64,000 bases of DNA from an uncultured Nitrososphaerota archaeon (GCA_963703285.1 OY969807.1:896001-960000), one strand, 5' to 3'; positions 1 through 64,000 are shown, counted from the stretch's first letter. Made by a program: numbers and translations. Notes: generated by a model not told the origin, from the letters alone.

Positions 1-40
1 GAAAGACCGAAACGATCGCGACTCCCAACAGGAGGTCCAT
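1..40 (-). CDS. 5' end of a probable membrane protein (MDLLLGVAIVSVF...), runs off the window
   Basis: ATG at 38-40 just downstream of the FmdE-like stop, followed by hydrophobic codons; only 13 codons visible. Confidence 0.35.
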   Translation of the reverse strand, partial: MDLLLGVAIVSVF

Positions 41-52
41 TCATGCGTCATC

Positions 53-766
53 TCACTGCCCGCCCCTCAGGACGTCCGATCGCGCCTCCGTGAATCCTGA
101 GCAGGCTATGCAGAGTGGCTTCCCTTCTACCAGCCGGACGTATCGCTCGAAGACGTATTCTCCGCATCGACTGCACTTGATCTTAGCGAACGAGCCCTTC
201 GGCCTGCTGAACGTGAAGTCGGGCAGGCGCTCGATCTTGAACATCTGATTGTCGGGAGTCAAGAGGACAATGTCGACAGCTCTTTGCGTGACCTCTTTGG
301 GTATGTCCGAGGGTTCGATACCCCGCTTTCGGTAGGCGAAGAACTCCTGCTTGCCGAGCTCGTCTTGGAAATCCGACTGAAGGTAGACACGCACAGCTCC
401 CTTGCCTGGTGCGAAGAGGATTGTGGCCATCTTTCCGTACCCAAGCCGTTCAATCATCAGCTTACCGTAGGTGCATCCTGTCGCCGACATGACACCATCC
501 GCCATACAAGTCTCCGGATGGCCGACCCCGATCTCGACGAGAGCGTAGACACCGTGATCCTTGACGCGCTCAACCCCGAGCTCGCGCATCGCGACCACCC
601 CCATCCTGTGCCCTATCGGCATGAAGGGACATCTGTGACCATGAAACTCCCAAGTCCAATCGGGCAAAATTCCGCCAGTTACCAACTCCAATTTCTGACG
701 CCCGATAGACGCCTGCCTCGTGGGGCTATTTATTCCCGGAACACGATTTTCAATATTGAGAATCAA
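53..766 (-). CDS. FmdE (formylmethanofuran dehydrogenase subunit E)-family protein with C-terminal Zn finger
   Basis: FHGHRCP, CMADGVMSATGCTYGK motifs; C-terminal CSRC...CIAC finger; true start may be further downstream. Confidence 0.85.
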   Translation of the reverse strand: MILNIENRVPGINSPTRQASIGRQKLELVTGGILPDWTWEFHGHRCPFMPIGHRMGVVAMRELGVERVKDHGVYALVEIGVGHPETCMADGVMSATGCTYGKLMIERLGYGKMATILFAPGKGAVRVYLQSDFQDELGKQEFFAYRKRGIEPSDIPKEVTQRAVDIVLLTPDNQMFKIERLPDFTFSRPKGSFAKIKCSRCGEYVFERYVRLVEGKPLCIACSGFTEARSDVLRGGQ

Positions 767-769
767 TTA

Positions 770-792
770 TCATACATTAATATATGTTGATG
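770..792. promoter_or_regulatory. Candidate ArsR operator / divergent promoter
   Basis: ACAT-TAATAT-ATGT inverted repeat (774-787) in the AT-rich gap upstream of arsR. Confidence 0.45.
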
Positions 793-817
793 GATGACCA
801 GTTGCTAGGGCGAGACG

Positions 818-1192
818 TTGCCAGGACAGAGCAAGTCGGTCCAGAAGCTGATTCAGCTTGGAATCTGCCACCCGTCGGAGATCAGACGGGCCAAGGCTGA
901 CGCTGAGAAACTCGAATCTCCAAAGAGTGCGGTAAAGATTCGGCGGGCAGAGAAGCTCCTTGGAATCATAGGCGAGGCCAACAGAATCAAGATTCTTCTA
1001 CTTCTCTCCAAGCGAGAAATGTGCGTCTGTGAGCTTGAATCTGCCCTTGGATTGCCTCAACCGACCGTGTCACATCATCTCGGCCTCTTGGAGCAGGCCG
1101 ACTTGGTCCAAAGGAGCAAGAAGGAGAGGTGGGTGTTCTACAGAGCGCGCGACTCGCCCGCCTTTGACCTTGTGAAAGGACTAGTTTCGTAG
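818..1192 (+). CDS. arsR: ArsR/SmtB-family metalloregulator (copy 1)
   Basis: NRIKILLLL-EMCVCELE-QPTVSHHLGLL wHTH with CxC motif; heads the arsC-acr3 unit. Confidence 0.92.
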   Translation: MPGQSKSVQKLIQLGICHPSEIRRAKADAEKLESPKSAVKIRRAEKLLGIIGEANRIKILLLLSKREMCVCELESALGLPQPTVSHHLGLLEQADLVQRSKKERWVFYRARDSPAFDLVKGLVS

Positions 1193-1627
1193 GTGATTGG
1201 TTTGTCTGAAGAAAGTCACAAGACACTGTTCCTCAATGTGGAGAACACCGGGCCCAGCCAGATGGTTGGGGCTTTCGCTAGGAGGAAAGGACTCCAAGCA
1301 TCGAGCGGCGCGACTCAGCCTGCCCAGTCGGTCAATTCGGCTCTGGTAAGGGGGATGGCTGAAAGGGCGTTCGAGTTTTCTCTCAAGAGGCCGAAGGTGT
1401 TCACCACCGCGATGATCGACGAAGCCGACCTTGTCATCGCCATGGGCCATTCAATCGAGAAGGCCTGCCCGAGGCCGATGCTCGACACAATGCAGAAGAT
1501 GGTTATCGACTGGAATCTCGACGACCCGAAAGGGGAATCAATCCTTGAGGGGAGGAAGATTTGGAATGAGATTGAGAGGAGGTTCGAGGAGCCTGCGAAG
1601 AACCGAGACTTGGTTTCCTCACTTTGA
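1193..1627 (+). CDS. Low-molecular-weight PTP/ArsC-fold protein lacking the catalytic residues
   Basis: FLNVENTGPSQM instead of the C-X5-R loop; ADLVIAMG and DWNLDDPKG motifs retained. Confidence 0.75.
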   Translation: MIGLSEESHKTLFLNVENTGPSQMVGAFARRKGLQASSGATQPAQSVNSALVRGMAERAFEFSLKRPKVFTTAMIDEADLVIAMGHSIEKACPRPMLDTMQKMVIDWNLDDPKGESILEGRKIWNEIERRFEEPAKNRDLVSSL

Positions 1628-1662
1628 CCGGGGAACAGAAGTAGGCAAGGGACAAGCTAATC

Positions 1663-2781
1663 ATGGCATATAGACCAACGGGCCGTCTGAAGTCCCTCGA
1701 CAGATTCCTCACTGTTTGGATATTCCTGGCGATGGCCGTCGGGGTTGGCCTGGGTTACGTGTTTCCGTCGATTTCCAGTTCCATAAACTCCTTGAGCGTC
1801 GGGACCACATCAATCCCAATAGCGCTGGGACTGATCTGGATGATGTATCCTCCCCTGGCGCGGGTTCGGTATGAGGATCTGGGGAAGATAGTCCGGATGA
1901 AGGGCTCCAAAACCATGCTTTCCATGTCTCTAATCCTCAATTGGCTGGTTGGTCCCCTTCTAATGTTCACATTGGCTTGGGTGTTCCTGGCCAACTACCC
2001 CGGCTTGAGGGACGGGGTCATCGTGATTGGGGTAGCTAGATGCATCGCCATGGTAATCGTGTGGAATGGCCTGGCCGACGGGGATAGCGAATGGGCTGCG
2101 ATCCTTGTGGCCTTGAACTCCGTCTTCCAGATCGTGTTCTTTAGTGTCCTGACCTATTTCTATGTGACCCTGGCAAGCTCTTGGATTTCTGGACAGGGGA
2201 CGGTAGTCAACATCTCTCTTCTTGAAGTCGCCCAGTCGGTCGTAATCTACCTGGGAATCCCATTCTTTGGCGGGATTGGGACAAGGTTCTTTTTCCTGAG
2301 GATGAAGGGAAAGTCGTGGTATGACCGGGTCCTGATGCGGAGACTGGCGCCGACGTCTCTCGTCGCACTGCTGTTCACAATAATCGTCATGTTCTCGCTC
2401 AAGGGGCAGTATATCGTCAACCTTCCACTCGATGTAATCCGGGTCGCCATCCCTCTGCTGCTCTATTTCGTAATCATGTTCTTCACCTCGTTCGGCCTCG
2501 GTCTTTACTCGAAGATGGACTACAGGAGGACCACCACTCTCGCGTTTACTGCCGCCAGCAACAACTTTGAGCTGGCCATTGCTGTCGCGGTCTCCGTCTT
2601 TGGCCTGGCCTCCCAAGAAGCTTTTGCTACCGTGATAGGGCCACTAATCGAGGTGCCGGTCATGATTAGCCTTGTGAATGTTGCTTTTTTGCTTCGGAAG
2701 AGATTTTTCACTCCCCCGAAAGTCCTAGACGAGAGAGAAATTACTGCGGCAGGCGCAGGAAGTCCGGCATTGAAAGGCTAA
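1663..2781 (+). CDS. acr3: ACR3-family arsenite efflux permease
   Basis: [42 protein letters not shown] motifs. Confidence 0.95.
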
Positions 2782-2868
2782 AGGCTCAGGCGTGCAAGAC
2801 CATGCAAGGAAATCCGAAGTCGTTGTTTTCGGAACCTAACTTCCTAGAGCTCGATTCCGGGGAGCGAG

Positions 2869-3108
2869 TTGCGAAGTAGAATGAGCACCCCTGATCTTGG
2901 TATGATATCCAGGCGTCTGAGGCTATTGGGTTTTGAAATACTCGCAGGGTCTCTTTTCGTGCTTGCTTTGGTTGTCTACATCTGGGCATTGAACGAAGGG
3001 TCAGCGCTGCAGACTGTGTTTCTCTGGATGGCAATCGTCCTGGTCGTGCTGTCCATAGCGGGAGTTCTAATCCTGGTGGATGCCAGAAGGCTCTCAAAAT
3101 CGGACTGA
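2869..3108 (+). CDS. Small two-TM membrane protein
   Basis: Two hydrophobic segments with a basic C-terminus. Confidence 0.5.
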   Translation: MRSRMSTPDLGMISRRLRLLGFEILAGSLFVLALVVYIWALNEGSALQTVFLWMAIVLVVLSIAGVLILVDARRLSKSD

Positions 3109-3252
3109 TGACTGGAATACTTACGTGCGAGTAAACAGGGATGAAGTCGAGGAGCGAGTTACTGAGATTTCGACGAATTATCAGAGAGTTTCTTCGCCGT
3201 GGCGAGTTTACTTTCAGGTGTAGTGTGGTTATCATTTTTGAGAATGGCCTAC

Positions 3253-3282
3253 GATGTATTAATACACATCGATATAACGATG
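3253..3282. promoter_or_regulatory. Candidate ArsR operator upstream of arsR copy 2
   Basis: Overlapping inverted repeats GATGT-N8-ACATC (3253-3270) and CATCG-ATATAA-CGATG (3267-3282). Confidence 0.45.
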
Positions 3283-3295
3283 CGACGATTCAAAA

Positions 3296-3673
3296 TTGTC
3301 CTCGAGTTCTTCGAGGTCCGTTCAGAGGCTGATTCAGTTTGGAATCTGTGGAATTGAGGATATCAGAGAGGCCAAGGCCGACGCCAAGACGCTTTCGTCA
3401 CGAGAGTGCTCGGAGAGGATTCGACGGGCGGAAAGGCTCTTTGCAGCCGTGAGCGAGCCCAACAGGATCAAGATTCTCCTGCTTCTGTCCAAAAAGGAGA
3501 TGTGCGTCTGTGCGCTCGAATCGGCGCTCGGGCTGCGCCAGCCGACCCTCTCGCACCACCTGGGGCTCTTGGAACAGGCCGAATTGCTGCAGAGGACCAA
3601 GAGAGAGAGGTGGGTGTTCTACAAGCTGCGCGACTCGCCGGTGACGGACCTCCTCAGGGCCCTGGTGTTGTAG
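3296..3673 (+). CDS. arsR: ArsR/SmtB-family metalloregulator (copy 2, paralog of 818-1192)
   Basis: SVQRLIQFGIC, NRIKILLLLSK, EMCVCALE, ERWVFY are shared with copy 1. Confidence 0.9.
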   Translation: MSSSSSRSVQRLIQFGICGIEDIREAKADAKTLSSRECSERIRRAERLFAAVSEPNRIKILLLLSKKEMCVCALESALGLRQPTLSHHLGLLEQAELLQRTKRERWVFYKLRDSPVTDLLRALVL

Positions 3674-4009
3674 GTGATTCGCTTTTGATTCCCCGTCGGA
3701 AACTCTTCGGGACGAAAGAGGGAAGCACGCAGCGGGTGGAAAACCTAGAGGAGAGAGTGGAGGCTTATCGCCATTACGCAATGCATCCCTCGAAAATCCG
3801 AAGTTCGTCTCGTGGAGATGGCAAGAGTGGGAACCCAACGGCGTTGGAGGGCAGCTGTTAGCGTGAAGGTAGCGACCCCCAATGCCGTCCCATCCCCGCC
3901 CTCGAACGTCGCTTCCAGAGAAAGCGCCGAAGACGTTTCAGACTTCAGGAAGCTGCCCAGGGCCGGCTGACCCAGCCGTCCGAATATCCGCTCCACACCT
4001 CTCGACTCC

Positions 4010-5659
4010 TTGGAGGTCGTCCCGTTGAGCGCCGCTGTCGTCCTCGCAATCGTTCTTTACGAGTCTTTCATGGGTATCCTGCTGATCGCGGTAGGCGGGA
4101 GCGTCATCGTCTCCGTCACCGCCCTGTTCGCGCGTCTGCTGCGGGACGAGAGATACTCCGACTGCCTCGCGGTCTACTCGAAAGCGTCAGCTGCGCTGCT
4201 TGCGGCAGCTTGCGCTCTCCTGATCCTGGCGATCGAGGTCGCTGGCCAACTGAGCCCAACTCCATCCATGCTCCTCACGTTCCTCGCCCCCGTCTGGGCA
4301 GTCCCGCTGACGATTACCGCCGTATTGCTGTTCGTCTCCACTGGCCTGATGTTCCAGTACCACAGGGTGCAGGGCGGACTCGGGGGTAACTACGACCCTT
4401 CTGTCCTCCGGACGAACCTCCTGGCCGGTTCTGCCGCCTTCACGGGGTGCCTCTCGCTCCTCTTCTTCAACCTCGTCAACTCCTACACGATCACGCCTTC
4501 CTTGCCCTCGAGCCTGCCCGTCGTAGTCCAGGCAGGGAGCCTCGCCTCTCTGACCCAGTTGGGGCTCATGGTCAACACGAGCTGGATTCCGCTCACGATC
4601 AAGCTGCTCCTGATCGGCTGCGTCGCGTTCTCGGTCCTCTTCTCGGGCGCTGCGGCCCTGCGCAAGATGAGGAGCAGGGGAGGAGAGGGGGAGGCGAAGC
4701 TCGCCTTCGTGGTCTCGTGGGGTTTCAAGACGGCGATTGTCTTCGGCGCATCTTTGGGTATCATAGGATACTGGTGCGCGGCGATATTACACTCGGAAGA
4801 ACCGACCCTAGCGAGCGCGCTCATGGGCGTCGCCATGAAGGGCACGAGCGCAGCCCTGGTGGGGAGCATGAGCGTTCTTTGGGACGTGGGGACGGCGGGG
4901 GCGATGAGTCTTGGGGCGCTCGCTGGCGTCTATTATCTGTCCAGGGGGAGGGGCGTCATAGTGCGAGGAAGCAGCGAGCAGAGGGTGCTGAGGATGTTCC
5001 TCCCCCTGTTGCTCGTCTTGCTCGCTGTCGGAACGTACGGGGTTCTCTTTGCCGGCGTATCGTACCCGCAGCAGTTCGTCCTTGCCATAGGGGTCATTCT
5101 CGGAGGATACCTCATTCTGGAGGCGCTCAGGCGATACGATCTGGGGCAGGCAAGGCTCTACGTCCCGGCGCTGGTCTTCACCGCCTCGTGCTACGCGCTG
5201 CTGCTCTACCAGGCGCCCAACACCCTCTGGTATGACGCCGCGGCCTATGGTGGAATCTCCTGGCCGCTCATAGGCTTCCCGCTCCTCGCGGTGACCGTCT
5301 ACTACTTCGCAACCCGCTGGAGGGATGTGAAGTACTGGATTCCGGTCACTGTCGCTGCCATGGTCCTTCTGATTATCACGGTGAAGCTAGCGGACGTGGC
5401 GATGCTCAGGGGGTCAACGATCGTGGCATTGGACCCGACGTTGGCGTCCGTCGTGCAGAGCTGGGCGCTTCAGACCGGCAACGGCCTAACCTTCCTGTAC
5501 CAGCAGTACCCCATCCCCACCGATTCAGACCTTTTTGTTGGCCTGCTCTTCTCGCTTCTCATCTTCCTAGGCGTGTATTACTGCTTCGTGAGGGCAGTGT
5601 CGCCAAGAAATCTTACGACTTTCGACGGGACAAAGAGGGCTGCGGAGGTGCGCCAGTAG
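4010..5659 (+). CDS. Polytopic membrane protein; N-terminal half resembles a degenerate cytochrome bd subunit I (CydA) fold
   Basis: Many TM helices; RDERY..YSK, NLVNSYTITP and MVNTSWIPLTIK echo CydA segments; haem-ligand His residues absent. Confidence 0.6.
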   Translation: MEVVPLSAAVVLAIVLYESFMGILLIAVGGSVIVSVTALFARLLRDERYSDCLAVYSKASAALLAAACALLILAIEVAGQLSPTPSMLLTFLAPVWAVPLTITAVLLFVSTGLMFQYHRVQGGLGGNYDPSVLRTNLLAGSAAFTGCLSLLFFNLVNSYTITPSLPSSLPVVVQAGSLASLTQLGLMVNTSWIPLTIKLLLIGCVAFSVLFSGAAALRKMRSRGGEGEAKLAFVVSWGFKTAIVFGASLGIIGYWCAAILHSEEPTLASALMGVAMKGTSAALVGSMSVLWDVGTAGAMSLGALAGVYYLSRGRGVIVRGSSEQRVLRMFLPLLLVLLAVGTYGVLFAGVSYPQQFVLAIGVILGGYLILEALRRYDLGQARLYVPALVFTASCYALLLYQAPNTLWYDAAAYGGISWPLIGFPLLAVTVYYFATRWRDVKYWIPVTVAAMVLLIITVKLADVAMLRGSTIVALDPTLASVVQSWALQTGNGLTFLYQQYPIPTDSDLFVGLLFSLLIFLGVYYCFVRAVSPRNLTTFDGTKRAAEVRQ

Positions 5660-5661
5660 AG

Positions 5662-6195
5662 TTGCCAGACGTAAGCAGGAGGTCAGTCCTCAAGCTGCTG
5701 ATGGTCATATCGACCGTGCTGGTCATCGCTCCCCTCGCTACCTTGGTCCGCTACCTGAACATCCCCTACGTCTTCCAGCCCGTGAAAGCGCAGATAGAGG
5801 GAGCGTCAACCATGTCGAACGACTCGTCCTTGGACTTTCAGTGGCCCACCCCGACACGGCCCTTCGACACGAACCTGCTGATCAGGGACGACACGGGTAA
5901 CTACTACGCCTACAACCGTGTGTGCACCCACCTGCAGTGCTTTGTGAACTACGACCCGGTCTCCGAAACAATCCAGTGCCCATGTCACGGGAGCAGGTAC
6001 GACGCCCACACCGGCGAGGTAATCAGCGGGCCGGCGCCGAGAGCGCTCCCGCAGATAGTCCTCGAGATCGACGCTAACGGCAACGTCTACGCCGTGAACG
6101 CCATCGGGAGCTTCGGAGTCGGAAGAACGGCGACGGCGGACCAGGAGTCGAAGAAGGACCCGCCGCGTGGGCGCCTCTCAGACCTCGGTGATTGA
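5662..6195 (+). CDS. Rieske [2Fe-2S] protein with Tat signal/anchor
   Basis: SRRSVLK Tat motif; CTHLQC and CPCHGSRYD boxes; GPAPRALP. Confidence 0.93.
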   Translation: MPDVSRRSVLKLLMVISTVLVIAPLATLVRYLNIPYVFQPVKAQIEGASTMSNDSSLDFQWPTPTRPFDTNLLIRDDTGNYYAYNRVCTHLQCFVNYDPVSETIQCPCHGSRYDAHTGEVISGPAPRALPQIVLEIDANGNVYAVNAIGSFGVGRTATADQESKKDPPRGRLSDLGD

Positions 6196-6515
6196 AGATG
6201 AAGTTCATGGCCTACGCGGACGACACGATCTGGCTTCTCTTCGGATTGGGGCTGGCAATCATTATTGGAGTCGCGGTCGTCTATGTCTTCTTCGGGGTGT
6301 CCGGCTGGGCCTCCCTTGGGTTCCTGATTACCGGCGCCCTCGTGTCGGCTTCGTACTACCTAGTGGGGACGCATCCCCCGGTAGCCGCAGCGGGAGACAG
6401 CGCGAATGCGATGCTCCCACCACCAGACGAGGCGGAAGCGGCCGATGTTCCGAACGGGGACGTGCCTCTCGGAGAGGTCTCTTCTCAGACCAAGGAAAGG
6501 CGAGTCGTCGAATGA
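6192..6515 (+). CDS. Small two-TM subunit between the Rieske and cytochrome b genes
   Basis: Overlaps the Rieske stop (TTGA); two TM helices and an acidic tail. Confidence 0.7.
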   Translation: MKMKFMAYADDTIWLLFGLGLAIIIGVAVVYVFFGVSGWASLGFLITGALVSASYYLVGTHPPVAAAGDSANAMLPPPDEAEAADVPNGDVPLGEVSSQTKERRVVE

Positions 6516-6531
6516 GGAAGCGATACTCCGA

Positions 6532-7917
6532 ATGGTGAAACGAGAGGAGCCTCGTCAGAAAGGAACCGGTCCGGTCGACTGGCTGACCGACAGGGTACGG
6601 CGCACGATCATTCCCAGCTACAACCTTCTCTTCCCGAGGAATCGGAGCAACCCGCTGACCTACCTCGGGTTCCTCACCTTCGTGGCCTTCGGCATCCTCG
6701 GTGTCTCCGGGATCGGCCTGATGGTCTACTACTCCCCCGACTTCACGAACAGCTACACCAGCGTCTCGCAGATCAACAACACGGTCCCCTTCGGCTTCGA
6801 GCTCAGGAACATCCACTACTACGCCTCGGACTTCATGGTCATCCTGGCGCTGGCGCACTGCTTCTACCTGTACTTCGCCGGGAGGTACAGATTCCACAAC
6901 GAAGTGCTCTGGGTTACGGGAATACTCTTCGGCGTTCTGACGGTGCTCGACGCCTACACGGGCTACGTCCTAATCATGAACGACCGTGCCATGATGGCGG
7001 CTAACATCGGCGGGGGCGTCCTGAGCAGCATATCGCCCGGCCTGCAGGTCCTCTTCTTCGGCAACAGCTATTCGGACCTGCTCCTCAGGGTGTACACCCT
7101 GCACATCGCCATACTCCCTGTCTTGATGATACTGCTGGTATTCATCCACTTTCCCCGGACGCTTCAGATCGATGTGCCAATCATCGCGTGGGTCACGGGC
7201 GCGATCGCCGTCGTCGGGGGAATCTGGCCCGTGGCGCTAGGCGCGGCGTTCGTGCCGAACACCACCACCCCCATCACCGTCCCGGAATGGTACCTGAGCG
7301 GCATCTACGCGTTCCTTCGGACGGGGCTTCCCGTCTTCGTGGCGGGGGTCTTCCTTCCCTTCCTGCTTCTCTTCCTCCTTACGCTCGTACCGTTCTACGA
7401 CCCGGCCGTTTCCAAACAGAGTCGCGTGCGGAAGCTCATCGTAGGCTTCGGCGTCGCCGTCATCGCCGACACGACGCTGGTGACAATCTGGGGGTTGAGA
7501 AGCGCCGACCTGACTTCGGCGTTGGCAAGCGTGGCACAGCTCCCAATCACCCCCGTCACTTTCTGGGCGGCCTTCCTCCTGACGGGGGCCCTCGCCATGT
7601 TGGCGACCTGGCTGTTGTATCCTAGCAGGCGAATCGGCGCATCGAATACGATGGTGGGGGGCGGTTACAGGCTCGGACTCGACGATTCAATCATAGCGCT
7701 AGCGGGCATCGCCCTAGGCCAGGCTATCCTTCTCGCCGGGGCGTACCTGGTGAGTGCCGCCTCGCCAGCGGCAGCGCTCGCCCAGGCCGGAGTGGCGGTA
7801 ATCCTCTTCGGAGTGGGGTTGAGGATCTACTCGAACTACAATGTCGAAGACCCGGATGCGTTGAGGACGCTCGATGCAGGGGAGAATGGGGGAGGCATGA
7901 AGGGGGTCCCGACCTAG
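6532..7917 (+). CDS. Cytochrome b of a Rieske/cytochrome b complex, with extra C-terminal TM helices
   Basis: RNIHYYAS..LAHCF and TLHIA..FIHFP (four haem His); PEWY motif; start placed at ATG 6532. Confidence 0.92.
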   Translation: MVKREEPRQKGTGPVDWLTDRVRRTIIPSYNLLFPRNRSNPLTYLGFLTFVAFGILGVSGIGLMVYYSPDFTNSYTSVSQINNTVPFGFELRNIHYYASDFMVILALAHCFYLYFAGRYRFHNEVLWVTGILFGVLTVLDAYTGYVLIMNDRAMMAANIGGGVLSSISPGLQVLFFGNSYSDLLLRVYTLHIAILPVLMILLVFIHFPRTLQIDVPIIAWVTGAIAVVGGIWPVALGAAFVPNTTTPITVPEWYLSGIYAFLRTGLPVFVAGVFLPFLLLFLLTLVPFYDPAVSKQSRVRKLIVGFGVAVIADTTLVTIWGLRSADLTSALASVAQLPITPVTFWAAFLLTGALAMLATWLLYPSRRIGASNTMVGGGYRLGLDDSIIALAGIALGQAILLAGAYLVSAASPAAALAQAGVAVILFGVGLRIYSNYNVEDPDALRTLDAGENGGGMKGVPT

Positions 7918-7985
7918 GATGCCATTCATGTCGAGGTGGACGACGGAAGGCAGGATGCTCATCCTCGCAGAGCCGGCGTGGGGAG

Positions 7986-8597
7986 ATGCGTTCTCAGAAA
8001 GAGGGGCCCGCTGCACCGATGGAACACCCCACCGCTCGAGCCAAGATGGCAGAGGTGATTGATGTGCCAGGGAAAAATGTCACCCGAACGCTCGCGATGG
8101 TCGCAGTCGTGCTACTGATTGGGGTGAGCGTAGATGTCTTCGCGACGGTGATGAACACGCCCTCGCCTTCGTCCACCTCCTCTAGCGAGTCTGCCACCTC
8201 TTCAGCCAACACCCCGACGTTGAGCACCACCGCTTCTGCGACGAGCACATCTCCATCCACCTCAACTGCGACGGCTAGCAGCGCAACCTCATCCATAGGC
8301 TCCATAGACATAACGAGCCCCGCCTATGCACTATCGGTGATGATGGGCCAGAACTACAAAATCTCGGGAACCATCGCCCCCATGCCGAAGCTTCCAGACT
8401 ACGTCCTCATCCAAGTGTCAGAGCAGGGCGTGCCAGACGACCTCGACGCGGAGACCGCGACCGTCCAACCGAACGGTTACTTCTATTACAACGCGACGGT
8501 AGGCCCCTCCTGGACATCGGGAACGTACTTGATAACCGCCATCGACACTTACGGCGCGACCGGGAATGTGACCATCCAGGTGGGCTGCCACTACTGA
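7986..8597 (+). CDS. Membrane-anchored secreted protein with Ser/Thr-rich linker and beta-rich domain
   Basis: TM segment, S/T run, then a beta-sandwich-like domain (GTYLITA); start may be further downstream. Confidence 0.7.
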   Translation: MRSQKEGPAAPMEHPTARAKMAEVIDVPGKNVTRTLAMVAVVLLIGVSVDVFATVMNTPSPSSTSSSESATSSANTPTLSTTASATSTSPSTSTATASSATSSIGSIDITSPAYALSVMMGQNYKISGTIAPMPKLPDYVLIQVSEQGVPDDLDAETATVQPNGYFYYNATVGPSWTSGTYLITAIDTYGATGNVTIQVGCHY

Positions 8598-8905
8598 GTC
8601 TGCCTGTCAAGCAGGTACCCTGAGGAGCCGCCGCCCAAATTTCCTGGTTTGTCCCCCTCCTTGTGGGTACGGCCATCGACCTAGATTTGACAGTTGAACC
8701 GGCCCTCCTGTCATCCCCGTCGTAGCAATCCAACCGCTGGATCCTCAGACATAGCGAAAAGATGCGGCCTATTCGACGTTTCGTGTGGAAAGATTGAGAG
8801 GATCCACGGGGCGGAAAGGGCAAGCGAGCCAACCGGAAGAATCCGAGGAATCGAGTGATACACTGAGGCAGAAGCCTTATTACGCTTGCGACTCGCACTA
8901 AAGCC

Positions 8906-9166
8906 ATGCCTACCTTCCTCATGAAATGCCCGAGCTGCGGAAAGCACTTCGACGTCGAGCGGACAGGGGATCGGGTGGAGAAGGAGATCGTGATGGAAGA
9001 CAAGAGCCGAGAGTTGATGACCGAGAAGATCGGCCCAGTCTACTCCCCAAGCGTGACGGATGACATAGACGAGACGGTTGATGAGCAGGTCCCGGTCGAG
9101 GTCAAGACCTACAAAGAGACATACACCTGCAAGCATTGCGGGTACACCTGGACAGAGGAGAGATAG
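8906..9166 (+). CDS. Small zinc-ribbon protein
   Basis: CPSC ... CKHC pairs. Confidence 0.75.
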   Translation: MPTFLMKCPSCGKHFDVERTGDRVEKEIVMEDKSRELMTEKIGPVYSPSVTDDIDETVDEQVPVEVKTYKETYTCKHCGYTWTEER

Positions 9167-9357
9167 GGCTCGAGGCTCGAGATTGTCCCCTTCGGTACGG
9201 AAGAGTTCAGTCTACTACACTGAACGCGGGCGCCGCCATTTCGTGCTAAGGGGATGCATGACGTGAGTCTCCCTTTTGCTACGCATCTGTTGCGCCAACG
9301 AGCTGCGACACGTTAGGTACTCTAGGAGCATTTTGAGAAGGGGAGCCGGCTATATCG

Positions 9358-10002
9358 TCAGGACCTGCTGACGTTTTGCATGCGCTTTCCCGTGACCGTG
9401 TACGCAACAGACTCCCCCACGTCCTCCGCATGGTCGGCTATCCTCTCGATGTACCGAAGTATCAGAGTCTCGATGAAGTAACACTTCAAGTCAACACCGT
9501 CCTCTTGGTTGATTCTCCGAAGACTGTTCCGATACAGCTCGTCGACCACGTTGTCCATGGCGCCTAGCCGTCCGGCGAGTATCACGTCTCGCTCCGTGAA
9601 GGCTTTGAGGCTGATTCGAATCATCTCGGAGGCCTGCTTTCCGGCCGCCTCTATATCGGCCTTCTCGCAGTTTGCAACGCCAGTGAAGATGGAGAGGACA
9701 TCCGCAATGTCGTAGGCGTACCGTCCGAAGCGGGAGAACCCGTAGGCGATTTCCATGCTCGAGGTGATGAACCGGAGATCGATTGCGACGGGCTGGTACC
9801 TCGCTATCAGCTCCGTGGCCAGGTCGTTGACCTCCTCCTGCTTCACACGGAGCTCCTCCGAGTTGTCGTACACCTGCGTGCGTACGTTCGTTCCCTTGGT
9901 GTAGGCCTCTATCGCGATTGCGACGGTCTTCTCGGATAGTTCACCCATCTGGATCAGGAGGTTCTTCAGTTTCTCCAGACCCATGTCCATTAGTCTAGCC
10001 AT
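9358..10002 (-). CDS. phoU: Phosphate transport regulator PhoU
   Basis: YQPVAIDLR, ERIADHA motifs; follows pstB. Confidence 0.92.
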   Translation of the reverse strand: MARLMDMGLEKLKNLLIQMGELSEKTVAIAIEAYTKGTNVRTQVYDNSEELRVKQEEVNDLATELIARYQPVAIDLRFITSSMEIAYGFSRFGRYAYDIADVLSIFTGVANCEKADIEAAGKQASEMIRISLKAFTERDVILAGRLGAMDNVVDELYRNSLRRINQEDGVDLKCYFIETLILRYIERIADHAEDVGESVAYTVTGKRMQNVSRS

Positions 10003-10015
10003 CTTTACGATGCAC

Positions 10016-10840
10016 CTAACCGAACTTCCCAGTGATGTACCGCTCCGTCAGTTCCTTGCTCGGCGCCTCGAACATCTTCTTCGTCGTGTCGTACTCCACG
10101 AGTTCGCCGAGGTAGAAGAACGCGGTGTAATCCGCCACTCTTGCGGCCTGCTGCATGTTGTGCGTGACGATTATGATCGTGAACTCCCGCTTCAGCTCTG
10201 CCATGGCCTCTTCGATCTTGGTGGTCGCCGTGGGGTCAAGGGCCGAGGCTGGCTCGTCCATCAGGATGATCTCGGGCTCCACCGCGATGGCTCGGGCGAT
10301 GCACAGTCTCTGCTGTTGTCCACCGGACAGCGCCGCCCCGGACTTCTTCAGTTCGTTCTTGACCTCGTCCCAGAGGAAAGCAAGCCGGAGGCTCCTCTCG
10401 ACAACCTCATCCAGCAGCTTCTTGTTACGCACTCCGTTGAGCTTCAGGCCAGCCGCCACGTTGTCGTAGACAGACATGGTGGGGAACGGGTTGGGCTTCT
10501 GGAAGACCATCCCTATCCGGCGCCGGATTCTATCGGCGTTGACGCGCTGACCGTAGATGTTCTCCCCGTCGAGGGTGACCTCCCCTTCCACGTAGGCGCC
10601 TGGGGTCAGTTCGTGAAGCCTGTTGAGGCACCTGATGAAGGTCGTCTTCCCGCAACCGGAAGGGCCCATCAGGGCCGTGATGCTTCGGTTGTTGAACGAG
10701 AGGCTGATACCCCTCAGCACCTGCACCGCCCCGAAGCCTGCTATCAGATTCTTGGTCTCCATCTTGGCGCCTCCGTTGTTGACTTGGCTCATAATCGGCA
10801 GGTCTGCGTCATTCTTGACGTCTTCGCTCTGAGATTCCAT
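10016..10840 (-). CDS. pstB: Phosphate ABC transporter ATPase
   Basis: [37 protein letters not shown]. Confidence 0.97.
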
Positions 10841-10852
10841 CTTCGAGGTCTC

Positions 10853-11728
10853 CTATATCTCCGCCCGGACGTTCGCAAGCTTCCTCCCGAGGATAAACTT
10901 AACGCTGAGGTTAAGGAGGAGCATGAAACCTATCAGGACCAGGGCGGCGCCCCACGCGATGGCGTGCCACTGTGGGTAGGACGAAATGCCGTATGAGTAG
11001 ATGAGCAGCGGTAGCGCGCCGGCCGGTTCGAGCAGCCCCTTCAAGAAGAAGTTGCTGCCCAGTGCCGTCAGCAGGAGCGGCGCAGTCTCTCCAGCGGCAC
11101 GGGCGATGGCGAGCAGGATGCCCGTTGCGAGACCCAGCTTACCAGTGCTTATGACCACTCGCATGACTGTCCTCCATCTAGGGACGCCGAGAGCAATCGA
11201 AGCCTCTCTGAGGCTGCGGGGGACCAGCTTCAGCGATTCTTCGGTCGTCCTCGCGACTATCGGAAGCATGATGATGCTGAGAGAAACGGCGCCCGCGACG
11301 GCCGAGAAGGTCTTTGTCGTCAGGACGATTAGTATGTAGACGAATATGCCGATCACGATGGAAGGGAACTCCGCCAGGACGTCGTTCATGAAGCTGGAGA
11401 CAAAGGAGAGCCTGGATTCGGGCCATTCGGAGAAGAAGATCCCTGCGGCCACACCGAGCGGGACGGAGATGGCCGTAGCAATCCCGACCATGATTATCGT
11501 CCCCTCTATGGCCGGCCCAACCCCTCCCCCCGCGACTCCGACCGGCGTCGGAATGTTGGTGAGAAATGACAGGCTCATCAGGGGGAGGCCCTGGACCAGT
11601 GTCTCGCCCAGAATCAGCACCAGGGGAACCAGGGCAAGGCAGACTGCCAGAAGGATGAGGCCCGTCATCAACCTGTCGAGCACCGTTCGCCTGCGCGCTA
11701 CCATCGAGGAAACTTCTATCTTTGTCAA
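10853..11728 (-). CDS. pstA: Phosphate ABC transporter permease
   Basis: PSIVIG, LREAS.ALG, ARAAGETAPLL. Confidence 0.95.
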   Translation of the reverse strand: MTKIEVSSMVARRRTVLDRLMTGLILLAVCLALVPLVLILGETLVQGLPLMSLSFLTNIPTPVGVAGGGVGPAIEGTIIMVGIATAISVPLGVAAGIFFSEWPESRLSFVSSFMNDVLAEFPSIVIGIFVYILIVLTTKTFSAVAGAVSLSIIMLPIVARTTEESLKLVPRSLREASIALGVPRWRTVMRVVISTGKLGLATGILLAIARAAGETAPLLLTALGSNFFLKGLLEPAGALPLLIYSYGISSYPQWHAIAWGAALVLIGFMLLLNLSVKFILGRKLANVRAEI

Positions 11729-11739
11729 CCGACTATCAC

Positions 11740-12711
11740 TCAGATCCTGTACCGAGCCCCGCGAGTCATCCTGTACAGCAGGAACCTCGCGATGATGTTG
11801 ATGACCAGAGCTGTGCCGAAGAGGATCAGACCGATCTCAACGATGGCAGAGTTGTACAGGGGGTAGGTTGTATCGGTAAACTCGTTGGCTATGACCGCGG
11901 AGAGCGTGTATCCACCAGAGAAGAGGTCGGCCGTTATTCTGGGCGTGTTCCCAATTATCATCGTTACCGCCATGGTCTCGCCAACCGCTCTTCCAAGCCC
12001 GAGGATCGTAGCCCCGAAGAGCCCCGACCTTGCGTACGGAAGGACGCTCTTCTGGATTACCTCCCAGTCTGTCGCCCCCAGGGAGTACATGGCTTCCCTC
12101 TGGCTGTTTGGGACGGCGTTGAGGACAGACCTCGATATCGCCGAGATCGTGGGGATGATCATTATCGCCAGAAGGATTCCCGCCGTGAAGAAGTCCAGAC
12201 CGAAAGGCGTTCCGGAGAAGAGAGGGACGAATCCCAGATAGGTGTGCAGGGGAGTCTCGACGTAATGCTTGAGGAGCGGACTAAGATAGAACAACCCCCA
12301 CAACCCGTAGATTACGCTCGGTACGGCGGCCAAGAGCTCGATGACCGTGCCGATGGCATAGGCCAACCCCGTCCTCGCCTTCAGTTTCTCGGTGAGGAAC
12401 ACGGCAACCCCTATGCTTATGGGCAGTCCTATCAGAAGCGCAAGCATAGAGGTAACGACGGTGCCATAGATGAAGGGGAGTGCGCCGAATATCTCGTGGA
12501 CCGGGTCCCAGTTGTTTGTCCAGAGGTACGCGATTCCGAACTTTGAGAAGCTCAACTCGGAGTGGATAGTCAGTTCGTAGGCAAGCGCCATCAGAAGGAC
12601 GATTATAGCGACGGCGGCCGCGCCCACGACCACTTTCAGGACCGCGTCTCCTTTCAGTCGTCCTGAGTTCATTCCGGAATCCTGACCAGAACCTTTACCG
12701 TTCTTATCCAA
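11740..12711 (-). CDS. pstC: Phosphate ABC transporter permease
   Basis: ELLAAVPSVIYGLWG, GRAVGETMAV. Confidence 0.95.
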   Translation of the reverse strand: MDKNGKGSGQDSGMNSGRLKGDAVLKVVVGAAAVAIIVLLMALAYELTIHSELSFSKFGIAYLWTNNWDPVHEIFGALPFIYGTVVTSMLALLIGLPISIGVAVFLTEKLKARTGLAYAIGTVIELLAAVPSVIYGLWGLFYLSPLLKHYVETPLHTYLGFVPLFSGTPFGLDFFTAGILLAIMIIPTISAISRSVLNAVPNSQREAMYSLGATDWEVIQKSVLPYARSGLFGATILGLGRAVGETMAVTMIIGNTPRITADLFSGGYTLSAVIANEFTDTTYPLYNSAIVEIGLILFGTALVINIIARFLLYRMTRGARYRI

Positions 12712-12758
12712 AATGGGTACTCCGTAGAAGAATAAAGAGGGGGTGTGGATCCAAGCCG

Positions 12759-14057
12759 TTAGCAGGATCCACCGCAGAGAGACACTCCGTTGTACGTGAT
12801 GGCGTTGATGGATGCGTCGTCGATCGTGATGACGTTCGCTGGCAGCGGTATGTAGCCGAGGTTAGTGCCCGCGTTTTGCGCGTCGTTCACGATCCACCAG
12901 AGGTAGCTGACGATATCGGTTCCAAGCTGCTGGTTTGTCTGTGCCTGGTAGACGAGGAGGTAGGTGAAGGTCGTGATTGGGTAGGCCTGCGTTGCCGCGG
13001 TGTCGTTGTAGATCGCATCGGCGATGGACACACTGGACCACTGCGCCGTTCCGGCCGGGAGGCCGGCGGAGGCGCCTGCCTGGACGGCGTTGGAGATTGT
13101 TGTGTCGGTGGCTGAGATGTAGTTACCTGCAGCGTTTGCGACCACTCCGACCGAGAGCAGAGTCGGGTTCTGGAGTGCGTATGCGATCTCAAGTGGGCCT
13201 ATGGCGTAGGGGGTGTTCTCGATGCAGCCGGCGACGCCCTCGTTGCCCTTGCAGCCGAGGCCGGTGGGCCACTTCACCGATGTTGCGAAACCTACTTGGC
13301 TCGCCCACTGTTTGCTAGCGTCTGACAGGTATTGGGTGAATGCGTACATCGTCCCGCTCCCGTCAGAGCGGTGGACGACGGTGATTGCGTGGGCTGGCAG
13401 GGTGACGCCTGGGTTGAGTGCTTGGATAGCCGGGTCGTTCCACATCGTGATGTTCCCGAGGAAGATCCCAGCTAGTACTGCGCCTGAGAACTGGAGGCCG
13501 TTATCGCCCGTGGCGGGAATGGAGGTGGAGGTAGATGACGAGCTTGAAGATGTCGGAATGTTCAGGCCCGGTATGTTGTACGCTGGCACAACCGCGCTGA
13601 TGGATTCGGGGATGGTGATGATGGGCGCTGTGAATGCAGCGTATTGAGAGGCGGTCGGTGGAGCGTCCGTGGCCCCGAGGTTGACCGTCCCCGCCGTGAT
13701 GTCAGCGATTCCCGTTCCGCTGCCGACGCTCGCGTAGTTGACTTCGATGTTCGGCTGGACCTGGGTGTAGGCGAAGGTCCACGCCGACATGAGCGGCTGG
13801 ACCAGGGTCGAGCCCGCGGAGTTGATTGTGGCTGAGGGTTCTTTGCTCGGGGTCGCTGTCGCCGTTGAGATTGAGACCGACCCTGAAACTGATGTGGAGA
13901 CTGACACCGAGACTGATGTGGTGGTTACGGTCGTCTTTCCGCCGGCAGAGACCGCGTAGGCGGCGACGCCCGCTATTACGACCACTACGATGACGATGGC
14001 TGCGATGATTGCTGTTCCTATTGCTGCTTTTTGTTTGTTCTTGGTTACTTGAACCAT
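12759..14057 (-). CDS. pstS: Phosphate-binding protein with a class III-like signal peptide
   Basis: AGSTLVQP, SVGSGTG, HRSDGSGT, YPI motifs; start placed at ATG 14057. Confidence 0.93.
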   Translation of the reverse strand: MVQVTKNKQKAAIGTAIIAAIVIVVVVIAGVAAYAVSAGGKTTVTTTSVSVSVSTSVSGSVSISTATATPSKEPSATINSAGSTLVQPLMSAWTFAYTQVQPNIEVNYASVGSGTGIADITAGTVNLGATDAPPTASQYAAFTAPIITIPESISAVVPAYNIPGLNIPTSSSSSSTSTSIPATGDNGLQFSGAVLAGIFLGNITMWNDPAIQALNPGVTLPAHAITVVHRSDGSGTMYAFTQYLSDASKQWASQVGFATSVKWPTGLGCKGNEGVAGCIENTPYAIGPLEIAYALQNPTLLSVGVVANAAGNYISATDTTISNAVQAGASAGLPAGTAQWSSVSIADAIYNDTAATQAYPITTFTYLLVYQAQTNQQLGTDIVSYLWWIVNDAQNAGTNLGYIPLPANVITIDDASINAITYNGVSLCGGSC

Positions 14058-14114
14058 GAATTTTTCAAGCAAAGCGGCAGATTTCAGTGTATAAGTGAAG
14101 AGCGCAAGGGAAAT

Positions 14115-14136
14115 ATATGGAACTCGTGACCCATAT
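14115..14136. promoter_or_regulatory. Inverted repeat in the pstS/regulator divergent promoter
   Basis: ATATGG-N10-CCATAT; TTTTTCAAG occurs on both sides of the intergenic region. Confidence 0.35.
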
Positions 14137-14162
14137 TGCCACCCATTTTTCAAGTGTTGATT

Positions 14163-15239
14163 ATGTCCACAGAGCACCAAAAAGCCGAAGTCAGGAAGAT
14201 TCAGTTCTCCGGCAAGTCCTCGTACATGCTGGCGCTCCCGAAGAAGTGGGTGGAAGAGATGGGGCTCGACAGGGGCGACTCCGTAGCGGTGGAGAAGCAG
14301 GGAGACTCGTCGCTCATCATAACGCCGCGGGTCGGCAAGATATCGAGCGGCAAGTCCGAGACCGTGGTGGAGGTGTCCCCGAAGAGCAGGACCGACACCA
14401 TCGTCAGGCGCCTGATAGCGATCTACCTCCTCGGTTACAGCACGATACACATCAAGGCCAGGGAGGGTCCCCTGACCTCGGCCCAGAGGGACGCCGTCAA
14501 GGAGGCCTCACGCCGCCACCTCATCGGGACCGAGATAATCGCCGACTCCAGGGAGGGGATAACGCTCCAGGTCCTCCTGAGCTATCCGGAGCTGTCCGTC
14601 AAGAACGTCCTGAAGAGGATGTTCCTGATCGCGGAGTCGATGCACAGGGATTCGGTGCGGGCCTTCGTCCGTGTGGACAAGGACTCAGCCGCGGCGGTGA
14701 CCAAGTCTGACGATGAAGTGGACAGGTTCAGCCTCTACGCGATACGGCAGCTGAACATGGCGGTGCAGAACGACCTCATCCTCCGGGAGATCGAGCTGAA
14801 GAACAGGAGGGACTGCCTGGACCACAGGCTCATAGTGAAGTCCGTCGAGCGCGTCGCCGACCACGCGAACAAGATTGCCGAAGCGGTGCTCCGCATGGAC
14901 GGGCAGGTCAGTCAGTCGTTGCTTGACAAGATTCAGAAGATGAGCGACTACGCCGTCGGCCTCTTCGAGCAGGCGGGGCTCGCGCTGTTCAAGGGCGACT
15001 ACGAGTCGGCGGACAACGTCGTCGAACAGGCGAAGGACGCGGCTGCGATGCAGGAGGAGCTCCTCAACCTCCTCGAGAAAACCAAGGAGACAGAGACGGA
15101 TCAGGTGTTCCCCCTAGTCGTCGAGGACATCAGGCGGACGGCAGAGTACGCCGCGGACATCGCGGAGATAGTCATCAACATGAACACGGAGGCCTCGACG
15201 GCGACGGCTGAGGCAGCGGCCCTGCTCAAGAGCGCCTGA
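14163..15239 (+). CDS. Archaeal phosphate uptake regulator (AbrB-type N-domain plus PhoU domains)
   Basis: RKIQFSGKSSYMLALPKKW; ERVADHA; divergent from pstS. Confidence 0.92.
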   Translation: MSTEHQKAEVRKIQFSGKSSYMLALPKKWVEEMGLDRGDSVAVEKQGDSSLIITPRVGKISSGKSETVVEVSPKSRTDTIVRRLIAIYLLGYSTIHIKAREGPLTSAQRDAVKEASRRHLIGTEIIADSREGITLQVLLSYPELSVKNVLKRMFLIAESMHRDSVRAFVRVDKDSAAAVTKSDDEVDRFSLYAIRQLNMAVQNDLILREIELKNRRDCLDHRLIVKSVERVADHANKIAEAVLRMDGQVSQSLLDKIQKMSDYAVGLFEQAGLALFKGDYESADNVVEQAKDAAAMQEELLNLLEKTKETETDQVFPLVVEDIRRTAEYAADIAEIVINMNTEASTATAEAAALLKSA

Positions 15240-15256
15240 CAGACCGGAAGCTTCGA

Positions 15257-15517
15257 TTACTGGCTGCGTTCGGAGAGCCAGGGCAGGAGCAGGTGACTGG
15301 ACTCGAAGTCCGTATCGCTGCACTCGGATGTGCGAACCGCCAGCCCCGCGAGGAAGAAGAAGTGCTTCTCGCCAGCCTTGTAGATGATGCTCGGCCGTTC
15401 GACGTGGACGATCTCAAGGAACTCGGGCCTCCCGAAGTCAACTGCGCTCTTGCTTCCATGGACGCGACCGACCTCCTCTTCCGTCATCGTAGATGCTATT
15501 GCCATTTCTCTTTTCAC
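15257..15517 (-). CDS. Small hypothetical protein
   Basis: ORF downstream of a TATA-like AT-rich stretch; no recognised motif. Confidence 0.45.
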   Translation of the reverse strand: MKREMAIASTMTEEEVGRVHGSKSAVDFGRPEFLEIVHVERPSIIYKAGEKHFFFLAGLAVRTSECSDTDFESSHLLLPWLSERSQ

Positions 15518-16063
15518 TCGAGACCATGTGATTATCGGGATTTATATACGTTGGCTAATGAAAACATATGGCTATTATAGAAGATTTTGGGCAGGCTAGC
15601 TATCCGTGTTAGTTGGCGAATCCTCAGAGACATCTTATCTCAAACTCTCTTTGATGCTTTCTCGCAAGTGGACGGGAGCCGCCGGCTTCCCAGGGCCCCC
15701 TCCTCCGCGGGCCCTTGGTCCTCATCCTGGATATACATCCTGGCGGCTCGTGCCACTTCGCTCCTCGTCTGGCAAGGTCCTTGAAGCGGTACTCGGCCGC
15801 TTCGTAAGGGAGCGGAGAACCCGTCTTGGTTATCTCTAGCTCTTCAGCGACGAAGTCCTTACCCTTCGAGGGCCCGATAACAGCCTTCCAGGTGCCCCCC
15901 TCGTTGACGGTCTTCCAAGTGCCGCCCTCGGCTTTCCGATAGGCGCCTTGGTGGCGAACTCCGGCGGGGCTCCCACCTTTAGGAGGGAGGCGGGGTGAGC
16001 GTGATGGTTATGGGCTGGGAGTCACCGTCCTAGTTTATCTATCCAAGGTCATCCCTGGTTCCC

Positions 16064-16511
16064 ATGTCTGGCGCCGCCGAGACGAAGGCCGAGGTCATGG
16101 CCTTCGTCCGCTCCTTCTTCGAGGTCGGAAAGACCAAGGACCTTTACCTCTCTGATGGACTTCCACTCCGCGCCGTCTCTCTTCACCAAGTTCGACGAGA
16201 GGCCCCCGTACACCAGGCAGTCGTCGGACGAGGCCTTCATGTACGAGCAGGCGACCTTCGCCAACATCTCCGACTACGAGTACGAGATCGGCGAGGAGCG
16301 GGTGGACCTGGTCGGGGATGTGGCGATAGCGACGTTCTACCTGACCTTCACGGGGGTCTTCGTCAACGACTACTCGTTCGAGGGGATGACCGTCGGGTCG
16401 AAGTCGAGGGTGACGATGGTGGTCGCGAGGTTCAACGACAGATGGAAGCTCGTGCACTCACACTTCAGCCACTTCCCCGACGTCACGAAGACAGAAGTTC
16501 CCCACAGGTAA
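16064..16511 (+). pseudogene. SnoaL/NTF2-like protein split by a +1 frameshift near 16145
   Basis: Frame A gives MSGAAETKAEVMAFVRSFFEVGKTKDL; after one extra T the next frame gives TSLMDFH...GDVAIATF...WKLVHSHFS. Confidence 0.7.
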
Positions 16512-16517
16512 GGTCGT

Positions 16518-18092
16518 CTATCCCAAGCTGTGCCTGAGGCGCGCCGCCTGGTTGAAGGCATCGCGGGCTTCTGCGTCCTCTCCTTCGGCGTAGGAGATCA
16601 GGAAGTTGTTTGTGAAGTTATCGTGCTTCTTGCTCTCGTTGTTACGAGGACCAAGCTTCACGGAGAAGCGCTCCTCGACCATCGAGAGGTCTGCCATGAG
16701 CCTGCCCAGTGAGTCCCTGAACGTCTCGACCGGTATCCCCGCTTTCTTGGCGACCTTCGCGTGCATCTCCATCAGCAGGTTGATGGTCTGCCAGGAGACG
16801 AGGTTGCCCACCGAACGGAAGTCCTTGCGCACGTTCACGTAGGTGCGCTCGAGTGCGCTCCACTCCTCCCCGCGCAGGTCGGCCAGAGCGCTCGCACCGA
16901 TGAACTCGGGAGGGATGCCTATCGAGTAGAATGCCGCGGCGAATGGTATTGCCCTTGGCATCGTCTTCCCTTTGACGTTCCTGCTGTAGCCGAACAGTCC
17001 GATGTGGAGCTTCCTCGCCCTCCTGCGGGGGACAAAGCGCGCGATGCTGTTGATGAACGGAGCGAGCTCCTCAATCCTGGATTGGTAGGACGAGATCAGG
17101 CGGTACATCGCCGTCCTGAGGGTCTTCTCCGTTGACTCGTCTATCTCGAGGGGCTGCTCGTTGGGGAGCCTGGAGTTCAGGAGCGAGATGGCGGACCGAA
17201 CCTTCGCCAGGGGGTAGTCGTACCTGAACGCCGACTGCACGGTGACGGTGCTCAGGCCCCTGTACTCCTCGAGGAACCCTTCGACGTTTGTGGGGGAGAG
17301 GTGTCCCCTGAATGGCATCGACCCCACGCCTATCATGGGGTGCACCTTCACCCCGGTCGCGCTCTCGACCGAGTGGAGCCTCGACAGGGCTATCTTGGCC
17401 AGCAGGACCGCAGGGATGAGCCCGTAGTTCAACGCTGGATCGGAGCGGGCTATGAACACACGCATGTCCGTCGTCTTGACGAGGGAGAGGTACTCCTTGA
17501 TCAGGTCGTCTATGAGGAGGAGGTGCTCCATGTCCTCGACCAGAGGTATGACGTTGATCTCCTTGGGCCTGAACTCGCCCACCCAGCCCTTGACCGTCAT
17601 CGCGTTCGACAGGCTCAGGCTCTGGACGCCGGCAATCGCCTTCACGTAATAGTCGTGCAACCAGGCCAGCTCCCTCCCGCTCGTCGTGAAGGGCAGTATG
17701 ACCTCGAAGACGGGGACGGCCTCCCTCTTGTGGAAGACGGTCGCTACGTCCGAGCTGAGCGGGATCGTGTCCAGTGTGGTCGTCAGTATCTTCCTCTCAG
17801 CGATCTCGATCTGAGGGTTGGGGATGCGGTAGGTCAGGAAGACGTCCTCGCCGATCACCTTCTTCTGGAAGTAGTCCGGGTAGGAGCTGAAGAGCTTCCT
17901 CACGACGTTGGTGTCGACGTCCTTGCCCTCGGAGTCCCACATTACCTCGTCGCAACCGAGATCCTTGTAGGCGAAGTAGGCCTCTCTCAGTTCCGCCTCG
18001 CCCTCGATGACCTCATCCTCGGCCCATGGCGGAGGAGAGACGTTGTCCGGGTGCTGCGTCGACATCGTTCGAGGGATTTTGCGCTCTTTCAA
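16518..18092 (-). CDS. ppcA: Archaeal-type phosphoenolpyruvate carboxylase
   Basis: IPRTMSTQHPDN, MWDSEGK, RSDPALNYG, PFRGH, PRAIPF. Confidence 0.96.
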   Translation of the reverse strand: MKERKIPRTMSTQHPDNVSPPPWAEDEVIEGEAELREAYFAYKDLGCDEVMWDSEGKDVDTNVVRKLFSSYPDYFQKKVIGEDVFLTYRIPNPQIEIAERKILTTTLDTIPLSSDVATVFHKREAVPVFEVILPFTTSGRELAWLHDYYVKAIAGVQSLSLSNAMTVKGWVGEFRPKEINVIPLVEDMEHLLLIDDLIKEYLSLVKTTDMRVFIARSDPALNYGLIPAVLLAKIALSRLHSVESATGVKVHPMIGVGSMPFRGHLSPTNVEGFLEEYRGLSTVTVQSAFRYDYPLAKVRSAISLLNSRLPNEQPLEIDESTEKTLRTAMYRLISSYQSRIEELAPFINSIARFVPRRRARKLHIGLFGYSRNVKGKTMPRAIPFAAAFYSIGIPPEFIGASALADLRGEEWSALERTYVNVRKDFRSVGNLVSWQTINLLMEMHAKVAKKAGIPVETFRDSLGRLMADLSMVEERFSVKLGPRNNESKKHDNFTNNFLISYAEGEDAEARDAFNQAARLRHSLG

Positions 18093-18211
18093 TCTGCGCG
18101 GAACGGGACCACCCTTTCAGGCCGACGGTAGATTAACTAATCGTCCCGCAGGCCTGGGACGCAGACTTAAAGACAGACTCGTCTGTGATCGGGCCAAGGT
18201 CGTGATTCGAG

Positions 18212-18865
18212 GTGATCGTTCCGCGGCTAGGAATCTCTCGCAGGCGTCACCTTCCGGTCCTGAAGATTCTGGACCACTCGGTCAGCCTGTTCTCCGGCCC
18301 CGCCATAGTTCGCCGGTTCAGGAGATGGAGTCTGGATGGGGTCGCGGGCTCTGACCTGGTGCAGGTCGCAACTCCTCTCGACAAGCTCGTGATGAGCAGG
18401 GACCGGGCCGGCATGATGCTGTACGAGTGGGGGAGCTGGACGAGATTCTACGTCCCAGCCGAGTTTGACTTCCACGGGAAGACGGTCCTCGACGTGGGCG
18501 CGGGCGAAGGGGAGACGGTCGAGTTGTACAGGTTTCATGGCGCCAGGAGATTCGTGTGCGTCGAGCCCGACGCCCAGAGAGCCGCAAGGTTGCGGGAGAA
18601 CGCAGGGCGGAACGGGTGGGACGCAGACATCCACGAGGAGCCGTTCTCATTGAAGTTCCTTCAGAGCGGGTTTGACTTCATGAAGATGGACTGCGAAGGG
18701 TGCGAGAGGACCTTGATAGGTACGAGGCTGGATTTTCCCTGCGTGCTGGAGACGCACGGGACCTCGACTGAGGAGTTCCTCAAGATGGACGGCTTCTCTG
18801 CGGTCATGATGGGGACGAAGACGGCGCTGGTGAGCAACGCAGGCGCCTTTCGTCGCGCTGGATGA
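18212..18865 (+). CDS. Class I SAM-dependent methyltransferase (FkbM-like)
   Basis: VLDVGAGEG, VEP, KMDCEGCE. Confidence 0.8.
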   Translation: MIVPRLGISRRRHLPVLKILDHSVSLFSGPAIVRRFRRWSLDGVAGSDLVQVATPLDKLVMSRDRAGMMLYEWGSWTRFYVPAEFDFHGKTVLDVGAGEGETVELYRFHGARRFVCVEPDAQRAARLRENAGRNGWDADIHEEPFSLKFLQSGFDFMKMDCEGCERTLIGTRLDFPCVLETHGTSTEEFLKMDGFSAVMMGTKTALVSNAGAFRRAG

Positions 18866-18904
18866 GGGCGACGGAACGTCTTCTGGTCGTCGGCACTCTG
18901 ACCG

Positions 18905-20779
18905 TCAAGATACCATGAAGTTGTCCGCGATGTGCAGCCTGCGCAGCATGGCGCTCTTCTTCTCCTTGTGGGAGGCCATGCGCCTCAGTATGTCGTCGAG
19001 GGCCTTCACGGCGTCCACGACGTGCGGACCCTTGTTCAGCATGACGCACTCCGCGCCCTCCGAGAAGGCTGCGTCAGTTATCTCGGCGCGGGACGGGACC
19101 CCCGTCTTGGTCAGCGACTCGAGCACCTGGGTCGCCCAGATGACGGGCAGCTGAGCTGCCTCGCTGAACCAGAGTATCTCTTCCTGGATCTCGGCCAGCC
19201 TCTCCCAACCGCATTCGACCGCCAGGTCGCCCCGGGCTATCATCACTCCAGACCTGCGCGAGTTCATCGCAGCGAAGAGGAGGCTCGGGAGGTTGTCAAA
19301 GGCCTGCTTGGTCTCGATCTTGAGGACAATTCCGAGGTTCTCCGCTTCGAGCTCCTTGAGCCGGGCCTGCAGGGCCAAGACGTCTCGCGGGTGGCGGACG
19401 AACGACTGGCCGACCAGGTCGGCGTTCTTGGCAATGAACTTGAGGGCGTCGTCGTCCTCCTTGGAGATCGCGGGGAGGCGCAGGTCGGTCTCGGGCAGGT
19501 TTATTCCCTTATCGGGTCCCAGCCTCGCCCCTTCTGGCGGCGCGGAGGAGATCTCGACCAGAGCTCCATCCTGGTCGACCTTGATGACAACGCCGCCTAT
19601 CCTGCCGTCGTCAAACCAGATGCTCTCCCCGGGTTTCACAGACGCTATGACCTGCGGCACGGTGCAAGAGATCCGTGCTGACCGTTCGATGGAGCCGTCA
19701 ACCCTGCGTGTCGCCGGTCGACCAAGCTCTGGGGAGCGCGGGATGAGTAGGCGGTCTCCCATCTTGAGCAACAGCGGCACCGACATCGGCGCCATCTCGC
19801 CGATCGAGCCAATCAGAAGCTCCTCATCATCCCCCCTCCTGAGCGTCACGGCCTGACCCGTCTCGAAGTAGGCGGTCTTTCGCAACTCCGCAGTGATGCT
19901 CGTCTCCCCGACATCGACAACCGTGAGGGACCTTCCCGCGTCGCGAGCGTCCCTGAATCTCAACCGGTCTCCGGGCTTGACCGTACCCCTTAGTCTTACT
20001 CTTGCCTCGAGAGGGATCAGCTCGCCAATCCGCTGACTCGATGCGCCCTCAGAGCCTGTGCTCAGGACGACTAGCGCGGGCGCGACGACGGCACCCGTCT
20101 GGGACCGGCCAGGGCGCACCTTCTTCACCTTTGGACCAGGCTCTATCGGTCCCGTCCTCAGCTTCGGGCCCGGTATGTCCATTATCAGCCGGCACTCGCG
20201 CCCCGTAGCCGACCTCGCTCGCTTCAGGTTCTCTATCATTCCCGTCCACGTCGGCGGGTCGTCGTGGGCGCAGTTGATCCTCATGAGGTTCATCCCTGCT
20301 GTCAGGAGGCCTTCGACCAGGCCGTAGTCGCGGGCTGCCTCGGTGGGCATGGTGACCATTATGCGGACCGTCCGGTGCTTCGGAGAGGCGCCCAAGAGCT
20401 CGTCTGCGTTCTTCTTCAGGAGGGTCCGCCCCGCCTCATAGCTCAAGGAAGCGGGTCTGCGTGCTGGGACCGGCCCGTGGACCAGCTCGGCCAGGATGCC
20501 CGCGACTTCGTCGACGGTGGCGAGGACGTGCGCCTCCGACCTTCCCAGCGAGGAGAGTCCGACTGACGCCAGTCTCTCCTGGAGGTTTCTCAGGTCGGCG
20601 CGCCTGAGGGCCATGTAGTGTGAGAGGTTTCGTGCGCTCTCGAGGTTGCCTGGTTTTACCTCCCCCACTCGAGGCAGCGTCTCTGACTCGAGCTTCAGCA
20701 TCGATGCCCTGAGTGCGGAGACCTGGGCGAGGAGGTCGCGATAGAGCGGCTCCCGCAGGGCAGGGTCAGCTGTGGACAA
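18905..20779 (-). CDS. pyk: Pyruvate kinase (long bacterial-like form)
   Basis: RINCAHD, GPKLRTG, KGINLP, KIET, IARGDL, ATQVLESL, RAE.TD. Confidence 0.93.
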   Translation of the reverse strand: MSTADPALREPLYRDLLAQVSALRASMLKLESETLPRVGEVKPGNLESARNLSHYMALRRADLRNLQERLASVGLSSLGRSEAHVLATVDEVAGILAELVHGPVPARRPASLSYEAGRTLLKKNADELLGASPKHRTVRIMVTMPTEAARDYGLVEGLLTAGMNLMRINCAHDDPPTWTGMIENLKRARSATGRECRLIMDIPGPKLRTGPIEPGPKVKKVRPGRSQTGAVVAPALVVLSTGSEGASSQRIGELIPLEARVRLRGTVKPGDRLRFRDARDAGRSLTVVDVGETSITAELRKTAYFETGQAVTLRRGDDEELLIGSIGEMAPMSVPLLLKMGDRLLIPRSPELGRPATRRVDGSIERSARISCTVPQVIASVKPGESIWFDDGRIGGVVIKVDQDGALVEISSAPPEGARLGPDKGINLPETDLRLPAISKEDDDALKFIAKNADLVGQSFVRHPRDVLALQARLKELEAENLGIVLKIETKQAFDNLPSLLFAAMNSRRSGVMIARGDLAVECGWERLAEIQEEILWFSEAAQLPVIWATQVLESLTKTGVPSRAEITDAAFSEGAECVMLNKGPHVVDAVKALDDILRRMASHKEKKSAMLRRLHIADNFMVS

Positions 20780-20996
20780 TCCGAGAAGTCACCCCGTTCC
20801 CGTGCTCGGTCTGTGCCAGCATCAGCTGCCCCCGACGAACCCTCGCTATATTAGCGGCTCGTATATGTTACTGGTTCGAGCGTGTTTCCATATGGCGGGG
20901 CTCTATGCAAGCTACATGGTTGGAAGGAGATGAGCCCGGAGCGATTTGATTTTAGAGTTTGCTTGGTAATCGGCCAGATAAGCCCGGTCCAATGGG

Positions 20997-21337
20997 TCAG
21001 TCCCGATATACGATTCGGTACATCATTGGCACAAGATCGTGAATGAGTTGTTAGGATGGCCTAAGAACTTGCCCCTGTCTTTTGAACTCCATGAAGTAGC
21101 CTCTACCCTTCTTCACACCGATTCGATCGCAAACAACAGTAGGAGAGAATACGGTCCAGCCTTGTCTTCTGAGTTCGTTTGCAATCCCTTCTTCATATTC
21201 CATTTGGGCATAGCGTCTCACTCTTTGTGCCTCGGAATCATGGGTTAAGCTGCGAGCGTGTATCTTCCGAAGCTCAGGATGTTTGATGTAGGAGTTCCTC
21301 CCTCGATTCTCTCCTTAGCAGTGAACTCGTGTCCCAT
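20997..21337 (-). pseudogene. Decayed PD-(D/E)xK nuclease (Hjc/VRR-NUC-like)
   Basis: Manual translation: YEEGIANELRRQGWTVFSPTVVCDRIGVKKGRGYFMEFKRQGQVLRPS*QLIHDLVP; internal TAA at 21051-53; frameshift near 21300. Confidence 0.65.
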
Positions 21338-21425
21338 CAACTTTGACTTGGCTTGCCGTTATAACCCCCAAGGAGTCTATCCCGCTTACCACTGTACCCT
21401 GCAAGGAATCTCTGGGACGAGATGA

Positions 21426-21547
21426 TGGGCCCGGCCGGATTTGAACCGGCGACCGACCGGTGTCTCCCGAACCTGGTATGAGCCGGTCGCTATGGTCGGT
21501 CGCTCTAACCGAACTTCCCGCTAGCTTTAGCTCTGAGCTACGGGCCC
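21426..21547 (-). tRNA. tRNA with CAU anticodon (probably Ile2), apparently with three introns
   Basis: GGGCCCG/CGGGCCC-A acceptor stem, GCCGG-TTCAAAT-CCGGC T arm, ACCGG-CTCATAA-CCGGT anticodon arm; 122 nt = 75 nt mature + inserts of 19, 13 and 15 nt. Confidence 0.85.
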
Positions 21548-21716
21548 TGTGCCATCAGGGGCGGAGACGACCGTTTTAAGTCGTTGCGAGACGCCCTCCC
21601 TCCCCCAAGATGCTTCTGCTACAGGGAGGCGTCACGGCAATACAGGTATGTTCTCTAGAGAATAGCAAGGTCGAATGTTGCTTCCCTGAGTTAAGGATGG
21701 GCCGGGGGAGACTCGC

Positions 21717-22022
21717 ATGTCGAACCAAGGGATGCAGGAGGTTGCCAAGATCCTGCTACTGGTCGGGGGCGTGATAGCGCTCGTCGGAGGGGTTCTGGGC
21801 CTTGTCGGAGGATTCGTCACTGCCGGCCCGGTCTTGGCCCTCGTAGTCGGGATCATCTCTCTGTTGTACTACGGACACCTCGGGTCAGGGGGAGTCGTCG
21901 TGGTTCTCCTTATCCTTGGTCTGCTGCTCGCATTCCTGACCGGAGGAATAGCGAGCGTAGGGGGCATCCTGGTCGGCGTGGGCGCGCTCGTCGCTCTGGT
22001 CGTCCGCGACTTCAGGATCTGA
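21717..22022 (+). CDS. Small Gly-rich membrane protein
   Basis: About four hydrophobic Gly/Leu/Val helices. Confidence 0.7.
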   Translation: MSNQGMQEVAKILLLVGGVIALVGGVLGLVGGFVTAGPVLALVVGIISLLYYGHLGSGGVVVVLLILGLLLAFLTGGIASVGGILVGVGALVALVVRDFRI

Positions 22023-22099
22023 TCCTGTGCTTCTGGTTTCGAGGAGACTCTAGGCAGCGAGACTAGCAGAAGCCAAATACCGCGGACTGTTCTTAGTGC

Positions 22100-22354
22100 C
22101 TAGCCTTCCCTCGTCGTGCTCTTTACGCTCTTCACTTTCTTGAAGTCGCTGACATCTATTCCGTACTTCTTGGCCGCCGCGAGTATTCGGCGTCTGGCCG
22201 TGGCGGGATGACAGAACTTCGATTCGACCTGGTTGAACCTCGCCATGGCATTACGCACGTGCGCGGCATCGTTTATGGGAAGCTTGCGGTCCCTCGGGCA
22301 GGCGAACGACTGGCTCTCGAGCCTGTTCCTCTTCTTCGTAGTCAGGTCAGCCAT
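22100..22354 (-). CDS. Small basic protein, DUF6582-like
   Basis: SFA.PR.RKLPINDAAHVRNAMARFNQV...AAAKKYGIDV pattern. Confidence 0.7.
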   Translation of the reverse strand: MADLTTKKRNRLESQSFACPRDRKLPINDAAHVRNAMARFNQVESKFCHPATARRRILAAAKKYGIDVSDFKKVKSVKSTTREG

Positions 22355-22460
22355 GTTGATGTATCAGCGTCCGGGGACAAAGTAGTTGTGCATGACTCTT
22401 CTGATGGAGCGAGTCGGGCCCCGAAGGCTCTTGACCAACCCCTAAGCCTAAATATTATAT

Positions 22461-22784
22461 GTGAAGGGCCCCAAAGTAGTAGCAGTGAGCAGCAGAGACC
22501 CCGAAGAGGGATTCGACGACATCCTGGCCGAACTCGACAAGGAAGAAGCGCGAATCAGGGTAAGGATGGAGATGAGGAGGTTCGGGAAGCCCACGACCGT
22601 CGTCGAGGGGCTCAAGATGAGCGAGAAGGACCTGCAGGAGCTTGGCACGAGGATGAAGAAGATACTCGCCACCGGGGGCACGGTGAAGGACGGGGTGATA
22701 ATCCTGCAGGGAGACCACAGGGATCGTTCCGTCGAGATACTCGTGAAGCAGGGTTTCTCCGAGAGCTCGATCGAAGTCATCTAA
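22461..22784 (+). CDS. Translation initiation factor SUI1/aIF1
   Basis: RRFGKPTTVVEGL, LATGGTVKDG.IILQGDHR. Confidence 0.93.
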   Translation: MKGPKVVAVSSRDPEEGFDDILAELDKEEARIRVRMEMRRFGKPTTVVEGLKMSEKDLQELGTRMKKILATGGTVKDGVIILQGDHRDRSVEILVKQGFSESSIEVI

Positions 22785-22840
22785 AGCGGGAGCGCGCACC
22801 GCGGCGCTAGGAGGCGCGTCATGCCCGGCACCCTTAATTC

Positions 22841-23737
22841 ATGAGGCTCGAAGAGGAGGCTCTGTCAGGCATGACCGGAATCTTCGACTACATCTTGGTG
22901 ATGCTCCTGGTCTCGGTCGTCGCCGGGCTCATCGGCTCGCTGGTCGGGATAGGCGGAGGCATACTCGTGGTTCCCGCCCTCACGCTCCTCTTTGGCGTCC
23001 CGATCCAGTACGCGATCGGGGCCAGCATCGTCTCGGTGATAGCAACCTCGAGCGGGTCGGCCTCGGCCTACGTCCGCGACCACCTCACCAACCTCCGAAT
23101 AGGCATGTTCCTCGAGATAGGATCCACGGTTGGGGCGATTGTGGGCGCGGTAGCCAGCATAGCCCTTGTCAGGAGCGGCTACTCGTGGGTCGTCTTCCTC
23201 ACGTTCGGAGCTCTCCTAATGGTCTCCGCCTACAGCACGGCGATTAGGATCAGGAACGAGTGGAGGAGGGGCGCCGAGGTGGTCAACCACACGCCTAACA
23301 GGATCTCTGAGAGGCTAAGGTTGACTGGAGACTACTACGACTCGGCCACAAGGACGAGGGTGACGTACATAGCCGACAAGGTCTTCCCGGCCTTCGGGGT
23401 GATGTTCACAGCGGGAATCCTCTCCGCCCTGCTTGGTGTCGGGGGCGGTATACTCAAGGTCGTGGGATTGGACAGTTTCATGAAGCTCCCGTTCAAGGTG
23501 TCCACGACCACGAGCAACTTCATGATAGGCGTGACCGCGGCCGCCAGCACGGCCATTTACTATATCGGCGGCTTCGTGAACCCGGTGCTCGCTGCCCCAG
23601 TCGCGCTGGGGGTCGTCGCAGGATCCTACGTCGGAACCAAGATTCTAGTCCGCACGAAGGCGAGCGCGCTCCGCTGGGTCTTCATAGTCGCACTGGTGAT
23701 CATCGGCGTCGAGATGATTCACGAGGGCCTGCCTTGA
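22841..23737 (+). CDS. TauE/SafE-family exporter
   Basis: GIGGG..VP, SVIATSSGSA, GVGGG..K, STTTSNFMIGVTAAAS. Confidence 0.88.
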   Translation: MRLEEEALSGMTGIFDYILVMLLVSVVAGLIGSLVGIGGGILVVPALTLLFGVPIQYAIGASIVSVIATSSGSASAYVRDHLTNLRIGMFLEIGSTVGAIVGAVASIALVRSGYSWVVFLTFGALLMVSAYSTAIRIRNEWRRGAEVVNHTPNRISERLRLTGDYYDSATRTRVTYIADKVFPAFGVMFTAGILSALLGVGGGILKVVGLDSFMKLPFKVSTTTSNFMIGVTAAASTAIYYIGGFVNPVLAAPVALGVVAGSYVGTKILVRTKASALRWVFIVALVIIGVEMIHEGLP

Positions 23738-24144
23738 GCGCTGGCGCTGACACTCCCAAGGGGGACATGAATGCGATAATAAGCGGGGTGCTTCTGTATG
23801 GGGTCATCGTCAGCACGATTCTGGTGCTGGCAGGCGTGGTAATCCTCTTCGTGAGCACCCCGCAGTCATTTCCCGGCACCCTCGGGCAGCTGACCTCATC
23901 AAACTACGGAAAACCGACACTGGATCTGTCGCAGCTGCTGAGCGGGGTGGCGGCCGCGAACCCAATCTACATGATCCAGCTTGGGCTCATAGTGCTCCTT
24001 GCGACGCCCGTCGCAAGAGTCGCGGCTTCGGTAATCATGTTCGCCGTGGAGAGGGATAGGACGTATGTCGTCATCACCCTCGTCGTGCTGGGCGTGCTTC
24101 TCTTTGGACTGTTTGTTATCGGACCCATCGAAGCGGCGGCCTAG
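23734..24144 (+). CDS. DUF1634-like membrane protein
   Basis: IQLGLIVLLATPVARV..ERDR.YV; common TauE partner. Confidence 0.8.
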   Translation: MSAGADTPKGDMNAIISGVLLYGVIVSTILVLAGVVILFVSTPQSFPGTLGQLTSSNYGKPTLDLSQLLSGVAAANPIYMIQLGLIVLLATPVARVAASVIMFAVERDRTYVVITLVVLGVLLFGLFVIGPIEAAA

Positions 24145-24170
24145 GGAGGCCGGTCCTCAAGCGAGCGCAG

Positions 24171-24641
24171 TCATCTGACTATCATGACAGAGCATGGGGC
24201 GTGCGAGACTACGCCCGTCGAGACGCTTCCGAGGAGGAGCTTCTTGAAGCCTCCGAGCCCCCTTGTGCCCATTACGATGAGGTCGACGTCCTCCTTCTCC
24301 GCGTACTCGATGATCGCGCCGACGGTAGAAGAGACGGGCTCAATCACCTCGCCCCTCGCGTCGACGCCCTGGTCCTTCGCCAGCGCGACGGCTGACTCCA
24401 CAGCGCGCTTGGACTCCGCGCTCCCGAGCTGATAGTACTCCGTCAGATCAGCCGGCGCCCCCGCCGGTCCGGTGAACGAGAAACCGGGAGCCGCGACGAC
24501 GCTGAGGACCAGGGCCTTCGCGCCGTAGGTCTTTGCTAGCTCGAAAGCGACCTTCGCCGACCTCTCTGCGGACTCGGAACCGTCGACCGGGACGAGTATC
24601 GTCCTTATCAGCGTCCCGTCCGTCTTGGTGCTGGCCTGCAT
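24171..24641 (-). CDS. Universal stress protein (UspA family)
   Basis: ILVPVDGS, DLIVMGTRG..LLGSVS..HAPCSV. Confidence 0.95.
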   Translation of the reverse strand: MQASTKTDGTLIRTILVPVDGSESAERSAKVAFELAKTYGAKALVLSVVAAPGFSFTGPAGAPADLTEYYQLGSAESKRAVESAVALAKDQGVDARGEVIEPVSSTVGAIIEYAEKEDVDLIVMGTRGLGGFKKLLLGSVSTGVVSHAPCSVMIVR

Positions 24642-24769
24642 CTTGGGTTCGAGGTGGGGCGCCTGTCGGACGTATTTAAGCGAAGACGACCCGCACGCGA
24701 AATCGCTCCGGTCCGCTGGCCCGCCGGCAAGGCGCTGGCGCGTCCCGGTCCCCGGTCAGGGAAGCGTTG

Positions 24770-26305
24770 CTACCCTGCGATTGGCTGGGGGGAGCTCATC
24801 GCCTGCGCCTCTGCCGAATCCGAGCGGGTGGGTTCCCGCGCCGGGGGCTGAAGGTGCCTGCTGAGGTTCATCGACTTCAACGTGAAGATGCCGAATCCGA
24901 CCAAAGATACAGAGAGGAACCACACGCCATCAAAGAAGACCTCGACCGCCAGGAGGATCGCAGCGACCGCCAGCACGCCCTCGACGATCGCGTTCTTGTC
25001 GTTCGTGAGGTGGCGGAAGTACCCCTTCTTCGTCGCCTCCCCCGAACCGCCATGAGGGGTCCTGTAGGGGAAGAAGCCCGTCCGATTGAATATTCCGTAG
25101 AAGAACGCGACCGACCCAAGACTCAGCATGGCGCCCGTCGCGTAACCTAGCAAGGGGATCATGACGACGTTTCGGACCGTCATCAGGCCCTGCACCCAAA
25201 GTGCCCAGATTCCCGAGGCCATGGATATCGCGAAGGGGACGGCGACGAAGCCGATGTAGAACGGGTTGTTGAAAATCGAGTATGCGGGCTGGACCACGCC
25301 GAGGATCACCGCGATTGCGGAGAGGAAGGTCACCAGAATCCAGCTGAAGCCGGAGAACGGACCGAGCAGCATCAGCAGCAGCCCGGCCTTCGTCCTCGTG
25401 CTGACGTTCCGGGCCGTAAGGATGCTCCTCCAGTACTTTGCGATGCACCTCCACCAGCCTTGGGAGGTCCTCGCGACCTGCTTCTTCCAGGCCTCGAGGG
25501 TGGACGGGTCCTCGCTCATTATCTTGACACTGCTTAGATAGATCCCGCGCTTTCCTGCGAGGTACATCTTGATGGAGACGTCCCCGTCGTCGGCGATCCT
25601 CTCGTTGGACCACTGTCCCACACCCCTGAGGTCCTTGGACCTCACCAGGGCGAACCCTCCCTGGAATGAGAAGGGCACGTCAATCCGGTAGGCGCCCATC
25701 TTGGAGAGCGTGTCTCCGATGTCCTGGTAGAGAGCGAAGAGGCGCGTTATCAGGTTGTAGTTCCTGTTGTAGTGCCCGTACCTGAACGAGACGAAGGAGG
25801 CCCGCGGGTGGCTCTCCATCGCGTCGATGCCCTTGTTGAGGACGTCAGGGGGTACGATGGAGTCGGCGTCGAGGAGGAGCACGAAGTCGCCTGCGACCTG
25901 ATCCATGGCCTTGTTCAGCGCACCGCATTTGAAGTTCTCCCGGCTCGTCCGTCTCGAGACGACGGCTCTGATCCCGAATTCGTTCAGCTCTCGCACCTTC
26001 TCGTCGACTATCCCGACCGTCTGGTCGTTGGAGTCGTCGGCTATCACAACCTGGAGCCTATCGTGGGGGTAGTCGATGTTCTTCAGCGCATCGAGGGAGC
26101 GCGCTATGACGTACCTCTCGTTGTAGGACGCGATCAGGACGGAGACCATCGGGTGGTCCAAAAGCATTACGGCCCGGGTTTCGAGGTCTCTGGGGTATTT
26201 GGTCGAGGTTCCTAGGAGAAGAAGCCAGTAGTACTCCAAGCCCAACACTGGGACGGTGATGACGAGCGTGAGAATCTCGATGAGGAACCAGATCTGGATT
26301 GTCAA
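24770..26305 (-). CDS. Processive-type GT2 glycosyltransferase (cellulose-synthase-like) with TM helices
   Basis: ADDSND, KCGALN, DADS, IADD and QVART (variant QxxRW). Confidence 0.88.
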   Translation of the reverse strand: MTIQIWFLIEILTLVITVPVLGLEYYWLLLLGTSTKYPRDLETRAVMLLDHPMVSVLIASYNERYVIARSLDALKNIDYPHDRLQVVIADDSNDQTVGIVDEKVRELNEFGIRAVVSRRTSRENFKCGALNKAMDQVAGDFVLLLDADSIVPPDVLNKGIDAMESHPRASFVSFRYGHYNRNYNLITRLFALYQDIGDTLSKMGAYRIDVPFSFQGGFALVRSKDLRGVGQWSNERIADDGDVSIKMYLAGKRGIYLSSVKIMSEDPSTLEAWKKQVARTSQGWWRCIAKYWRSILTARNVSTRTKAGLLLMLLGPFSGFSWILVTFLSAIAVILGVVQPAYSIFNNPFYIGFVAVPFAISMASGIWALWVQGLMTVRNVVMIPLLGYATGAMLSLGSVAFFYGIFNRTGFFPYRTPHGGSGEATKKGYFRHLTNDKNAIVEGVLAVAAILLAVEVFFDGVWFLSVSLVGFGIFTLKSMNLSRHLQPPAREPTRSDSAEAQAMSSPQPIAG

Positions 26306-26590
26306 TTGTCCGACGCCCCGTCGGTGACACTCCAGTCTTTGGGGTAGTTATGTAAGCCTTTGCTCGGTTTCCTAGTTACTTTTGGAGCATTCGCCCAGGT
26401 TTCAATGAGTTTTCAGCCAGCCGCCAGAGACGTCGCGCCCCTTGGCCAAGCCTTCGGGCAAAACACCCGGAATCAATCTATCTTCCCCAGCTGGGAAGAG
26501 GCCTGCAGCACCCGTCCACCCAACAGAGATATAGCCGCTCCAGGGGCGGTCTCCAGTAGACAGGGCTAGCGTCATCAGAGTATAGTCGAA

Positions 26591-27769
26591 ATGGTCCCAC
26601 GTAGAGTTTACTTCGCCGTCTTCGGGTCTGGGCTCGGACACGTCAGCCGTATCCTCGACCTAGCGACGCTCCTTGAGCGGCAGGGGGACGAGTTCCGGTT
26701 CTCGTGCTCAGACCAAGCGCTAGGATACCTCAGGATGAGCGGGAGGGGCGGTGACGCGATAAAATGCCCCTCCCTCGACGTCGAGTGGACAGAGGCTGGC
26801 AGCGTCTCCTCGAAGGACTTCATCCCGAGGTTCCCGTTCATGTTCAACACCTTCCTCCGACAGGTCGCCTTCGAGCGTGAGAACATTGAAAGGTTCGACC
26901 CGGGGGTCGTGGTCTCCGACTCGAGACTCTCTCCGATCCTCGCCGCGAGGGCGAAGTCCTATCCAGTGATCACGATGCTGAACCAGTTCAAGGTGAGCTT
27001 TCCCCCCAGGTTCGGTGGGAACCAGATGGGGAGGTTCTACGAAAGGGTCGCGGGGGATGTACTCGGCCTCCTCTGGTCCCTGAGCGACGAGGTCCTGATG
27101 ACGGACCTCCCTCCGCCTTACACCATCGGTGAGGCGAACCTCGCGGGTACCGACGTCTCGAGAATCGTGAAGTACGTCGGTTTCACATCCCCGGATACGC
27201 CGCCCGACCCCGAGAAAATCAGATCGGTCAGGTCGGCCCTCGACATCGACGACAGGCCTCTCGCGTTCTTCCAGATCAGCGGACCAGACGTCACCAAGAG
27301 GAGCTTCGTGAACACGGTCATCCAGTCGAGCGACGAGTTGGCGCGCAGGTACAACATCGTCATCTCGATGGGTTTCCCCAGCGGCTCGGGAGAGCCGCGC
27401 AGGCTCGCGAACGGGTCCTGGGTCTACGACTGGTGTCCCGTCAAGGATGAGCTCTTCGAGCTGTCGAGCCTGGTCGTGGCGAGGGCTGGCCACAGGACCA
27501 TAGGCCAGTGCATAGATGCGGGCAAGCCGGCGGTCCTCGTACCGATACACAACCACTCGGAACAGATCGGAAACTCAAACAAGTTCAGCGAACTCGGGCT
27601 GGGGATCAGCATACGCTCGGAGAGGCTGACGGTCCAGAGCCTGACAGAGTCTGTCGAGACCTGCCTCACCGATCCGAGCTACAGCGACAACGTCGAAAAG
27701 CTGAGGCGCATATCCAAGAGGTACAACGGAATCCAGCGGTGCGCCGAGGTCGTGGACTCCTACCTCTAA
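26591..27769 (+). CDS. GT-B glycosyltransferase (GT28/MJ1255-like)
   Basis: GSGLGHVSR, RAGHRTIG, EQIGN. Confidence 0.85.
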   Translation: MVPRRVYFAVFGSGLGHVSRILDLATLLERQGDEFRFSCSDQALGYLRMSGRGGDAIKCPSLDVEWTEAGSVSSKDFIPRFPFMFNTFLRQVAFERENIERFDPGVVVSDSRLSPILAARAKSYPVITMLNQFKVSFPPRFGGNQMGRFYERVAGDVLGLLWSLSDEVLMTDLPPPYTIGEANLAGTDVSRIVKYVGFTSPDTPPDPEKIRSVRSALDIDDRPLAFFQISGPDVTKRSFVNTVIQSSDELARRYNIVISMGFPSGSGEPRRLANGSWVYDWCPVKDELFELSSLVVARAGHRTIGQCIDAGKPAVLVPIHNHSEQIGNSNKFSELGLGISIRSERLTVQSLTESVETCLTDPSYSDNVEKLRRISKRYNGIQRCAEVVDSYL

Positions 27770-27792
27770 ACGCGTGCCGCCCAGCCCCAGGG

Positions 27793-28830
27793 TCAGATGT
27801 TGTAGATGACCTTGCTTCCCTCGAAGTCGAATTTGAACCTGAATTCGACGAGGCCTTCCTTCGAGAGTGCAGCCCTGACCTTCTGCCTCCCCTCTTCGCA
27901 GTAGAGCATGAGGAAACCCCCGCCGCCGGCTCCCACTAGCTTCCCGCCGAGAGCGCCGTTTTGCCTAGCGGTCGAGTACCAAGAGTCGATGGCGTCGCTC
28001 GAGATGCTGCTCGTAACGTCGCGCTTTATCGACCAGTGCTCGTGGAGCAGCTCTCCGAACCTCCTAAGGTCGCCAGACTCGAGGCTCTTCTTGCTCTCGA
28101 CCCCTATGGCCTTGATCCGGTGCATCTTCTCGACGGCGTCTCCGCTCTGGGATACCATCTCCTGCTGCTTGCCCAGGATGTCGCTCGCACGCCTCGTGAT
28201 CCCTGTGTAGAACATCATGATGCCGAACTCGAGCTCGGCGAGCGTGTCGTCGGCTATGCGAAGATCCCTGGCGGTGACCCTGCCGCTCCTGTCGATTTCG
28301 TAGTACTTGAGCCCCCCCAGGCTTGCGACGTACTCGTCCTGCTTACCGGATGGCTCGTGGAGCCGGTTCTGGGCTATGTCGCATGACTCTTCTGCGATCT
28401 CTTCGGGCGTCTTCACTATCCGCTCGTGCGCGTAGAGGGCGTTCAGCAGCCCCACAGTGAAGCTGCCCGACGAGCCGAGGCCCGTCGCCGCAGGGACGTC
28501 GGCCAACGAGACTATCTCTATCCTGCCCTTGAAGTTCAGCATCTTCAGGGCCTCCCGGACCAGGGGGTGCCTGATCGACTCCGGAACGTCGACTATCTCG
28601 GTCTGCGAGTAGCTCACCCTTATGCCCGGCTCGAAGCGGTCGTTGAGCACGATGTGCATGTATTTGGCGACAGCCCCGGAGAGGAAGAACCCCCCGTGTT
28701 CCTTGTAGTAGGCGGGAAGGTCCGTTCCTCCTCCGCCGAGAGGCAGTCTGAAGGGCGTCCTAGAGACGATCAATTGTGACCGGTTCGCTCCACACCTGCG
28801 CTCCGGTGCCTGGATATAACACATAGCCAT
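27793..28830 (-). CDS. hddA: GHMP sugar kinase, HddA-like (heptose-7-phosphate kinase)
   Basis: RTPFRL.LGGGGTD, GLGSSG, GKQD, GKLVGAGGGG; likely start is TTG near 28775. Confidence 0.8.
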   Translation of the reverse strand: MAMCYIQAPERRCGANRSQLIVSRTPFRLPLGGGGTDLPAYYKEHGGFFLSGAVAKYMHIVLNDRFEPGIRVSYSQTEIVDVPESIRHPLVREALKMLNFKGRIEIVSLADVPAATGLGSSGSFTVGLLNALYAHERIVKTPEEIAEESCDIAQNRLHEPSGKQDEYVASLGGLKYYEIDRSGRVTARDLRIADDTLAELEFGIMMFYTGITRRASDILGKQQEMVSQSGDAVEKMHRIKAIGVESKKSLESGDLRRFGELLHEHWSIKRDVTSSISSDAIDSWYSTARQNGALGGKLVGAGGGGFLMLYCEEGRQKVRAALSKEGLVEFRFKFDFEGSKVIYNI

Positions 28831-28905
28831 GTGTGGTCCGGCCTCGCAGGGGTGCCCTTCGCTGGCAAAGGTAATTAACGAACCCGGTGGGAGCGGGAAT
28901 CAGGC

Positions 28906-29523
28906 TTGCCGCGAACCGATGAGTACCTGGACGAGGTCGCCGAGATAGCAGAGAAGCTGGACAGGAGCTCGATAGACGGCGCGATCGGGATCCTGTACGA
29001 CGCCTGGAAGAACGACCGGCAGGTGTTCGTGATAGGCAACGGCGGAAGTGCCTCGACTAGTACACACTTTGCCTGCGACCTCAACAAGTGGGTTTCGGAC
29101 AAGGCAGAGAGGAAGTTCAGGGCGTTCTCTCTCGTCGACAACATTCCCCTCGTCAGCGCTCTCACGAACGACAACGGGTGGAGCGACGTCTACTACGAGC
29201 AGCTGCGCAACTTCTTCAGGAGGGGCGACGTCCTAGTCGCGATAAGCGTCCACGGCGGGTCCGGAAGCGATAAGGCGGGGCCGTGGTCCCAGAACCTCCT
29301 CAAGGCCGTAAAGTACGCCAAGGACAACGGGGGCAAGGTCATCGGGCTCTCGGGGTTTGACGGCGGCGTCCTGAAGACGGCTTCAGATGCCTGCATCGTG
29401 GTGCCAGCCGACTCGACGCCACACGTGGAAGGGATGCACCTCGTCCTTACGCACCTGATTTGCGAGCAGCTCAGGGATAAGATCTCGGTCGGCGGAGGAA
29501 GGCCAGCCACACCTGGCTACTGA
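28906..29523 (+). CDS. gmhA: SIS-domain phosphoheptose isomerase (GmhA-like)
   Basis: GNGGSA, ND.G, GFDGG, HVEGMH. Confidence 0.8.
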   Translation: MPRTDEYLDEVAEIAEKLDRSSIDGAIGILYDAWKNDRQVFVIGNGGSASTSTHFACDLNKWVSDKAERKFRAFSLVDNIPLVSALTNDNGWSDVYYEQLRNFFRRGDVLVAISVHGGSGSDKAGPWSQNLLKAVKYAKDNGGKVIGLSGFDGGVLKTASDACIVVPADSTPHVEGMHLVLTHLICEQLRDKISVGGGRPATPGY

Positions 29524-29620
29524 CGCGCCCTGGACCGGTGAGTGAGGATTGAGCCCCCGAGCCCGAATTCAGCAAGTCTTATAGTCGCGGGGTTGAAACC
29601 CGGGGCAGAAGTGTCCAGAG

Positions 29621-30298
29621 TTGGTGCTGATATTCCTAGATACGGCGTCGCTCACTGAGATAGAGGAGTTCACGAGATGGGGGATCGCCGACGGCGTGAC
29701 GACGAACCAGCGAATATTCCTCAACGAGGGGGGGGTGGACTTCAAGAAGCGCGTGCTCGACATCTGCAGCCTCGTCAACGGCCCGGTCAGCGTGGAGACG
29801 ACGAAGAGCACCGTCCCGGAGCTCATCGCCGAGGGGAAGGAGTACGCCTCGTGGCACGCCAACGTGGTGGTGAAGGTCGCGATGTTCGGGGACGGGAGGG
29901 GGCTCGAGGCTGCGAACCAGCTGGCGAGATCGGGCATCAAGATCAACATGACCGTCATGATGACGTTCAACCAGCTGATGCTGGCGGCCAAGGCGGGGGC
30001 CACCTACGTCTCGCTCTTCTACAACAGGTCGAAGGAGGCCGGCGAGAACCCGGTTCAGATAATCAGGGATTACGTCTCGGCGGCCAAGGAGCAGGGCATA
30101 CCTGCGAAGCTCATCGTCGGGAGCATCCGGACGCCGGAGGACGTGGCCACAGCGATGGCTGCGGGCGCTCACGTGATGACGATTCCGTCGAAGATTCTCA
30201 AACAGATGCCCTTCAACAAGAGGAGTGAGGAGACCATAGCGGAGTTCGACAAGGCCTGGCAGGACTTCCTCGCTGCCAGAGCGGCGAAGCCTTCCTAG
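29621..30298 (+). CDS. tal: Transaldolase (TalC/FSA family)
   Basis: IFLDTA, GVTTN, VVKV Schiff-base Lys, AGATYVS, GSIR. Confidence 0.88.
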   Translation: MVLIFLDTASLTEIEEFTRWGIADGVTTNQRIFLNEGGVDFKKRVLDICSLVNGPVSVETTKSTVPELIAEGKEYASWHANVVVKVAMFGDGRGLEAANQLARSGIKINMTVMMTFNQLMLAAKAGATYVSLFYNRSKEAGENPVQIIRDYVSAAKEQGIPAKLIVGSIRTPEDVATAMAAGAHVMTIPSKILKQMPFNKRSEETIAEFDKAWQDFLAARAAKPS

Positions 30299-30359
30299 GC
30301 CCCGGCACGTCCTCGCCGCTTCTGACTTCTTAATAGGACGAGGTGGGTGCCCCGAACCG

Positions 30360-31334
30360 ATGAGGAGGGCTCTGGTCACGGGCGGGCTGGGATTCATCGG
30401 GAGCCACCTGGTCGATCGGCTACTGCTGGACGGCTGGGAGGTCGTCGTGCTCGACAACCTCCTAACCGGGCGAAGGTCCAACCTCGCCCAGCACGCGGGC
30501 GACCCGAGGCTCCTCGTCAAGGAGGGCGACATCAGGGACCTCCCGACGGTCGTCGACGCGTCGTCGGGGTGCAGCGCGGTCTTCCACCTGGCGGCGCACG
30601 CCCTGATGCGCGTCAGCGTGAGCGACCACAGGGCCGACCTCGACTACAACGTCGTTGGGACTCTGAACGTGCTGGAGGGCATGGTCGCCAACAAGGTCCC
30701 CGACCTCGTCTTCGCCTCGACCTCGGCGCTCTACGGGGAGGCCGAGGTGGTGCCGACGCCCGAAGACTACTCCGGAATACAGACGTCCCTCTATGGAGCC
30801 GCGAAGCTCGCGGGGGAGGCGTACGCTTCCGCGTTCGTCCAGCTCGCCCCGATGAGGTTCTGGGCCTTCAGGTTCGGGACGGTTCTCGGGGAGAGGTGCA
30901 GGAGGGGAGCGATCTGGGACTTCGCGCACAAGCTGCTGAAGAACCCGTCCGAACTCGAGATACTGGGCGACGGAAGGCAGAGGAAGGACTACCTCTCGGT
31001 CGGCGATTGCGTCGACGGAATCGTCCTGGGATACGAGAGAAGCTCGAAGCCCGTCAACATCTTCAACCTCGGATTGCAGGAGCAGACGACGGTGGACCAG
31101 CTGGCCGACGTCGTCATCCAGGAGATGGGGCTGACCGGCGTCAGGAAGAGGTACAGCGGGGGGAAGAGGGGGTGGATCGGCGACAACCCCGTCGTCTACC
31201 TCTCGGTGGAGCGAATCAAGGCCCTCGGGTGGCAGCCCAAGGTGTCCCCCCTCGAGGCGATCAGGCAGACCGCCAGATGGACGATCGGGGAGATCGAGGG
31301 CGAGGGCAGGGCGGCCGTGAACGAGGAGGCCTAG
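30360..31334 (+). CDS. NAD-dependent epimerase/dehydratase
   Basis: TGGLGFIG, YGAAK, GDGRQRKDYL. Confidence 0.92.
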   Translation: MRRALVTGGLGFIGSHLVDRLLLDGWEVVVLDNLLTGRRSNLAQHAGDPRLLVKEGDIRDLPTVVDASSGCSAVFHLAAHALMRVSVSDHRADLDYNVVGTLNVLEGMVANKVPDLVFASTSALYGEAEVVPTPEDYSGIQTSLYGAAKLAGEAYASAFVQLAPMRFWAFRFGTVLGERCRRGAIWDFAHKLLKNPSELEILGDGRQRKDYLSVGDCVDGIVLGYERSSKPVNIFNLGLQEQTTVDQLADVVIQEMGLTGVRKRYSGGKRGWIGDNPVVYLSVERIKALGWQPKVSPLEAIRQTARWTIGEIEGEGRAAVNEEA

Positions 31335-31338
31335 GCAC

Positions 31339-32325
31339 CTGAGGGTAGCGATCACCGGGGGCGCCGGATTCCTCGGGAGCAACCTCGCCAGGCGCCTGGT
31401 GGACGACGGCCACGAGGTCTCGATCGTCGACGACCTGTCTTCGGGGTCCCTCGAGAACCTGCGGGGCCTCGGGCTGAGCGGGGAATGCCGCAGGGGGGAC
31501 CTGAAGGGATACGACTTCGCGAAAGAGTCGCTGAAGGGAGCCGAGGCGGTCTTCCACCTCGCAGCCGAGGTCGGCAGCGTGGCTTACCTTCATGGTTCCG
31601 AGGCCAGCGAGCTCGCGACCCTCCAGGCCAACCTGGTCATCGATGCCAACGTTTTCAGGTCCTGCCTCGAGAATGGCGTCGCGAGCGTGCTCTACGCCTC
31701 GAGCGTCTCGGTCTACCCCTTCGACCAGCAACTCGGCTCCCACGTTCGGTTCAAGGAGGAGGACTCGGAGCGGGTCAACCCCGAGGGAGGGTATGGTTGG
31801 TCCAAGTACATCGGAGAGAAGCAGTTGGAGTTCATGTCTGGCACCTCGCGCGGGATAGCGAGGATCTTCCACGCCTACGGTCGGAACATCTACCTCAAGC
31901 CAGACAGGAGCCAGGTCATAGCCTCGCTCGTCAGGAAGGCCGTCAGGTACCCGCAGGAGGACTTCCTGGTTTGGGGGGACGGGAGCCAGAGAAGGTGCTT
32001 CGTCTTCGTCGACGACGCGATCGACGCGATGGTCAGGCTCTGGCACCACGTCGAGAGAGGGGGGAGCCTCACGGTCAACGTCGGCTCGACGGAGGAGATC
32101 ACCGTCGGGGACCTTGCCCGCAGGGTGATAGAGCTCTCGAAGAAGCAGATCCCGCTCAGGTTCGACCCGAGCAAGCCCACGGGGGCGCTGAACAGGATGC
32201 CGGACATCGGGAGGGCCGAGCGTGTCCTCGGCTGGACACCCAAGACCGGCTTTGCGGATGGGCTCTCAGCGACCTACGGCTGGGCCGAAGAGAGGCTCGC
32301 CGAGGGCACCCGACCTGCCCAGTGA
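31339..32325 (+). CDS. NAD-dependent nucleotide-sugar epimerase (GDP-mannose 3,5-epimerase-like); probable CTG start
   Basis: LRVAITGGAGFLG lies upstream of the listed ORF start; YGWSK; VWGDGSQRRCF. Confidence 0.88.
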   Translation: MRVAITGGAGFLGSNLARRLVDDGHEVSIVDDLSSGSLENLRGLGLSGECRRGDLKGYDFAKESLKGAEAVFHLAAEVGSVAYLHGSEASELATLQANLVIDANVFRSCLENGVASVLYASSVSVYPFDQQLGSHVRFKEEDSERVNPEGGYGWSKYIGEKQLEFMSGTSRGIARIFHAYGRNIYLKPDRSQVIASLVRKAVRYPQEDFLVWGDGSQRRCFVFVDDAIDAMVRLWHHVERGGSLTVNVGSTEEITVGDLARRVIELSKKQIPLRFDPSKPTGALNRMPDIGRAERVLGWTPKTGFADGLSATYGWAEERLAEGTRPAQ

Positions 32326-32349
32326 CGACAATTCCGGCGGCGGGAGGGC

Positions 32350-33501
32350 CTAGGATTCCCGAAGGGCCGCGAAGAAGCAGGCCGGGTCCGAGGAGAGGGG
32401 ATTCCCGTAGGACGAGTAGGCGCGAGCCCTGCTGCCGCCGCAGACCTCCTTGAACTCGCAGACGCCGCACGGCCCGCGCAGCCTCCTTGCGCGAACGTCC
32501 CTTAGGAGCTCGCTCCCCCTGTAGACCTCCACGAGGCTGTCTCTCTTGACGTTCCCGATGTCGACCGGGACCAGACCACCCGGATGGATGCTGCCGTCGT
32601 AGGCGATGAAGATGATGCCGTCCCCGTCGAGCGTCCCTCGCGTGTTCAGGGTCGAGCGGTCGCCGGGTTCGCCCTCGGTGCGAAGAAGGTCGCCCCTGAG
32701 CTTCAGGTAGTCTGCGTTGTCCCAGTAGTCGCCGAGCCGGGACCTCAGCTTCACGACACGCCTTATGAAGGGCGCCTCCACGCACCTTACCACGACGCCG
32801 TAGTACGAGGCGTCAAAGAGGAAGTTGGAGACGCTCTCGCACTGCTCCGGGGTGAGGTCGTCGATCTCCGACCCCCTACCGACCCTGACCAGGAAGAAGA
32901 GCTCCCACGTCTTGACACCGAGGCCCCTTATCAGGTCGAAGATCCGGGGGAGCTCCCTGAAGTTCCTCCGCATGATGGCCGTGTTGATCTGGGGGTTCAG
33001 CCCCAGGCTCACAGCGTCCTTGATAGCCTGGACGGTCCTGTCGAAGGTTCCGGGCTCTCCCCTTATGGAATCGTGGGTCTCGGCCGAGGCCCCGTCGAGG
33101 CTGAGCGAGACGGAGGTCGCCCCGGCCTCCTTGATCCGCTTCAGGGTGTCGAAGGTGAGGAGCTCGGTGACCGCGGGTGAGAGCGCGAACCTCACGCCGG
33201 CCTTGGTCGCGTAGGAGAGGAGCTCGAAGAGGTCCTTCCTGAGCAGTGGGTCCCCCCCGGTGAAGATGATCGTCGGGCTGGGCCTGCCGAAGGACGCCAC
33301 CTGGTCGATGAGGCGGAAGCCCTCTTCCGTCGTGACCTCCCCCGGCAGGGGTTCCTTTATCGCCGAAGCCCGGCAGTGGACGCAGGAGAGCAGGCAAGCC
33401 CTCGTCGTCTCCCAGAAGACGAGGACCGGCTTCTCGGCGAAGAGCTTGTAGATCCTGTCTGTCTGGTTCACCGTCTGCTGGGATGTCTGACTAGTTTCCA
33501 T
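32350..33501 (-). CDS. Radical SAM/SPASM protein (AhbD/TIGR04053-like)
   Basis: WETTRACLLSCVHCRA, TGGDPL, CGVCEF..VCGGSRARAY..DPAC; last gene of the hem operon. Confidence 0.85.
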   Translation of the reverse strand: METSQTSQQTVNQTDRIYKLFAEKPVLVFWETTRACLLSCVHCRASAIKEPLPGEVTTEEGFRLIDQVASFGRPSPTIIFTGGDPLLRKDLFELLSYATKAGVRFALSPAVTELLTFDTLKRIKEAGATSVSLSLDGASAETHDSIRGEPGTFDRTVQAIKDAVSLGLNPQINTAIMRRNFRELPRIFDLIRGLGVKTWELFFLVRVGRGSEIDDLTPEQCESVSNFLFDASYYGVVVRCVEAPFIRRVVKLRSRLGDYWDNADYLKLRGDLLRTEGEPGDRSTLNTRGTLDGDGIIFIAYDGSIHPGGLVPVDIGNVKRDSLVEVYRGSELLRDVRARRLRGPCGVCEFKEVCGGSRARAYSSYGNPLSSDPACFFAALRES

Positions 33502-33507
33502 GTTCTT

Positions 33508-34410
33508 TCACCCAAATGATTTGCCGAGGACGATCGAGTGCAGGCAGTCCACGAGGTCGTCCGAGTCGTTGAGCGACTCGCACCTCTCGAGCTGGGCCCC
33601 CCTCTCCTTGGCCCAGCCCTTGCATTCGACGTCGATGTCGTAGAGAATCTCCAGATGGTCAGAGACGAACCCGACGGGCGCCATGAGGAAGCTTCTCTTT
33701 CCGCCGACGTAGAGCTCCTGAAGACGGTCGAGTATGTCTGGTCCGAGCCAGGGCTCCCTTGTCTGGCTGGCGCTCTGGAACGCGAAGGTCCACTCGCGAC
33801 GCCCCATCCTCTTCGCCGTCAGGTCGGAGGTCTCGAGGAGCTGGCTCCTGTACGGGTCGCCGGCGGCGAGGATGCTCGCGGGAAGACTGTGGGCCGAGAA
33901 GATGAGAGAGTAGGACACGGGCAGGTCGCTCTCCGCCTTTTGGATCCTTCGAGCCCACGCATCGATCAGCCTGGGCCTGTCGTGCCAGGAGAGGACGGAG
34001 GAGAGCTTCATCTTTTTCGGGAGCGCATCGTTGGCCAGTTCGACGGCGAGCGCGTAGGCTCCCGCGCTCATCTTCGAGTAGTGCGGGGCGAGGGCGATCG
34101 AGAGCAGATCGTCTGCCCCTTCGTCCGCAGCCCGCTTGACCACGTCAGCTATGAAGGGAGGGGAGTGCTTCATGGCCGCGTAGACCTTCGTATCCGACCC
34201 TCCGAGGCTGATTTTCCGCTGGAGTTTGTCCCTCACGCTCTCGGTGATCCCTATCAGGGGCGAGGTCCCTCCGATGGCCCTGTACCGCTCCACCAGGTTC
34301 GCCAGCTCGGCCTCCGATGGTTTCCGGCCGCCCCGTATGTGAGTGTAGTAGGCCTCGACATCATCGAGCGACCTCGGCGTGCCGTAGGCCATCAGGATGA
34401 CGGCCTTCAT
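33508..34410 (-). CDS. hemH: Ferrochelatase (coproporphyrin-type CpfC/HemH)
   Basis: MAYGTP, LAPHYS, FSAHSLP, GFVSDHLEILYDID. Confidence 0.93.
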   Translation of the reverse strand: MKAVILMAYGTPRSLDDVEAYYTHIRGGRKPSEAELANLVERYRAIGGTSPLIGITESVRDKLQRKISLGGSDTKVYAAMKHSPPFIADVVKRAADEGADDLLSIALAPHYSKMSAGAYALAVELANDALPKKMKLSSVLSWHDRPRLIDAWARRIQKAESDLPVSYSLIFSAHSLPASILAAGDPYRSQLLETSDLTAKRMGRREWTFAFQSASQTREPWLGPDILDRLQELYVGGKRSFLMAPVGFVSDHLEILYDIDVECKGWAKERGAQLERCESLNDSDDLVDCLHSIVLGKSFG

Positions 34411-35447
34411 CTCGCCGCACCCCCCGTCTTCTGATGGACGATGCTCACGATGGCCCGGAGGTTCTCCGGGTCCGTCTCCCGCCGGACACCGTGACCGAGG
34501 CTGAACACGTGACCCCTGTGGCCGTCGGCGCTCTCTAGTATCCTGGACACCCTCTTCATCATCTCGCTACCGCCGGCGACCGCCGCCGCCGGGTCGAGGT
34601 TTCCTTGGACCGCGGTCCTTCCGGAGCACCTCCTCCAGACATCACCTATGGGCAGCCTCCAATCCACGCTCAGGACGTCCGCGCCGGTGTCGTGGAAGCT
34701 CTCGATGAGCGCCGAGGAGTCCGCGCAGAAATGGATTCTCGGGACCCCGCTGATCCGGGAGAAGATCTCCCTGGTGTAGGGAAGGACGTACTGCCTATAG
34801 TCGTCCGGAGCGAGGCATCCGACCCAGCTGTCGAAGAGCTGGACCGCGTCCACCCCCAGTCGCACCTGAGCGTTGAGGTAGACGTCCACCATCCGCGTCA
34901 GCTTCCTCATCAGCGACCTCCAGGCATCCGGCCTGGTATACATCATCGACTTCGTTTTCTCCAGGTCCCGGCTCGGCCCGCCCTCGACGATGTAGGCCGC
35001 GAGGGTGAAAGGGGCGCCCGAGAAACCGATCAGCGGCACGGAGCCGTCCAGTTTGTCTATCGTCGACGTTATCCCTTCGGTGAGGTAGGGCATGTCCGTC
35101 GGGGGGTCGAGGGCGCCGAGCGCTTCCGCGTCTTCCAGCGTCGCAATCGGATGTGAGACGACGGGACCGACGTTCTCCTGAATCTTGAACTCCACCCCTA
35201 GGCCCTCCAGCGGCAGCATGATGTCGGCGAAGACTATCGCTGCATCAACGCCCAGCGCCGTCACCGCGCCGACGGCGGCCTCTGAGGCGAGCTCGGGGTC
35301 CTTCGCCAGGTCGACGATGCTCCTGGAGCCCTTGATCTTCCTGTAGCTCGGCAGGTATCTCCCGGCCTGTCTCATGAACCAGACAGGAGTGAACTCGCTC
35401 TCTCTGCAACGGCAAGCGTCGAGAAATGAGGCGTTCAGCGGCCTCAT
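34407..35447 (-). CDS. hemE: Uroporphyrinogen decarboxylase
   Basis: PVWFMRQAGRYLP, GAPFTLAAY, QLFDSW, QGNLDP, LGHG. Confidence 0.96.
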   Translation of the reverse strand: MRPLNASFLDACRCRESEFTPVWFMRQAGRYLPSYRKIKGSRSIVDLAKDPELASEAAVGAVTALGVDAAIVFADIMLPLEGLGVEFKIQENVGPVVSHPIATLEDAEALGALDPPTDMPYLTEGITSTIDKLDGSVPLIGFSGAPFTLAAYIVEGGPSRDLEKTKSMMYTRPDAWRSLMRKLTRMVDVYLNAQVRLGVDAVQLFDSWVGCLAPDDYRQYVLPYTREIFSRISGVPRIHFCADSSALIESFHDTGADVLSVDWRLPIGDVWRRCSGRTAVQGNLDPAAAVAGGSEMMKRVSRILESADGHRGHVFSLGHGVRRETDPENLRAIVSIVHQKTGGAAR

Positions 35448-36847
35448 CCGGAAGCCTCCCTGAAGGCCCGCCGCGCCGATGCGAGGGTCCGTTCGACGTC
35501 GACCTCAGAGTGGGCGGCGGAGAGGAAGATCGTCTCGAACGCCGAAGGAGGGAGGTAGACCCCCTCCTGTAGCATCATGTGGTGGAACCTCGCGTAGAGC
35601 TTGGACCTAGTGCTCTTCGCGTCATCGAAGTTGTGCACCGGGTTGGGGCCGAAAAATATCCCGACCATCGAACCTACTCTGTTGACAGTGATGGGGGTCC
35701 CTGCGGACTCCGCTGCTTCCTGCAGCCCTTCACCAAGGCGTCCCGCCCTCCGGTCCAGACGCCGGTAAGTCTCGGCGTCCAGGAGGGAGAGGGTGGCGAG
35801 GCCGGCGGCCATCGCGACGGGGTTGCCGGAGAGCGTCCCTGCCTGGTAGACGCCACCCTCGGGTGAGACCATGGCCATGATCTCTCGACGGGCACCGTAC
35901 GCGCCCACGGGGAAGCCTCCCCCGATGATCTTGCCGAGGCAGGTGATGTCGGGGACCGTCCCGAAGAGGGACTGAGCTCCCCCTGCAGCGACGCGGAACC
36001 CGGTTATCACCTCGTCGAATATCAGTAGCGACCCGTTGTCGGTGCAGAGCCTACGCAGCGTCTCGAGGAAACCGGGCAGAGGAGGGACGACACCCATGTT
36101 GCCGGCCACAGGTTCAACGATGGCGGCCGCGATCGCGCTTCCTCGCTCCCGGAAGGCGGCCTCGAGCGCCGCCGGATCGTTGAAGGGGATCGTTATCGTG
36201 TCGGCCCCGATGTATCCAGGGACGCCGGAAGAGGCGGGGAGGTCAAACGTAGCCAGGCCGGAGCCAGCGTGGGTCAGGAATGGGTCGGAGTGGCCGTGAT
36301 AGCATCCGTCGAACTTCAGGAGAGTCGTCCTGGACGTGTAGCCCCTGGCCAGACGGAGGGCCGACATGGTGGCCTCAGTCCCCGAGTTCACGAACCTCAC
36401 CTTCTCGATGGACGGGACGGAGGAGCAGATCTTCTTTGCAAGTCTCAGCTCGGGGACGCTGGGCGCCCCGTAGCTCGTCCCTCTCCTCGCGGTCTCCGTG
36501 ATGGCCTTCAGGATGCGCGGGTGAGAGTGCCCAAGGATCAGCGGGCCCCACGAGCAGACATAGTCGATGTAGGAGTTGCCGTCGACGTCCCACAGCTTCG
36601 AGCCCCGGCCTCGGGCGATGAACACGGGAGCCCCCCCGACCGCCTTGAAGGCCCTGACAGGACTGCTTACTCCCCCCACCATCACACGCTCGGCTTCCGC
36701 GTAGAGGGCTTCCGACTCCGTGGTCTTCAGTTCGGGCACCCGCACACGATTCCTACGGGCATCGTTGTGTCTGCGCCTGCGTTCCTCTAGAGCTGAAGCT
36801 TGCACCTGGGCGAACGCCCCCGAGCCGGTCGCCCTAGACTGCGCCAC
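35444..36847 (-). CDS. hemL: Glutamate-1-semialdehyde 2,1-aminomutase
   Basis: GGVSSPVRA, NSGTEATM, DEVITGFR, GKIIGGG, YQAGTLSGNP; start may be further downstream. Confidence 0.95.
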   Translation of the reverse strand: MAQSRATGSGAFAQVQASALEERRRRHNDARRNRVRVPELKTTESEALYAEAERVMVGGVSSPVRAFKAVGGAPVFIARGRGSKLWDVDGNSYIDYVCSWGPLILGHSHPRILKAITETARRGTSYGAPSVPELRLAKKICSSVPSIEKVRFVNSGTEATMSALRLARGYTSRTTLLKFDGCYHGHSDPFLTHAGSGLATFDLPASSGVPGYIGADTITIPFNDPAALEAAFRERGSAIAAAIVEPVAGNMGVVPPLPGFLETLRRLCTDNGSLLIFDEVITGFRVAAGGAQSLFGTVPDITCLGKIIGGGFPVGAYGARREIMAMVSPEGGVYQAGTLSGNPVAMAAGLATLSLLDAETYRRLDRRAGRLGEGLQEAAESAGTPITVNRVGSMVGIFFGPNPVHNFDDAKSTRSKLYARFHHMMLQEGVYLPPSAFETIFLSAAHSEVDVERTLASARRAFREASG

Positions 36848-37843
36848 CTAGGTCGCCTCCCTGAGCCACCCTGCGGCCTGCTCCGCGAAGTAGGTGATGA
36901 CGACGTCTGCACCCGCCCTCCTTATCGAGGTCAGGACCTCCATGGCCGCCCTTCTCTCGTCCAGCCATCCGTTCGCGCCGGCCGCCTTGATCATCGAGTA
37001 CTCTCCGCTCACGTTGTAAGCCGCCAGCGGCGCCCCGAAGCGGGACCTCGCCTTGGCGATGATGTCGAGATAGGCGAGCGCCGGTTTCACCATTATGATG
37101 TCTGCCCCTTCAGCCACGTCGGCCTCTATCTCCCTCAGGGCCTCCCTGGGGTTCGCTCCGTTCATCTGGTAGGCCCGCCGGTCCCCGAACGACGGCGTGG
37201 AGCCTGCCGCCTCTCGGAAGGGGCCGTAGAACGAAGAGGCGAACTTCGCAGAGTAGCCCATGACAAGCGTCCCGCGGTGGCCAGAATCGTCCAGAGCGGC
37301 CCTGATCGCCGCGACCTGATGGTCCATCATGGCGCTCGGCGCCACGATGTCCGCCCCCGCCCTCGCGTACTCCACGGCCGCCCTCGCCAGAAGGGGCAGG
37401 GTGGCGTCGTTGTCCACTTCGCCGTTGCTGACGAGGCCGCAGTGCCCGTGGGAGGTGTACTCGCAGAGGCAGACATCGGCAACGATGAGCATGGATGGGA
37501 ACGATTTCTTGATGCGTTCGACCGCCCGCGGTACTATGCCGTCCGGGGCATACGCCTGGCTCCCCGTCTCATCCTTCGACGCTGGTATCCCGAAGAGGAG
37601 GACCGAGCGGATTCCCGCATCCCAGAGGCGTGCCATGTAGGCGTCCAGGCGGTCCAGCGAGTAGCGATTCACGCCGGGCATCGCCTGGATGGGCTCCTCG
37701 ACGCCCTCTCCGTGACGCACGAACACGGGTGCGACGAGCCTGGAGGCGGTCAGGTCGGTCTCGCTCAGAAGCCGCCGAATGGTCTCCGTCGTCCTAAGCC
37801 GCCTGAGTCTAGTCCGCTGGTACTCACCGTCGATCATCGTCAC
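36848..37843 (-). CDS. hemB: Porphobilinogen synthase (Zn-type)
   Basis: DVCLCEYTSHGHCG, FYGPFREAA, MVKPAL, YNVSGEY; GTG start overlaps the ancestral hemD TGA. Confidence 0.95.
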   Translation of the reverse strand: MTMIDGEYQRTRLRRLRTTETIRRLLSETDLTASRLVAPVFVRHGEGVEEPIQAMPGVNRYSLDRLDAYMARLWDAGIRSVLLFGIPASKDETGSQAYAPDGIVPRAVERIKKSFPSMLIVADVCLCEYTSHGHCGLVSNGEVDNDATLPLLARAAVEYARAGADIVAPSAMMDHQVAAIRAALDDSGHRGTLVMGYSAKFASSFYGPFREAAGSTPSFGDRRAYQMNGANPREALREIEADVAEGADIIMVKPALAYLDIIAKARSRFGAPLAAYNVSGEYSMIKAAGANGWLDERRAAMEVLTSIRRAGADVVITYFAEQAAGWLREAT

Positions 37844-38590
37844 TCGGTTCCTATCGCTTCCAGAAGGGAATCGAAGGTCTGGACCTTCGGGAGGATGATT
37901 CGATTCGAATCCCCGCCGTCTCGCTGCCTTCGCCGTTACGGGGCCGATGCAGGCCGCGGGGAGGGATTTCAGCTCCTCTAGCTCCCCCGGCGTCATCCTC
38001 TCGCAGAACCCTTCCACGGAGGAGGGGCTAGCAAAGAGCACCAGGTCAGCACGGTCGGGAAGGGAGTAACTACCGCCACCGGAAGTCCTCGTCCTGTAGA
38101 TCGGGAACTCGGTCACTTCGAAGCCGCGGCTTCCTAGGGTCTTCGGCATCTCGGGGTCGGCGATGTCCGCCCGGAGCAGTAGGACCTTCTTCCCCGAGGT
38201 GAGGGGGAGCTCCTTCGCAAGGCTCTGTGTGAGGTAGCTCGATGGCGTGAAGACGTCGACAAACCCCAGCCTCGAGAGCGCACCGGCGGTCCCTTCGCCC
38301 ACCCCGGCCGTTCTGGGAGTCCCCTCCCAACGAATGCTGAGGGAGAGCGCTTTCATCCTCTCCGCGAAGAACTCCACGCCCGTCGCGGACGTGAATACCA
38401 ACCAGGAGTAGGAGGAGAGTTCCGCGAGGCTCCTGTCGGTCTCGGACCAATCCGTCGGGGGAAGGAACGATATGGTGTCGACGGACAGCGGGTTGAACCC
38501 CCGCTCCCGCAGTTTTACCGCGAGCTCGACGTTGCCTCTGTTAGAACGGGTGATCACAACGTTGCGGGCATGCTTCGTCTCCGCGGTCAA
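37840..38590 (-). CDS. hemD: Uroporphyrinogen-III synthase; a frameshift near 37906 reads it into hemB
   Basis: ITR, FTSATGV, FASPSSV, CIGPVTA; the native-looking C-terminus NRIILPKVQTFDSLLEAIGTE* is in another frame. Confidence 0.85.
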
Positions 38591-39510
38591 GGCACCAGGC
38601 CCCTGAGTATCCCTTCTCCCCCCATCTCGAGCATCTCTTCACCGAGCCTCCTCCCGAGCGACTCGACGTCCCCAGAGCCGGAGGAATGGAGAGCCTTCCT
38701 GATTAGCTGCCTGCCGTCGGGCGAAGCTATCACCCCCGTGATGGTAAGAGAATCGCCCTGGAGTCGGGCGCATGCCCCCACCGGCACGAAACAGTCTCCT
38801 CCGACGCTTTTCGTGAACGCTCTCTCGCAGGACGACTCCCGCCTCGCGGCGACATCGTCGATCCTGCCGACTATCTTCGAGGTCTCGGAATCGTCCCTCC
38901 TGACCTCCACCGCCAGTGCCGCCTGTCCAGCGGCTGGGATCATCTCGTCCAGGGAGAGAAGCTGGGTTATCCTGCCGGCCTCTGATATCCGCTCCAGCCC
39001 GGCGGCAGCGAGCACGATCGCGCCGAGGCCGAGCTGGCGCATCTTACCCAGCCGCGTCTCGACGTTCCCGTGAAGGTCGACGACGGCGAGGTCCCGCCTT
39101 AGGTTGAGAATCTGGGCCCTCCGTCTGAGGCTGCTCGTGCCGACCTTCGCGCCTTCGGGGAGCTCCCGAAGCGCCTCCCCGTTCAGAGAGACAAGCGCGT
39201 CCCGCGGGTCACCCCTCGGGGGCGTGGCTCCTATCCCCAGGCCGTCCCTGAGTTCGACGGAAAGGTCCTTCATGCTGTGGACCGCGGCGTCAACCTCCCC
39301 CTCCAGCAGCAGAGTTTCGATGTCGCCCGTGAAGGCCGTCTTGCCGTCGATCGCTCCCCGCTTCTCGGGCGGCAGCCTGTCGCCGGCCGTCTTTATGGGG
39401 ACCACCTGGACCTCCAGCCCTGGGACGCGGCTCGTGAGCATGTCGACCACAAGCTGGGTCTGTGCTCTAGAGAGCCTGCTCCCCCGGGCGCCGACCCTCA
39501 GGCGGGGCAA
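38587..39510 (-). CDS. hemC: Hydroxymethylbilane synthase
   Basis: RGSRLS.AQ, VHSMKD, GTSSLRR, GNVETRL, GDCFVP. Confidence 0.95.
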   Translation of the reverse strand: MPRLRVGARGSRLSRAQTQLVVDMLTSRVPGLEVQVVPIKTAGDRLPPEKRGAIDGKTAFTGDIETLLLEGEVDAAVHSMKDLSVELRDGLGIGATPPRGDPRDALVSLNGEALRELPEGAKVGTSSLRRRAQILNLRRDLAVVDLHGNVETRLGKMRQLGLGAIVLAAAGLERISEAGRITQLLSLDEMIPAAGQAALAVEVRRDDSETSKIVGRIDDVAARRESSCERAFTKSVGGDCFVPVGACARLQGDSLTITGVIASPDGRQLIRKALHSSGSGDVESLGRRLGEEMLEMGGEGILRGLVP

Positions 39511-39511
39511 T

Positions 39512-40786
39512 TCAATCGGCCTCTGGATGAAAGACGCTTTCGAGAAGTCGCAGCTTCTCTGCCTGGGCTATCCCACGGCCATCCTGTTTTGCGAAGGCCG
39601 CTTCGGGCGCCAGGAGCTTGCCGACCAGGCTCCTGCTCATCGCTTCTATGACCCGACGGTCGTCCTCAGGGAGGTCGGGGAGCACCCTCAGCACCTCCTC
39701 CGTCTCCTTCTTGCGGATATCCTCGGCCCACCTGTATATCTCCGAGAGAATCGGGGACAACCTACTTGCGACGAGGCGCTGGGTAAACCTCTCGGCTTCT
39801 TTTTGGACCTCCGACTCGATCGCCGCTAAATCCTTCCCGGAGGGGACCGACCGTGCGTAGGTCGCCAGGTCATCCAAATCGTAGAGCCTGATGGAACGCG
39901 ACCTCTTGAACGCCGGGTCTATGTTCCGTGGGAAGGCGAGGTCCATCAGTACCAGTCTCCTTCCGGAGGGGAGGTCTCCCTTCTTCAGGACGTAGCCGGG
40001 ATGATTTGTGGCCGAGATTACGAGATCGCCCTCCCAGTTGAGGCCCCCCAGCTGCTCGGGGGAGATCACGGCGGCACCGGGGAAGAATTCGGCCGCGTCG
40101 TTGCGGCTCGAGACGAGAAGTATCTCCGCACCGCTGAGCCTTGACGCAGCGAGCTTCGCCGTCTTTCCTGTCCCTATGAGCATTATCTTCTTCGGGCGAC
40201 TCCCGAGCTTCTTGATTGCGAACTCGAGCGCCAGGGCGCTCACGGAGGTGTTCGATTGGCCATCCTGGAGGGATTGTCTCAGGCGCCGGCCCACGTGGGA
40301 AGCGGAAGCGAAGAGCGAGGAGAGGATGGGCCCGGTCGTGCCTGCCTCACCAGCCTTGGCGGCCGCGTCCCTGACCTGCTGGAGTATCTGGTCCTCGCCG
40401 ACAACCAGGGAATCAAGGCCGACCGCCACTCTGAAGAGATGCGCGACCGCTTCGGTTCCGACCGCTGTGAAGAGGCTATCTCGTTTTCGGTCCGCGACCG
40501 GCATCATGGCAAGGACGGAAGTTGCGGCCCTTTCCGGGTCGTCGGTAGCCACGTAGAGTTCTATACGGTTGCATGTGACGACCAGGCACTTCTCTAGAAT
40601 GTGCGACGGGCCGTCGTCGAACGAGGGCTCGCTCGCCTTCACGAACGTCTCGAGGACGCGTTCCCTGAATTGTATCGACGATGTCCTATAAGACGCGCCC
40701 ATCAGGACAACGGAGGACGGACGCGCATGTCCCGACTCGGAGGCAGCGGGGCGCCGCCGATGGACGGAAAGAGTCGAGTTCCCCAT
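39512..40786 (-). CDS. hemA: Glutamyl-tRNA reductase
   Basis: TCNRIELY, GLDSLVVGEDQILQQV, DLAFPRNID. Confidence 0.92.
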   Translation of the reverse strand: MGNSTLSVHRRRPAASESGHARPSSVVLMGASYRTSSIQFRERVLETFVKASEPSFDDGPSHILEKCLVVTCNRIELYVATDDPERAATSVLAMMPVADRKRDSLFTAVGTEAVAHLFRVAVGLDSLVVGEDQILQQVRDAAAKAGEAGTTGPILSSLFASASHVGRRLRQSLQDGQSNTSVSALALEFAIKKLGSRPKKIMLIGTGKTAKLAASRLSGAEILLVSSRNDAAEFFPGAAVISPEQLGGLNWEGDLVISATNHPGYVLKKGDLPSGRRLVLMDLAFPRNIDPAFKRSRSIRLYDLDDLATYARSVPSGKDLAAIESEVQKEAERFTQRLVASRLSPILSEIYRWAEDIRKKETEEVLRVLPDLPEDDRRVIEAMSRSLVGKLLAPEAAFAKQDGRGIAQAEKLRLLESVFHPEAD

Positions 40787-40911
40787 CGCGCATCCCGCAA
40801 ACCGGTTCCTGGATTGTTTATTTAACGTTTGTTAGGTTCGCTACAATCGCGCACGGTGAAATCCAAACGCTTATTGAACGCTCGCTAAATGCCCTGCCGC
40901 AGGCAGTGGAG

Positions 40912-42414
40912 ATGTCACCAGGCGCATCCTCCCCCGGCAGCGCGCCGACCGACGTGGTCGCGGTAGTCGGGGGCGGAATCTCGGGGCTCGCGACGGCGTA
41001 TTTCCTGCAAGAAGAAGCAACGAGGCTCGGGGTTCCGATCTCCATCGTCATCGTCGAAGGTGGTGAGAGGCTCGGCGGGAGGATCCTCAGCGAGAGGGTG
41101 GATGGCTTCGTGGTGGAGGCGGGACCCGATTCGTTCCTGACTTTGAAACCCGAGGCGGTGGACCTATGCCAGCGCCTCGGCCTGGGCGACTCCCTGGTGG
41201 GGACGGACCCCGCGCGATCGAAGGTGTATGTCATGTGCGGGGGAAAGCTGCGGAGGCTCCCCGACGGTCTCACGTCCGTGGTCCCAAGAAAGCTAACACC
41301 GTTTCTCTCGACGGACCTTCTTACGCCTCGGGGCAAGGCCAGGATGCTGCTGGATCTCGTCCTCCCGAGGAGGGGCGATTCTGGCGATGAGTCGCTGGCC
41401 GATTTCGTCGAGAGGCGATTCGGGCGAGAGGCCCTTGAGAGGATCGCCGAACCTCTCATGGCGGGCATATACGCGGGCAACTCATCGAAGCTGAGCATGG
41501 CCACGAACTTCCCCCAGCTAGTGCAGCTGGAGCAGGGCCACAGGAGCCTCATCCTCGGCGCCCTCTCGAGCGGACGGAAGGCTCGGCCCCAGGGGACCGG
41601 TCAGGGTCCCAGGCCGACATTCATGGCGCTCCGCGGCGGCCTGGAACTGATGGTCGAGGCGCTCACATCGCGGCTCGGGGAGACGAGAATCCTGACCGGA
41701 AGCAGGGCCGTAGGTCTAAGGATGGCCGAGGACGGCTACGAGCTCGGTCTGGATGACGGGAGGGTCGTCCGCGCCCAATCGGTCGTGCTCGCTACCCCAT
41801 CCTACGAGTCGGCCAGAATCCTGAAGCAGCTGAACCCGGCGGCCGCTTCCACACTTGAGAGCATACCGTATGTCTCCTCCGCGACGGTGTCCCTGGCCTA
41901 TGACGCGTCAAGCTTTCCCCATCCGCTGGACGGGACGGGGTTCGTGGTGGCGCCTTCGGAGGGGAGGAAGATAACCGCCTGCACGTGGGTCTCGTCAAAG
42001 TGGCCTCCGCACTCGCCCCCGGGTCGCGTGCTGCTGAGATGCTTCCTCGGAAGGGCCGACCACGAGGAGGTTCTTCTGTGTCGGGACGCCGAGCTGTGCG
42101 AGATAGCCCGGGACGAGCTGCGTTCGATACTGGGGGTAACCGAGAAGCCGGTCCTCGAGCGGGTGTACCGCTGCGATAGGTCGCTGCCGCAGTACAACCT
42201 GGGGCACTCTGACAGGCTCTTCGACCTGAAGGAGGAGATGGCCAGCCTGCCAGGGGTCTTCCTCACGGGAGCGGCGTACAGAGGGGTCGGTCTCCCTGAC
42301 TGCATCAAGCAAGGCGCACTGACTGCGGCGGGGGTCGTGGCCATGTTCGCCTCGAGACGCAAGGGTGCGGGCGAGCTGCCCGGCATCAGGAAGAGCCTTG
42401 CCCAGACGACGTAG
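40912..42414 (+). CDS. hemY: HemY-type (copro/proto)porphyrinogen oxidase
   Basis: GGGISGL, EAGPDSFL, EPLMAGIYAG, PQYNLGH, GVGLPDCI; start placed at ATG 40912. Confidence 0.92.
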   Translation: MSPGASSPGSAPTDVVAVVGGGISGLATAYFLQEEATRLGVPISIVIVEGGERLGGRILSERVDGFVVEAGPDSFLTLKPEAVDLCQRLGLGDSLVGTDPARSKVYVMCGGKLRRLPDGLTSVVPRKLTPFLSTDLLTPRGKARMLLDLVLPRRGDSGDESLADFVERRFGREALERIAEPLMAGIYAGNSSKLSMATNFPQLVQLEQGHRSLILGALSSGRKARPQGTGQGPRPTFMALRGGLELMVEALTSRLGETRILTGSRAVGLRMAEDGYELGLDDGRVVRAQSVVLATPSYESARILKQLNPAAASTLESIPYVSSATVSLAYDASSFPHPLDGTGFVVAPSEGRKITACTWVSSKWPPHSPPGRVLLRCFLGRADHEEVLLCRDAELCEIARDELRSILGVTEKPVLERVYRCDRSLPQYNLGHSDRLFDLKEEMASLPGVFLTGAAYRGVGLPDCIKQGALTAAGVVAMFASRRKGAGELPGIRKSLAQTT

Positions 42415-42444
42415 CGCCCGATGGATGCCCTCCGCGAGGACCGG

Positions 42445-43722
42445 CTACTCCGACTTGGGCGTCACTGCCACGGGGTAGTGATGGACCGGCGGGGGCGGCG
42501 AAAGCGAGGGGAAGAGGGCTATCCCATACTCTTCGTAGGCGTCTCTCCTCCACTTGCCCGTGTAGATGTCATAGGTCTTGACCGAGATCTGGTTTGCTCC
42601 GGTATCGAAGGTCAGTATCGTGACCGTGGCTCCGCCGACCCTGTCTGAATCGAGGGTCGTGTCATCCGAATCGTCCGCGCCCCGGCCGGTGAGCGAATCG
42701 GGCATGTCCCTGCAATCCTGGCGGTCGAACATCAGCATGTTGCGATTCCATATCGGGTTGGGTGTGTTGAAGCCTTCGTCGGTGGCAAAGTGTCCGTTGA
42801 GTGTGAGGAACACGTTGGACGAGTGCGCGTTGAGGATGTTCGTCAGGCCGTTGACAAAATCGGCCAGGGTTGACCCCCACCTCGGGTCGTCGATGCTCCC
42901 CCATGCGTCTATGTACGCGTGGGGCGCGACTATGACCTTGTGGCGGGCGTAGGCAGGGTCGCTCAGGATGCTCTCAGCCCACGCGAGCACAGTATCGTCT
43001 CCATTCCACTCGAGGTTGATCACGAGGAAGTCGAGGCCGTTCGCTGAGAAGGTCATCGCGGTGTTCATGCCGTCGTGGTGGTCGCCCACCCAGTGGGTGT
43101 AGCCCAATGAGTTGATCACAGGCGCGACCGTCGGCGGATCGAAGGACTCCGTCCAGAGGTTCCCGCTCCAGCCGGAAGTCGGGTCTCCGCCGACGAAGTC
43201 GTCGTGGTTCCCGGCGCACCAGCTGTAAGGGATTTTGTTGCTCGTGAGTATCGACATGGCCTCGTCAGCGTTCTGCCACTCCAATCGGGTGGCGCCTGTC
43301 TCGACGACGTCGCCCGTGTGTATCACCAGCTTGCCGCTGTAAGCGGTCCAATTGTCCACTATCCAGCTGGTCAGCATCCTGTAGAGCGCCGGGTTCGACT
43401 CCGAGAGAAACTGCGTGTCGGTAATCCAGAATATGGAGAAACTGCCAGCCGGCACGAGGGGGGTCGACGAGACCGTCCCGCCCGAGGGAGAACCCTGAGT
43501 GGTCGACTGGGCGGTCGTCAGGGAGGTCGACTGTGAGACGCCCGTGTTGGCGGTTGCTGAAGCAGTCGTGGTGACGGCGGACGCGGCTCCGCCAGGCTTC
43601 AGGAACGTGTCCGCCGCGTAGGCCAGGCCTGCCCCTACTGCGGCGACGGCGATTGCGGCGCCGGCCACCTTGACGAATCGTCTTCTCGGGATCTTCTCTC
43701 CGCCGCTCTCCGGTCGCGACAT
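42445..43722 (-). CDS. Tat-exported calcineurin-like metallophosphoesterase
   Basis: PRRRFVK signal; DTQ, HTGD, GNHD, H, GH motifs. Confidence 0.85.
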   Translation of the reverse strand: MSRPESGGEKIPRRRFVKVAGAAIAVAAVGAGLAYAADTFLKPGGAASAVTTTASATANTGVSQSTSLTTAQSTTQGSPSGGTVSSTPLVPAGSFSIFWITDTQFLSESNPALYRMLTSWIVDNWTAYSGKLVIHTGDVVETGATRLEWQNADEAMSILTSNKIPYSWCAGNHDDFVGGDPTSGWSGNLWTESFDPPTVAPVINSLGYTHWVGDHHDGMNTAMTFSANGLDFLVINLEWNGDDTVLAWAESILSDPAYARHKVIVAPHAYIDAWGSIDDPRWGSTLADFVNGLTNILNAHSSNVFLTLNGHFATDEGFNTPNPIWNRNMLMFDRQDCRDMPDSLTGRGADDSDDTTLDSDRVGGATVTILTFDTGANQISVKTYDIYTGKWRRDAYEEYGIALFPSLSPPPPVHHYPVAVTPKSE

Positions 43723-43935
43723 GGTGACAACCGGTAAGAGGGCCAGCCTATTACACGTAATAAAGCTAACGACGTTAACTGTAACATTAACTCCGAATAG
43801 TGCATTAAACCGCTACCCCAATCAGTTGGGGACCCCTCGAAACCGAGCGCCCGAGCGAAAAACATTAGGGGCCCGAATAGATTCGGGTAATTAGAGATAT
43901 ATTCGGCTCGCAATGCTCCCGTCAAGTGGTCTAGG

Positions 43936-44451
43936 TTGGATTTCTCAAGAGATGTGACTAGCGCCAGGAAGCGCGCAATAAGTGGGACCTCAATCGCCGG
44001 TGTGGTCCTCCTCGTAGTGGTCCTTGTGGTCGGGGCGGCTTACCTCTTTGCGAACCCCCCGGCGTCTGGAGCGACGGCTTCGTCAGGTCAGTACACCTTC
44101 ACAAACTACGGCCAAGTGACTTCGCCATCGACGGCTAGCACTTCAGCAGCGCCCACCTCTCCGACGATCACTGACGTGTACATACCCAACGACAATGGAT
44201 ACCCGTTCGCCCCGTTCCAGCCCCAGGTCGTAACTGTGGTCATAGGCGTCAACAACACGGTGGAATGGATCAACCAGGACGTTCTGGTCCACGACGTCAT
44301 CTCCAACGGCGGCTTCTTCGCCTCAGGGGATCTGACTCCGTTGACGGGGACCTACCAATTCACCTTCACACAGGCCGGGACCTACCCATACTACTGCTCT
44401 TACCATCCCAGCCACACGGGCGTGGTAGTTGTCCTGAACGCGGCCAGCTAA
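43936..44451 (+). CDS. Membrane-anchored cupredoxin (plastocyanin/azurin-like)
   Basis: NNTVEWINQD..HDV; YYCSYHPSH; class III-like signal RKRA-ISG. Confidence 0.85.
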   Translation: MDFSRDVTSARKRAISGTSIAGVVLLVVVLVVGAAYLFANPPASGATASSGQYTFTNYGQVTSPSTASTSAAPTSPTITDVYIPNDNGYPFAPFQPQVVTVVIGVNNTVEWINQDVLVHDVISNGGFFASGDLTPLTGTYQFTFTQAGTYPYYCSYHPSHTGVVVVLNAAS

Positions 44452-44606
44452 AACCCCAGGTCGACGCTTCGCGGGCGGTCACAGGCCACCCATGTTGGGA
44501 GAATGACACCGCCTAGCGGAGCTGAGGGAACGGCAGGAGTGGGCAGAAGCAGGGACCCGCATGGCGGATGCTGGCTCCTCCGTCTGCCGAAAACGTTGGA
44601 GAACCT

Positions 44607-44858
44607 TCAGGCGCTGCTTGCCTTAGCCTTGTAAGCCTGGGCGCACTCCCTGGCGTGGAAGGTCATCTCCTTCTTTCCTATCGTCTCCACGTAGGGCTCG
44701 TAGACTATGGCGCCGCCGCAATAACCGCATTTCCGCGCCTTGAAGGCCACGGCGCACTGCTTGGCATGGAACTTGTACTTCTTTCCTCCGATGGTCTCTG
44801 TATACGGTTCGTATGCTATGATGCCACCACAGAAACTGCACTTCGGCTCTTTTGCCAT
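44607..44858 (-). CDS. Tandem TRASH/YHS-like metal-binding protein
   Basis: Two ~36-aa repeats KCxxCGGxIxYEPYxETIG...FHAxxCA. Confidence 0.8.
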   Translation of the reverse strand: MAKEPKCSFCGGIIAYEPYTETIGGKKYKFHAKQCAVAFKARKCGYCGGAIVYEPYVETIGKKEMTFHARECAQAYKAKASSA

Positions 44859-45028
44859 TGCGTATCGCGTCACCGGCACCACAGGTTCGAGCATATAAGG
44901 ATGAACGAGCTCCTTGAGCCCCAAAGTCAGTCAGGGCATCAGTGAGCGAGCCCCGCCGTCCGCTGGCGCGCGCACGGTCTTATACCGGCGACGGCCTCTG
45001 CGAGGGGCTGTAGCCGCTCGGTGAGAAT

Positions 45029-45493
45029 ATGGAGGAGAATCGGAATCCGGAAAGCCATACGTGGTCGGTGCGTGTCCGCCGCGTTGATGACCTCGAGTCG
45101 CGGGCCTACGCAGGAAAGAACGCCTTCTCGGTAGGGAAGCAGGCGAGCTTCTCGGGAGAGGAGGCGCTCCCGACCGCGGTGGAGTATCTCCTGGGCGCCC
45201 TAGGAGCGGACATGCTCAGCGGCTTTCAGCGTCAGGCGGCCAAGCGCGGCATAGCCATCCAGGGGGCTGAGATGGTAGTTTCGGGTCGCCTGGACAATCC
45301 TCTGGTCTTTCTCGGAGTGATCGGCGCGGAGGGCAAGCCAAGTTTCGCTTCGATCACCGCGACCTTCTACGTGGGCGCCGACGCCGACGAGCCCGTGCTG
45401 GAGGAGGCGTGGCGCGCCACAATCGCCCTCTCTCCTCTGGCCAGCACGCTGGAACGCTGCATTCCGCTCAAGCTCAGCATGCAGTTGACGTGA
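45029..45493 (+). CDS. OsmC-fold protein lacking both redox cysteines
   Basis: PTAVEYLLGALGAD and SPLASTL where OsmC/Ohr have Cys. Confidence 0.75.
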   Translation: MEENRNPESHTWSVRVRRVDDLESRAYAGKNAFSVGKQASFSGEEALPTAVEYLLGALGADMLSGFQRQAAKRGIAIQGAEMVVSGRLDNPLVFLGVIGAEGKPSFASITATFYVGADADEPVLEEAWRATIALSPLASTLERCIPLKLSMQLT

Positions 45494-45662
45494 AAAACCC
45501 CCGGCCCAGCCCGTCGTGTTGCAACCACAAGCAGATGCGAAGACGCCCGCCGCGAATCTTTCGCCAATCTCGGACCGACCCTGCAAGAACTCGACTTCAG
45601 ATGGCACTTCTCTGCGCCTAGTGAGAGCTTTATAATAGGGTAAGCAGAATAGGTTACGTAAC

Positions 45663-46823
45663 ATGTCAGCATATCGATTGAATGCGAATCAGATGGCGGT
45701 GGTAGAGAAGGCGAGGAAGATCGCCGACGAGGACATCGCGCCGCACGCAGGGGAAGTGGACGCAGAGGGCCGCTTCCCCAAGGAGGGGATGGAGGCGCTA
45801 GGACGTGCAGGCTTCCTCGGTCTCAACATCCCGAAGGAGAAGGGGGGCATGGGCCAGGGCCTGCGCGTGGCGGCCGCGGTGCTTGACGAGATTGCCCAGA
45901 GGGACGCCTCCCTCGCAATGGTCTACAAGATGCACCTCTGCGGGTGCTCCGCTTATGTCGCATTTCCACAGGTCGGCGAGAAGTATTTCCCCCAGGTCGT
46001 CGCCGGAAAGCACCTCTCCACTCTTGCCTGGAGCGAGTATGGATCCCGCAGCCACTTCTGGGCGCCCGCAAGTCAGGCCGCCGAGAGGGACGGTCAAGTC
46101 GTGCTCAACGCTCAGAAGTCCTGGGTGACCTCGGCCGGCGTGGCCGACGGGTACATCGTCTCCACCCGCACGGCGGGAGGCACGGGAGCCACGGACACCA
46201 TGCTTTACCTGGTCCTGAAAGAAGACGGGGGGATGCGCGTCTCAGGCAAGTGGAACGGATTAGGGATGCGCGGAAACGCCAGCAACCCTATGGTACTGGA
46301 GAACTGCGCCATCCCGGCCGACCGGGCGCTCTGCAAGAAGAGCGAGGGGTTCCCTACCATGCTCGGGGTGGTCCTGCCCTGGTTCAACCTGGGAAACGAG
46401 GCGATATCGGTGGGTATAGCCGAGGCCGCCGTGGCTGCGACGACGACACACCTCACTGCGAGGCGGTTCTCGGACATGAACAACGCGCCCCTGTCAGACC
46501 TGCCCACCCTGCGGGCGAGGCTGGCGCAGATGCGAATATTCACAGACACCGCGCGGGCCCATCTCGTCTCTGTGATCGACTCCGTCGAGCAACCCGGCCC
46601 CCAGACGACGCTGTTGGTCCTCGAGTCCAAGGCCGTCGGCGCTGATGCAGCCCTCAACGTTACAGACTTGGCCATGAAGGCCTGTGGCGGCGCGGCCTTC
46701 AGCAAGCAACTCACCCTCGACCGAAACTTTCGTGACGCAAGGGCAGGGTACGTGATGGGCCCAACCTCGGACGTCCTGCAGGAGTTCATAGGCAGGGCAC
46801 TCACGGGGATGCAGCTGTTCTAG
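45663..46823 (+). CDS. Acyl-CoA dehydrogenase-fold flavoprotein
   Basis: LAWSEYGSRS, KSWVTS, GLGMRGNAS, CGGAAF, RNFRDARA. Confidence 0.9.
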   Translation: MSAYRLNANQMAVVEKARKIADEDIAPHAGEVDAEGRFPKEGMEALGRAGFLGLNIPKEKGGMGQGLRVAAAVLDEIAQRDASLAMVYKMHLCGCSAYVAFPQVGEKYFPQVVAGKHLSTLAWSEYGSRSHFWAPASQAAERDGQVVLNAQKSWVTSAGVADGYIVSTRTAGGTGATDTMLYLVLKEDGGMRVSGKWNGLGMRGNASNPMVLENCAIPADRALCKKSEGFPTMLGVVLPWFNLGNEAISVGIAEAAVAATTTHLTARRFSDMNNAPLSDLPTLRARLAQMRIFTDTARAHLVSVIDSVEQPGPQTTLLVLESKAVGADAALNVTDLAMKACGGAAFSKQLTLDRNFRDARAGYVMGPTSDVLQEFIGRALTGMQLF

Positions 46824-46840
46824 GCCGGACGGCGACGCCG

Positions 46841-47668
46841 ATGAGCGCGCGAACCCGCGTGGGGGCGGTGGTCTACGACCCCAGGGTCGTGACCATATGG
46901 GACATCGTCAAGGGCTTCTTCGCCTCCCGGGGGTACGCGATGGACTGCGAGTTCTACGACACCTACGAGCTGATGACGGACGCCCTGCTGAATGGCAGCA
47001 TACAGATAGCATGGAACTCGCCCCTGGCTTGGGTGGACGTGGTCAGACGGACTCACGGTGGCTGTAGGGCCATCGCGATGCGCGATACTGACAGGGACAG
47101 GAGGACGTACTTCGTCGCACTGAGAAGTAGCGGCATGGAGAGGGTTGAGGACATTCGGGGGAAGGTCCTGGCGACCGGAGCGCGGGATTCACCGCAGTCC
47201 TACCTGATACCGCTACATCAGCTGTCGCAGCGGGGCCTCGTGGCGGACCGCGACTTCAAGGTTCGCCGCTTCGACCTGCTGGTGGGGAAGCACGGCGACC
47301 ACGTCGGTGGGGAGCTGGAGGCTCTGCGAAGCGTCCAGCGAGGCGAGAGCGACGCCTGTGCGGTCCTCGACCTCAACTGGGCACGGTGGCAGTCGGACGG
47401 GACGGCTGACCCTTCCGCCCTGGTCCCGTTGGGCACGACCGACCCCTTCGACCACTGCAACTTCAGCGTCCTATCGGCCTTCCCCGCCCACGAGGAATCG
47501 GGGTGGACGAAGACGCTGTTCTCAATGAGATATGACGTGCCTTCACACCGCGAGATGATGGACCTCGAAGGGCTGAAGGCCTGGCTCCCTGGCCGGACCT
47601 CCGGCTACTCCGCGCTTAGCGGCGCCGTCGAGGAACAGAATTTCTTCGGGGATAGCCTAGGTCGATGA
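46841..47668 (+). CDS. PhnD-like substrate-binding-fold protein with no signal peptide
   Basis: IAWNSPLAWV, DSPQSYLIP, GKHGDHVGGE; N-terminus not hydrophobic. Confidence 0.75.
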   Translation: MSARTRVGAVVYDPRVVTIWDIVKGFFASRGYAMDCEFYDTYELMTDALLNGSIQIAWNSPLAWVDVVRRTHGGCRAIAMRDTDRDRRTYFVALRSSGMERVEDIRGKVLATGARDSPQSYLIPLHQLSQRGLVADRDFKVRRFDLLVGKHGDHVGGELEALRSVQRGESDACAVLDLNWARWQSDGTADPSALVPLGTTDPFDHCNFSVLSAFPAHEESGWTKTLFSMRYDVPSHREMMDLEGLKAWLPGRTSGYSALSGAVEEQNFFGDSLGR

Positions 47669-48825
47669 CCAGGGACCGCCTCTTCCCCGTGACGGTGGTG
47701 GGCAGCTGGCCCCGTACCCCCCGAGTCCTGCAGGCGCTGCGGCGGAGGCAGATGGGAGCAATCCCGGAAGAGGCTTTCGACCTGGTGGCCGACGAGGCCG
47801 TGCTCGAAGCCCTCGAGTCGCAGGAGGCGGCGGGTATCGACATTGTCACGGACGGGGAGCAAAGGCGGGACAACTTCTATTCGTTCGTGGCGGGGAAGCT
47901 GGACGGCGTGAGGCTGATGACGCTCGCAGAGATGCTCGAGGTGGTCGAGGACAAGGCCGCCTTCGAGCGAATCCTACAGACTCTCGACGTCCCCGCCTTT
48001 ACGATGAGCACGGCGACGTGCGTCGGCGCGATAAAGCGGCGTCGGGCTCTCGCCCTCGAGGAATACAGGTTCCTTCGGAAGCACACGTCTCGTCAGATCA
48101 AGGTAACATTGCCCGGGCCGTACCTCCTGACACGGTCCATGTGGGTGAAGGAGCTCTCCCCGGGGGCATACGACTCGAAGGAGGATCTAGGGGAGGACGT
48201 CGTTCGCATCCTCAGGGAGGAGGTCTTCGCGCTCAGAGACGCAGGAGTGGACTTCATCCAGTTCGACGAGCCGGTCCTGACCGAACTCGTCTTCACGCAG
48301 GGTCAGACGCGCACATTCATGTGCGCGGCCCTCGCGGCCCGCCACGACCCCGCGGAGGAGCTCGAGTTTGCGACACGCCTCATGAATCGGGTCGTCGAGG
48401 GGCTCGACGGGGTGCGGGTCGGAATCCACATCTGCCGGGGGAACTGGAGCCGGAACGAGGACGTCCTCCTGAAGGGGTCTTATGCTCCACTCGTTCCCTA
48501 TCTCAAACGAATGAACGTGCGGCAATTCGTCCTCGAGTTCGCAACTCCGAGGGCGGGGGGGCTGGAGTCCGTCGCAGAGGTGCTCGAGGGAAGGGAGCTC
48601 GGGCTGGGAGTGGTCAACCCGCGCACACAGAACGTGGAATCGCCGGAGGAGATTGTTCAGAGGGCGCGGGAGGCCCTACGCTACGTGCCGGAGGAGCGGC
48701 TGTTCCTCAACCCCGACTGCGGGTTCGGGACCTTCTCGCGCAGGTCCCTCAACACCCCGGAGGTCGCAACCAAGAAGCTCGCGGCCATCGTGCTGGCGGC
48801 CGAGATGCTCAGGGCTGGGGCGTGA
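47665..48825 (+). CDS. Core (single-barrel) cobalamin-independent methionine synthase-like Zn thiol-alkyltransferase
   Basis: VVGSWPR, TDGEQRR, QFDEP, HICRGN, E, NPDCGF. Confidence 0.88.
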   Translation: MTRDRLFPVTVVGSWPRTPRVLQALRRRQMGAIPEEAFDLVADEAVLEALESQEAAGIDIVTDGEQRRDNFYSFVAGKLDGVRLMTLAEMLEVVEDKAAFERILQTLDVPAFTMSTATCVGAIKRRRALALEEYRFLRKHTSRQIKVTLPGPYLLTRSMWVKELSPGAYDSKEDLGEDVVRILREEVFALRDAGVDFIQFDEPVLTELVFTQGQTRTFMCAALAARHDPAEELEFATRLMNRVVEGLDGVRVGIHICRGNWSRNEDVLLKGSYAPLVPYLKRMNVRQFVLEFATPRAGGLESVAEVLEGRELGLGVVNPRTQNVESPEEIVQRAREALRYVPEERLFLNPDCGFGTFSRRSLNTPEVATKKLAAIVLAAEMLRAGA

Positions 48826-48869
48826 AGGTCCGAGCCGAATCGAGATTCGAAAACTGGTCTGGAGCGGAG

Positions 48870-49529
48870 TCAGCGCCTGGGTGCCCTGCGCGGCTTCCCC
48901 ACGTGGTCCGCCACGATCTTGCCCTCCGCCCGCCGCAGGACTTCGTCCAGGGTGGATGGGGAGATGCCCAGCTTCTGGGAGACGTCCTTCAGGCTTGTCT
49001 CGCGCGGGAAGCGGTAGTATCCATCCTCCTCGGCCAAGCCGATGGCCCGCTCCTGCTCATAGGTCAGAGAACGACTCCCTGTCTGCTTCCCGACCTCCGT
49101 GACCGTCGCGGCTATACCGTCACGTTTGAGCTCGGCCATGAAGCTCTTGACTGAGATCTTGCCGGGGAAGACCACCTGCCATCTGGTCGCTTTGTCTTCT
49201 CCCGGGACGGCGACCATGGCGCAGTTCGTGCAGAAGCCCATCATCGACGATAGCGCCCTGCACACGGGGGAGGTCTTTGTGACTATTATCCCCGATGCCC
49301 TGTGCTTATCGAACACGGTGAAGCTGGTGTAGAGTATGTTAGGCTCGGCGCTTATGAGCCTGAGCACGTCCTTCACCGAGACGTGGCTCGTGATCTCTAT
49401 GAGCTCTATCATCCCCTTGCGACCATATGGGCGACAATCGACCATCTTGATGACAGCATTGGTTTTGCTCAGGACGGACGCAGCCCATTTGTCTACCTCG
49501 TCCTCAGCCTCGATCGTGACTTCTTTCAA
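48870..49529 (-). CDS. HTH-10 (bacterio-opsin activator-type) transcriptional regulator
   Basis: LT..Q..A...GYY.FPRE.SL..VS..LGIS.ST..EVLRRAE.KI. Confidence 0.9.
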   Translation of the reverse strand: MKEVTIEAEDEVDKWAASVLSKTNAVIKMVDCRPYGRKGMIELIEITSHVSVKDVLRLISAEPNILYTSFTVFDKHRASGIIVTKTSPVCRALSSMMGFCTNCAMVAVPGEDKATRWQVVFPGKISVKSFMAELKRDGIAATVTEVGKQTGSRSLTYEQERAIGLAEEDGYYRFPRETSLKDVSQKLGISPSTLDEVLRRAEGKIVADHVGKPRRAPRR

Positions 49530-49850
49530 GCGAGGGACCCACCAACCCCCTTCCCACTGGCCTTACTAACGTTCGCGCACACGCGGACACCGCCGTTGTG
49601 GTGATTCGACTTGCTCAATGAGGGTCCGGGGCCTGTTGAGAGGGTGGTGTCGGGAATCGTATAAAAACCCATCCCCAACAGATTGGGGGTCGTTCTTGCC
49701 GGACCGCAGAATGATTCCTGGATGAACTGCCCGCGAAGCGCCGAGCAGGTGCGGCCCCAGGGTATCTCCGGCCATCGGCAGAGGGTCGTGGTTCTCGGGG
49801 CACGAGGGGAAGAACAAGGAGGGACGCTAACCCCAGCAGAGTACCCCTTT

Positions 49851-50264
49851 TTACACTATGGACAGGTAACCCTTCCCTACGTCGACGGTGAGCTTGAAGT
49901 TCTTCAGGAATGACCGTCCGAGCACGAAGTCGAACGTGATGTGGCGAGGGTGCTCAAGCTCGAGGACGACGGCGTCCACGTTCCTCGCAACGAGGGGCCC
50001 TAGGGACACCCTGTTGAGGAAGACGTGGATTCCTCTGTCTATACCACGCATGCTCGTGAACCTGGTCACAAACTGCGGACGTGCCCTCTCCTCTTCCGGG
50101 TGCTTGTTTGCCGCCTCGGGGTAACCGAGGTCTATGGCATCCTGGTTGATTATGGTGCAGTATGGCGAGTTGAAGTCGAAGACACAGCTGAGCTCCCTTA
50201 CCGCGCCCCTCTCCCCCTCCACCCGGGCGCTCACAAGCATGGGGTCTTTTAGGGCGAACTTCAA
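49851..50264 (-). CDS. Retropepsin-like aspartic protease, degenerate (DFNS instead of DTGA)
   Basis: VFDFNSPYCTI, LGYPEAAN, FDFVLGRSFL; paralog of the next gene. Confidence 0.75.
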   Translation of the reverse strand: MKFALKDPMLVSARVEGERGAVRELSCVFDFNSPYCTIINQDAIDLGYPEAANKHPEEERARPQFVTRFTSMRGIDRGIHVFLNRVSLGPLVARNVDAVVLELEHPRHITFDFVLGRSFLKNFKLTVDVGKGYLSIV

Positions 50265-50653
50265 TGGCCGGCACCGCTCTTTGACATTTCCATCTTCACT
50301 TGACCACCGCCGTAGTCTATCTCCAGCTTCATAAACTGTAAGAGGCTCCGTCCGAGCACGACGTCAAATCCTGCCACTTGGGGCGTGTCGAACGCGAGGA
50401 ACTCGACCTTGCGAAACGTCGTCTTCCCGACCTCGACCTGCGCCATCTCTATCAGCGCAGCTTTCGCGTAGCCATCATAGCTCACGATGGTCGTCGTGTT
50501 GTCGGCCGGTGCAACGGGGTCATCGTTAGCAGCCTCCTGATAGCCCAGGGCGTAGGCGTCCACTTTCGGGATGATGCAGTATTCGGCGCCCGTGTCCACA
50601 AGGGCGTTGTATTCCCTGACGATGGAGGTTCTGCCTTTAAGCCTCACGAACAT
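50261..50653 (-). CDS. Retropepsin-like aspartic protease
   Basis: ALVDTGAEYCII, LGYQEAAN, FDVVLGRSLL. Confidence 0.85.
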   Translation of the reverse strand: MFVRLKGRTSIVREYNALVDTGAEYCIIPKVDAYALGYQEAANDDPVAPADNTTTIVSYDGYAKAALIEMAQVEVGKTTFRKVEFLAFDTPQVAGFDVVLGRSLLQFMKLEIDYGGGQVKMEMSKSGAGH

Positions 50654-50703
50654 GGTCGGGAGCTTCCAGACGACCTGTCCCGCCGCGGGCTCGGGCGGGG
50701 CGA

Positions 50704-50958
50704 CTACAGGAGCAGAGGATATGGCGGCTCACCAGCGAAGAGGATACAGATGTCCAGGTACTTGATCAGCTTTGGCCTGAGCATGTACCGGTCCATGTCG
50801 TCTGCAACCACCTTGCCCTTGGTGGGTTGAAAGTTCTTGTCCCTTGCGGTGACGACCATGCCCACCCATCTTCCCTTGTATCTCTCCTTGATTTCGCTGA
50901 TTGTAAGCTCCTCTGGTTCTTCTTTGCCCCTGCCTGGCGGGACCGTGGTCGAGCTCAT
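50704..50958 (-). CDS. Small DUF5678-like protein
   Basis: EIKERYKGRWV...GKVVA pattern; immediately upstream of the retropepsins. Confidence 0.65.
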   Translation of the reverse strand: MSSTTVPPGRGKEEPEELTISEIKERYKGRWVGMVVTARDKNFQPTKGKVVADDMDRYMLRPKLIKYLDICILFAGEPPYPLLL

Positions 50959-50991
50959 AGGAACCGTCCCTCCCCATGAGCTCTTGCTATT

Positions 50992-52104
50992 TCAACTTGT
51001 GCTGGCCGAGGTTGTGAACGTGGTCGGGTTGGTCGCGGTCGGGGGTTGGACACCGGGCGATGCGCTGGGAAGGCTACGAAGTGCGTTAGTGACGGCGCCC
51101 ACCAGGATGTACTGCCTGAATTTGTTGTTGCCAGACTCGTTCTGGTTGTTGCCGTTCGCCCCTACGGCCAGGTGCGTCAGAGGGCTCGAGCCATCGGTCG
51201 CGTGTGCCGCAGCCGCTCCGATGACAGACTCCGTTAGCGTCTTGCCGTTGATTGCGGACTCTACTGAACCCGCCCTGATTGGGTGGGTCGCCACGTGGCC
51301 CAAGACGACCTTGGAGCTGGAGACGGTGCTGCCGCTGAACTGCGCGACCACGGCCGCGCTAGCGAGCGGGAAGTCCACGGCAGTCCTGTCTGCGATTCTG
51401 AAGTACGACGACTCCGATCCCGAAGCCGGCGCGGGTACGTTGATCGACGTTATGATCTCGTTGTAGCGGAGGCTGTTTTCCTTGATGCGCCCGTCGACGA
51501 TGCTGACACCGGGGAGGAACTGCTCCATCGTCAGGGTGTGGGAACCACCGGGCCCCTGAACCGTCAGCGTCGCGCCGAGAGCCATGAGTGGTGCCGAGAG
51601 GTCGCCCGCGTGGACAGCGTAGCACAGGTTCCCACCGAAGAGGCTGTGGTAGTAGCGGTTGTCGCCGTTGACCGCGTAGCAGACGGTTCCTCCGTTCCTC
51701 CAGCAGTCGTAATTGTTGCGAAGGTACCAGCACCAGACCTCCTGGGAGATGTCTCCCCCGACGGTGGCCTGGTTTGCTATCTGGACCGGGTGGCCGCTCC
51801 CGGCCTGGGCTAGCGCCGGGTAGTACTGGATGACGTTTGGATCAGCCATCACCTGGCTCACGTTCGTGGTCGCGCCTATGGTCAGGCCGGAGCTCGAGTT
51901 GTAGGTCACGCCGTTGAGTCCGAGCTGTGTGATGTCGATGACGGTCGTTGGGGTGAGTAGCTCGATTTGGTTCTTCATCTGGTGGAGCAGGTCCGTCCCT
52001 CCTGCGATCACCCTTGCGCTTCCTCCGTACTGGGTCAGAAGTGAGACTGCGTTGTCGATCGAGGTCGGCTGCAGGTATCCGAATTTGTTTAGTTCGTTTC
52101 TCAT
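50992..52104 (-). CDS. Xanthine oxidase family FAD-binding subunit (PaoB/YagS-like, with Cys cluster insert)
   Basis: IAGGTDL, ATVGGD, WCWYLR..CWRNGGTVCYA..CYAVH. Confidence 0.9.
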   Translation of the reverse strand: MRNELNKFGYLQPTSIDNAVSLLTQYGGSARVIAGGTDLLHQMKNQIELLTPTTVIDITQLGLNGVTYNSSSGLTIGATTNVSQVMADPNVIQYYPALAQAGSGHPVQIANQATVGGDISQEVWCWYLRNNYDCWRNGGTVCYAVNGDNRYYHSLFGGNLCYAVHAGDLSAPLMALGATLTVQGPGGSHTLTMEQFLPGVSIVDGRIKENSLRYNEIITSINVPAPASGSESSYFRIADRTAVDFPLASAAVVAQFSGSTVSSSKVVLGHVATHPIRAGSVESAINGKTLTESVIGAAAAHATDGSSPLTHLAVGANGNNQNESGNNKFRQYILVGAVTNALRSLPSASPGVQPPTATNPTTFTTSASTS

Positions 52105-52117
52105 TTCTATTCACCAC

Positions 52118-54595
52118 CTATAGAAGGCCCTTCGACTTCATATAGTTCAGGGCGTCGACTATGTCCTCCTTCCGTGCGGGCAGTTTGGTGAACCTGTAGC
52201 CACCGAGCGCGTTGGAGAGGGCATTGAGGATCATGGGGATGACGCTCATGAGCACGTTCTCGCCGATTCCCACCGCGCCGAATGGACCGTAGGGGTCGTT
52301 GTACTCCGTCCACAATGACAGAGCGCGTTCGGGCGCCTGGTAGATGGTCGGAATCTTGTTGTCGAGGTAGTTGGGGTTGAGTGTTGCTCCTGAGTACTTC
52401 AGACCGGTCGAGGAGTCGTTCAGGCTCTGTTCGAAGAGCGCCTCACCGATTCCCAGCCCGATCATGCCACCCTGGTTCTGGCCATCGGCGCCGAGGGCGA
52501 ATATGACGCGTCCGATACCCAGGGAGCTTACGTAGTCTATGACGCGCACGTCAGCGGTCTCGGTGTCGACCTCTACCTCGCAGATTTTGGTGCCACTTAC
52601 ACGGTACGCGGTCTTCGGCGGAGGCGTGTAGTTCCCGATTCCCGTCAGTCCGGCGGTTGGTAGGAGAGCGCACGCGGCAGCGAACGTAATCTGGTTGCTC
52701 GGATTGGTCTTGTCATAGATGATTCCGGACGGCTGGCCCGTGAAGCCGCCGCCGAACGCCAGGTTGGTCGCTTTGGTCCCTGGGGCCATCTTGGGCACCA
52801 GGAGAGGGAACCACTGAGTGGCCAGGTTCGCGGCTGCGGCCACTAGTCCCATGCCTCCGTTGCGAGTCATCCTGCTGCCCGCCGTGACTCCGGTGTCCGT
52901 CGTGAGCGTGGTGTCCGAGTAGACACCCTTCAGGTTGTTCATGTTCGGTTGGCCAAGGAGCTCGGCCGCGATGATTGCCAGGGACGTGACGGTGCCCCCG
53001 CCGTGGTCCATCCCTCCGGAGTACATGGTGATTGTGCCGTTCGGAACCACGTTGATCTGGCCCGTGTCCGGCGCTGAGAGAGAGCCCTTGGATCCCGAGG
53101 TGAGTGCCATCCCCACGCCCCTAAGCTTCTTCCCCGTCCCGACCGTCTCGCCGGAGTTGGTGAGCACGTTGCTGGGCGTGGCCCATCCCTTCCACCTTCC
53201 GCTCCAGTTGAACGCCTTGGTGGCGTTGAGGTGGTCTTGGGGTTGCCCGTACCCGCTGAAGGGGTAGCCCGTGCTGTGGTCGAACGCGGTGTTGGGGTAG
53301 ACGGTTGGAGGCGAGGTGGTGTTGTCGGTGTAGGCCGCGGTCCTCATGTTCTGGAGCCTGAATTGGGATGGGTCCATGTTGTACGCCTCAGCGAGCATGT
53401 CTACGGCCGTCTCCACGAAGTAGGAGTTCTGGCTCTCGCCGACGTCCCGCATCGGGCCGGCGAGGCCGTAGGCGTCGCTGTTGGAAGAGTAGCTGACCAA
53501 GTTGACGTTGTTGACGTTGTAGATGACGTAGAACTCTCCCAAGTCGGAGTTCGCGCCTCCGTTCGCGCCCACGTTGGCGAAGACCTCGCCTTTGAACGCG
53601 GTGAGAATGCCGTTCTTGCCTGCTGCGGTGATATAAGCGCGCTCCGGGAAGCGGTTGGACGTGGCGAGAGAGTTGGTGTATCTCGTCTGGAGGAACTTCA
53701 CGACGCCTCCGGCTTTCTTCGACATCGCTGTAGCGATGATGTACTCTTCTCCGGAAGATTTGTTGCCTAGTCCGTTGCCGATTGAACCGTTCTCGAAGCC
53801 GCCGAGAGAGGTCCTCACGTTGACGTTGGCCGCGGGGACGCCGAAGTAGTTCGCGACGGTGGTCTTGATCGAGGCGGCGTACTGGGTGTTGCCCCAGACG
53901 TTGATGATTCCCTCTGAAGTCGAGGCCCACTGCGCGATCAGGCCGCGGGGCTCGATGTCCATGTGCTGGATGAACTGGGTGTCGAGCCTTACGGTGACGA
54001 TCTGGTCGGCCGCCGCTATGGCTGCGTCCGCATCGCCGAACTGCATAACCGCCGTGGACGGCTGGGCGACGCCTTCCGTCACGGACCCGCCGGGCGAGTT
54101 CCCGCCGGGCCAAATCTGTGGGGCCGTCGATTGTAACGCCTCCTCGACGTCGAAGACATAGGGGATTGGAGTGAAGTCGACCTTCACTAGGCCAATCGCG
54201 TCGTTGAGCAGGTCGGGACTGTCCGCTCCGACCGCTACGACGGGACAGCCGGAGTAACGCGCCTGCGTCGTTGGAAGCGGGCCTCTGAACCTGTTCCCGG
54301 AGGTCGAGTAGTAGGTGTAGGGCGGGAGGTATTCGTAGTCATAGCCCGTGAGGGTCGTGGCTCCGGCGGCCTCCGCAGCGCTAACGTCTATGCTATTGAT
54401 CAGGGCGTTGGGGTAGGGGCAGGTCACGTAGCCCATGTAGACGAAGCCCGTTGTTGCCGCGATGCCGACGTCCGTGGGATGGATGTCCGATGTGAACTTC
54501 TTGGTTCCTTGGATCTTGGTCAGGGTATCGCGGGCGACGACGCTGGCGTTGCCGACCAGAGCAGGACCAGAAGTCGAACTCATCGCTCTAGGCAC
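52118..54595 (-). CDS. Xanthine oxidase family molybdopterin-binding subunit
   Basis: QH..IEPRG, TQ, DHGGG, TAGSR, EVEVDTET, GPFGAVGIGE. Confidence 0.9.
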   Translation of the reverse strand: MPRAMSSTSGPALVGNASVVARDTLTKIQGTKKFTSDIHPTDVGIAATTGFVYMGYVTCPYPNALINSIDVSAAEAAGATTLTGYDYEYLPPYTYYSTSGNRFRGPLPTTQARYSGCPVVAVGADSPDLLNDAIGLVKVDFTPIPYVFDVEEALQSTAPQIWPGGNSPGGSVTEGVAQPSTAVMQFGDADAAIAAADQIVTVRLDTQFIQHMDIEPRGLIAQWASTSEGIINVWGNTQYAASIKTTVANYFGVPAANVNVRTSLGGFENGSIGNGLGNKSSGEEYIIATAMSKKAGGVVKFLQTRYTNSLATSNRFPERAYITAAGKNGILTAFKGEVFANVGANGGANSDLGEFYVIYNVNNVNLVSYSSNSDAYGLAGPMRDVGESQNSYFVETAVDMLAEAYNMDPSQFRLQNMRTAAYTDNTTSPPTVYPNTAFDHSTGYPFSGYGQPQDHLNATKAFNWSGRWKGWATPSNVLTNSGETVGTGKKLRGVGMALTSGSKGSLSAPDTGQINVVPNGTITMYSGGMDHGGGTVTSLAIIAAELLGQPNMNNLKGVYSDTTLTTDTGVTAGSRMTRNGGMGLVAAAANLATQWFPLLVPKMAPGTKATNLAFGGGFTGQPSGIIYDKTNPSNQITFAAACALLPTAGLTGIGNYTPPPKTAYRVSGTKICEVEVDTETADVRVIDYVSSLGIGRVIFALGADGQNQGGMIGLGIGEALFEQSLNDSSTGLKYSGATLNPNYLDNKIPTIYQAPERALSLWTEYNDPYGPFGAVGIGENVLMSVIPMILNALSNALGGYRFTKLPARKEDIVDALNYMKSKGLL

Positions 54596-55370
54596 CTCCT
54601 GCTAGGTTTGTAGCGGCGAGCTGTATCGCCGATATTATGTGCATATAGTTTCCACATCGACAGAGGTTCGAGCTGGTCGCCGTCTTAATTTGGCCGACCG
54701 TCGGGTTCGGGTTTGCCTTCAGGAGCGCAGTCGCAGCCATGATGAATCCGGGGCTGCAGTAGGCACACTGGCCTCCAAAATCGGTGACCCATGCCTGCTG
54801 GAGGGCGTTCACGACCGGGTCTTTGGCGTTCATCTCCGAGGTCCAGATGGTGTGGCCTACCGCCCGGATAGCCATCACTCCACAGGACTCGTGGGGGACG
54901 CCGTCGATAAGCACGGTGCACGCGCCGCACTCCATCCTGTTGCAGGGCCTCTTGGTCGCTATCAGGCCTATGGTATCGCTTATCACGTCGACGAGCATGC
55001 TCCTTGGTTCAACGTCGACCGTGTAGTTCGTGCCGTTGATGTTTAGGACGATTGTCCTGAATGCATCAGGGCTAGTCGCCAGGATCGGGGGCGATGCGCC
55101 GGCAGTGCCCGTGTTGGTCTGTATCGAGCTGGTAGAGGTCGACGCGCTCGCAGACGAGGAAGATGACTGCTCCCTGGGGGGCTTGAGCTGCATGCTCTGC
55201 AGTGAAACAGCCGAAACACCGACCACAGCAGCAGCGGTGGCGGTGCCCTTCAGCAGCGTCCTCCTGCTGACCTTCGCATTCACGACATCGGTTATCGCGC
55301 CGCTTTTTGACTCGGCCTTCTCCGCTTGCTTTGGAGAAGTGCCTTTCTTATGCTCCTTCTTGACTTTCAT
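54588..55370 (-). CDS. 2x[2Fe-2S] subunit with Tat signal (PaoA/YagT-like)
   Basis: SRRTLLK; CNRMECGACTV..C; QCAYC..NLCRC. Confidence 0.92.
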   Translation of the reverse strand: MKVKKEHKKGTSPKQAEKAESKSGAITDVVNAKVSRRTLLKGTATAAAVVGVSAVSLQSMQLKPPREQSSSSSASASTSTSSIQTNTGTAGASPPILATSPDAFRTIVLNINGTNYTVDVEPRSMLVDVISDTIGLIATKRPCNRMECGACTVLIDGVPHESCGVMAIRAVGHTIWTSEMNAKDPVVNALQQAWVTDFGGQCAYCSPGFIMAATALLKANPNPTVGQIKTATSSNLCRCGNYMHIISAIQLAATNLAGGA

Positions 55371-55478
55371 GTTGGCCGGGTGAGCTGCCCCCCCGAACTA
55401 TATCTCCGATTCCCCGAACGTATTCGGGCAACTACTTTAAAGGAGAGTAGGGGGTCGTTTTGAGGAAGGTGGGGGACT

Positions 55479-56240
55479 CTGGCGACCGATTCCGATGAAG
55501 AAAGCACGACGGTCAGGAGGACGGCGCTGGCCGAAGGCCTAGGGTTCGTCATCAACTCCTACCTGCAGACTCGAAACCTGCTCAACCCCACGGGGATGGC
55601 GGCCAACGCGCTGAGCCAGTACGGGGATCAGCTCGAGAGCAAGGAGAAGGAGAGCAAGGAGAGACAGGAGTCCGAGATGAGGGCGCTGGTCAAGGACATC
55701 CAGAATCTCAGAGCGACGTTCGAGAACGGAAGACTCGTCGTGCACATGGACAAGGTCATGGTGCTCGAGCTTGTCGAGAACAGGCTGAAGAAGTCCCTCG
55801 CCAGACAGGAGGCGGGAACGACGGCCACCTTCAAGGTCGACCTTGCGGCTGTGGCGGAGACCGACCACGACGCCGAGCTCGTCCTGCCTACGCGCAGCAT
55901 ATTCCTGAAATTCGTCCCGGACGGGGCGTCGGTCGCGGCGCTTGCGGTCTCCTACCTCGAAAGGGCCAGGAGAGCGAATCCCTCTGAGTACTGGCTGCTG
56001 ACGCCTAGCGAGGAGGAGATCGATTTTCCCTTCGAGCCCATCTTCAGCGAGAACAGGATCGCGAGGGGCCGGCTAAGAACATTCAATCTCTCCAGCCTCC
56101 TCAGGGATCTCGTTGGCAAGGATTACGAAGTCGCGGCGACTCACGAACTCGGCGGAGCATTCAGGTTCGTCATCAGCAAGAAGCCACCCACGACGCCTCA
56201 AGGCGAAGGGTTGGCGACGGCCAGTCCTTCGGGACAGTGA
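55479..56240 (+). CDS. Hypothetical protein (possible CTG start at 55479; first ATG at 55596)
   Basis: Open frame extends 39 codons upstream of the ATG to a CTG with a purine-rich element in front; no family recognised. Confidence 0.6.
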   Translation: MATDSDEESTTVRRTALAEGLGFVINSYLQTRNLLNPTGMAANALSQYGDQLESKEKESKERQESEMRALVKDIQNLRATFENGRLVVHMDKVMVLELVENRLKKSLARQEAGTTATFKVDLAAVAETDHDAELVLPTRSIFLKFVPDGASVAALAVSYLERARRANPSEYWLLTPSEEEIDFPFEPIFSENRIARGRLRTFNLSSLLRDLVGKDYEVAATHELGGAFRFVISKKPPTTPQGEGLATASPSGQ

Positions 56241-56329
56241 GAGCGGTCCTGCCCCCGTGGCTGTGGGCGGGCGCCAAAGTGGCATCACTCAAGTAGCTTC
56301 TCTTGGCACCACTCTGGCAGAAGGGAAGG

Positions 56330-56971
56330 CTACTTCGTCTCGGGGTCTGGGGGGTCAGAGACGGCCGCGAGCCTTAGAAGGTCGGCCTGCCTGTCGACGT
56401 CCAGCAAGGAGGCTTCGGAAGTCTCGACCAGCCTTATCTGCGACCTGTGCTTCGATACGACGCTCTTCAGGCCCCTAGTCTCCTCCTTGATGCGCTTGAG
56501 CTCCCCGAAGATATACTTGTCGAAGAGAATCGGGTGGCCGGAGCTTCCGTGATATCCCGCGGTGACGATGGCAGAGTAACACGTCGAGTACTCGTCGATA
56601 ACGGCATCGATCATTTCACGGTTGACCAAGGCCACATCCCCGGGGAGCACCATGACGGCGTCGGCGGATGGGTTTACCATCGAGAGGCCCTTTCGAAAAG
56701 AGAAACTCTGTCCCTTCTCGAAATCCTCGTTGAAGACTATCTCGCAGCGATAGTCTTCTAGGATACGTTTGATCTTCTCGGAATCGTGGCCCGTGACGAC
56801 GATGACTTGGCTTGCCTTCGACTTAAGGCTCTCAGAGACGACGTGCTCTATCATCGTCTTCGATCCGATCGGCTCTAGGAGCTTGTTGCGACCGAACCTC
56901 GTGGACAGTCCGGCGGCGAGTATGATTATTGCTATGAAGTCATGGATCTTATCGCTCATCTCGCGTGTCAC
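56330..56971 (-). CDS. mocA: Molybdenum cofactor cytidylyltransferase (MocA-like)
   Basis: ILAAGLSTRFGRNKLL, GQS.S, GD, GHPILF, DVD; next to the XO-family operon. Confidence 0.85.
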   Translation of the reverse strand: MTREMSDKIHDFIAIIILAAGLSTRFGRNKLLEPIGSKTMIEHVVSESLKSKASQVIVVTGHDSEKIKRILEDYRCEIVFNEDFEKGQSFSFRKGLSMVNPSADAVMVLPGDVALVNREMIDAVIDEYSTCYSAIVTAGYHGSSGHPILFDKYIFGELKRIKEETRGLKSVVSKHRSQIRLVETSEASLLDVDRQADLLRLAAVSDPPDPETK

Positions 56972-57171
56972 ACTCCGGATTGATCCGCTGTCTCCTCTGT
57001 GGCCAGTCGGCTTCGTCCTGCGGGAAACGCTCCCTGCGCTTCAGAGCCACAGTATCCTCCGCTTTGTGTCGGGTGACGAGGGTCGCCGATTGAGCTATAG
57101 TCCCTGGCCTGGTTCAAGTCGCATCCGCCCTAGCAAAGGCACTATGCGACTTGACCAAGCGCTACCTCACC

Positions 57172-57666
57172 CTAGTACTTCTTGCCCACGTAGCCGATGA
57201 CTGCGCCCCAGATGGCGAAGCAGATCGCCAGCGGGATGAGCAGCTCCAGCGAGGTGCTGAAGGGGAGGCTCGAGAGTGTCCCTGAGACCTGTGGTGCGGT
57301 GTTGAAGGTCATGTAGAGGACCAGCACGAACCAGGCGACCGCGCCGAAGGCGAGGCCCTGGTAGACGCTGTACCTCCGGAACGCGAAGGCGAAGATCAGG
57401 CCAGCTATGATGGACAGCGCCACGAACCAGGCTATGCCCGACTCTGCGAGCTGTGTCGGTGTTCCCGCAGCGCCGAAGACGGAGCCGAACCAGCTGAACC
57501 ACTGTATGGAGAAGAAGCCGTTCCACGCGGTGGAGACGGCCGTCACGAATATGACGGCGATGGACATCGCGACGGTGGCGAGGACGCCAGCCATCACTCC
57601 CATCCCTGCCTTTGCCGCTACATTCAAGCTCATCTTACTTCCGCTTGTTGTTGTCGTCATCTTCAC
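57172..57666 (-). CDS. Membrane protein co-transcribed with the cytochrome b gene
   Basis: About four TM helices; overlaps the stop of the upstream gene. Confidence 0.7.
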   Translation of the reverse strand: MKMTTTTSGSKMSLNVAAKAGMGVMAGVLATVAMSIAVIFVTAVSTAWNGFFSIQWFSWFGSVFGAAGTPTQLAESGIAWFVALSIIAGLIFAFAFRRYSVYQGLAFGAVAWFVLVLYMTFNTAPQVSGTLSSLPFSTSLELLIPLAICFAIWGAVIGYVGKKY

Positions 57667-58658
57667 TCACCTTTCTTCTCCGTCGCAGCTGTCGCAGGAG
57701 CCGCTGCAGGAGCCGCCGCGGGGGCAGCAGGAGCCGCGGGCGCAGGAGCCGCAGGAGGAGGAGTCGCCGTCTTCAGAGGCCACCTCTTGCTGTCGAAGTC
57801 GTGGTTGTAGGTCTCGCCGGAGATGGTGCCGGTCATGATGGACCGGAGCACCGGCCAGTTCACCGGCAGGACTGCGAAGTAGATGTGCCCCGCCAGGAGG
57901 CCGATGAGGAGGAAGGCGAAGACGTCGTGCCAGAGCCTGAGAGCGTTCTCGAAGCCAGGCCCTATCGCTGGCAGCAGCCCGTAGGGGTTCCAGAGGTAGA
58001 TGCCCGAGATACCGAGTACCACCAGACACAATACCAAGCCCCAGTGGAAGAGCTTCATGAACGCGTCGTACTTGCCGTGCCTCGGCTGTGTCTTGGGGCC
58101 GAAACCGAAGAAGCCGATGAGGCGGGTCCCCGTGTCGGTGATGTCAGCCTTGCCCGGGAGGATCCGCTTGCCCGTCCTCGTCACAGCGAGGTCCCAGCAG
58201 ACGTGTATCACTATCAGACCGAGCAGGAGCCAGAGCATGTCGGTGTGCCAGTTGAGCGCCACGAGCGTCGCGCTGGCGCTGGAGCCGCTGACTCCGAACG
58301 CCGCCATGACACCGTTGAACGTGCCCGGTGAATAAATCGAGAGGCCGCTCAGCGCTATCAGGCCGAGTATCATGAACAGTGACCAGTGAAAGAGGCGCTC
58401 GACGATGTCGAAGGCCTTCACCTTGTTACCAGGGACATCCACAGGCGTCCCGCCCGAGCGCGGGGGCTGCCTGTACGCCCTCCTCACGAAGTGTATCGCG
58501 AAGACGGCCGCGAAGAACAGTACTATCGCCGCGGCCCAGTCGGTCGGCAATCTGCCGCCCGTGGACACCGTCTGAGTGTTCGTCTGCAGAACGGTCGACT
58601 GAAGAACACCTAAAGGATTCAACCTACTATTTCGCTCTCCGTTTGTTCGAACCGCCAA
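57663..58658 (-). CDS. FdnI/hydrogenase-type di-haem cytochrome b membrane anchor
   Basis: ERLFHW, WH..IH, GKYDA..KLFHW, WHD..GHIYFA, SIMTG. Confidence 0.85.
   Translation of the reverse strand: MAVRTNGERNSRLNPLGVLQSTVLQTNTQTVSTGGRLPTDWAAAIVLFFAAVFAIHFVRRAYRQPPRSGGTPVDVPGNKVKAFDIVERLFHWSLFMILGLIALSGLSIYSPGTFNGVMAAFGVSGSSASATLVALNWHTDMLWLLLGLIVIHVCWDLAVTRTGKRILPGKADITDTGTRLIGFFGFGPKTQPRHGKYDAFMKLFHWGLVLCLVVLGISGIYLWNPYGLLPAIGPGFENALRLWHDVFAFLLIGLLAGHIYFAVLPVNWPVLRSIMTGTISGETYNHDFDSKRWPLKTATPPPAAPAPAAPAAPAAAPAAAPATAATEKKGE
57688..57762 (-). repeat. Imperfect GCAGGAGCC tandem repeat encoding an Ala/Pro-rich tail
   Basis: TPPPAAPAPAAPAAPAAAPAAAPA at the cytochrome b C-terminus. Confidence 0.7.
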
Positions 58659-58799
58659 ACGGCGTATATCTGTAATTACCCGTATCAGTTTGGGTAAGGT
58701 ATATAATGAACAGATAGTCGAAATACCCCAATGGGTTCGGGTAATACAGATGTTTCAGCGTCATCCAAATCTCACAAACTGCAAGATTCAGGCCTCAGA

Positions 58800-59141
58800 C
58801 AGAATGTTTCACGCAGCCTCGTGCAGGTCGTCGGCAACCTGCTGGACAACGCCGCGAAGTTCGCCGGGCGAGAGATCCTCGTGACGGCGGGAGAGATGGA
58901 CGGGATGGCCGCGGTCGAAGTGAGGGATGACGGTCCCGGCATAGCGCCAGACCTGTTTCCTGTGCTCTTCACAAAGTTCAGTGGAAAATCGCAGGGTGGG
59001 ACTGGTCTCGGGCTGTTCATATGCAGGGGAATTATCGAAGCCCACAGCGGCAGCATCTCGATCTCCAACAGCGCACAGTACGGCAGCGGTGGAGCGACCT
59101 TTAGGTTCACGGTTCCGATGGCGCCCAAAGATTCGGCGTGA
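58800..59141 (+). pseudogene. Orphan histidine-kinase ATPase (HATPase_c) fragment
   Basis: QVVGNLLDNAAKF, DDGPGI, GTGLGL, GATFRF; no HisKA or sensor domain upstream. Confidence 0.75.
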
Positions 59142-59192
59142 AAATCGGGTTTCAGAACCCCTAGGCCTGCCTAAGCGGGGGCGTGAAAAGGA

Positions 59193-59218
59193 TGGCCCAG
59201 GCGAGGTTTGAACCCTCG
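59193..59218 (-). other. Degenerate tRNA 3'-end-like fragment (possible att remnant)
   Basis: Reverse complement CGAGGGTTCAAACCTCGCCTGGGCCA. Confidence 0.35.
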
Positions 59219-59287
59219 TTAGAGTAACATTTCTCCATCCTGGCATATATACCGAGTAACCAAGTTGTTGCATAGGAAGCGTTTGCG

Positions 59288-59491
59288 TTGAGCATCGACG
59301 ACGATAGGGAATCAGAGGAAGAGAGTAGAGCGATAGCAGATGAACAGAAAGAAATCACCGAACCCGAATCCGAGACAAGAGAAGAAGCCAGCTCGGAAGA
59401 AGGAGAGGCTGAGATCGAAGAAGATGGCGCGGACGAATCGGAAGAATTGGAGGAAGGCACGGAGGCAAGCGTTCCAACAGAGATGGATTGA
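59288..59491 (+). CDS. Short, extremely acidic ORF (possibly a truncated gene)
   Basis: Glu-rich 67 aa with TTG start. Confidence 0.45.
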   Translation: MSIDDDRESEEESRAIADEQKEITEPESETREEASSEEGEAEIEEDGADESEELEEGTEASVPTEMD

Positions 59492-59682
59492 CAAACGGGA
59501 AATGGTTCTCGAACGTTGGGCGTCCTTGAGATGGAGAAGTATCCGGATTAGTGAGCCTACCGATTTCCTGCAATGAAAAGCCAAGTGTCATTGGACAAAC
59601 TTTTTGTCATCGGTTTTTGGGTGAGGGGCTTGTTCGGACAAACACGTAAATCAAGCCCACCCATGGAAACTAACGATGTGCC

Positions 59683-59994
59683 ATGAAGGCCGCGGCGAGG
59701 CTTGCGTTGGGGCTGGTCGTCGTTATGGTCGTGGCTATCCTCTTCCTCCTTCCGATCGCGCCTATCCCAATAGGCCCCTCGACGGTACCCTCGTGTGCGA
59801 ACCCTCCTCCTGGATACCTCCCGTGCACGGTCTTCTTCTCGGGAGAGGCCAAGGCGTCTCTCGCATACGCCTACCTCGGTCTCGGAGCCGTCCAAGTGTC
59901 TAATTCGTCGGCAGGAGGCCGCGCTTACTGCTTCATGTATGGCAATCCAGGCGTGATGTGCGGGATGAGCTTGGAGCGGATGAACGGCAGATGA
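59683..59994 (+). CDS. Small secreted or anchored protein with four Cys
   Basis: N-terminal TM segment, Pro-rich stretch, Cys residues. Confidence 0.6.
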   Translation: MKAAARLALGLVVVMVVAILFLLPIAPIPIGPSTVPSCANPPPGYLPCTVFFSGEAKASLAYAYLGLGAVQVSNSSAGGRAYCFMYGNPGVMCGMSLERMNGR

Positions 59995-60097
59995 ACATGA
60001 GCCCCCCGTTTGGAGTCGCGAGAAGGTCTTCAGCGACAAAGGGTTTGTCCAATTGACAAAAGGTATGCCCATCCGCACCAAGATTCAAGCGAAGTTA

Positions 60098-60147
60098 GGT
60101 GCCCCGGGCGGGAGTCAGACTTTAGGTTCGAATCCCTTCCGGTCCCA
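60098..60147. other. Two back-to-back tRNA 3'-end-like fragments
   Basis: Minus strand GACTCCCGCCCGGGGCACC (60098-60116); plus strand GGTTCGAATCCCTTCCGGTCCCA (60125-60147). Confidence 0.45.
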
Positions 60148-60455
60148 GCCATCGGGGATGTGGAAGCCCGTCGACCTCCACATCGCAAAGCACAGGTGGG
60201 GCATAACTTCCACATACCGCACCGAGAAAAAGCAACGGTGCCATCAGCTAGCCTGCGAGAACTCCTTCAGCAGTTGGACCTTCTCTTTCGCACTCCTCTT
60301 GTGTTCCTTGGCAAAGTCAGCCCAGGTTGGTCGACACGCAAGCCAAACTTGTTGGGGCAAAAAGTTAAGGCGAAGATTAGGAATCGAGTTGCTATGGCCG
60401 GAAAGGACGTCCTATCAGTCGACGTCTATATCTGGCCCTGGCTAGCCTTGAAAGT

Positions 60456-60938
60456 TTGAACTATGCCCTAATCGCGCTGCTATCTGTTCACTTGCTCCTG
60501 GCGCTCGGTTGGCTTGGCGGGGAGCTGATGACGGCCTTCGTCATAGGACCGGGGCTGCAGAAGATATCCTTGCAATCCAGGCGCGAATTTGTCGCCAAAG
60601 TGACCCCGGGGGCAGTCAGATACGTGGAGTGGATGATCGTCGGAACCGGTGTCACAGGGTTTCTTCTGGCCTTCGTCACGCCGTCCCAAGTAGAGGCTAG
60701 CGGCGCCGTGGTAGCAGCCGGAATCGTGCTGGCGTTGATGGCTGCCGCCATCGAGGTGGTGGTGACCTCGCCCTCATTCAAGAAGATGGCGTCCCTGGCG
60801 GATGCCCTGCTGAAGAGCGGGCAGCAGACTCCTTCCCCAGAGATGGCCAGGCACGAGAAGAGGGCTCGCTGGGGCTCGTTGGCTGGCTCTGGCCTGCTAG
60901 TCGTCGTCCTCGTCTTGATGGTTATCACCGGCCTCTAG
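60456..60938 (+). CDS. Four-TM membrane protein (DUF2269/CopD-like)
   Basis: VHLLLALGWLGG, TG..L, C-terminal VLVLMV. Confidence 0.7.
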   Translation: MNYALIALLSVHLLLALGWLGGELMTAFVIGPGLQKISLQSRREFVAKVTPGAVRYVEWMIVGTGVTGFLLAFVTPSQVEASGAVVAAGIVLALMAAAIEVVVTSPSFKKMASLADALLKSGQQTPSPEMARHEKRARWGSLAGSGLLVVVLVLMVITGL

Positions 60939-60999
60939 TTCCGGGATTTGGAGAGAGAAACTCCATTACATTCCTTCTTATCATTGGGCTCGGTTTTGT

Positions 61000-61239
61000 T
61001 TGTCCTTATCAGGAAGTGCAGTCTTGCAACACATATCTCGAAGACATAATTATGGGACTGCGGCTTCATCTCAGAAGTTGTCCAATTCGGCGCAAGAGGA
61101 AGAGAAGCTGAGGAAGCTGTACGACCAAGCTCGCACACAGGGAAATAAGAAGAAGAAAAAGGAATACAAGGAGAAGATTGCCGAACTGAACCGACTCCGC
61201 AAGACCGTTCAGCGGGAAAGTAACAAGTCGAAAAGCTAG
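61000..61239 (+). CDS. Small basic coiled-coil ORF
   Basis: Lys/Glu-rich; no recognised family. Confidence 0.35.
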   Translation: MSLSGSAVLQHISRRHNYGTAASSQKLSNSAQEEEKLRKLYDQARTQGNKKKKKEYKEKIAELNRLRKTVQRESNKSKS

Positions 61240-61644
61240 AGTTTCCCGGCACCTGTCTTCTTTCGTTGGTTCAGGATCAAGGCAGCGGAAAGTCTCCGGC
61301 TGATGAATGCGAAGATGTGACCCCGACCAGCCCAACGCTTGGCAGAGCTACTTCCAGACTGCAAACAATTTAAGCAAGGGTCGAAATCTTCAGCCACATG
61401 GCAAAGTCGAAGACGGTCAAGAAGAAGGCCGTCAAGAAAAAGGGAACTAGTTAGGGCGGGTCCAGCTACTCAACCTGCAACCTCGCTCAAAGTGCTCATC
61501 AGCGAGTGCAGTGACATCTTGGGGTTGAGAGAAGGGGTCCGCCTTCCGCTTTTTGTTAGATAGAAGAAGCGACGTAGATTAGCAAGCCGAACCGAATACG
61601 GCTGAAGAACAATGCATACTTGAGTCAGGAACTGGTAAAATCCG

Positions 61645-61953
61645 TTATTCTTCTAGATGAACCTGAACCACGCGGTCCATCTGCTCCCCCGCCTTCGTCA
61701 CCTTGAACTCAATCAAAAATATGGCTTTGCGAACAGGGATGGAGTGATGAGAAGTCGTACGCACTTCGCGATAGGTCTCTCCTCTATATGTCACCTTGAC
61801 CCCCTGCTTGGTCTTGGTCTTGCCCTTCGACTTCATGGCCGCTAGACAGAGGTTGTAGATGGTTCCTCTTGAAAACCCCAGTCCTTGATCGAGATGTTCG
61901 AGGTAGCCCTTTGAAGTGAGGTGTCCCTCCCTTGCACCTGAGCGGTAGCTCAA
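61645..61953 (-). CDS. Hypothetical basic protein or gene fragment
   Basis: 102-aa ORF in the variable island. Confidence 0.4.
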   Translation of the reverse strand: MSYRSGAREGHLTSKGYLEHLDQGLGFSRGTIYNLCLAAMKSKGKTKTKQGVKVTYRGETYREVRTTSHHSIPVRKAIFLIEFKVTKAGEQMDRVVQVHLEE

Positions 61954-62392
61954 TTACTCCACCGGACCTTGCCAATCACATTAGGCTCCCTTCTGAACTT
62001 CGAGAAACTAATTGGCCGTTGGCGGACCTGTTGCCAATTTCCGTGACCCTAACTTTCATTAAATCATGCCCAACCGCTTTCTCAAATCTTGCAACTGAGA
62101 GCATAAGGGTGACGATTTCTACCAACCTGGAATCGTTGTGAACTTGGGAAAGGAAGACGTTCGCGTATGACTTCGCAAAGCAGACAACAACCAAGATTTC
62201 GTTAATCTGGACGAGTATCTAAAGACGTTCAAGCGTAACCCGAAGGCCAACAAAGTTAGAGAGCCCACCAAGTTAACACCCGTAAAAGATGTTATCTAGT
62301 CCAGCATTTAGTCTATCATAGCAACTCCTATCCGACTGAGAAGCCTATTAGGAGGCAGACAAGGGTCAGGGTCGTCAGATAGTGATAAAGGC

Positions 62393-64000
62393 GTGAGCCA
62401 GCAACAGGTCCAGCTCAAGGTTCTGGAGGCGTACACCCGCGATGTGGGTCGGGGTGTGGCGAGGCTGGACTATGCCGCGATGGGCACATTGACCGCGTCC
62501 ACGGGAGACGTAATCGAGGTCAAGGGAAAGAGACGGACGGTCGCGAAGTGCCTCCCTCTCTACCCCTCGGATGAAGGCAGAGGAATACTAAGGATCGACG
62601 GTGTCATCAGGAACAATGCTGGCGTCGCTATCGGTGACACGGTCATTGCAAAGAAGGTCAGGGCCCCGCCTGCTGAGAAGGTTGTGGTCGCTCCACTCGA
62701 CGCCGTACCGCCTATCGACGAGAGATACTTGGCGGATGCCCTCGATAGCGTCCCGGTAACGAAGGGGGACAACGTCATTGTACCCTACTTCGGTGGGAGG
62801 CTCACTTTCCAGGTTACTGGGGTAAGTCCTGTCGCAGAAGCGGCGCTGATAACCCAGAGAACGGTCTTCGTCATCTCTGAGAAGCGCGAAGCTCTGAGGG
62901 GAGTACCACAGGTCACCTACGAAGATATCGGCGGCATAAAGGGCGAGATCCAGAAGGTAAGGGAGATGATCGAACTCCCCCTGAGACATCCGGAGATTTT
63001 CGAGAAGTTGGGTGTCGAAGCACCAAAGGGAGTTCTCCTCTACGGCCCTCCGGGAACCGGCAAGACGCTCCTGGCGAAGGCCGTATCTACCGAGAGCAAC
63101 GCTCACTTCATCCCGATAGGTGGTCCGGAGATTATGAGCAAGTTCTACGGGGAGTCGGAGGCAAGACTCAGGGAGATATTCAAGGAGGCAAACGAGAAGG
63201 CACCCACCATCATCTTCATCGACGAGATCGACTCGATAGCTCCAAAGCGCGAGGAAGTAACCGGAGAAGTCGAGAGGAGGGTTGTCAGCCAGTTGCTCTC
63301 CCTGATGGATGGCCTCGAAGCTAGGGGAAAGGTCATAGTGATGGCGGCCACCAACCGGCCCAACGCGCTGGACCCAGCACTCCGAAGACCTGGCAGGTTT
63401 GACAGGGAGATCGAGATCAAGGTCCCAGACAAGAAGGGGAGATACGAGATACTGCAGATCCACACGCGCAACATGCCACTTCAGCCGGACGTCGACCTGG
63501 AGAGGCTCGCCTCGGTGTCGCACGGGTTCGTCGGGGCGGACCTCGAGTATCTCTGCAAAGAGGCCGCCATGAAGACCCTAAGAAGGATGCTGCCAGAGCT
63601 GAACCTCGGGGAAGAGACGCTGAGCCCTGAGACGCTCGACAAGCTGATCGTCACGGGGGACGACTTCGAGAAGGCGCTGAAGGACATCATACCATCGGCA
63701 ATGAGAGAGGTGTATCTCGAAACGCCGGACGTGAAGTGGTCTGAGATCGGAGGGCTGGAGGACGTCAAGAGGGAACTCCAAGAGGCTGTGGAGTGGCCGC
63801 TCAAATTCTCTGACCTGTACAAGGCGATAGGCTACAACATGCCGAAGGGCGTCCTTCTATTCGGCCCATCCGGGACTGGAAAGACGCTGCTCGCCAAGGC
63901 GGTAGCGACCGAGAGCGAGGCGAACTTCATCAGCGTCAGGGGACCAGAGCTGCTCAGCAAGTGGGTGGGTGAATCGGAAAGGGGGGTGCGAGAGGTCTTC
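62393..64000 (+). CDS. cdc48: CDC48/VCP AAA+ ATPase (3' end runs off the window)
   Basis: GTG start; [14 protein letters not shown]; [21 protein letters not shown]; second Walker A GPSGTGKT; absent from the ORF track because no stop is in the window. Confidence 0.97.

Follow-up and report, generated by a model that had tools for sequence, protein, structure and literature searches.

A conserved gene module built on MetE-like and OsmC-like proteins points to a sulfur- or selenium-linked step in homocysteine or methionine metabolism

The locus and its proteins

The window, by which we mean the whole 64,000-nucleotide stretch of DNA analysed here from an uncultured Nitrososphaerota archaeon (GCA_963703285.1 OY969807.1:896001-960000), carries four co-oriented genes encoding OsmC-like, acyl-CoA dehydrogenase (ACAD)-fold, PhnD-like (SBP-like) and MetE-like proteins, together with a convergent HTH_10 regulator gene (Table 1). 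The Pfam matches of these five products all lie above the family cut-offs, and the stop codon of the PhnD-like gene overlaps the start of the MetE-like gene by 4 nt (ATGA). A first-pass annotation, made from the sequence alone, had reported this arrangement and had further read Asp and Ser at the redox Cys sites of the OsmC-like protein, VMGPT for the catalytic YEGT of the ACAD, a PhnD-fold protein with a GKHGDH loop and no signal peptide or ABC partners, and a MetE-like protein keeping its Zn ligands without a folate barrel. These readings were all borne out by the alignments, profile searches and structural model described below.

Table 1. Genes and features of the locus, in window coordinates
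Feature	Position	Strand	Basis
TRASH-domain gene, divergent	44607..44924	-	PF08394, 39.5 bits
OsmC-like gene	45029-45493	+	PF02566 OsmC, 32.2 bits
ACAD-fold gene	45663-46823	+	three ACAD domains (PF02771, PF02770, PF00441), 72/56/55 bits
PhnD-like (SBP-like) gene	46841-47668	+	PF12974 Phosphonate-bd, 101 bits
MetE-like gene	47665-48825	+	PF01717 Meth_synt_2, 125.6 bits (gathering cut-off 21)
Cys220 codon TGC (motif RTFMCA) of the MetE-like gene	48322..48324	+	sequence read
HTH_10 regulator gene, convergent	48870-49529	-	PF04967, 56.9 bits

The flanking genes were compared with those of the 80 nearest MetE-like loci. The HTH_10 gene occupies the same place, at 79-80% identity, in L001 and L002, the archaeal loci nearest to that of the window, and had no match in the other 78 (tblastn, E<=1e-5); it is a lineage-specific neighbour. 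The TRASH-domain gene was found upstream only in L001, L002, L004 and L012, and its product, syntenic across archaeal loci, is a candidate for a link to the four genes.

The MetE-like protein (386 aa) shares about 70% identity with homologues in bacteria of many phyla, and its best solved relative is 3rpd, the MesD structure (E=2e-28, 102.5 bits). Alignments to 3rpd and 1xpg place the Zn ligands at H255, C257, E291 and C352 and the homocysteine-binding residues at S14, E65 and D201, following the roles given for MetE-type core enzymes in the consulted parts of PMC7857596. All seven residues are invariant or near-invariant in sets of 12 and 31 homologues. The folate-barrel profile PF08267 stays below its cut-off (17.6 against 27 bits), and the sole host gene matching it lies 620 kb away from the four genes (C1:321779-322414). 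By these alignments, the protein is predicted to be a core MetE-fold zinc enzyme that has a full homocysteine site and no folate barrel.

When the OsmC-like protein was aligned with the solved OsmC proteins 9wo1, 1lql and 2opl, D61 occupied the first redox Cys site and S135-P136 the second (Cys-Pro). It thus shares its fold, its Pfam family and the alignable first-Cys helix and Cys-Pro site with the OsmC/Ohr thiol peroxidases, but differs from them in having neither catalytic cysteine and in being paired with a MetE-like gene. Ser occupies the second site in 70 of 72 family members; R15 and G102 are invariant, and E52 and E81 nearly so. We take R15 and E52 to be the counterparts of the Arg and Glu that flank the reactive Cys in Ohr.

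In the ACAD-fold protein, alignment to 3pfd sets 'vmgpt' opposite 'iyegt', replacing the catalytic Glu by Gly, and a Phe lies opposite the alternative base position, which we take to be the helix-G site of IVD/LCAD. Residues S124-E125, S128-R129-S130, F132-W133, M365 and P367 are conserved in the family. The best NCBIfam match was NF049984 (Rv1679; 412.9 bits, cut-off 600), with the next family at 157. The protein therefore reads, by alignment, as a putative flavoprotein of the Rv1679/FadE16 kind that would lack both usual catalytic Glu positions.

The PhnD-like protein was nearest to NF049985 (Rv1680; 231.3 bits, cut-off 400). Its AlphaFold2 model (pLDDT 94.8) begins strand 1 at residue 5, and inspection of the N-terminus found no hydrophobic segment. 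Neither the signal peptide nor the adjacent ABC permease and ATPase genes of PhnD-type binders were found, the latter among the ORFs annotated at 40.6-54.6 kb. Foldseek placed PhnD, PtxB, HtxB, ArrX and AioX at the top, with TM-scores of about 0.64-0.8 among the binders listed and E-values of 1e-21 to 1e-15 for PhnD, PtxB and HtxB. The modelled fold thus matches that of proteins that bind small oxyanions, tetrahedral or pyramidal in shape, and the protein is probably a cytoplasmic member of the PhnD/PtxB fold. The GKHGDH loop is conserved, and H151, D153, E158, H205 and C206 are invariant, also in ACAD-PhnD-like pairs that stand alone. The only functional label found for Rv1680 was the structure-based 'putative phosphonate transporter component' (PMC8562490).

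Residue 220 of the MetE-like family

Cys220 of the MetE-like protein belongs to an insertion that immediately follows the strand carrying the homocysteine-binding Asp. The insertion is missing from 3rpd and from the host's housekeeping MetE. Cys was present at this position in 80 MetE alignments from 80 genome loci. Two additional short alignment pieces read '-' and 'T' there.

One further locus (L091) has an in-frame TGA at codon 220, as do 120/120 metagenome loci of a set that was selected by motif pattern; in 51 of these 120 the alignment spans the TGA and covers at least 360 aa. A hairpin, CCCGC-N6-GCGGG, lies 13 nt past the TGA, and across 70 distinct sequences it is conserved even where codon changes would be synonymous. 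Because the in-frame TGA falls on the Cys220 codon and is accompanied by this conserved hairpin, the relatives concerned (Sec-type loci) are probably selenoproteins with Sec at residue 220. The window's codon is TGC, so its protein is the Cys form and not a selenoprotein. Residue 220 is best regarded as a putative, family-specific extra nucleophile or catalytic residue.

Conservation of the module and its two types

The first-pass annotation had staked its reading on the genes occurring together in other genomes, and the four families were indeed found tightly clustered in most of the 80 nearest loci. The OsmC-like gene adjoins the MetE-like gene in 70 of them, a PhnD-fold gene is present in 52 and an ACAD-fold gene in at least 44, while no further gene family is common to more than 16. 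The loci belong to Nitrososphaerota, Acidobacteriota, Chloroflexota, Armatimonadota, Planctomycetota, Actinomycetota, Gemmatimonadota, Myxococcota and other phyla. Recurrence at dozens of loci across so many phyla goes far beyond what chance would give. The four genes thus form a genuine conserved module, the invariant core of which is the MetE-like and OsmC-like pair. No member reaches a curated equivalog cut-off, and no description of the module was found in the literature consulted, in the main text of the selenoproteome papers searched or in NCBIfam.

Two types of module could be told apart. In type I, residue 61 of the OsmC-like protein is Asp or Glu and PhnD-like/ACAD genes are present (48/48 tabulated rows); in type II, residue 61 is Cys, with rhodanese or TusA-DsrE genes or no PhnD-like gene (23/23 rows). 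An ACAD gene was found in 42 of the 47 rows having both OsmC-like and PhnD-like genes. Type II rows form a single clade in a quick tree of the MetE-like protein (SH-aLRT 96). At Sec-type loci, however, position 61 is Asp, Ser or Ala and a Cys appears at about position 70 instead, and the simple two-type picture is therefore incomplete. The window carries a type I module.

In type II and Sec-type clusters, the genes of TusA/DsrE/rhodanese persulfide relays are strung together with those for the OsmC-like and MetE-like proteins: rhodanese in 16/80 loci and 14 of the 23 type II rows, TusA with DsrE in five genome loci and in 31 of the 33 Sec-type loci with enough upstream DNA. Such relays are missing from the window's type I cluster, which has PhnD-like and ACAD-like genes instead. 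This pair is a portable module, taking the place of the carriers of the sister type. The families of Rv1679 (FadE16), Rv1680 and Rv1681 (NF049984, NF049985 and NF049973) are by a wide margin the best for the window's two proteins, and their genes stand side by side, just as they do at the actinobacterial loci L083-L088; under NCBI's rule, however, the window's proteins are the nearest relatives of the Rv1679/Rv1680 families and not members (413 against 600 bits, 231 against 400). The actinobacterial pairs differ further in having no MetE-like or OsmC-like gene alongside. Their neighbours are instead an Rv1681-type radical SAM gene (L084, L085), a TusA-like/ferritin-like di-iron fusion (L083, L088) or a TusA-like match beside a weak AurF-like match (L086).

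The conserved carriers of type II could also be accommodated by a PLP-independent homocysteine (or selenohomocysteine) synthase, in which a relay-delivered persulfide or perselenide on Cys/Sec220 would attack an activated homoserine in the amino-acid site and expel its leaving group, with Zn stabilising the nascent thiolate. The amino-acid-binding residues are conserved, and rhodanese- and DsrE-like selenoproteins offer a precedent for Sec at a sulfane-carrying position. We nevertheless consider such a synthase improbable: the chemistry is without precedent in the MetE fold, type I has no persulfide carrier, and no homoserine-activating gene (metA/metX/thrB) was seen among the immediate annotated neighbours.

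The co-variation of residue 61 with the accessory set bears on a more conventional explanation, namely that the MetE-like gene encodes an ordinary back-up methionine synthase, served by a pterin or by a corrinoid protein from another locus, and stands beside three unrelated genes of canonical function (a peroxidase, an acyl-CoA dehydrogenase and a transporter component). Homologues of the MetE-like protein do carry the source annotation 'methionine synthase', and the ACAD-PhnD-like pair also exists without a MetE-like gene in Actinomycetota. Against this, an OsmC-like protein without both Cys, an ACAD without its catalytic base and a PhnD-like protein without signal peptide or ABC partner are poor candidates for canonical roles; the MetE-like protein has no folate barrel, and Cys/Sec220 is found neither in MetE nor in MesD. 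Such a collection of unrelated neighbours is largely refuted by the co-occurrence over many phyla together with the co-variation, and is left with a very slight probability.

Known relatives, genomic context and proposed reaction

Among the closest known parallels is MesD with its partner MesX, as described in the consulted parts of PMC7857596. Both systems have a core MetE barrel minus the folate domain, with the same residues as Zn ligands and for homocysteine binding, and an unrelated small partner protein on which they rely; a flavoprotein gene is often nearby, and most carriers also have MetH or MetE. MesD requires its partner and oxygen, and a flavin reductase gene is often close. The window's protein, however, is only a distant relative, its score to 3rpd falling well short of the at least 390 bits set for MesD similarity by Price, Deutschbauer & Arkin 2021 (PMC7857596), a comparison made here via 3rpd and not via ACIAD3523. 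Its apparent partner has the OsmC fold. No gene for DUF1852 (MesX) was found among module neighbours, and PF08908 had no match in the host, although the same search matched none of 14 control genomes either. The Cys/Sec220 insertion is not in 3rpd, and the modules add either PhnD-like and ACAD-like genes or persulfide carriers. OsmC, rhodanese and acyl-CoA dehydrogenase are not mentioned in the consulted parts of the MesD paper.

A second parallel is provided by the type 1 mlp clusters of MtaA-like Zn methyltransferases (Kountz & Balskus preprint, PMC10418091). According to the parts of that preprint consulted, MtaA-like enzymes and cobalamin-independent methionine synthase belong to one superfamily (UroD). 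The clusters are proposed to act in the metabolism of methyl-sulfur compounds or methyl-selenides, including methyl-selenide demethylation, and they tend strongly to occur in genomes with selenium machinery, with sel genes adjoining. They are, however, corrinoid-dependent (a corrinoid protein plus an activase) and come from anaerobes, mostly Firmicutes. The module described here has the MetE and not the MtaA fold, shows no corrinoid-protein gene among its annotated neighbours, and has hosts that include soil Acidobacteriota, Chloroflexota, Armatimonadota and Nitrososphaerota.

Selenium genes also flank the module directly in four loci: SelD lies upstream in L018, L020 and L044, and the selenoneine genes SenA, SenB and EgtD follow downstream on the same strand in L005. 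A chalcogen context is also suggested by flanks seen at one locus each, namely a methionine gamma-lyase-like gene (L032), an MtoX-like gene scoring under its family cut-off (L073) and one resembling NifS (L014). SelD was detected in 46 of 51 module genomes, compared with 181/251 and 82/151 in two phylum samples; this enrichment is modest (baselines 54-72%) and confounded by kinship and by the choice of loci on long contigs. SelD adjacency could merely reflect a selenoprotein family and not selenium as substrate. No SelD match was found in the host, in the three other Nitrososphaerota carriers searched or in carrier G610, and from the archaeal result it follows that selenium supply is not the universal role of the module.

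The host genome encodes a split MetE, and full-length MetH was found in 26 of 50 other carrier genomes. Methionine supply thus does not depend on the module, which is therefore not simply 'the' methionine synthase. A scan of 10 bacterial loci revealed no SAM riboswitch, B12 riboswitch or T-box near it.

Taken together, the module points to an undescribed sulfur- or selenium-linked step in homocysteine or methionine metabolism. The first-pass annotation had suggested an organosulfur or thioether pathway not described before, or else the formation of methionine from a new methyl donor. Given the co-occurrence and the missing equivalog matches this is still the right kind of reading and is partly supported, but the annotation had missed the MetE-OsmC core, the portable ACAD/PhnD-like pair, Cys/Sec220 and the selenium link. 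We tentatively propose, as a possibility somewhat short of an even chance, a folate- and corrinoid-independent reaction at the homocysteine sulfur, coupled to a Cys/Sec chalcogen relay. The MetE-like enzyme would make or break a carbon-chalcogen bond at that sulfur, the likeliest reaction being methyl transfer without folate or corrinoid to give methionine. As a covalent relay, Cys/Sec220 would hold either the methyl group or the sulfane sulfur or selenium left by a methylated S/Se donor. A point against the proposal is that, chemically, a Cys/Sec thioether or selenoether donates its methyl group poorly. In type II, the relay would run onward via Cys61 of the OsmC-like protein and the rhodanese or TusA/DsrE carriers. 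In type I, these carriers would be replaced by the cytoplasmic oxyanion-binding-fold protein, with its invariant His-Cys pair, and the base-less ACAD-fold flavoprotein, which at a guess might prepare or present an oxidised small organo-sulfur or organo-selenium anion, e.g. a sulfinate or seleninate. For bacteria, the SelD and selenoneine gene neighbours suggest that the product would probably feed selenium use, while in the window's archaeon, where SelD was not found, the sulfur version would apply.

Several other flanking genes have a redox flavour, namely those for glutathione peroxidase (L010, L013), thioredoxin (L036), an FAD disulfide reductase (L011), rubrerythrin (L006) and superoxide dismutase (L066). 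These fit equally well a reductase acting on the bound amino acid in an oxidised or conjugated form, e.g. methionine sulfoxide in its free state, or homocysteine as a disulfide or persulfide. In this scheme, Zn would be a Lewis acid and Cys/Sec220 the attacking redox residue. Thiols for resolving or recycling would come from the OsmC-fold protein and from TusA, DsrE and rhodanese, and electrons, in type I, from the flavoprotein. The peroxiredoxin-type fold of OsmC and the presence of the module alongside MetH or split MetE agree with this, yet we know of no MetE-fold enzyme with redox chemistry. Among the prokaryotic selenoproteins tabulated in the consulted parts of PMC13188914 and PMC9312934, a Sec/Cys pair almost always marks a redox-active residue; on the other hand, the intact H-C-E-C Zn-thiolate set is an alkyl-transfer signature in those of PMC7857596. 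The Cys of the OsmC-like partner is wholly missing in type I, ACAD-fold flavoproteins are untypical as thiol-system reductases, and each redox-flavoured neighbour is confined to single loci. A redox enzyme in place of a transferase thus seems unlikely to us, and a transfer at the homocysteine sulfur remains the preferred reading.

The window cluster and its conservation

The OsmC-like, ACAD-like, PhnD-like and MetE-like genes of the window were located together with a neighbouring HTH_10 regulator gene (see table), the stop codon of the PhnD-like gene overlapping the start codon of the MetE-like gene in the sequence ATGA. G+C content was even over the cluster and its flanks (0.59-0.65), and the host, which its nearest homologues place in the Nitrososphaerota, has a 2.25-Mb genome in a single contig with a completeness rating of 96%. 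The runs listed as containing matching sequence included four soil-metagenome DNA runs, all from one study and with shares of up to 0.49, and no RNA runs.

Coordinates of the features discussed (bare numbers refer to the window, C1 to the host contig and L to compared loci; L081 and L082 are from the host itself)
Feature	Location	Strand	Remark
OsmC-like gene	45029-45493	+	ORF listing and Pfam
ACAD gene	45663-46823	+	ORF listing and Pfam
PhnD-like gene	46841-47668	+	ORF listing and Pfam
MetE-like gene	47665-48825	+	ORF listing and Pfam
HTH_10 regulator gene	48870-49529	-	Convergent; ORF listing and Pfam
Cupredoxin-like and TRASH genes	43936-44924
Retropepsin-like pair	49851-50653	-	PF13975/PF13650
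84-aa ORF	50704-50958
Xanthine dehydrogenase/CO dehydrogenase-family genes	50992-54595	-
Probable housekeeping methionine synthase cluster	C1:321-325 kb (L082:3462-7854)
Second OsmC-like/MetE-like pair of the host	C1:1318976-1320677 (L081:6932-8678)	-
TusA-like/di-iron fusion	L083:8729-9970
TusA-like/di-iron fusion	L088:6713-7993	-
TusA-like match	L086, around 8840-10057
OsmC-SBP-MetE module and its neighbours	L005:462-8327		Acidobacteria MAG
TusA-DsrE-TusA-OsmC-MetE string	L091:5658-8188		In-frame TGA
TusA-DsrE-TusA-OsmC-MetE(U220)	L121:2036-4585	-	Sec-type

The first-pass annotation had described the four proteins as repurposed folds, and its observations on individual residues held up in comparison to solved structures. 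As it had stated for the OsmC-like protein, redox cysteines are lacking: in alignments with 9wo1, 1lql and 2opl, the catalytic cysteine pair of the first two fell opposite D61 and S135. The ACAD is likewise atypical, with 'vmgpt' opposite the 'iyegt' of 3pfd, and the position which we take to be that of the alternative catalytic base is Phe in the same alignment. The PhnD-like (SBP-like) protein, predicted to be cytoplasmic, lacks a signal sequence, strand 1 starting from residue 5 in the structural model (pLDDT 94.8), and its closest solved folds, PhnD, PtxB, HtxB, ArrX and AioX, are all binders of small oxyanions. The MetE-like protein is, as anticipated, a core form of 386 aa from which the folate barrel is absent and in which the Zn set (H255, C257, E291 and C352) is retained, as are S14, E65 and D201. 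The equivalents of these residues serve as Zn ligands and homocysteine contacts in MetE and in MesD, the folate-independent core methionine synthase, according to Price et al. (PMC7857596). At the level of sequence, a putative active site of the Zn/homocysteine type was shown in the MetE-like protein. The predicted complex of the MetE-like and OsmC-like proteins scored 0.03 against a mark of 0.32, a value which carries no information on binding. A search for fusions, blind to those of about 540 aa, gave two long MetE-like proteins (702 and 758 aa) that contained no additional Pfam domain.

Proteins of Acidobacteriota, Latescibacterota, Actinomycetota and further groups share approximately 70% identity with the MetE-like protein, and about 7,500 homologues were among the candidates scored. 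When one genome per species was scanned, at least 600 pattern matches resulted, 484 of which were confirmed, and the best 80 loci were kept. Using tblastn and ORF clustering, an OsmC-like gene was found beside the MetE-like gene in 70 of these 80 loci, an SBP-like gene in 52 and an ACAD-like gene in at least 44, frequencies which are not representative of the whole family since the 80 loci are its nearest relatives only. Several of the missing partners belonged to loci at contig ends and, with spurious antisense ORFs set aside, no other family was common to more than 16 of the 80 loci. An OsmC-fold protein was shown to be an obligatory partner of the MetE-like enzyme. The module is rare (4/251 and 3/151 genomes in two samples and 6/151 in the host's own order). 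It occurs widely across phyla of soil and sediment, accompanied by a defined group of partners.

Upstream of the window cluster, a gene for a cupredoxin-like protein that carries a membrane anchor at its N-terminus adjoins one for a protein with two TRASH domains. The synteny of both genes with the module extends to L001 and L002, the closest archaeal loci, a hint of a neighbour set related to copper. On the other side lie two small tandem genes with retropepsin-like aspartyl protease domains, an 84-aa ORF without a family, and genes for the FAD-binding and molybdopterin-binding subunits of an enzyme of the xanthine dehydrogenase/CO dehydrogenase family.

Alternation of the accessory proteins

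The next commonest neighbours among the 80 loci were rhodanese (16 loci) and TusA and DsrE (five loci each), and these were present where the SBP-like and ACAD-like genes were absent. Residue 61 of the OsmC-like protein was D or E in all 48 type I rows, whose loci have SBP-like/ACAD-like genes as the window does, and Cys in all 23 type II rows, comprising 14 with rhodanese, five with TusA-DsrE and four with neither; one type II row, L066, comes from a genome flagged as unpublished (G037), the count being 22/22 without it. The second Cys site was Ser in 70 of 72 sequences. The accessory sets were thereby shown to alternate and, as judged from the aligned rows, to co-vary with residue 61. In a quick tree of 84 rows, of which L011_Ib and L007_Ib are antisense junk, the MetE-like proteins of type II fell into a single clade (SH-aLRT 96), and the five archaeal type I proteins stood apart from the 52 bacterial ones. 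The host itself carries a second OsmC-like/MetE-like pair, which is type II-like in having an OsmC Cys61 and a MetE-like protein 53% identical to that of the window; PheRS and Toprim genes lie on either side of it, and no gene for a sulfur carrier adjoins it.

The ACAD and SBP-like proteins also occur as a pair elsewhere. Their best NCBIfam families were 'Rv1679 family acyl-CoA dehydrogenase' and 'Rv1680 family SBP-like protein', both below cut-offs, and the ESM Atlas returned only the 'Rv1680 family' label for the SBP-like protein. An SBP-like gene was found in 9 of 301 Actinomycetota genomes sampled, and in six of the Actinomycetota loci compared (L083-L088) the pair was present without MetE-like or OsmC-like genes; the pair is portable. 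An Rv1681-family radical SAM gene adjoins it in L084 and L085. Downstream of it in L083 and L088 is a protein of about 420 aa in which a Cys-less TusA-like N-terminus is joined to a ferritin/R2lox-like di-iron domain, the two copies being 37% identical to each other and matching no Pfam family above cut-off. In L086 a TusA-like tblastn match adjoins only a weak AurF-like Pfam match, and L087 has neither partner. Five residues of the SBP-like protein (H151, D153, E158, H205 and C206) vary neither in the module nor in the stand-alone pairs, and they look more like a catalytic or carrier site than a plain binding pocket. The Rv1679/Rv1680 gene pair gains a first functional context from the analysis.

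Cys220 and its probable selenocysteine form

Following the FDEP strand, every member of the MetE-like family has an insertion in which Cys220 (RTFMCA) is invariant. This insertion is absent from the MesD structure (3rpd) and from the housekeeping MetE of the host. A predicted family-specific Cys/Sec nucleophile was shown in this way to lie in a loop beside the Zn/homocysteine site. In L091, from an Armatimonadota-phylum genome, codon 220 is an in-frame TGA. Conservation of the TGA was assessed in metagenomes, the order of genome G611 comprising a single genome. At least 120 metagenome loci (L097-L216) matched a degenerate TGA motif pattern, and all 120 matches listed encode a MetE-like protein, 51-64% identical to that of the window and with position 220 as the sole stop; 51 of them align over at least 360 aa. 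A hairpin, CCCGC-N6-GCGGG, starts thirteen bases past the TGA. Its stem is near-invariant in 70 distinct sequences, third codon positions included, while adjacent codons are free to vary, and the stem changes amount to ten G-U pairs and one double change. Since the TGA and conserved hairpin are the signature expected of a bacterial Sec insertion element, we read the TGA-type relatives as probable selenoproteins with U220.

The Sec-type clusters have the gene order TusA-DsrE-TusA-OsmC-MetE(U220). An OsmC-like gene was present in 47 of the 50 Sec-type loci with at least 600 bp upstream, and DsrE and TusA in 31 of 33 whose upstream DNA reached 1500 bp or more; an SBP-like gene occurred in one (L158). 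Position 61 of the Sec-type OsmC-like protein is D, S or A and a Cys lies near position 70 in 42 of 47, making this a third variant. Further cysteines were noted in Sec-type loci, near position 113 of the OsmC-like proteins and past the last Zn ligand (DCGFGCFANRC) in the MetE-like translations of L121 and L154.

Neither the module nor a MetE-like selenoprotein was described in the literature that we searched. Price et al. (PMC7857596) mention neither OsmC, rhodanese nor acyl-CoA dehydrogenase, the main texts of selenoproteome papers (reviews of 2026 and 2022, deep-Sep 2025 and GOS 2008) contain none of 'methionine synthase', 'homocysteine' and 'MetE', and no NCBIfam model (June 2026) was reached by the Cys or Sec forms. 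We therefore rate the module as a novel form of a known kind, the core methionine-synthase-like enzyme with accessory proteins, and the branch with Sec seems to be a selenoprotein family missing from existing lists. The Sec members would add an abundant family in an enzyme fold not known for selenocysteine use, and the natural Cys/Sec switch at a family-specific active-site residue offers a direct experimental handle.

Methionine, selenium and the proposed reaction

MetH is absent from the host genome. A split MetE is present, comprising a MetE N-domain-like gene and a MetE C-domain gene. The cluster, which probably encodes the housekeeping methionine synthase, also includes a weak MTHFR-like gene and a gene whose MetE-like product is joined to a DUF4346 domain that binds pterin. 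Immediately upstream of it is a DDE transposase gene. Full-length MetH was found in 26 of 50 other carriers, and several Armatimonadota have a split MetH. Because of these 26 carriers and the split MetE of the host, we rejected complementation of a missing methionine synthase as the sole role of the module.

Flank annotation covered 104 of 144 listed flanking ORFs, plus six loci in greater detail. SelD (349-408 bits; cut-off 125) is encoded directly upstream of the module in three loci, divergently in L018 and in the orientation of the module in L020 and L044. Downstream of the L005 module, and oriented like it, comes a selenoneine cluster of SenA (523 bits against 420), SenB and EgtD, SenB being split over two called ORFs of which the second continues into EgtD. 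Single-locus flanks included a NifS-like desulfurase, a methionine gamma-lyase-like enzyme, DsrE, glutathione peroxidases, thioredoxin, an FAD disulfide reductase and a distant methanethiol-oxidase-like (MtoX-like) protein (124 bits against 650). SelD was matched in 46 of 51 module genomes (45/50 without the unpublished G037), the five without a match being the host, three other Nitrososphaerota and one more. The baselines were 181/251 in a Chloroflexota-phylum sample (177/247 without four unpublished genomes) and 82/151 in the phylum of genome G014, and in raw counts uncorrected for relatedness or assembly quality the enrichment is real but modest. Additional carriers from those samples had SelD in four of five cases, the exception being G610.

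Core methionine synthases without a folate domain raise the question of the methyl source, and the module is one more such system. The donor of MesD was still not known in the 2021 paper (PMC7857596), and we found no later literature resolving it. We propose that the MetE-like enzyme would perform carbon-chalcogen chemistry on homocysteine, in the simplest case a methyl transfer that makes methionine and needs neither folate nor corrinoid, in which residue 220 may act as a covalent relay and the rhodanese/TusA/DsrE proteins of type II, or the SBP-like and ACAD-like proteins of type I, may supply the donor or remove a chalcogen by-product. A redox role, such as sulfoxide or disulfide reduction, is an alternative reading of this enzyme, as is persulfide-dependent synthesis of homocysteine. 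For the methyl transfer, our guess at the donor is a methylated sulfur or selenium compound, because of the single-locus neighbours (gamma-lyase, MtoX-like, SelD and sen genes), the resemblance of the SBP-like fold to oxyanion binders, and the precedent set by Kountz and Balskus (PMC10418091), who proposed that enzymes from this superfamily demethylate methyl-selenides. A ligand theme of phosphonate or methylphosphonate was dropped, as the neighbourhoods held no pointers to phosphorus metabolism beyond a single PhoX flank (L031). Rather unlikely, in our estimation, is the fullest form of the methyl-transfer proposal, in which Sec220 (Cys in this archaeon) would be a protein-borne substitute for cobalamin, relaying methyl groups from methylated sulfur or selenium compounds to Zn-activated homocysteine in a fifth, folate- and B12-independent route to methionine, and also freeing sulfide or selenide onto a carrier chain feeding SelD and selenoneine synthesis. 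Should the selenium link hold, a new route would join organic sulfur and selenium compounds, methionine and selenium assimilation.

When 131 kb from 10 bacterial loci were scanned at Rfam gathering thresholds, neither a SAM or cobalamin riboswitch nor a T-box was detected close to the module, the only matches being an rRNA end, a tRNA and an unrelated c-di-GMP aptamer. The module of L005, which has no ACAD-like gene within the locus, is flanked by an OpuAC-permease fusion on the side opposite senA-senB-egtD.
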